A stretch of 63,615 nucleotides of DNA, the filler included, from Reclinomonas americana ATCC 50394 (taxonomy: Eukaryota), in NCBI GenBank assembly GCA_048213135.1. It is 4 parts of 3 records of this genome, joined end to end, with 100 filler letters (N's around TTAATTAATTAA, not from the genome) between each part and the next. Parts side by side here need not be neighbours in the genome. Positions count along the whole stretch, not along the records: positions 29,337 to 53,885 come from PS015103.1; 3 more parts are not named here. One strand, 5' to 3'. The position numbers and the translations under genes were made by a program. Shown here piece by piece: positions 1 through 63,615 of the stretch. The notes under the pieces are model-generated. The model saw nothing but the letters and a program-made list of their open reading frames with translations. It was not told the origin of the DNA and did no database searches. Position 1 is the first letter of the stretch. Each line of letters starts with the position of its first letter.

Positions 1-32605: not shown

Positions 32606-34617
32606 TTATCGGCCGTATTTCTGCAGCGTGGGCGGAGAGGTGAGTGGAGTGACGGCGAAGAGAGAGGAGAGGAGCGCCAGCGAGAAAAGAGAGGAGCGAC
32701 AGCGAGGATAGGAAAGGAGCGACAGCGAGGAGAGAGGATACAGCGAGGAGAGAAGAGCGACAGCGAGGAGAGAGGAGCGACAGCACGAGGAGAGAGGAGC
32801 GACAGCACGAGGAGAGGAGCGACAGGAGAGGAGAGAGGAGCGACAGCGAGGAGAGAGGAGGAGCGACAGCGAAGAGAGAGAGGAGCGACAGCGAGGAGAG
32901 AGGAGCGACAGCGAAGAGAGAGGAGCCACAGCGAGGAGAGAGGAGCGACAGCGAGGAGAGAGAGGAGCGACAGCGTGAGGAGAGGAGTGATAGCGAGGGG
33001 AGAGAGGAGCGACAGCGAGGAGAGGAGCGACAGCGCGAGGAGAGGAGCGACAGCGCGAGGAGAGGAGCGACAGCGCGAGGAGAGGAGCGACAGCGCGAGG
33101 AGAGGAGCGACAGCGCGAGGAGAGGAGCGACAGCGCGAGGAGAAGAGTGACAGCGCGAGGAGAGGAGCGACAGCGCGAGGAGAGAGGAGCGACAGCGAGG
33201 AGAGAGGAGCGACAGCGAGGAGAGAGGAGCGACAGCGAGGAGAGAGGAGCGACAGCGAGGAGAGAGGAGCGACAGCGAGGAGAGAGGAGCGACAGAGAGG
33301 AGAGAGGAGCGATGGCGAAAACGAGAGGGCCACAGAGAGGAGAGACAGAGAACTGCTGACTGGTTCGTACCTGGAACTCCCATTCTGTTTGACCGGCAAC
33401 ACAGCAGATGAAACTAGTGAGTGACATGGACAAGGAGAGCACAGCTACCAAGATCGAGAACACACCGCTGCAGCAAGAAAAGAAAGCATGGGTGAGCAAC
33501 AAAATAGGAGTGCAGCAAGTCGACAAGCGAGACTCACCGCTGTCCGACGGAAGCATGACAAAGAGGAGCATCAATAGCGAAACGCGTCAGGATACAAACA
33601 AATAGCACACACTCTCTACATGCAGAAATCACAAACCGTGCCTGCGAAAGCACGCGAGTGAGTACGGTGGCACGAAAGTGATGAGGAAAGTTCAGTGGGA
33701 CGCAACAGAGTGGGCACACATGCCGTGTCTTCAACCAGCGACTGCACATAGCGGGAGTGAGAGACACGGAGAGTGAGAAGTGCATCGAATCCACTCGCAT
33801 TCACCTGATGCAATGGAAATGGAACGCTGCGGGGAAGCGAAGGGTGGGCGACAGAGCACAGCTTGAAAAGGTAACACACAAGATGCGACAAACCATGATT
33901 GCAAACTCCCCACGCCACGGTGCAGTCCTCACTTGTTGCTGACTGCTGGTTCGCCTGGCATTCGATGCACAGGTCTGCGTACGGCAGGTGAGTGAAGGAG
34001 AAAAAGGGAGAGCAAAGGAAGTAATCAAACAAAGAGATCAGACTGAGAGGGAGAGAAAGGGAGTGTGCGTGATAGAAACGAGAGGAAGCGATTGCAGTCA
34101 AAGTGACCTGGCGTGCGTCTCTTACCCCTTCAACCGCAAGGAGAGAGACACGGAGAGATGAGAGTGAGAGAGAGAGAAAGGGAGTGTGCGTGACAGAAAC
34201 GAGGTTGAACACGACGAAAGACTGAGGAAGAGGAAGCGAGTGCAGTCGAAGAGACCTGGCATTCCCTTCTTTCGCCTTCGCTCTTCTCGCCAACAAGGCA
34301 AAAGCTGATGACTCAAAGAGAGAGAAGAAGGGAGTGCACGTGACAGAAACAAGGTTGAACACGACGAAAGACTGAGGAAGAGGAAGCGAGTGCAGTCGAA
34401 GAGACCTGGTATTCCCTTCTTTCGCCTTCGCTCTTCTCGCCAACAAGGCAAAGCTGATACCTCAGAGAGAGAAGAACGCGACAGAAACAAGGTTGAACAC
34501 GACGAAAGACAGGAAGAAAGCGATGACAGACATTGCGATCTCCGAAGCTCAACAAGGACCTGGCATTCTCTTCTTTGTCAACCCTGTAACACACTGACAG
34601 TCACAGCAGAAGCAGCA

Positions 34618-34660
<43 letters not shown>

Positions 34661-35024
34661 CAGTTGTCATTCATCACTTCTGCGCCTTCCCACACTTGCA
34701 GGGAGACACACGAGCTGCATTCCACAGCGCGTAAGTGTGAGAGAGTGAGAGAGAGAGAGAGAGAGAGATGAAGAATTCATCATTCATCTCTTCTGCGCTT
34801 TCCCACACATATAGGGAGACACATGAGCTGCATTCCGCAGCGCTTGAGTGAGTGAAAGAGAGAGGGAGTGAGAGAGTGAGAGAGGACAGACAGAGAGAGT
34901 AAGAGAAGGCCATCCTATCTCTTTCCTTCCCATTCCGTCTCTCTCCCCCCTCACACGCACACACACACACACACATACACACACATCGACTCTCTCTCTC
35001 TCTCNNNNNNNNNNNNNNNNNNNN

Positions 35025-35122
<98 letters not shown>

Positions 35123-35475
35123 CTCTCAACTCTCACACATACGGACAACAGCTCAATCTCCACTCTCACAATCTTCCCACACACTCACCCATAATGTGAT
35201 TCCGGCAAATAGCACATGTATCCACCTGCACAATACACACAAAGAAAGAGAGAGCGCGCGCGTGAGAGAGCGAGGACAACAAAAGTCGCGAAATGGCCGC
35301 ACACACAACTTGACAACAAACTCTCACTCTCTCACACACACACGTGCACACACCAAGACAGACACACACACAGAGAGAGAAGCACAAAGAGCGCGAAACA
35401 AACACACGCACAAAAAGTCTCATTGCACAAAAATACACAACGCGCGTAAACAGACCTCACACACAAAGAGAGAGA

Positions 35476-35511
<36 letters not shown>

Positions 35512-35810
35512 AGCAGACAAACACACACACACACACTCGCACAGAGAGACAAGACTCGCAAATGCACTTTCATCAAAGTCACTCTTCTCTCACACACCTC
35601 TCTCTCACACACANNNNNNNNNNNNNNNNNNNNCTTCCCCCTCCCTCTCTCTCTCTCTCTCTTGTGTGCGTGTGTGTGTATGTGCCTGACCTGAATATCC
35701 CAGGCCCACAAGGCGACCGCGTTCCACTTTTTGACCTCGAATCGCTTCACAGGTGCCGATGAGGAGCCTGACGCGGAGCCGGCAGCAGCAGATCCAGCAG
35801 CAGCGGACAT
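32606..35810 (-). CDS. RBX1: RING-box protein 1 (cullin-RING ligase subunit) with micro-exons
   Basis: [86 protein letters not shown]. Confidence 0.95.
32660..33312. repeat. Intronic ~20-bp minisatellite (gaggagaggagcgacagc)
   Basis: About 30 [16 protein letters not shown] copies inside the last RBX1 intron. Confidence 0.9.
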
Positions 35811-36779
35811 GGAGTATAAGTATAGGAGATAGTGTGCAAGGCTTCCCGCTTGTGAAGAAAGACGGATGGAAATGCCTGTGTCCTGCGTGTGTGGAATTGC
35901 AAGTTCGCGGACAACAGGTTGTGAAGCAAGCGCAGCTGTGAAACGGTGTGGGTATATAGCAGGAGTAGCGGGCTAGACTAGTAGGCGAGCAGAACCGCGC
36001 GCGGGCGTGGGTATGGGGCGACGATGTATTTTTGACATTACACAAGCGGAACAGGTTGTTTTTGAACAAGGAGCAGCTGAGAAACGGCAAGGCCTCGCAA
36101 CAAGAAGTGGGGACTGTTGGTGCATGCGAACTGAACCGCGCGCGGGCATGGGTATGGGGCGACGATGTACACAAGCTGCCACAAGGAAAACAGGTTGTTT
36201 TGGAAGCAGGTGCAGCTGTGAAACGGTGTGGGTGAGCCCATAGAGAAGGGTGCAAGTCGAGAATGCGAACGCAACCGCGGGCTTGGTCTCTGAGAGTGTG
36301 GTGCGACGTCATATATATGTATTTTGACTTTACACAAGAAAAATCAGCACAACAATATGGAAGCCGCTGCAGCTGTAAAACGGTGTGGGTTTGCAACAAG
36401 AGGTGGTAACATGCATGTCGAGCATGCAAAGAGAACTGCGCATGCATGCGCGTGGACTTCAATGTGGTGTTGAGTTAGATGTTTTCGAAACTGCGGTGTT
36501 TGGAAGACAACAGATTGCTTTCAAAGTTTCTGCAGCCGTGAACTGGTGAGGGGCTGCAATGAGCGAGAGCACAAGTCGAGTATGCAGCCAGAACTCGGCT
36601 TGGCATTGCCCGTCACAAGATCCGATCGACAAGCAACGGTGCGTCGACAACAGCAACAAGAACACGATGTTCAGCAACAAACCAGCACCAGCAGCTATCT
36701 TGACCACGATTGACGGTCGTTGCCTGTCTCTCTTCTCGTCGACATCTCCCTGGACTGTGACCATCACTCCGCCGACACT

Positions 36780-39700
36780 TCACTCATCCCTCTCCTCCCG
36801 CTGGAACAGCAGCGTCAACATCGCGCCCGACAAGCGCAGCTTCAGCAAGCAGTCGCAGATCAGGTACAGCACCACCTGCACACAATCAACAGTCAGCATC
36901 CCCCACACCTTCTCCTCTCCTCTCCCCTTCTCCCCCTCACAAACCTCGGTGGAAAAATCGACCACTCGCCACCCCTCGTGCCCGAGCATCCACACCACGC
37001 CAAATGCGTTGCACAGCACGGCAAAGTGCACAAAGAGCGACCACGACGAGGGACGCAGCATGCGGTACACCAGATACAGCGTCACGCTGAGTGCGCCAAA
37101 ACTCATGGCCAGCCATCCGACCTTGAGGCTCATCGTCGGGGCGATCTGTGCACGCAAGAGTGAATGGCGAGTGTGACTCACACAAGTCCACTCTCTCTCT
37201 CTCTCTATCGTACCTCTCCCAGGTAGCCCAGATACGCCATCGTCCACGCGGACACGGTGCCGAGGGCCACCGCACGCATCTGTCACACGTGTTGGAAAAA
37301 GGAGTCGCACATTTGCCTGCTTCTTCTTCTCCTTCCTCTTTCCTTGTTCTCATTCGTCTCTTCATTCTCGCTCCTCTTCGAGGAGGTGGACAAGATGAAG
37401 AAGAAGAAAAAAGAAGGAGGAGAGAAGCAAGAAGAGGAACAAGAAAGTTGACGAGCAGGAGGAGGAGAACAACAAGAGGAACTAGAACGAGGAGAGGAAG
37501 TAGAGTGAGAACAAGGAAAGACGACAAGGAGGAGAAGAAGAAGTAATAAAAGAAGAAGAGAAGCAAGATCCTCCTTCCCCTTNNNNNNNNNNNNNNNNNN
37601 NNAAGTAATAAAAGAAGAAGAGAAGCAAGATCCTCCCTCCGCCTCTCCACTTTCTACTCCACTTCCTACACTTCATCCTTCTTGCTTCTCTTTTTCATCT
37701 TTTACTTCTTCTTCAACTTGTCCCCTTCTCCTTCTATTCCCCCTGTTCCCATTCTTCTTCCTCTCTTCCTTCTCATCCTCTTCCTAATCTTCATCTTTCT
37801 TGCTTCTCTCCTTCTTCTTTTACTTCTTCTTCATCTTGTCCCTCTTCTTCCCTGACCCGGTTCTACTTGGTTCTCTTTACTTCTTTCACTTCTTCATCAT
37901 CTTGTCCACCTCCTCCTCCTTCTCTTCCCCCTTCGTCCGTGTCCCCCATCTTCTGCCTCTCCTCTTTCTAGTCCTCTTTCTTGTTCCCCTTCTTGCATCT
38001 CCGCCTCCTCTTTCTCCTCCTATTTCTTATTCCTCTCCTTGCTTCTCCTCCTTTTCTTGCACCCCTCCTTCTCCCCCACTTCCTCTTCATCCCCCATCCG
38101 CACCTTGTCACCCCTGCTCGCCACCACCTCCGTGGTCAGCGCAAACGCGGTGAGAATACAGGGAAACGCCGTCGAGTACTCGACGTAGCGCGCCACCGAG
38201 TGCGGAAACGCATTCATGTACACGGAGAGGTAGCAAATGGCGGCGGCGGCGCACATGCCCGACAGGCACAGACAGGCCTGCAAGAAGGAGGTGAGTGAGA
38301 TGGTGATGATCGCTCTCTTGTCACTCTGACACCTACGGAAAGGCAACTTCTCATCTTCTTCTCAGCGAAGCGAGAAAAGAGAGACATTGACAGAAAGCGA
38401 GAGCCAGAGAAAGACTCAAAAGAGGTGAGAGGAACTGGCACATATTGCCTGTCTCCCTTGTGCAGCAGCGCGACAACAAAGCCCTCACTCCACCCACTAA
38501 TCATAATTTCTGCATTGCTTCCCAGCCCTTCGCTCTCGCCAGCAGTGCTTCATGGCTCCCCGTTTTCATTCCCTCTCTTGCATTCTCAAACAACATGGCT
38601 TCCCAGTCCTGTGCTCTCGCCAGCAGTGTCTCATGGCTCCCTTTCATTCCCTCTCTCTGTCCTTTGCTCCCAGTCTCTCTTACATTCTCGAACAGCACGG
38701 CTTCCCAGCCCTTCGCTCTTGCCAGCAGTGTTTCATCGCTCCCCGTTCTCATTCCCTCTCTTGCATTCTCAAACAGCACGGCTACTCAGCCCTTTGCTCT
38801 CGCCAGCAGTGTTTCACGGCTCCCTCTCATTCCCCCTCTCTCTCTCAGTCCTCTGCTTCCAGTCTCTCTTGCATTCTGAAACAGCATGGCTTCCCAGCCC
38901 TTCGCTCTCGCCAGCAGTGTTTCACGGCTCCCTCTCATTCCCCCTCTCTCTCTCAGTCCTCTGCTTCCAGTCTCTCTTGCATTCTCAAACAGCATGGCTT
39001 CCCAGTCTCTCTTGCATTCTCAAACAGCACGGCTTCCCAGCCGTTCGCTCTCGCCAGCAGCTTTTCATGGCTCCCTCTCATTCCCTCTCTCATTCCCTCT
39101 CTCAGTCCTCTGCTCCCAGTCTCTCTTGCATTCTCGAACAACATGGCTTCCCAGCTGCAGCCCTTTGCTCTCGCCAGCAGTGTTTCATGGCTCCCCGTTC
39201 TCATTCCCTCTCTTGCATTCTCGAACAGCATGGCTTCCCAGCTCATCGCTCTCAGTGTTTCATGGCTCCCCGTTCTCATTCCCTCTCCCTGTTCTCTGCC
39301 CCCAATCTCTCTTGCATTCTCAAACAGCACGGCTTCCCAGCCCTTTGCTCTCGCCAGTTACCTCTTTCCAGTCTCACTGTCTCTCTGACTCCAGAAGCTT
39401 GAAACAGCAATCTCACCTTTCTTCTTGTTTTCAGCACCAACGAACCCCTTTGATCTCGCTCTCTCCTCTTCACCCTCATTCTCGTACAACACGAAGTCTT
39501 TCACTGCTCCTGTCTCCCACTCTCTCTCTCTCTCTCTCTCCCCAACGTCTTATCCAATGCAATCACTCTCCCCCTTTCCCCTTTCCCCCTCTCCCCNNNN
39601 NNNNNNNNNNNNNNNNNNNNNNNNNNNNNNNNNNNNNNNNNNNNNNNNNNNNNNNNNNNNNNNNNNCTCCCTTCCCCTTTCCCCTTCCCTCCCTCCCCCC

Positions 39701-39930
39701 CTCCCCCCCCCCCCCCTTCTCCCATTCCCCCTTCCACCACTCCTCACCAATCGACGAGCATTCCACGTTCTCTTCGCGGCGGCATTGTAGGCGGGCGGTG
39801 GCGGAGGCCACAGCGCGGCAAACACCAGCAGCATGCTGGCGCCTGTCATGACGGCGAGTCCCGCCAGCTGCGAGCGCTCTTCTGTGCTGGCCAGGGTGAC
39901 AATGGAGCGGAGGTCGTCGACGACTGACAT
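36780..39930 (-). CDS. Divergent type-1 (microbial) rhodopsin, ~239 aa, 5 exons
   Basis: Exons 39930-39748, 38277-38104, 37279-37214, 37145-36945 and 36875-36780. Helix C ARYVEYSTAFPCIL, helix D MAYLGYLGE, helix F VLCNAFGVVWMLGHEG, helix G TEVVLYLICDCLLK with the DxxxK Schiff-base lysine. Confidence 0.8.
38505..39360. repeat. Intronic composite tandem repeat in rhodopsin intron 1
   Basis: ttgcattctcaaacagca.ggcttcccagcccttcgctctcgccagcagtgtttca recurs about 9-10 times. Confidence 0.85.
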
Positions 39931-40180
39931 GTTGCTGTGTGTGTGTGTGTGTGTGTGCGTGAGTAAGAGAGAGAGAGAAGATTCGATGGATGTTCGGATT
40001 GATTGGTTCATTCACATATTCGAAGTGGAGGGAGAGAGGGAGAGGGGAGAGAGAGTGGGTGGAGAGTGAACGTTAGTGCACAGTCAGTACAAGACTCGCC
40101 AGCGGCAGTGACACAAGCGCAAGCGCGCAACTAATAACCTATTGAGAGGTCACGTTTCATGTATATCCATGCGGATGGCG

Positions 40181-40285
<105 letters not shown>

Positions 40286-40689
40286 NNNNNNNNNNNNNNN
40301 NNNNNTGAATGAATTGTTGTTGTTGTACTCCAAGACCCGTCCTCTCTCTTACGCACATGCACATTCTAACTCCCTCTCACTCTCTCTCTCTCTCTCTTCC
40401 TCTCTCTCTTCCTCTCTCTCTTCCTCTCTCTCACTCGCCAATCAAAATTGCAAGCAAGACTTCAACCTTCATCGCTCTTGCTTTGCAATTGTCCCCTTCT
40501 CTCATCCGGAGCCTCTGGATCCACACAACAATCCGCCGATTCGATGACAGTGTTCGCGTCCACAGGTGCCCACAGACAAACACACAAGCCACACAACTTG
40601 AACACCAGCTGCAGTTGCAAGAAATTTCGAACTTACCGTTCTGAACATACCGTTTGTTTTCTTTTGTTTCACTCGAGAGAACACACAAC

Positions 40690-43600
40690 ATGAGCAAAGC
40701 GGAAACGCACGCACGTGAGGGGATCAGCGCCGCTCAAAGGGAGAGGCTCGAAAGAGCATTCATGGAGAACCCGCACCCCGACAAGTGAGTGAGAGCGGGT
40801 AGCTATAGTGCGCATGCTGCGCGCGCGCAGCGTGTGACGTGCACTCTCGCGATCGATCTCGTTGCTCATCTTCCCTGGCGCCGGCTTACAGGGAGGTGTT
40901 GCAACAACTTGCTAACGAGTTGGGGCGCTCCCTCAAGTCGACAACGCTTTGGTTCACGACTCGACGCAAACGGTGATCATGAGATCACCCTTGATGCATT
41001 TTTTTGAAGATTGGTCACTGACGGCACGTGGATCCGCCAGCGGACCACGAAAGGAGGGTGCCCACGACTGGTTCGACGCCGAGCAAAAGAAATGCCTCGA
41101 GCTTTCTTATGCGAAGAATCGTTATCCCACGCGGTGTGTGTGACCGTTGCATGTCCTGCTGTCCTTCCTTCTGACGCTCGTCCCGCTGCAGTGACGAAGT
41201 GCAGAAGTTGGTTGACGAAGTGGGGCGCTCAGAGAAAACTATTCGCACATGGTTCAGCTCTCAACGTTTCCGGTGAGTTGCTCGTCTCTCTCGCTTCACG
41301 ACTTTCAAATATTGCTCACGATATCGGTTCGACATGTCGACAGTGACGGTTGCACGCGTGCCCGCGTGCCCTTTTCCGACGAAGAAATTAAACGATTGGA
41401 GGAGGCGTACCAGCAAAGCGAGTCCGTGCTGAGCGCGTGAGTGTCTGTTCGTGTACATGTTCAATTAGTGTCACTCTCGTTGTTAATAATTACGATTGTA
41501 TCTGGATGTAGGACTCTAAGGAAGGAGCTGAGTGACGAACTGGGTCGCACCGAGCATTCTGTCGGCTCCTGGTACAAGAACAAACGCAAATTGGAACGGT
41601 ACGCTTACATCTCGTTGCCTCTCTTGATCTTCTGCACTGTTGATTTCATCAATGACTATTCAATAGTGCCGGATCCGGAGTAGCTTCATCAGCGGCGTCA
41701 GCGTCGGCGCCGGCGAGCGAGTCGCGTCTTTGGTTGCCGTACTCCGACGAGGAGAAAGAGCGCTTGGAGCGAGTGTTCATCGACAATGACCGCCTTCTCC
41801 CACCCAGGCATGTTCGACAAGTCGCTCTTCCAGCTGTTTTGTGCCACCCTTTTCCACTGACTTCTTTTGTAGTGATGTTCTGCAGAAGCTAGCGGCTGAG
41901 TATAAGCGTACACCGCGTGCCATCCAAAACTGGTACAAACGATTTAGCCGGTGAGTGGACGTCCGTTGCCTTCCTGCTCAGCTTACTGCTTACTAACTCT
42001 GATATCAATTTATAGTGAACAAGCGCTAGCAGCCGCACCATCAGCGCCGCAGTGTGTCTCCGGAAAGTTCACCGCCGACGAAATTGCATTATTGGAAAGG
42101 GTTTTCGTGCGATATCGCCAGTACCCGACAAGGTGACTAATACTGGCCTGCGCCATGGCCAGTCATTCGCGTACCGGTACCAATCCATGCACTGATGCCC
42201 ATCTTTGTTCGAACACAGGCCAGTTGTGCATAGTTTGGCTACGCGGTTTCGACGCACCGTAAGCAGTCTAAAACAATGGTTTACTCGCCGCCGTCACCGG
42301 TATGTAGACGTCTGTACATGTCTCTCATGCACGTGCTTTTTTTGAGCCATGTATGTGTCTGCAGTGCTGCAGCAGGACTTCGATGTCGAACTACAAGCCA
42401 ACGTCAATCGCAACGAAAGCTGCTGCAGCAGGCACTCGTAGACAATCCGAATCCGAACAGGCTTGTACTTTGCTGTACCCGCATTTTATTGTGCATCTTT
42501 TACTCAGCTCACATTTCGGACTCTGCAGGAAAACGGTGCAAAAACTGTCTCAGAAACTGACTGCCGTACCGAGCGAAGTTGAGCGCTGGCTTAAAAAAAA
42601 ATCGGGGTGCCGAACGGTTTGTCTATTGGTTGCGAAATGGCGTGGCTGCTGATTGATCACTGACCGATTGAATTTGAGCAGTGCATGTGATGGGGACGGA
42701 TCGGGATCGGGATCGGGATCGGGAACAGCAGCTGAAGCGCCGTTGGTGTCCGCACGAGCGGCTGAAGCGCCAGCGAAGGAAGCACCAGCAAAGGTACCGG
42801 TGACGAAGAAGCCGTATTCGACATCCGAGCTGGAACAATTGGAGGAGGTGTTTCGTGTTTCCAAGAATCCAAGCGGGTCTGTATGTTTCCTCGATATTCT
42901 CTTAATGCAATCTGCGCTCATCGTCGGCTACGAACACAGCGAGGTGCGGGAGCAATTGGCGAAAAGCATGGATCGGACAAGGCGCGCCATCGACACGTGG
43001 TATGTTCGCAGACGCAAACGGTTTGTCTGGTTATTCGTTTTTTGTCTTTGCTGCTGATTGGTATTGATCACTGATTGCACACGTTGGGCAGTGATCGCGA
43101 CGGACCTGCGCTTGCGCCAGCTGCAGGTGCCCGCAAACTGGTAGGTATACCGTTCACCGAGAGTGAAAAGGAGCAGCTCGAAAAAGTGTTCGTGCACAAC
43201 CCCATGCCAAATAGGTACAGTAATACTGGTTGTCCGCTTACTGTTTCTTATATTTGTACTAATGTCCGGCAACAGTGATGTCCAGCTGCAGCTGGCTCGC
43301 GATATGGAGCGGCCTGTGGATGCGATTAATGGCTGGTTCCTGCGCAGGCGTCTGCGTGATCGGTACTGCTCGTCTCCCTCGCTGTGCTGCTGCTGATTTA
43401 TCACTGATTTCGATTACAGTTTGAATGGTGATGGTGCTGATGGCGCTGGTCCAGCGAACGAGGCGGGTCACAGGAGGCGGCTTACCGAACCGGAAAAGGA
43501 ACGACTTGGAGAGGTGTTCGCCGTCAACCAGTATCCCGACTTGTGCGTCAGCTGTTTGCATTCTTGTTTGTTTTCGTGTCGTCCTCCGTGCTCACGATAA

Positions 43601-44641
43601 TTTCCACTCTTAACTTTACACAGCACGGTCCTAAGGCAACTGGCTGCCGAGTTGGGCCTGCCAGCCAGCCGTCTCCAAAACTGGTTCAAAAAGCGCCGGA
43701 CGTTGCATCTGTGCCGATGCGGAGAATCTCTGCATCCACTATACGGATACCCTGCCTCGCCGAGACGCCGCGAATGCTGTTCCGCGTGCAAATTGCCCGG
43801 CATGGAATATTTGGGTCCCAGTCCATGCCAGTGTCGGAGCGCACGTGCCGATTACGGCAATCTTGGCCAAGATCCCACTTGTTGCATCCAATGCCGGAAG
43901 CGGAGGATGGTACTGCTTCGCCACCCGTATTGCGAGTCCGAGCATCACACTCCAGGGCCTGTATTTCACACACTCGTCCAGAAGTGGGGAGACAGTTGTG
44001 GCGTTTGCAAGGCCTGGGGGACTGGATTTGTGCCGCCGTCCTACGGATCTAAAGAGACTGTAGTCGTGCAGTATCTGCACGAACAGGGCTTTGAGTGGAA
44101 ATCGTGGAACCAGCTTGTGCAAGGCAACGTTTGCTACCGGTATCGCCCCGACCTCTATTTTGAGCTGGAGAACGGCACTGGATGCATTGTCGAGGTTCGG
44201 TGGTAGCGCATCAGAACTGCCCGCGTACGGCGTACAGTTGCTCATAACCTTTGTGCATGCCGAACACAGGTCGATGAGTTCGAACACGACTACACGCACA
44301 ACCCTCTGAAGGCCGGCGCCTATGAACCTGCTTGCGAGGCCTCTCGCATGCTGAACATTTGGTTCACGCTCGGCTGCGCCCCACTTTCTTTTATCAGATT
44401 CAACCCAGATGGGTGCACGCCGGCCGAATACCAAGAGCGTCTGCAGTCACTGGCCGACGTTTTGCGGCACACTCTGGAGAATCAACAGATTGCGGACGAC
44501 GCCGAGGACGACATTGCGAACAGGATTTCGGTTCGAGTCGTTTATATCGGCTACACAGCCGGGCGGGAGCGGGAGTGCGTGGCAGCAGTGGAGGAGGCGC
44601 GACAGATGGCCGATGATCAGCTTTTCGGCGGACGACAGTGA
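40690..44641 (+). CDS. Nine-homeodomain protein fused to EsV-1-7-like Cys-rich repeats and a PD-(D/E)XK/Vsr-like endonuclease (19 exons)
   Basis: Nine units of F/Y-x-x-E-x-x-x-LE-x-x-F...P | ...LA...WF/WY-x-x-RR joined by phase-2 introns. These run into CRCGESLHPLYGYP..CCSACKLPGM and then RYRPDLYFEL..IVE|VDEFEH..CEASRM..FIRFNPD. Stop at 44639-44641. Confidence 0.8.
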
Positions 44642-44827
44642 GTGTCGCCGCGGTATTTCCCCCGCCACGGCCGGCGTCAGTGGCTGGCACATGTACAGAC
44701 AATGATGCGAAGTGAACAATCTGCGTTTGAGTTAACCCAAGTTTCGGATTGCCCTCCCGCAAGGCAAACCAGCAACAACGATTTCATTGCGAGCTGAGGT
44801 GCAAAGACCCAGGAATCTTCTCTTTCT

Positions 44828-44907
<80 letters not shown>

Positions 44908-46340
44908 NNNNNNNNNNNNNNNNNNNNNNNNNNNNNNNNNNNNNNNNNNNNNNNNNNNNNNNNNNNNNNNNNNNNNNNNNNNNNNNNNNNNNNNNNNNNN
45001 NNNNNNNNNNNNNNNNNNNNNNNNNNNNNNNNNNNNNNNNNNNNNNNNNNNNNNNNNNNNNNNNNNNNNNNNNNNNNNNNNNNNNNNNNNNNNNNNNNNN
45101 NNNNNNNNNNNNNNNNNNNNNNNNNNNNNNNNNNNNNNNNNNNNNNNNNNNNNNNNNNNNNNNNNNNNNNNNNNNNNNNNNNNNNNNNNNNNNNNNNNNN
45201 NNNNNNNNNNNNNNNNNNNNNNNNNNNNNNNNNNNNNNNNNNNNNNNNNNNNNNNNNNNNNNNNNNNNNNNNNNNNNNNNNNNNNNNNNNNNNNNNNNNN
45301 NNNNNNNNNNNNNNNNNNNNNNNNNNNNNNNNNNNNNNNNNNNNNNNNNNNNNNNNNNNNNNNNNNNNNNNNNNNNNNNNNNNNNNNNNNNNNNNNNNNN
45401 NNNNNNNNNNNNNNNNNNNNNNNNNNNNNNNNNNNNNNNNNNNNNNNNNNNNNNNNNNNNNNNNNNNNNNNNNNNNNNNNNNNNNNNNNNNNNNNNNNNN
45501 NNNNNNNNNNNNNNNNNNNNNNNNNNNNNNNNNNNNNNNNNNNNNNNNNNNNNNNNNNNNNNNNNNNNNNNNNNNNTCTCTCTCTCTCTCTCTCTGCTCT
45601 CTTCTCTCTACTCTCTCTCTCGTCTCCTACTTTCGTCGTCTACTTCTTATTTCTTCTTCTTCTTCTCTCTCTCTCTCTTCTCTCTTCTCTCTCTCGCTCC
45701 CATTTTGCGTCACTTCTTTTTCTTTCTTTCTTTAAGTCTCTCTCTCCCTCCCGGGCCCCATCTCTCGAGATGTTGCATTTTTGTTCGCTATCGGTCATGC
45801 AGGACAACTCTAATGTGCGTCGCATGACATGGTACCATGGTGGCGAAGCGGACTGTGACACAAGCACTTGATCACTCTATCACTCTTCGCATTGCTGGAT
45901 GATTGCGCACATCTCTTGTTGTTGTCTCAGCTGATCTGATCAATGCGACACGATTGCGAAATCCATTTGAGGCCAACACGCGCGCGTACGCGTTTGATTG
46001 GCTTTGTCTTCTGAAAGGGAAAGATGACTGTTGGAGAAGATTTCATCTATTGTTGGTGTGCCAAGGTCATTGTCGGCAAGGGATCTGTGGACGATTGTCG
46101 CATTACTGTAATGTGGTGAATAAAGTGTTTTGTTCGTTTGAAATTACCTTCCTCTCGCCCCCCTCCCTGTCATCGCTCCTTCAAAATGCATGTGTTCATT
46201 TGCAACAACGAGCCAACCCAACATGCTCGGTTCCAGTCGAGGGAGGCGAGTTCACAAAGACAGCAAAAGGGGAGGCAAAACGCGTGAAAAAGGGGGAAAA
46301 GATGAAATTGGCCAAGAGAGGACCAGGAGGTGGCGAGGGC

Positions 46341-49300
46341 CTAGTTAGGAAGGCTCTCACACATACCGTAATTGCAGAAGCTCCCAGAGCAGCACTCCGT
46401 GCTGTCGTTGCAGCTGACGCCGGTAGCGCCGCAGGTTGCAGAGCACAACCCGTAAACACAAAAAGATGAGCAGCAAAAAATGCCGCTTATGCACGAGGTG
46501 CCGTTGCCGCTGCACGCCGGCGTGCAGGTCCCGTACGTGCATGAATTTGAGCAGCAGTCCCCACCGCTCGAGCAGCTGGCACCATCTGTCGCGCACGCGC
46601 ACCGCGCAACGCCAGTGGACGTGGAGCACTCGCTGCCCTCGGCGCACTGCGCAACGATCGAGGTGGTGCCGTAGACGCACGTCAGCACCGCACGGCGGTT
46701 CAGCGAGCACGTCGTGGTGCCGTCGGGCAGCGTGCACACGCCGCAGTCGGAGCCGCCGTAGCCGGTGGGGCACGTGATCGGAGCGCCCTGCGCCGCACGA
46801 CCAATCGCCACCCACGTCACGTACACAATGTCCGACGCGTCCGCACCGCTGGCGTTGTACGAGATCGCCGTCACGTAGTCCTCGTTGCCGAGGCGCTTGG
46901 TGGTGAACTGCAGCGACGACTGATCGACGCGGTTCTGCACAATGGCCGCCGACGACTTCCAGCCGCGCAGGAACAGCTGAATGCCAAGGGTGGCGCGCAG
47001 CAGACCGTTGGGGGTCGACGACGTCACCAGGCTGGCCGTCTGCGTGGTGGCGGCGCCGGGGTGGGTCGTTTCTGGACAAAAGAATTTAGACAAAATTTCG
47101 CAATTGCACTGTGTATCAACTCGCGGACACAAAACAACAAGGACAGACATCACACAGTAGATCGCGCAGCCAATCTCTCTCTCTCTCTCTCTCACGCANN
47201 NNNNNNNNNNNNNNNNNNNNNNNNNNNNNNNNNNNNNNNNNNNNNNNNNNNNNNNNNNNNNNNNNNNNNNNNNNNNNNNNNNNNNNNNNNNNNNNNNNNN
47301 NNNNNNNNNNNNNNNNNNNNNNNNNNNNNNNNNNNNNNNNNNNNNNNNNNNNNNNNNNNNNNNNNNNNNNNNNNNNNNNNNNNNNNNNNNNNNNNNNNNN
47401 NNNNNNNNNNNNNNNNNNNNNNNNNNNNNNNNNNNNNNNNNNNNNNNNNNNNNNNNNNNNNNNNNNNNNNNNNNNNNNNNNNNNNNNNNNNNNNNNNNNN
47501 NNNNNNNNNNNNNNNNNNNNNNNNNNNNNNNNNNNNNNNNNNNNNNNNNNNNNNNNNNNNNNNNNNNNNNNNNNNNNNNNNNNNNNNNNNNNNNNNNNNN
47601 NNNNNNNNNNNNNNNNNNNNNNNNNNNNNNNNNNNNNNNNNNNNNNNNNNNNNNNNNNNNNNNNNNNNNNNNNNNNNNNNNNNNNNNNNNNNNNNNNNNN
47701 NNNNNNNNNNNNNNNNNNNNNNNNNNNNNNNNNNNNNNNNNNNNNNNNNNNNNNNNNNNNNNNNNNNNNNNNNNNNNNNNNNNNNNNNNNNNNNNNNNNN
47801 NNNNNNNNNNNNNNNNTCTCTCTCTCTCTCTCTCCCACGCACACACACACACACACACTCACTGTGCATCGACTCGCGGACACAAAACAACAGCAACAGC
47901 AACGACAACAAACAGACATCACACAGTAGATCGCACAGCCAATCTCTCTCTCTCTGAGGTGGGTGACGAGGACGCACCACCCGACAGCATGACAAAGCCG
48001 CTGTTGTTGGTGTTGTCGGGGCGAGTCGGCGCCACAGCAAAGCGCGCAGAAATGGCCTCGATGCGCGAGTCGCCGCTCACCGTGCCCTTGATGACAAAGC
48101 TGGTGCGCGACGCCGAGCTGCTCGACAGCGAAAAGTTGTCACCGCGAACGCGTCCGTCGTTGCCGACAGCCGACTTGCGGATTGACAGCACGCCAATGAC
48201 GGCCACAGGAATGGCCGGCACCGATGCAAACTGGTACGCCGACGACACGCTCACCAACTGCGCAGACGGGGAGTGAGTTGTCTGAGCACAAGAGGCAAGA
48301 ATCTCCAAACAGACACGCAACAGATGGGCTGTTCTTGTTCAGCGCATCCGTCACCCACGCCTTGCTTGTCAGCGTGCGCTGACCGTCCATCGACAGCGCA
48401 TTGGTCTGGTGCACGTAGTACGCCAGGTAGCCTGTATCACAAGAGAAGATATATGAGTCTCGTGTTGTTGTCTGTCCCCCCTTCCCACAATCTTCGTTAA
48501 CTCAACTGAGCGTGACGGTGGGTCCCTGCTGCCCAGAAGTCGACACACCGTAGCAACGAGTCGACATCTTCGCCACAGTCACCACCGGCTCCGCGCAGAA
48601 GGCAGAAGTGCCGTCAGCCGGCTCGTTGGCCAGAGTGGAAATCGGCGCGGCCTGCTGGTTGCCGACACTGGCAAAACCGATCAAGACACGCGGGCGGCGG
48701 AAGAACTCGCTCGCAAACGTCAACTGAATGGTGGTGGTCGTCACCGCCAGTGTCGACATGGTCGGCTCAGCAGCCAACGGAGTCGACGTGGGAGTGGGGG
48801 CGCTCGTGTTGAGACCGCCGTCGGTCATGAAGCCCGAGACAAACGACTCCTCGGCCGATTCGTACGGTCCGTTGTTGGCCGCCACACACAGCTTGTAGGC
48901 ACCGCCACCGCGAGAGCCGTTCGGGGTGATGTTTGCGCGGAACAGGCGGCAACCGGTGATGAACTGGCACGCATCGGCGCCGCTGCGCGTAAACACCGCA
49001 CCGACACTGCCCGTCAGCGTCGAGTAGTCCGACAGGGTGGAGCAGTCGGCGCCCGCCGGCACCAGCTTGAAGCTCGTGCAGTCGGTGAGGTTGTCAGCCG
49101 ACGAACCAATCACGATCGAGTTGGCGCTGCCGTACTTGAGCACGGGCGGATTGGCAAAGGAGACCACGGGGGTCGACGAGGCGGAGGTGACAACAATCGG
49201 GACCGTTTGCAGGCGGTAGACGGCGGTGCCGCCGGCCTGGAACCTACAAGAGGGGAAGGGTGAGAGGGGGAAGGGGAAGGGAGCAGGAGAAGGGAAGGGA

Positions 49301-51533
49301 AAGGAAGGGGAAGGGAAGGGAAGAGGGAAAAGAAATGAAGCGAGGGGACGGGAGCGAGGTAGGGGAAGGGGAAGAGAGGGAGACGAGGACAAAGAGCGAC
49401 AGCGGCACAAAATTGTGGAGAAAGTGTTGAACAAAGTAGATGAAGAATTAGATGAATGCGTCTGCAACACAGTGAGACAGAGAAACACGAGCAGGAACCG
49501 GTGAACAGGGAAGATAAGAGAGGCAGACAAATATGACAAGTTGGAGGAGTGCGAAGCAGAAGTGCAGACGACTGAGGGGAAAGGAAAGCAACTGAGAGAG
49601 AGAGAGATGAAAAGCAAAAACAAGGACACGCATCGGCGGAGCAAGATGAAGATGTCCAGGAAGCTGAAAAGGGAGAGTGACGAACACAGCTACAAAAACA
49701 AGTATTTGAAGTGCCTCGAGATGGAGAGTCGCCGTATCGATAAGAAAAGAGGCTGAGAGGACCACAACGCGCGCTACCAAAGAACCAGACAAGACGAGCG
49801 CCGAGCACAGACGCACGCAGAGTGGGAAAGAAAGCGAAAATTTCGCAAGTCGCACAAGCGCAGCACAAAAGAAATCGACGGACGAAGATCCACAGGCAGC
49901 TGAAATAATGGAAAGGAAACCGAGAGCGAGGAAGAGAGGAACACAACGTGTGCTAGAAAGAACCAGAGAAAGAGACTGCCGAGCGGAGACGTACGCAGAG
50001 TGGGGGAGAAAGGGAAAAATTCGCAAGATAAACCGCACAGAAAATAACGACCGACGATGATGCTGAAAGAAGGAGAGGAGACCAAGAGGGAGGAGTAGAG
50101 GGCCACAACGTGTACCAGCAGAGGGTCGAGCAGAGACGCACGGAGAGTTCAAGACGGACACGGGGAGAGAGGAATCGCAGCGCAGAATGAAGACGGAGAG
50201 ATCTCCACAAAGGATAAAGATGCCTGACAACAGCACCAGCAAAGGGTTGGGGACAGAAAGAAACAACAGCGCTACGCAGATGGAAGCGGCCAACGGAGAT
50301 GCCCGGAGAGTTGATCATACAAAGGAGGGAGATGCCAGACACCCGCAGCACCCAAGAGGTGAGGATAAAGTTTCGAGAGAAAAACTATATGATGGCTGCC
50401 ACCCTCCCTCCCTCCTCTCTCTCTCTCTCTCCCTCCCTTCCCCCACGTGAACGCAACTTGCCACACAGATAGTACACGCCCGGCGACGCCAGCGTGCAAG
50501 ATCCAGTCGCCGTCGCACCCAACGCACCCTGCGCAAACGAGGCACCAGTGGCCACCGAGAACACAGCCTGGAGACCAGACGGGTCGCTGGACTGCAGCGA
50601 GGCGCTCGAATTGGGCGCTGCCGCACCGCTGCAATCCGCAGCGGCGTACAGGCCAAACGAGCCACCGGCGCCCAGCTGACGGTTGGCAAAGTGCTGGCCG
50701 GCCACCGTCAGGCGATAGTCGGCGAGACCGTTCACCAGCTGTGGCGAGCGGCTCTGCGTGTTGATGGTGTCTGTGTGACGGGAAGATGATGAGTGTCCAT
50801 GAAAGTCGACATGTTTCTGATCTGATGACCAATGCACGCAACAGACAAACACAGTGGCCACATACTCGTTGCGTGTGGCGGTGCCAGCACCGTCCACGTC
50901 GATGCACAGGTAGCGCTCGCCACCATTGCCGTCGCCCGACGCATTGAAGGTGAGCGAGGCGGCGGCGTTGGAGTTGACGACAGTGGTGGGAGAGGTGCCG
51001 GTGCACGAGCGGTCGAGGAAGAGAGTGGCGGTGGAGGCAGTCGACCACGGAATGGCCGAGCCAGTGACACTAATGTTCACGATCTGACCAGCGACGCCGG
51101 CCTTGATGGCAATGTTGGAGGGCGAGATGACTGCGGGAACAACAACAAAGGAGTCAACGAGCCAGGAAAAGAAGTTGTGTCGCGAAAGGACAGGAGGAGC
51201 GAAAGGCGGGCGAACATGCTTGGAAAACGCACACAACGCACGCAGCGAACAGAGCAAGCCAGGCACGTGCACGGTTGCAATGACACAGCCAAGTGAATCG
51301 ACGAGAAAACAACAAAAAAAAGGCGCGAGAAAAGTTGCGCGGGAAAACAAATGCAACAAAACAAAAATATGCAGCAGATTGCGCGCGAAAATGTTGGGAG
51401 TGAGTGTTTGCGTGTGAGCGCGTGTGTGTGTGAACTCACATGCGGCGGATGCAGTGCTGCACAGCACAGCAAGCGAGAGCAGTGCGACGAGGCACAGCGC
51501 GGAGGCGGAGCGGAGGAGAGTGGGGGCCGACAT
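46341..51533 (-). CDS. Large secreted Cys-rich protein: beta-rich N-terminal domains, H-type-lectin-like domains, EGF-like motif, three C-C-CC-C-C repeats
   Basis: Signal peptide MSAPTLLRSASALCLVALLSLAVLCSTASAA. Motifs LTFASEFFRRPRVLIGF, ..VYVTWVAIG and CPTGYGGSDC, then CATDGASCSSGGDCCSNSCTYGTC-type repeat x3. Stop at 46341. Confidence 0.65.
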
Positions 51534-51910
51534 GTTTGCCACACTCTGTGCGCGCGCACACACAAGGACAACTGTGAGATGTTTTGTGTGTGTGTGTGTG
51601 TGTGTCACACAGAGAGAGCAAGGAGGTGGGGGGAGAGAGCACAGTGTGCGTGTGTAAACGAGAGTGAGTGTTGGGGGAAAAGATAGACGAACGTGTGAAA
51701 CCATCGTGCAGGAAGCGGAAAAGGAAAGAAGGCTGTACCGAGGAAGAGAGAGGGAGAGAGAGGGAGAGAGGAGACAAGAAGGAAACGTGCGGGTGAGGAG
51801 GTGCAACGCGGAGGTATAGCGTTCGCTCACCGACTTCAGCAAAGGTAAAATATGGCCAAATATCTGTCTGTTCGCCGGAAGCGGTGGGTGGACTTGTCTT
51901 CATTCTAAAT

Positions 51911-52933
51911 TCATTCCTCGTCTCCCAATCCACCCATCAGATTCGCCATACTCCTCGTCGTCACCTCTCTCCTTGACCGCGTGGATCGAGTGCCACCGGC
52001 CAAGGGCATGACGACATCGGCACTCATGGCAGACGCCATGGACGGCTCTTCTTCCTCTGCCTCCTCCTCCTCCTCCTCCTCGTCCTCTTCATCCCGGTTC
52101 CTCGCACCACGGCGTTTCCGTCGCGGACTGTCCACCCGCATCCGTGACACGGCTCCTCCGACCTCGACCGCCCCGCCGTCCTCGCCATCGCGCCCGGGAC
52201 TCTCGTCGGGCACCAGGGCGCGAGAGGCCACTGCCGCCACGTCCTTCACGGAGCGAATGAGCTGTCGGGTGACCAGCGACTGCAGCACACGCTGTGCCGT
52301 TGCCGTCAGTTGTGAAGGCGCCGACGCAGTGGCCGAGGCGTTGAGGCCGAGCTGCTCGGCCCACGACTTGGTGCGGTGCACCAGTTGTGCCAGTGCATGC
52401 CGACACGTCGGCACGTACTCCAGGAAACAGAATCCCTCGCACGAGAAGCACGAGAGTGCACGCACCAACTCGAGTGCCTCGTGAACCGCCCGGCATCGCG
52501 ATGCATGCAACGACGATCGCATGTACACCTCCAGTTCGGCCGACGACATGCGCTGCAGCACCCCGTCGACTGCCTCCTCCTGCTGGTACGCGAAATCGAC
52601 CAGACGGACCACCAGCTGTTCGCACAGCGAAGGGCCGCGATTCGAACCACCGCCAGCCCCACCTGCAGCCGCCCCAGCAGCAGCAATCGCGGCGGCGGCG
52701 GCGGGATTACCACCGCCATTGGTCGTGGCTGTTTGTCGAATCATGGGTGATCGCTGTNNNNNNNNNNNNNNNNNNNNAGGCGCTCAATCGTGTCGCTCTG
52801 CGCCAACAGTGTGGCAAAGAGGCCGATCAGTTCGCGCCGCAAGCGAACCGTGTGCAGTTCGGCGTCGGGGAGCTTCAAGGCAGGCAGGTCCGGGTACGCA
52901 GTGATTGGTCGCAGGTCGGCGATGAGAATGGCC
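51911..52933 (-). CDS. 3' part of a hypothetical protein
   Basis: A 277-codon GC-rich ORF (51911-52744) plus an upstream exon AILIADLRP... No family recognised. Confidence 0.5.
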
Positions 52934-53929
52934 TGTACGGGGGAAGAGTGTGAAAACACAGAGGACAACAAGACAGCTGCTCTTTCTTCTTCCGTGTGAT
53001 GTGAGGAGAGGAAGTTGAAGGAGAGAAGAAGCACGAGTAAAACATGTGAGCGGAGAAATGATCAGGAGAGGACAGCACTGATCTCACTCTCCCACGCTTG
53101 TCTCCTCTCGCTCACTGGCGATNNNNNNNNNNNNNNNNNNNNNNNNNNNNNNNNNNNNNNNNNNNNNNNNNNNNNNNNNNNNNNNNNNNNNNNNNNNNNN
53201 NNNNNNNNNNNNNNNNNNNNNNNNNNNNNNNNNNNNNNNNNNNNNNNNNNNNNNNNNNNNNNNNNNNNNNNNNNNNNNNNNNNNNNNNNNNNNNNNNNNN
53301 NNNNNNNNNNNNNNNNNNNNNNNNNNNNNNNNNNNNNNNNNNATGAGGAGGAGGGAGAGCGAGACGAGGGGACGGGAGAAGTAGAGTGACGGGTAAGGGA
53401 GTTGACGGTGAATGGTATGAGGGTGAGGGAATAGCGTAGTTGATGCAAGGCCAACAGACGCGAATGACTTTGGGAAGTGAGGGGAAGAGATTGGGTGACG
53501 TGGAAGGAGAGAGTTCTTTGATGTGAGCAGATTGGAGAGCGAGACGAGAATGACAGGAGAAGTAGAGTAAGGGATCAGGGTGTTGACGGTGAATGACATT
53601 GGGATGATGGGAATAGCGTAGTTGATGCGAGGGCAACAGAAGCCCCGCGCGCGAATGAGTAGGAGACGTGGGAGGAGAGAACTCTTTGATGGTGAATGAG
53701 TTGGAGGTTGAGACGAAGAGGAAAGGAGAAGTAGAGTGAGGGTAAGGGTGTTGACGGTGAATGGCTTGAGGGCGATGGGAATGACGAGTATTACTGTGAG
53801 GGGAACAGTGGGGCTGAGAATGACAGCGGGATGTGCTGAGAAGAGAATGTTGGCGATGGACGAGCAGGAGAGAGAGGGACTCTTTNNNNNNNNNNNNNNN
53901 NNNNNNNNNNNNNNNNNNNNNNNNNNNNN

Positions 53930-53941
53930 TTAATTAATTAA
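53930..53941. other. Artificial scaffold linker
   Basis: TTAATTAATTAA flanked by N runs. Confidence 0.95.
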
Positions 53942-53985
53942 NNNNNNNNNNNNNNNNNNNNNNNNNNNNNNNNNNNNNNNNNNNN

Positions 53986-55451
53986 ACCACCACCCCAGCA
54001 GCAACCGCCACAGCCACAGCAGCAGCAGCAGCCACAGCAGCCACAGCAGCCGCCGCCGCAACCTGACGCGGTTGGACCTCAAGGTGGCGATCAACAGCAA
54101 CAGCAGCAGCCACAAGGCGCAGTAGGCCCGCAGGGAGTGCAGCCGTGGCAGGACATTAACCACTCGCAACAGAGCAGCTACAACACGTCGCAGCCGGCAC
54201 AGGGTAATGGCGGATACGTATCCACGGATCCCGGGTCGGCAAATAGTGGGTGGATTCCTCAGGCACCTCCCTGCGCCGCTGCTTCGGCAGCTGGCGGAGA
54301 CCTCGGGTTGCAGCTGCCTCAGTTTGTTCCTGTTGGTGCGTCCGTCTCATAAAAGACAGAGTTTGCAATCAGCTGACTTATGTGCCATTGATGCAGATGC
54401 GGGAAGCATGGCCGCCGGCGTGGCCGAAGGCGTGGGTCGCATGGCCGAAGCTTTTGGTGCAATGCGCTTCCGTGACCTGCCACCCAACTTCTTCGAGCAG
54501 GCCCACATCATCCCCGCGACACACGCTGAGATGTTGCAGGACCCCAACTATTGTGGAAGTCGGCGGACGTGCGATCCCGACCCTGACAAACAGAACCACC
54601 GACTCCACGGTACGCCGGCGTCTCTGTCGGCTGCCCACATGACTGGAGTGCGTTTGCTGCCTGCCTGTTTCTTGCACTGTTGTTGCCCGTCTCATATCTA
54701 TCGGTGCAGGAAATGACCGCACGCAACGAGATTCACACCAAGAACTCGGTGTTTGCTTTGCGGCTCGGCGTCACCTATGGGCCCCTCTCGGTCGGCATGG
54801 GACTGGGAACGGCGCGCGGGTCGGGATCACAGAAAGTCGAGGTGAAGGCGACATTGGAGGGTGACCTGCTGGAGGCGCACGGATACAGTTTCACGTGCCT
54901 GAACTGCATGAAGACGTCGTTCAACTTGGAGGGAGTCATTCGCAGCCTGCGGGCTGACATGTCTCATCGGCACGCGCAAGTATCTGAGACCGCTGCGGTG
55001 ACGGTGCAGTCGACGCCGGGTTCGTCGGCAGCGTACATTAGACGTACCGGCGCCGCAGCTGGTTACGTGCACTGGATCCATGTCTTTTTTTCTTCACTCC
55101 TCCTCACACCTCTGATGGCGCACAGATGTCGAGGAGATGCGCGAGGAGGTCCGTGAGCGGCCGATACCACCCCAGGACGACGAGTTTGTGCTGCAAGTGC
55201 TGCGCGCTCAGCGCGAGGAGCCTGTGGAGGCTTTTATGCAGCAGACCGTGCAGCGCCGCTTCCAGTGGTCGGGCGAGCAAGTCGGTTTTGCTGTCGCCGT
55301 GCTGGAGAGTCTCGGGGTGACGACGGTCGGCCAGCTGGCCGATCGGTGGAACAGCGCCGACTTCGCGTTTGTTCGCGCCGGTGAAGCGTTTGAGCGGGCG
55401 CACGATGTGCAGGTGGCGTTGCAGGAGGCGGGAGTGCTGCGGCGGAGCTGA
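53986..55451 (+). CDS. 3' part of a hypothetical protein (Q/P-rich region, C-terminal SAM-like helical segment)
   Basis: Four exons with GT-AG borders. Last exon ...WSGEQVGFAVAVLESLGVTTVGQLADRW...LQEAGVLRRS*. Confidence 0.5.
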
Positions 55452-55544
55452 GAGAAAATAATACAATTTTGATTGCTTTAAATGAGATTGTATTCGGGGT
55501 GTTGTGAGTGAAAGAGACCTGGGCAAAAGAAAACGAAGCGACGA

Positions 55545-56502
55545 TCACCAGATGTAGCCCTGCAGAGAGGAGTGAGGAACGGTGACTGTAAAGCGGCAAA
55601 CTCCTCTATATGAACTCACCAGTCCATCCCAGAAATCGCAATAGCTGCTTCGCAGGTGCTGCGCAACCGCCGGCTGCGGCAAATCAAACACCAGCGTCGA
55701 CTGCGTGCTGTCGTCCCACTGCGGCCACACGGGGGTGCCTGGTGCGCGTCCGGCATTCGGCGATCCGCCACGCACAAACGCCGTCCAGTAGGCCGCCATT
55801 TGGTGTGACAGGCGCGAATCGTCCGGCGGGAAGATCAGCGGCGTCGGCACGGCTCCCCACGCACTGTTGAACACGTACGGCAATTCGCCACCGTGGCACG
55901 GGTACCCGTAGCAGAACGCGTAGTCAGGACCCCACGCCTCCGTGCCCCACGGCAGCGAGCGAGAAAAGTAGTAGCGGTAGGCGCCGGCGGGGAAGTAGCG
56001 TGCGGCGGCGCGGTTCGGGCACTCGAACAAAAAGTCAGTGCCGAGATCCGACATCGGCACGCGTGCGTCGGACTCGCTCTCCGTCACCGGGTACTGCGCG
56101 TACACCTTCAGGGCGGAGAGGTGGAACAAGCCGCCGAGCGCTGCCTCGTACTCCCACTTGGCGAGGGGTTTGGTCACCGCGGCGAAGATGAAGGTGCGGC
56201 CCTGCAGGGAGGAGAAGGGGGTAGTTGAGGGAAAGGGACGATAGAAATCGAGAGAGAAAGAGAGATATAGTAAACACAGGGAGAGGACAAACCTCTGAAG
56301 CATTGTTGCCGACAAGCACTGGAATAGTCGGCGCGCCAGCGCACTTGCCATTCATGACCAGCGTGATGGGGTTGTCGCTCAGCTCGGCAGTGGCAATCAG
56401 CGGGCTCCACGCGTACACCGCTGCGTACACCATTATCAGCACCAGGAAATGCATCCAAGATCGAAAGACAGATCGAAAGATAGAGAGAAAGAGAGAGAGT
56501 GT

Positions 56503-56563
<61 letters not shown>

Positions 56564-56703
56564 GACGACGACGACGACGACGACGACGTACGTACGACGA
56601 CGACGACGCGCGCGCGTACGTACGTACGTACGTACGTACGTACGTACGGTACGGACGACGACGACGACGTAGTACGTACGACGNNNNNNNNNNNNNNNNN
56701 NNN

Positions 56704-56772
<69 letters not shown>

Positions 56773-57355
56773 CGCAACACAGCAGTGGCGACACAATGTG
56801 AATGTCGTTGAACTTGAGCTGTGCGGCGAGGATTTCATCGGCAGACTTGCCGCGCAGGCACGCCGTCATGTCGGACGCATCGTCGCAGCCGGCTTTCTGC
56901 ACTCAGCAACACGAAGGGATGAGTATTCAGGGTACATGGGTGCGGTATGGTGAGCAACGCAACGCCGGCAAAGCTCTTGCCCTCCGACACGGCCTGCGTC
57001 ATGGTCTTCATTGGCAGGCTCCACGGATTCGACTCCATGATGGCGCGGTGGAAGAGGCCCTGTGAGACGGGCGAGCAGAGGTGCGCGCTCACCGAGGTGG
57101 CGCCGGCCGATTCGCCCGACAGGGTTACCTGGCAGAGATTGAGAAGGGCGAGTCTTTGCGCAATCATGAAATGCATATATGGGAGGATACCTGGTTCGGA
57201 TCGCCGCCAAACGCCGCAATGTTGCGCTGCACCCACTGCAGTGCCTGCAGCTGGTCGTAGAAGCCGTACTGGCCGCCAAGTTGCTCAGTGGCTGTGGTGT
57301 GGGAGGGTGAGGGAGAGGGAGGGAGGGCGGAAGGGAGAGAGAGAGAGAGAGTGAA

Positions 57356-57398
<43 letters not shown>

Positions 57399-57418
57399 NN
57401 NNNNNNNNNNNNNNNNNN

Positions 57419-57461
<43 letters not shown>

Positions 57462-63615: not shown

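Follow-up and report, generated by a model that had tools for sequence, protein, structure and literature searches.

In nearly all microbial rhodopsins, the retinal chain is sandwiched by residues equivalent to W86, W182, Y185 and P186 of bacteriorhodopsin. Bacterial DTG rhodopsins and bacteriorhodopsin mutants without D96 are working pumps. Channelrhodopsins carry a phenylalanine at the position of Y185 and a non-carboxylate residue at that of D96, both as in the protein described here. Fungal opsin-related proteins and yeast HSP30/YRO2 share the fold in divergent form, with a degraded retinal pocket and without the helix-G lysine; in contrast, the present protein keeps this lysine and both counter-ions.

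The window analysed is a stretch of 63,615 nucleotides joined from four parts of the Reclinomonas americana ATCC 50394 assembly (GCA_048213135.1), and the locus studied lies on its minus strand at positions 36,780 to 39,930 (record PS015103.1). We see about an even chance for the reading, taken together with the mechanism proposed below, that this locus is an intact, intron-split nuclear eukaryotic gene for a stand-alone and very divergent type-1 (microbial) rhodopsin; that the gene is real and its product a rhodopsin homologue is, taken separately, very likely. With bacteriorhodopsin-type pumps (haloarchaeal DTD, bacterial DTG) the protein shares twelve kept equivalents, among them E194, E204, D212 and K216. 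However, it has E/A/A instead of D/T/D or D/T/G and therefore no proton donor, it has considerably shortened B-C and E-F loops, and it is encoded by a gene with four introns of spliceosomal type.

Like the haloarchaeal sensory rhodopsins, the protein has no carboxylate at the D96 position, keeps the counter-ions and has a short, stand-alone seven-helix form, and the same traits are described for 'sensory' rhodopsins of photosynthetic stramenopile and cryptophyte flagellates in the accessible part of the source (PMC8017926), a comparison by description only. In contrast to sensory rhodopsins, no transducer or partner is evident here, and the three haloarchaeal DTY/DTF references keep W86, W182, Y185 and P186, all of which are replaced in the protein. 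Apusomonad rhodopsins, which are UV/blue anion channels, resemble the protein, according to the accessible text of their description, in being stand-alone, eukaryotic and deep-branching and in combining an alanine at the T89 position with two carboxylate counter-ions; by the same text, neither they nor the present protein have the helix-2 carboxylates of channelrhodopsins, and, compared by description only, they differ in a fixed glutamine at the D96 position (DXQ or XTQ), where A105 is found here (PMC12557545). That text also states that alanine at the T89 position with two aspartate counter-ions accompanies UV absorption in the apusomonad proteins, that an exchange between alanine and serine at this position moves absorption between UV and visible, and that channelrhodopsin CrChR2 has a glutamate (E123) at the D85 position, as E94 here (PMC12557545). 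Most channelrhodopsins, as stated in the accessible part of a further source, keep Glu82 and Glu90 of helix 2 (CrChR2 numbering; PMC8818676), whereas helix B of the present protein (residues 62-83) is without any aspartate or glutamate, and the W86 and W182 equivalents are lost. A 'rhodopsin-like' photoreceptor has also been postulated in fucoid algal zygotes, without an identified gene in the accessible text of the two sources (PMC4261725, PMC3652789).

Gene structure and homology to rhodopsins

The minus-strand gene consists of five exons and four introns, all introns being GT...AG and all junctions in phase 0, so that eight of eight splice-site dinucleotides are canonical. Its coding sequence of 717 nt plus stop yields exactly 239 amino acids, with no stop or frameshift in 239 codons over the five exons, and no single ORF spans it, just as the first-pass annotation had proposed for a five-exon protein of about 239 residues that is invisible as one ORF. 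Exon 1 (39748..39930; residues 1-61) starts with an ATG at 39930-39928, encodes an N-terminal tail, helix A and a basic A-B loop, and ends at the donor GTGAGG; its frame is open, with a GC3 of 0.75 and one hydrophobic helix. Another in-frame ATG lies 81 nt upstream, and since the stretch below it has a GC3 of 0.56 and reads through a CA microsatellite, this stretch is probably 5' UTR. Intron 1 (38278..39747; 1,470 nt as assembled, GC 0.54) contains a 70-N gap at 39597-39666. Minisatellite arrays with tandem-repeat periods of 35-183 occupy positions 38517-39154 of the same intron. Exon 2 (38104..38277; residues 62-119) encodes helices B and C and is followed by intron 2 (37280..38103; 824 nt as assembled, GC 0.46), in which a 20-N gap at 37583-37602 has duplicated flanks. 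Helix D is encoded by exon 3 (37214..37279; residues 120-141), helices E and F by exon 4 (36945..37145; residues 142-208), and helix G with a 19-residue tail by exon 5 (36780..36875; residues 209-239 plus the TGA at 36782-36780). Retention of intron 3 (37146..37213; 68 nt) would shift the frame, while intron 4 (36876..36944; 69 nt) is in frame and without a stop codon. GC3 amounts to 0.82 over all exons (0.75-0.97 per exon), as in other genes of the window, compared with a GC of 0.46-0.57 in the introns, and the coding frame is preferred according to a codon table from the window's tandem genes.

Seven hydrophobic segments were found in the protein, in line with the 7TM character first noted. 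If the N-terminus is outside, the lysine and arginine counts are 4, 2, 1 and 2 for the A-B, C-D and E-F loops and the C-terminal tail on the cytoplasmic side, and 2, 0, 0 and 1 for the N-terminal tail and the B-C, D-E and F-G loops on the opposite side; by the positive-inside rule, this distribution fits the type-1 orientation with the N-terminus outside, unlike the inverted topology of heliorhodopsins. The stop codon follows 19 codons after the helix-G lysine. No cyclase, phosphodiesterase, kinase or bestrophin domain was found in 43 same-strand ORFs of at least 50 amino acids (31.8-36.8 kb and 39.9-42.7 kb), whose only matches, all weak, were to RING (5.7e-05), LSM (8.4e-04) and DUF6128 (6.5e-03), and neither the roughly 5 kb downstream of the gene nor the 2.7 kb upstream contains a domain-bearing ORF on the same strand. 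The protein is thus stand-alone, as had been claimed, in contrast to enzyme rhodopsins and bestrhodopsins, which carry fused domains. Elsewhere in the window, Rfam and tRNA scans found nothing, an ORF of the tandem family and a carboxylesterase ORF had no scoring relatives, and an EsV-1-7 cysteine motif, the one hint of a lineage, was borderline (24.6 bits, threshold 25). A brown-algal origin was considered at first and then given up, since these two ORFs showed no close relative although the Ectocarpus proteome is public.

Homology was assessed with an HMM of our own from 73 prokaryotic rhodopsins, a set without eukaryotic references, of which 64 had been gathered through a helix-C motif pattern. 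The spliced protein scored 26.1 bits (E 2.1e-10 for one target), in a co-linear alignment spanning helix B through the lysine of helix G. Transmembrane composition inflates such scores, with a bias term of 7-12 bits. All of 2,000 shuffles within 12-residue blocks scored lower than the spliced protein (maximum 15.9 bits), and the top non-rhodopsin among 1,072 six-frame ORFs reached 6.8 bits with the same HMM; hhalign gave probabilities of 96.4% in global and 95.1% in local mode. Among 119 permutations of exon order, a single one reached the native score, and it keeps exons 2-3-4-5 in order. Omission of exon 2, 3, 4 or 5 lowered the score to 18.5, 12.0, 10.1 or 17.7 bits, respectively, and reading through intron 4 lowered it to 17.6 bits. 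When exon 1 was dropped, the score was 27.0 bits; because it contributes nothing to the rhodopsin score, exon 1 is the least certain exon. From the helix-F glycine to E208 the protein aligned without gaps to PDB entry 1c3w (phmmer). In the spliced form, 24 residues lead from this glycine to the helix-G lysine, which we take to be the same distance as in bacteriorhodopsin.

Single exons were submitted to Pfam, where the sole match of exon 2 was Bac_rhodopsin (PF01036) with 14.5 bits (E 0.025, profile 37-92) at a gathering threshold of 24.6; the exon 4-5 piece did not match Bac_rhodopsin, and no exon piece matched the heliorhodopsin family at E <= 10 or any NCBIfam model. The comparison of these two families, suggested by the first-pass annotation, was made at the level of single exons and there points to Bac_rhodopsin, below its threshold, and away from heliorhodopsin. 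The best PDB match, obtained by phmmer for the exon 4 part, was bacteriorhodopsin (residues 128-195 of 1c3w, E 0.11), and the only two PDB matches of exon 2 alone were chance matches. We regard the homology as real but weak, and the classification as a divergent type-1 rhodopsin is upheld by the hhalign result and by the distance between the score and those of the shuffles and ORFs.

Retinal pocket and proton path

Residues were assigned to bacteriorhodopsin positions by phmmer against 1c3w, by our own HMMs and by hhalign, which agreed with each other; addition to an existing alignment by MAFFT put helix F in the wrong place, and the alignments from HMMER and hhalign were used instead. The sequence of helix C is RYVEYSTAFPCILTA, and VLCNAFGVVW and DCLLK occur in helices F and G, respectively. 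Exon 2 provides Y77 (equivalent to Y57), R91 (R82), Y92, E94 (D85; codon 38181-38179), Y95 (W86), A98 (T89), F99 (T90), P100 and A105 (D96), and exon 3 provides M133 (M118) and G137 (G122). In exon 4, W152, L153 (W138), S156 and F157 belong to helix E, C186 (W182; codon 37013-37011), F189 (Y185), G190 (P186) and W193 (W189) to helix F, and E198 (E194) and E208 (E204) correspond to the release pair. Exon 5 contributes D216 (D212; codon 36854-36852), L219 (A215) and K220 (K216; codon 36842-36840), the presumed Schiff-base lysine, which is aligned with a lysine invariant in 73 of 73 references. This map recovered the substitutions read by eye in the first-pass annotation, namely E/A/A (E94/A98/A105) at the D85/T89/D96 positions, W86Y in helix C, and W182C, Y185F and P186G in helix F, as well as the retention of D212 and K216.

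Equivalents of Y57, R82, Y83, P91, M118, G122, S141, W189, E194, E204, D212 and K216 are kept. Among these residues and E94 are the counter-ion complex (R91, E94, D216, Y77) and the outer half of the proton path known from bacteriorhodopsin (R82, Y57, a D85-like glutamate, D212, E194, E204), whose retention, including that of both release glutamates, the first-pass annotation did not mention. The acceptor at the D85 position is conservatively kept as glutamate, whereas the T89 partner and the D96 donor are absent, the cytoplasmic donor position being A105 and the position of its partner T46 being L66. E194 and E204 occur together in only nine of the 73 references, all of which carry the motif DTD, DTG or DTN.

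The pocket differs by W86Y, T90F, W138L, T142F, W182C, Y185F, P186G and A215L, and thus three of four pocket tryptophans as well as the helix-F Tyr-Pro pair are replaced. All 73 references have W182, Y185 and P186, and because of this invariance the loss of all three is truly unusual, which bears out the claim of an unusual retinal pocket. W86, replaced by Y95, is also present in all 73 references, 64 of which were chosen by a pattern requiring W86; for the same reason, invariance at R82, Y83, D85, W86, T89 and P91 is partly by construction. Bulk is lost by W182C, P186G and I119A, and larger residues are introduced by T90F, T142F and A215L. Since the loss of bulk in helix F is partly offset by these three larger residues, the pocket looks re-packed rather than decayed. 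The loss of W182, Y185 and P186 may mean that retinal no longer fits.

Relatives and phylogenetic position

A word-based search with a 189-aa ORF returned 66 candidates, none at E <= 0.01, and an exhaustive phmmer search with a 121-aa reading of exon 4, intron 4 and exon 5 against 1.84 billion representative proteins gave no real match. The sole phmmer match, a 436-aa tandem-repeat protein aligned in seven short stretches, was judged spurious. Pattern matches were obtained in viral contigs (15) and metagenome contigs (157), none of them confirmed as a relative, and tblastn with the gene model detected no second copy in the window. In the largely open-access literature searched, we found no described rhodopsin with an E/A/A motif or such a pocket. 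The highest identities, 23-26%, were to haloarchaeal DTD-type and bacterial DTG-type references. A FastTree phylogeny over the 73 prokaryotic references, a check proposed in the first-pass annotation, placed the protein as sister to a clade of haloarchaeal (Pfam-model-fetched) and bacterial DTG-motif references with a support of 0.88, on a branch of 3.4 substitutions per site compared with a median terminal branch of 0.27; this placement appears weak because of the long branch and a reference set without eukaryotic sequences.

Possible function and significance

The reading that we prefer, with confidence no better than evenly divided, is that of a retinal-binding, slow-cycling protein, probably UV- or blue-shifted, that acts as a sensor or channel and not as an efficient pump. 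For retinal binding as such the chances appear slightly better than even, and for a sensor or channel rather than a pump somewhat less than even. Arguing from the residues, the first-pass annotation had likewise thought a standard proton pump unlikely and had suggested that the rhodopsin may be sensory, spectrally shifted or a weak binder of retinal. In the proposed mechanism, all-trans-retinal would form a Schiff base with K220 of helix G, facing a bacteriorhodopsin-like counter-ion complex of E94, D216, R91 and Y77. Once light has isomerised the retinal, E94 could accept the proton of the Schiff base, which could then exit by way of the release pair E198/E208. With A105 and L66 at the D96 and T46 positions there would be no cytoplasmic proton donor, so that the Schiff base would regain its proton slowly and stay for long in a deprotonated, M-like state, which would suit a photosensor or a gated channel and not an efficient pump. 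The alanine at the T89 position and the lost pocket aromatics (Y95, L153, C186, F189, G190) would leave the Schiff base weakly protonated and might shift absorption towards the UV or blue.

Rather unlikely, though it deserves serious consideration, is an opsin-related protein with no or only weak retinal binding, in which the rhodopsin fold serves a light-independent membrane role, much as in fungal opsin-related or HSP30-type proteins. W182C, Y185F and P186G strike positions invariant in the references, W86 and W138 are replaced too, the branch is very long, and we found no relatives that could show constraint. On the other hand, the protein keeps its full set of counter-ion residues together with the Schiff-base lysine, known non-binding opsin relatives (fungal opsin-related, HSP30-type) lack the helix-G lysine, the equivalents of M118, G122, S141 and W189 would have no evident need to persist without a chromophore, and the partly compensating changes in bulk suggest re-packing. 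An outward proton pump that works slowly and without a donor, like DTG bacterial rhodopsins or D96-less bacteriorhodopsin mutants, has to be considered because the extracellular half of the proton path is kept, with a carboxylate at the D85 position, R82, D212, Y57 and both release glutamates; the restriction of these two glutamates to DTD, DTG or DTN references and the sister position to haloarchaeal and bacterial DTG proteins point the same way. Nevertheless, with no donor, no threonine at the T89 position, a strongly remodelled pocket and a weak tree placement, we consider such a pump quite unlikely.

The lack of homology support for exon 1, the assembly gaps within introns 1 and 2 and the singleton status of the protein in our searches would also be expected of an unexpressed relic, a recently inactivated gene or an artefact of the gene model, with exons untranscribed or joined otherwise. 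We give this only a slim chance, given 239 open codons over five exons with canonical splice dinucleotides throughout, a GC3 in every exon like that of other window genes, exons 2-5 in profile order, and bacteriorhodopsin-like spacing once intron 4 is removed. Chance resemblance of an unrelated seven-helix membrane protein is highly improbable: single-exon matches are weak (E 0.025-0.11) and transmembrane composition inflates scores, but the score exceeds those of all other ORFs tested and of all shuffles, in which the local pattern of hydrophobicity is preserved, it needs the exon order 2-3-4-5, and the expected alignment columns are occupied by the lysine, R82, Y57 and both counter-ions. A bolder proposal, which we regard as unlikely, is that the protein is the first representative of a eukaryotic type-1 rhodopsin clade that branches deeply and has so far gone unsampled. 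Its chromophore pocket would have been rebuilt with compensating bulk in helices C, E and G, and the proton-release pair would have been kept along with the lysine and both counter-ions. It might then work as a UV/blue receptor whose Schiff base is deprotonated in the dark, or accommodate a retinal analogue in a novel geometry. Only if its host were a photosynthetic stramenopile, to which nothing but the borderline EsV-1-7 motif points, would the protein be a candidate for the 'rhodopsin-like' photoreceptor of fucoid zygotes.

Returning to the preferred reading of a retinal-binding sensor or channel, a natural protein that lacks all four sandwich residues, yet keeps the lysine, the counter-ions and the release glutamates, would offer a test of what a retinal pocket truly needs. 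The gene escapes ORF-based and exon-wise Pfam annotation, and intron-rich protist genomes can therefore hide photoreceptors. If the protein does not bind retinal, it would be a rare lysine-retaining opsin relative in another use. If it does, it would add a eukaryotic lineage to the diversity of rhodopsins and might open a route to short-wavelength or slow-cycling optogenetic tools.

A five-exon gene on the minus strand

No long ORF is present at 36780-39930 of the window; as the first-pass annotation had proposed, the gene has five exons and no single reading frame, and five open minus-strand segments join cleanly (exon 1, 39930-39748; exon 2, 38277-38104; exon 3, 37279-37214; exon 4, 37145-36945; exon 5, 36875-36783, with a TGA directly after it). 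All four introns are of the GT...AG type, every exon junction is in phase 0, and the spliced product amounts to 239 residues with seven hydrophobic segments. The source is an intron-bearing eukaryote with a GC content of about 52%. An overall GC3 of 0.82 was determined for the exons (0.75-0.97 exon by exon) and a GC of 0.46-0.57 for the introns, while the tandem gene family of the window has a GC3 of 0.80-0.83. Under the codon table of this tandem family the coding frame scored best, with -3.85 per codon compared to -4.58 and -4.42. A second in-frame ATG lies 81 nt upstream of 39930, inside a CA microsatellite with a GC3 of 0.56, and 39930 is therefore the more likely start codon. No second copy of the gene was found elsewhere in the window.

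Introns 1 and 2 each hold an assembly gap, so their true lengths are uncertain. Nested minisatellites in intron 1 (38517-39154; periods of 35, 81, 108, 143 and 183 bases, matches of 86-95%) give rise to long spurious plus-strand ORFs. At 37550-37640, about 35 bases are near-identical on either side of the 20-N gap of intron 2, which looks like an unclosed assembly overlap. A CA/GT microsatellite (39931-39960) immediately precedes the ATG, and a perfect (AG)50 microsatellite (40186-40285) lies about 250 bases upstream of it.

Several other features were noted in the window. Six tandem copies of an orphan intronless gene of about 400 aa occupy 12981-29023 on the minus strand (12981-14186, 15433-16560, 19301-20443, 21825-22985, 24836-25966 and 27905-29023), with 68-85% identity to copy one and a GC3 of about 0.8; searches of Pfam, NCBIfam, PDB profiles, viral contigs and the database revealed no relatives. 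On the plus strand, an ORF series at 40800-44700, in which each member ends in a motif resembling the third helix of homeodomains (W-F/Y-x-R-R-R/K), may represent either a repeated element or a single gene with several homeoboxes. Pfam Homeodomain matches at 42653-43054 and 43601-44203 are followed by a borderline EsV-1-7 cysteine motif (24.6 bits; threshold 25) and by a C-terminal stretch that appears endonuclease-like by eye. The EsV-1-7 motif is the sole pointer to the lineage of the source. Also present are WD40-repeat exons (1798-2975, plus), an exon with an EF-hand pair (10133-10552, plus) and two carboxylesterase-family exons (55548-57284, minus), for which a word-based database search gave no scoring relative.

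Profile evidence for the rhodopsin family

When exon 2 was searched alone, Bac_rhodopsin was the sole Pfam family reported, at 14.5 bits (E = 0.025; threshold 24.6). The exon 4-5 reading gave no rhodopsin match in Pfam, and its top match in the PDB search was bacteriorhodopsin 1c3w over helices E-F (E = 0.11). Taken singly, such pieces are weak evidence of rhodopsin homology. The spliced protein was tested against a reference collection. A helix-C motif pattern picked out 114 rhodopsin loci in prokaryotic genomes; 80 of these had full flanks and supplied 64 full-length ORFs (210-340 aa). A search with the Pfam model contributed nine further rhodopsins from haloarchaea, representing three motif types, for a total of 73 sequences.

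The HMM built from these references scored the spliced protein at 26.1 bits (E = 2.1e-10, one target), in an alignment co-linear from helix B to slightly beyond the helix-G lysine. By comparison, none of 2000 shuffles confined to 12-residue blocks, a procedure that preserves the hydrophobic pattern, exceeded 15.9 bits (mean -1.1, sd 3.6), and 2000 full shuffles reached at most 9.8 bits with an earlier 64-sequence HMM, on which the spliced protein scored 23.3. Six-frame translation of the window and all loci gave 1072 ORFs of at least 100 aa; 124 of them, true rhodopsins, scored at least 60 bits and the highest of the remainder 6.8. This bears out the family assignment of the first-pass annotation. 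Also, hhalign gave probabilities of 96.4% (global, 220 columns) and 95.1% (local).

Deletion of exon 2, 3, 4 or 5 lowered the HMM score to 18.5, 12.0, 10.1 or 17.7, respectively, and retention of intron 4 lowered it to 17.6; deletion of exon 1 did not reduce it (27.0). Only one of 119 shuffled exon orders reached the native score, itself with exons 2-3-4-5 in order. At the level of sequence comparison, homology of the spliced protein to type-1 rhodopsins can be regarded as established, with exons 2-5 supported by homology and exon 1 by gene-structure features only. In one haloarchaeal genome, whose three other Bac_rhodopsin matches score 168-232 bits, a fourth, very divergent match (contig 82, 139611-140234; 33.2 bits) obtained only 6.8 bits with our HMM.

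Residue map and placement

Alignment columns were computed, and we take the bacteriorhodopsin numbers, given in brackets, to be the corresponding positions. Retained are Y77 (Y57), R91 (R82), Y92 (Y83), P100 (P91), M133 (M118), G137 (G122), W152 (W137), S156 (S141), W193 (W189), E198 (E194), E208 (E204), D216 (D212) and K220 (K216). Changed are L66 (T46), E94 (D85), Y95 (W86), A98 (T89), F99 (T90), A105 (D96), A134 (I119), L153 (W138), F157 (T142), C186 (W182), F189 (Y185), G190 (P186) and L219 (A215). The map reproduces every substitution listed in the first-pass annotation and adds several further positions. W182, Y185 and P186, all replaced here, each occur in 73/73 references. Helix-C invariance in 64 of the 73 was imposed by the search pattern used to collect them; among the nine references collected with Pfam, W86 occurs in all and D85 with T89 in six, the other three carrying a TSA motif instead. 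Only 9/73 references have both E194 and E204, each of them with a DTD, DTG or DTN motif.

Identity to the references was low (median 19%, maximum 25.6%). In a FastTree phylogeny of the spliced protein and the 73 references, all of them prokaryotic, the protein formed a very long branch of 3.4 (median 0.27). Within this prokaryotic sampling its sister clade contained the nine rhodopsins from haloarchaea together with bacterial ones carrying DTG, DTN or related motifs, at an SH-like support of 0.88. No relatives were found in any sequence collection searched, including viral and metagenome contigs. Two other window ORFs likewise lacked scoring relatives in a word-based database search, so the source lineage seems poorly represented in that database, and the missing relatives are therefore weak evidence of uniqueness.

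The C-tail and three of the loops (A-B, C-D and E-F) are where basic residues cluster, consistent with a type-1 rhodopsin whose N-terminus faces outward. Only 19 residues follow the helix-G lysine, and none of 43 same-strand flanking ORFs encodes a signalling or enzyme domain, in agreement with the stand-alone protein originally proposed.

Possible function

Opsin-related proteins without the helix-G lysine exist; in contrast, this protein retains it. Unlike enzyme rhodopsins, it has no fused domain, and its residues at the T89 and D96 positions depart from the motif that defines bacteriorhodopsin-type pumps. It also lacks that of channelrhodopsins, as helix B has no acidic residue (criterion from PMC8818676), and that of apusomonad rhodopsins, as Gln is absent at the D96 position. 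Neither an E/A/A motif nor such a pocket was found described for any rhodopsin in the literature searched, whose coverage was incomplete.

The retained lysine, counter-ions and R82 and Y57 equivalents would argue for a retinal Schiff base; a relative that does not bind retinal is nevertheless a live alternative. Bulk is lost in helix F (W182C, P186G) and gained in helices C, E and G (T90F, T142F, A215L), which looks like re-packing rather than decay. With the E194/E204 pair retained, proton release to the outside may still be possible, and a slow pump is likewise live. Loss of the D96 and T46 equivalents would remove fast reprotonation, and a deprotonated intermediate like that of sensors and some channels would then be expected to be long-lived. 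According to PMC12557545, Ala at the T89 position together with two carboxylates accompanies UV absorption in apusomonad rhodopsins, and an Ala-to-Ser swap there regains visible absorption; in the present protein, A98 may similarly lower the pKa of the Schiff base. This functional reading, predicted from residues, is plausible.

Follow-up and report, generated by a model that had tools for sequence, protein, structure and literature searches.

A 19-exon frame joining nine atypical homeodomains to a putative Vsr-like nuclease module of the giant-virus type

The C-terminal part of the gene described here has its closest counterparts among giant-virus and metagenomic endonucleases with EsV-1-7 repeats, namely P0001, P0006, and P0020 in our searches and, in BFVD, the Marseillevirus LCMAC102 and Brazilian cedratvirus 'Endonuclease' entries. 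These proteins contain the same C-terminal module as the fusion gene, and in both the Cys repeats lie directly before the nuclease domain and the near-invariant motifs are kept. The giant-virus proteins have up to eight or nine Cys-repeat stretches (Pfam) and no homeodomain, whereas the fusion gene has only two Cys repeats, with nine homeodomains in front, and is divided by 18 introns. The C-terminal module of Cys repeats and nuclease domain is known from giant viruses; a homeodomain array in front of it was seen in none of the relatives found.

The best structural match to the modelled nuclease domain is I-Bth0305I, the prototype of the EDxHD homing endonucleases (PDB 3r3p; PMC3239194). As described in the accessible part of that paper, I-Bth0305I likewise consists of two parts, a Vsr-like catalytic domain and, on its N-terminal side, modular motifs for DNA binding (NUMOD/HTH). 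It differs from the fusion gene in its location in a phage group I intron, its small size, and its lack of homeodomains and Cys repeats, and the sequence identity is 14-18%. Vsr and the DUF559 protein NGO0050 share the fold class of the modelled domain and have a comparable order of conserved residues (Asp, acidic, His, Asp), but Vsr, unlike the fusion protein, is a stand-alone mismatch-specific nickase.

Several homeodomains per chain, as in the fusion protein, are found in the animal regulators ZHX, ZFHX/ZFH-2, and DUX4, the homeodomains of which keep Asn51. The fusion protein differs in having nine homeodomains, eight of them without Asn51, and no nuclease domain is reported for those regulators in the parts of the sources available. 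The only explicit homeodomain count that we found in the literature for a multi-homeodomain protein was four to five, for ZHX (PMC7144352, accessible part), compared to nine here; the accessible part of PMC13078641 describes ZFH-2 as combining zinc fingers with homeodomains in many copies and does not give the number of homeodomains. The principle of coupling DNA reading, by one module or by an array, to cleavage by another domain is shared with engineered nucleases, which include Ubx homeodomain-FokI (a homeodomain-FokI fusion is cited in the accessible part of PMC2685105), zinc-finger nucleases, and TALENs. These are man-made dimer cutters with a FokI domain, whereas the protein described here has a Vsr-like domain as its predicted cleavage module.

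The gene lies on the + strand at positions 40690-44641 of the window, by which we mean the whole stretch of 63,615 nucleotides analysed (Reclinomonas americana ATCC 50394, GCA_048213135.1). When the 19 exons were joined, they gave 2673 nt, an 890-codon frame free of internal stops and closed by a TGA at 44639-44641. The exons are as follows.

Exons 1-10, + strand: 40690-40784, 40892-40972, 41041-41133, 41192-41272, 41344-41436, 41512-41598, 41667-41807, 41873-41950, 42016-42132, 42219-42299
Exons 11-19, + strand: 42365-42460, 42529-42606, 42682-42876, 42940-43020, 43092-43214, 43276-43362, 43420-43542, 43624-44194, 44270-44641

The introns are 57-107 nt long, and all 18 acceptors are AG. The donors are GT in 16 of the 18 introns and GC in the two that follow exons 7 and 11; exon 12 is followed by a weak donor, GTGCCG. 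Introns 1-17 are in phase 2 and intron 18 is in phase 0; a CTRAY branch-like motif is present 10-45 nt upstream of the acceptor in nine of the 18, and the GC content is higher in exons (56.7%) than in introns (48.1%). By these features the introns look spliceosomal. An automatically chained model with 23 exons was rejected as over-split, and the hand-anchored 19-exon model was used throughout. Ten antisense or off-frame ORFs that overlap the gene had no Pfam matches. The spliced frame is open and lies within a single contig piece, the gap-free stretch 40306-44907, which contains no N and encloses the whole gene. The assembly is a draft, with 25 runs of N across the window as a whole. We consider it probable that exons 1-19 form a real fused gene, and we infer that they are transcribed as one mRNA.

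The first 600 residues contain nine repeats, each interrupted at the same point, before helix 2, by a phase-2 intron. In the following lines, the scores in bits are those of a leave-one-out HMM, made from the other eight repeats.

40690-40972, + strand: homeodomain repeat 1, exons 1-2; helix 3 WFTTRR; first half PF00046 E 0.0033; 58.1 bits
41041-41272, + strand: homeodomain repeat 2, exons 3-4; helix 3 WFSSQR; halves PF00046 E 0.1 and 0.048; 39.1 bits
41344-41598, + strand: homeodomain repeat 3, exons 5-6; helix 3 WYKNKR, the sole repeat with Asn51; PF00046 E 0.0094 and 0.0012; 42.7 bits
41667-41950, + strand: homeodomain repeat 4, exons 7-8; loop longer by two residues; exon 7 followed by a GC donor; 54.9 bits
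42016-42299, + strand: homeodomain repeat 5, exons 9-10; 45.4 bits
42365-42606, + strand: homeodomain repeat 6, exons 11-12, the weakest; helix 3 WLKKKS; GC donor after exon 11 and weak donor after exon 12; 24.9 bits
42682-43020, + strand: linker and homeodomain repeat 7, exons 13-14; frame open through intron 13 (63 nt); 50.5 bits
43092-43362, + strand: homeodomain repeat 8, exons 15-16; first half PF00046 E 0.17; 59.0 bits
43420-43705, + strand: homeodomain repeat 9, exon 17 and the start of exon 18; PF00046 E 0.062 and 0.00057; 50.3 bits

The repeats are mutually homologous, each scoring 24.9-59.0 bits against the HMM of the others, whereas 2000 shuffled versions of each repeat reached at most 12.5 bits against the same HMMs. 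With the Pfam homeodomain profile PF00046, nine of the 18 single half-exons gave matches that were below threshold and at fitting profile positions; neither half alone of repeats 4-6 matched in the Pfam scan, and these three are homologous to the other repeats. Repeat 7, read through its intron, passed the PF00046 cut-off (24.2 bits, cut-off 22.9). A profile of the nine second halves retrieved 128 PDB sequences at E<=1, the best 60 of the 128 all being homeodomains (best E 1.6e-8, with DUX4 and engrailed among the top matches), and a profile of the nine first halves retrieved 41, of which the top 17 were homeodomains (best E 6.4e-4). Each half aligned independently to solved homeodomains at matching positions.

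In homeodomain helix 3, the canonical core and DNA-contact residues are Trp48, Phe49, Asn51, and Arg53, of which Asn51 is near-invariant. It was found that Trp48 is present in all nine repeats, Phe or Tyr at position 49 in eight, and Arg53 in seven, and that Asn51 is kept in one of the nine (repeat 3 only). Helix 3 of repeat 6 is truncated, and three repeats have one or two additional loop residues. On this similarity at the level of PF00046, and with the helix-3 signature incomplete, the repeats are classed as atypical homeodomains. Structure prediction covered read-through repeat 7 only and gave a model of low confidence (mean pLDDT 65.3, pTM 0.38), in which the residues encoded by the intron formed a helix. 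At three repeat junctions the Trp48-to-Trp48 distance is 58-59 residues, so that no linker is left between those repeats, and such adjacent repeats may be unable to occupy DNA together.

These results bear out the preliminary description of a splice-consistent 19-exon ORF encoding nine divergent homeodomains, and all nine recognition-helix peptides that it quoted were located on the + strand in the places given for them.

The remaining features lie downstream of repeat 9.

43709-43915, + strand: pair of EsV-1-7-type Cys repeats (residues 607-640 and 645-675), sharing an exon with helices 2-3 of repeat 9
43925-44194, + strand: Cys/His knuckle and N-terminal half of the Vsr-like nuclease domain, with KE, GN.C, and RPD motifs
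44195-44269, + strand: intron 18 (phase 0, 75 nt, GT-AG), which interrupts the nuclease domain; gives an in-frame stop if retained
44270-44641, + strand: C-terminal half of the nuclease domain and stop codon, with VDE..H, CE..RM, R.NPD, and YIGY motifs

Positions 43601-44206 are a stop-free frame in which helices 2-3 of repeat 9 are followed by the two Cys repeats and by the N-terminal half of the nuclease domain. Because translation of exon 18 would meet no stop on the way from repeat 9 to the Cys repeats, an mRNA containing repeat 9 must read into the nuclease module. The physical fusion of homeodomain to nuclease in one exon holds. It had been proposed earlier that a single exon carries repeat 9, the Cys repeats, and the nuclease domain; this is correct as far as the first half of the nuclease domain, but not for the whole C-terminal domain, which is divided by the 75-nt intron at 44195-44269. 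Removal of this intron rebuilds, at the exon 18/19 junction, the most conserved motif of the family without a gap.

When exon 19 was compared with 1.84 billion representative sequences, six matches were obtained, five of which have Cys repeats and the same C-terminal domain. The closest relative, P0001, is 36-40% identical to the gene pieces over the domain and 49% over the matched part of exon 19. An HMM made from 21 relatives matched residues 608-878 (136.8 bits, E 4.8e-44 with Z=1), unbroken over the splice junction, and its repeat region aligned with both Cys repeats. All 16 near-invariant columns of the family (RPD, EVDE, H, E..R, R.NPD, and two Cys) are kept in the fusion-gene copy. By these matches, the C-terminal module is assigned to the giant-virus family of EsV-1-7-repeat endonucleases, the catalytic domain of which is without a Pfam model. 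The exon 19 piece alone had no match in a Pfam scan, and the DUF559 profile matched one of 23 family members (E 0.002). The nuclease-family profile gave no match among PDB sequences at E<=10. In the ESM Atlas, the nearest clusters were EsV-1-7 proteins of giant viruses, with a score of 0.81, which is below the level counted as more than a lead.

To assign a fold, an AlphaFold2 model of the domain of relative P0001 (pLDDT 85.9), rather than of the fusion protein's own domain, was compared with known structures. The best match was I-Bth0305I (3r3p; Z 8.6-8.9, rmsd 2.9-3.2, 94-95 of about 98 residues aligned), together with Vsr (1cw0 and 1vsr; Z 7.0-8.6) and NGO0050 (3hrl; Z 7.8), Z scores of 7-9 being in the middling range; many restriction-fold nucleases followed. 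A Foldseek search of the PDB with the same model gave no match at E<=1e-3, with cap-snatching and restriction endonucleases at the top, and a search of BFVD gave 29 matches at E<=1e-3, of which all 21 named ones were from giant viruses, many labelled endonuclease or DUF559. As modelled, the domain is of the Vsr-like restriction-endonuclease fold, common in giant viruses.

The preliminary description had assigned the C-terminal part to EsV-1-7-type Cys repeats and to a Vsr-like nuclease class frequent in large DNA viruses, and both assignments agree with the data, the repeats scoring 24.9 bits against PF19114, just below its cut-off of 25.0 (E 1.8e-5, one stretch reported), and being spanned by the family HMM, and the class following from the middling Z scores of the P0001 model and the giant-virus matches in BFVD. 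It had also named profiles and folds by which the parts should be recognisable. The homeodomain profile recognised repeat 7 and the EsV-1-7 profile came to just under its cut-off, but the Pfam Vsr and DUF559 profiles had no match to the gene pieces at E<=1; the nuclease fold was recovered on the relative, and the homeodomain model was limited to read-through repeat 7, at the low pLDDT given above.

The conserved candidate catalytic residues are Glu721, Asp753, Glu767/Asp769, His773, and Asp814. The spacing in the family (Asp, 13 residues, acidic, His, about 30 residues, Asp) parallels that of Vsr residues D51/H64/H69/D97, as given in the accessible part of PMC3239194, and Asp753, His773, Asp814, and Glu721 may be the equivalents of Vsr D51, H69, D97, and E25. 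Judged from these conserved residues, the chance that the protein is an active DNA nuclease is about even.

Our preferred interpretation, to which we give an evenly balanced probability, is that this is a nuclear gene of an intron-rich eukaryote encoding one chimeric protein of 890 residues, in which a homeodomain array is joined to a Vsr-like nuclease derived from giant viruses. The array would be the product of successive tandem duplications of a unit of two exons, because the same phase-2 intron is present before helix 2 in every repeat and phase-2 introns lie between the repeats. The C-terminal 285 residues, with two EsV-1-7 zinc-type repeats and a Vsr/EDxHD-like endonuclease domain, would be a module acquired from giant viruses that has since become host-like, with its own intron and a host-like composition. 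The homeodomain array and Cys repeats may anchor the protein on a long composite DNA site, and the Vsr-like centre, with the candidate residues listed above, would then nick or cut the DNA nearby in a Mg-dependent manner. DNA binding by the repeats and a biological role are suggested by the domain content, as is targeted DNA cleavage by a nuclease aimed by an array of DNA readers; that the homeodomains provide the site selection is plausible, at somewhat under an even chance.

A more elaborate form, which we regard as unlikely, is a designer-like natural nuclease, in which nine homeodomains with diversified base-contacting positions (47, 50, 51, and 54) plus two zinc repeats would recognise a composite site of great length, so that a Vsr-type nick or cut of giant-virus origin would be made at a single target or a small number of targets in the genome or in viruses. 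It would be a viral selfish nuclease tamed by the host for programmed cleavage (e.g., mating-type or developmental rearrangement) or for restriction of infecting giant-virus DNA. HO endonuclease of yeast would be a precedent for a tamed selfish nuclease in programmed DNA cleavage.

We know of no natural nuclease guided by a homeodomain array. Provided that it is expressed and has activity, the protein would be the first known natural enzyme to aim a nuclease in this way. If our interpretation is also correct, the gene would show clearly how a host can domesticate an endonuclease module of giant viruses and acquire an intron in it, and would open the large family of giant-virus endonucleases with EsV-1-7 repeats to experiment. 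It raises the question of DNA reading by back-to-back homeodomains without Asn51, and that of a small Vsr-like domain as a cleavage module, a use in engineering proposed by the authors of the I-Bth0305I work (PMC3239194, accessible part). In our assessment the fusion gene is real and unusual, and targeted cleavage is what its architecture suggests.

An unlikely alternative is that the protein is a multi-homeodomain chromatin or transcription factor in which the nuclease-fold domain no longer cuts and is now a DNA-binding, dimerisation, or protein-docking module. The known multi-homeodomain proteins, such as ZHX with its four to five homeodomains (PMC7144352, accessible part), are regulators, restriction-fold domains are often repurposed (RAP and FASTKD4 modules are among the fold matches, Z 7.0-7.5), and EsV-1-7 proteins such as IMM function in development (10.1101/2024.02.19.579948, accessible part). 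However, the family's near-invariant acidic and His residues are all kept in the fusion copy, which is not expected after loss of catalysis.

The interpretation as a chimeric host gene was also compared with the relatives and the setting of the locus. No homeodomain was found in the 23 relatives inspected (0 of 5 true exon 19 matches and 0 of 18 profile-search matches). Searches with exon 18 or the repeat 7 ORF as query found no longer relatives, which is weak evidence, and nothing was found with exon 19 in a viral contig collection or with exon 18 in a metagenome contig collection. The searches run found no orthologue or paralogue with the homeodomain-nuclease architecture, and in the literature we did not find a homeodomain fused to a Vsr, DUF559, or EsV-1-7 nuclease, although the supplementary tables of a brown-alga EsV-1-7 survey might list other architectures. 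Relative P0020 is encoded by a single uninterrupted ORF on its contig, compared to the intron-split nuclease domain here. The homeodomain part has a GC content of 56.5% and the nuclease part one of 57.1%, the codon-frequency correlation between the two being only 0.34 and their amino-acid compositions differing. The genes around it are of cellular types (WD40, EF-hand, RING, and carboxylesterase). An integrated giant-virus island was rejected, there being no viral hallmark among 115 ORF pieces scanned, as was a mobile homing-endonuclease gene, no self-splicing intron, intein, or other mobile unit being seen at the locus. Elsewhere in the window, tblastn gave weak matches at 36540-36755 (E 0.62) and 52441-52629 (E 0.12), which on inspection were attributed to chance. 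No Rfam family was detected in the window, and the gene is flanked by GA/CT microsatellites only, with no terminal repeats.

The gene could instead be a young, unexpressed, or decaying chimera, formed by insertion of a giant-virus endonuclease gene into the last exon of a homeodomain-array gene, with the frame still open for want of time. We regard this as decidedly improbable. It would account for the single instance, for which no relatives sharing the architecture were found, and for the truncated helix 3 of repeat 6 and the two non-GT donors, but 890 codons stay open over 19 exons, an intron arose within the viral-type domain and its removal rebuilds the conserved motif exactly, the composition is host-like, and no further viral genes are nearby. 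The probability is low that the single-gene model itself is wrong, either because a product with the nuclease alone is made from an internal promoter and the array is separately translated or ends early, or because the draft contig is chimeric. Internal Met codons upstream of the nuclease domain, the draft assembly with its 25 N-runs, and the uncertain GC donors would fit such a model, whereas exon 18 is free of stops from repeat 9 into the Cys repeats, and the entire gene is inside gap-free 40306-44907. Least probable is that the C-terminal domain acts on RNA instead of DNA, in the manner of RAP-domain proteins; a RAP-containing mitoribosomal protein (Z 7.5) and FASTKD4 (Z 7.0) are among the best fold matches, but the closest relatives are giant-virus endonuclease/DUF559 proteins and the DNA enzymes I-Bth0305I and Vsr, and the domains joined to the nuclease here are of DNA-binding types.

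The region 40400-45000 was read by listing stop-to-stop frames, and exon borders were anchored by hand. The splice-consistent 19-exon frame proposed in the preliminary description was borne out: the final model has 2673 coding nt, made up of 890 stop-free codons and a terminal TGA (44639-44641). All 18 introns (57-107 nt) end in AG, and they start with GT in 16 cases and with GC in two (after exons 7 and 11). Introns 1-17 are all in phase 2 and intron 18 is in phase 0, the GC content is 56.7% in exons vs. 48.1% in introns, and a CTRAY branch-like motif lies 10-45 nt 5′ of the acceptor in half of the introns (9/18). The draft assembly shows 25 N-runs across the window, none of which falls between 40306 and 44907, the interval that contains the whole gene. 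Ten ORFs that overlap the gene in antisense or out of frame had no Pfam match. The nine recognition-helix peptides quoted in the preliminary description were all found on the + strand, where they had been placed.

The 63-nt intron 13 (42877-42939) is open in frame, and its retention would add 21 residues to the loop of homeodomain 7 with the frame kept. A run of nine A's (42592-42600) lies within helix 3 of repeat 6, directly before a weak GTGCCG donor; a length error of one base in this run of the draft assembly would alter how the 3′ end of exon 12 is read.

The junction between the two parts of the predicted protein involves the following features:

40690-44641, + strand, the predicted gene
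43624-44194, + strand, exon 18
44270-44641, + strand, exon 19
residues 607-640 and 645-675, + strand, two Cys repeats in the same frame as helix 2-3 of repeat 9

The frame 43601-44206 is stop-free and runs from helix 2-3 of repeat 9 into the two Cys repeats and a Cys/His knuckle, and then covers the C-terminal domain over its first half, with only about 3 residues between the end of helix 3 and the first Cys. Therefore, any mRNA that contains repeat 9 must read on into the nuclease module. The proposed run of repeat 9, Cys repeats, and domain within one exon thus stands for helix 2-3, both Cys repeats, and the first half of the domain; the domain itself continues in exon 19.

Exon 18 scored 24.9 bits against EsV_1_7_cys in Pfam (cut-off 25.0, E 1.8e-5), and exon 19 had no Pfam match. 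An exhaustive HMMER search of exon 19 against 1.84 billion representatives gave six matches at E<=1e-3, five of which (P0001, P0002, P0003, P0005, and P0006) share this C-terminal domain and have Cys repeats in front of it. P0004 was rejected as a leucine-rich-repeat false match. A profile search among longer proteins gave 18 matches, of which 17 contained PF19114 and none a homeodomain. Aligned with the relatives, the spliced exons 18 and 19 re-form the family core motif without a gap, and the window copy has all 16 near-invariant family columns (two Cys, RPD, EVDE, H, E..R, and R.NPD). A family HMM built from 21 relatives, with the window rows excluded, matched residues 608-878 of the spliced protein at 136.8 bits (E 4.8e-44 at Z=1). 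Pfam identified DUF559 in one (E 0.002) and Hjc in two of the 23 family members. One relative, P0020, is encoded by a single 515-codon ORF without interruption, on a metagenome contig densely filled with long ORFs, whereas the window copy has a spliceosomal intron inside the nuclease-type domain. The same contig (positions 42-842 and 4525-6072) carries a second ORF with EsV-1-7 repeats, one DUF6919 ORF, and a pair of very long ORFs that contain SprB-type repeats, all uninterrupted and tightly packed.

An AlphaFold2 model of the C-terminal domain of P0001, made with the 23-row alignment, had a pLDDT of 85.9 (core >90) and a pTM of 0.80. Foldseek against the PDB gave no match to this model at E<=1e-3, its top rows being cap-snatching and restriction endonucleases. 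A structure search independent of Foldseek matched the model to Vsr (1cw0, Z 8.6, rmsd 3.1, 108 residues aligned), I-Bth0305I (3r3p, Z 8.6, rmsd 3.2, 95/98 aligned), the DUF559 protein NGO0050 (3hrl, Z 7.8), and two RAP-type modules (Z 7.0-7.5), and a repeat comparison gave Z 8.9 for 3r3p, 7.1 for 1cw0, and 7.0 for 1vsr; values of 7-9 are middling by the tool's own scale. Lower matches were Hjc resolvases, restriction enzymes, Can2, and VRR-NUC. The fold was assigned to the Vsr-like class because the top matches belong to one subfamily and nearly the whole list to one fold class. In a viral structure library, the model had 29 matches at E<=1e-3, many labelled endonuclease, DUF559, or C2H2; the 21 named ones were all from giant viruses (marseilleviruses, cedratvirus, pithoviruses, klosneuviruses, and Aureococcus, Heterosigma, and Tetraselmis viruses). 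Together with the family HMM score, this upholds the earlier assignment of EsV-1-7-type Cys repeats joined to an endonuclease-type domain of giant viruses.

PMC3239194 gives the Vsr residues D51, H64, H69, D97, and E25 with their I-Bth0305I counterparts. On the basis of order and spacing, the likely equivalents in the window protein are Asp753, Glu767/Asp769, His773, Asp814, and Glu721.

Every homeodomain-type repeat is interrupted by an intron before helix 2, and therefore tools using the unspliced window sequence see only half-domains. As single half-exons, 9 of 18 gave sub-threshold Pfam matches to PF00046 (E 5.7e-4 to 0.17), the first halves consistently at profile positions 2-26 and the second ones at 29-53; repeats 4, 5, and 6 had no match with either half. 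The repeat 7 ORF, with its 63-nt intron read through, scored 24.2 bits against PF00046 (curated cut-off 22.9); folded as a single sequence with this non-native insert, it gave a low-confidence model (pLDDT 65.3, pTM 0.38). A profile built from the second halves of all nine repeats matched 128 PDB sequences at E<=1, the best 60 of which were all homeodomains, headed by engrailed and DUX4 (1.6e-8 to 3e-7). The corresponding profile of first halves retrieved 41, the top 17 being homeodomains (HESX1 at 6.4e-4, PHOX2B, PAX3), with unrelated proteins only lower in the list. When each spliced repeat was scored with an HMM of the other eight, values were 24.9-59.0 bits, the lowest for repeat 6, and the top score in 2000 shuffles per repeat was at most 12.5 bits. 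The claim of nine divergent homeodomains is thus supported, all nine being mutually homologous.

Pairwise identity between repeats is 10-42% (mean 21%), which argues that the array is old and not recently duplicated. The common intron position and the phase-2 introns within and between repeats fit an array that grew as a two-exon unit was duplicated in tandem.

In helix 3, Trp48 is present in all nine repeats, Phe/Tyr49 in eight, and Arg53 in seven. Asn51, which contacts adenine and hardly varies among homeodomains, is kept in repeat 3 only; in repeats 1-9 the residues at position 51 are T, S, N, R, R, K, R, R, K and those at position 50 are T, S, K, K, T, K, V, L, K, and positions 47 and 54 are likewise freely variable. 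Therefore, these are atypical homeodomains for which canonical TAAT-type reading cannot be assumed. Consecutive Trp48 residues are 58, 58, 76, 65, 59, 91, 68, and 70 residues apart. There is no linker between repeats 1-3 or between repeats 5-6, and simultaneous DNA contact by such repeats may be restricted. The loop between helices 1 and 2 has 1-2 extra residues in repeats 3, 4, and 5, as counted on the printed sequence.

The reading that we favor, with about even confidence, is a host-encoded chimera in which the atypical nine-homeodomain array and two zinc-type repeats would position a putatively competent Vsr-like endonuclease on DNA. That the protein is instead a regulator whose nuclease-fold domain is inactive or repurposed seems unlikely, every near-invariant acidic and His residue of the family being present in the window copy. 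That the chimera is young, silent, or decaying is unlikely, the spliceosomal intron within the domain and the intact frame being considered together. An incorrect single-gene model is quite improbable; the two GC donors speak for it and the open frame through exon 18 against it. A role directed at RNA in the style of RAP domains, which appear among the structural matches below Vsr and I-Bth0305I, is very improbable.

Parts of the favored chimera have precedents. Giant-virus proteins already combine a small DNA-binding repeat array with a Vsr-like nuclease, and EDxHD homing endonucleases combine DNA-binding modules with such a nuclease in another form, I-Bth0305I being composed of a Vsr-like catalytic domain and a DNA-binding region of modular build (PMC3239194). 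ZHX has 4-5 homeodomains in one protein (PMC7144352), an engineered homeodomain-FokI chimera exists (PMC2685105), EsV-1-7 proteins are reported to be expanded in brown algae and absent from animals and land plants (10.1101/2024.02.19.579948), and PMC12993054 discusses viral genes of brown algae that have been domesticated and intronised. A homeodomain joined to an EsV-1-7/Vsr-like nuclease occurred in none of the 23 relatives, the homeodomain-nuclease architecture was not found in searches of protein, viral-contig, or metagenome-contig collections, and the literature, with supplements outside the search, yielded no description of a homeodomain fused to a Vsr, DUF559, or EsV-1-7 nuclease. This agrees with the earlier statement that the fusion was not known to have been described. 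What appears to be new is the joining of homeodomains to the nuclease; the repeat-plus-Vsr-like-nuclease module and multi-homeodomain proteins are known separately.

The gene looks like a host gene and not a piece of an integrated virus. The GC content of the nuclease part (57.1%) is nearly equal to that of the homeodomain part (56.5%), no terminal repeats surround the gene, and its flanks are GA/CT microsatellites and scaffold gaps. Outside the gene, 115 long ORF pieces of the window were compared with Pfam, and the matches were WD40, EF-hand, RING finger, and three carboxylesterase pieces, with no giant-virus hallmark; the window has no second copy of the homeodomain or nuclease-type domain and no Rfam family. 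A conotoxin match in one ORF piece was judged spurious, and two weak similarity matches elsewhere in the window were read and dismissed.

The long microsatellites (40165-40440 and 44816-44907) adjoin scaffold gaps at 40286-40305 and 44908-45576, and the GA and CT runs on the upstream side make up an imperfect inverted repeat of 98 nt. Further upstream, about 1.3 kb from the gene, at 38512-39357, is a minisatellite-like array with units of roughly 80-150 nt in two families, D2 and D5 (nine copies of 82 nt, spaced 81-114 nt, and five copies of 150 nt). The three carboxylesterase pieces (55548-58210, − strand) match PF00135 at profile positions 55-120, 184-238, and 362-515, and are a split cellular gene broken by introns and scaffold gaps.
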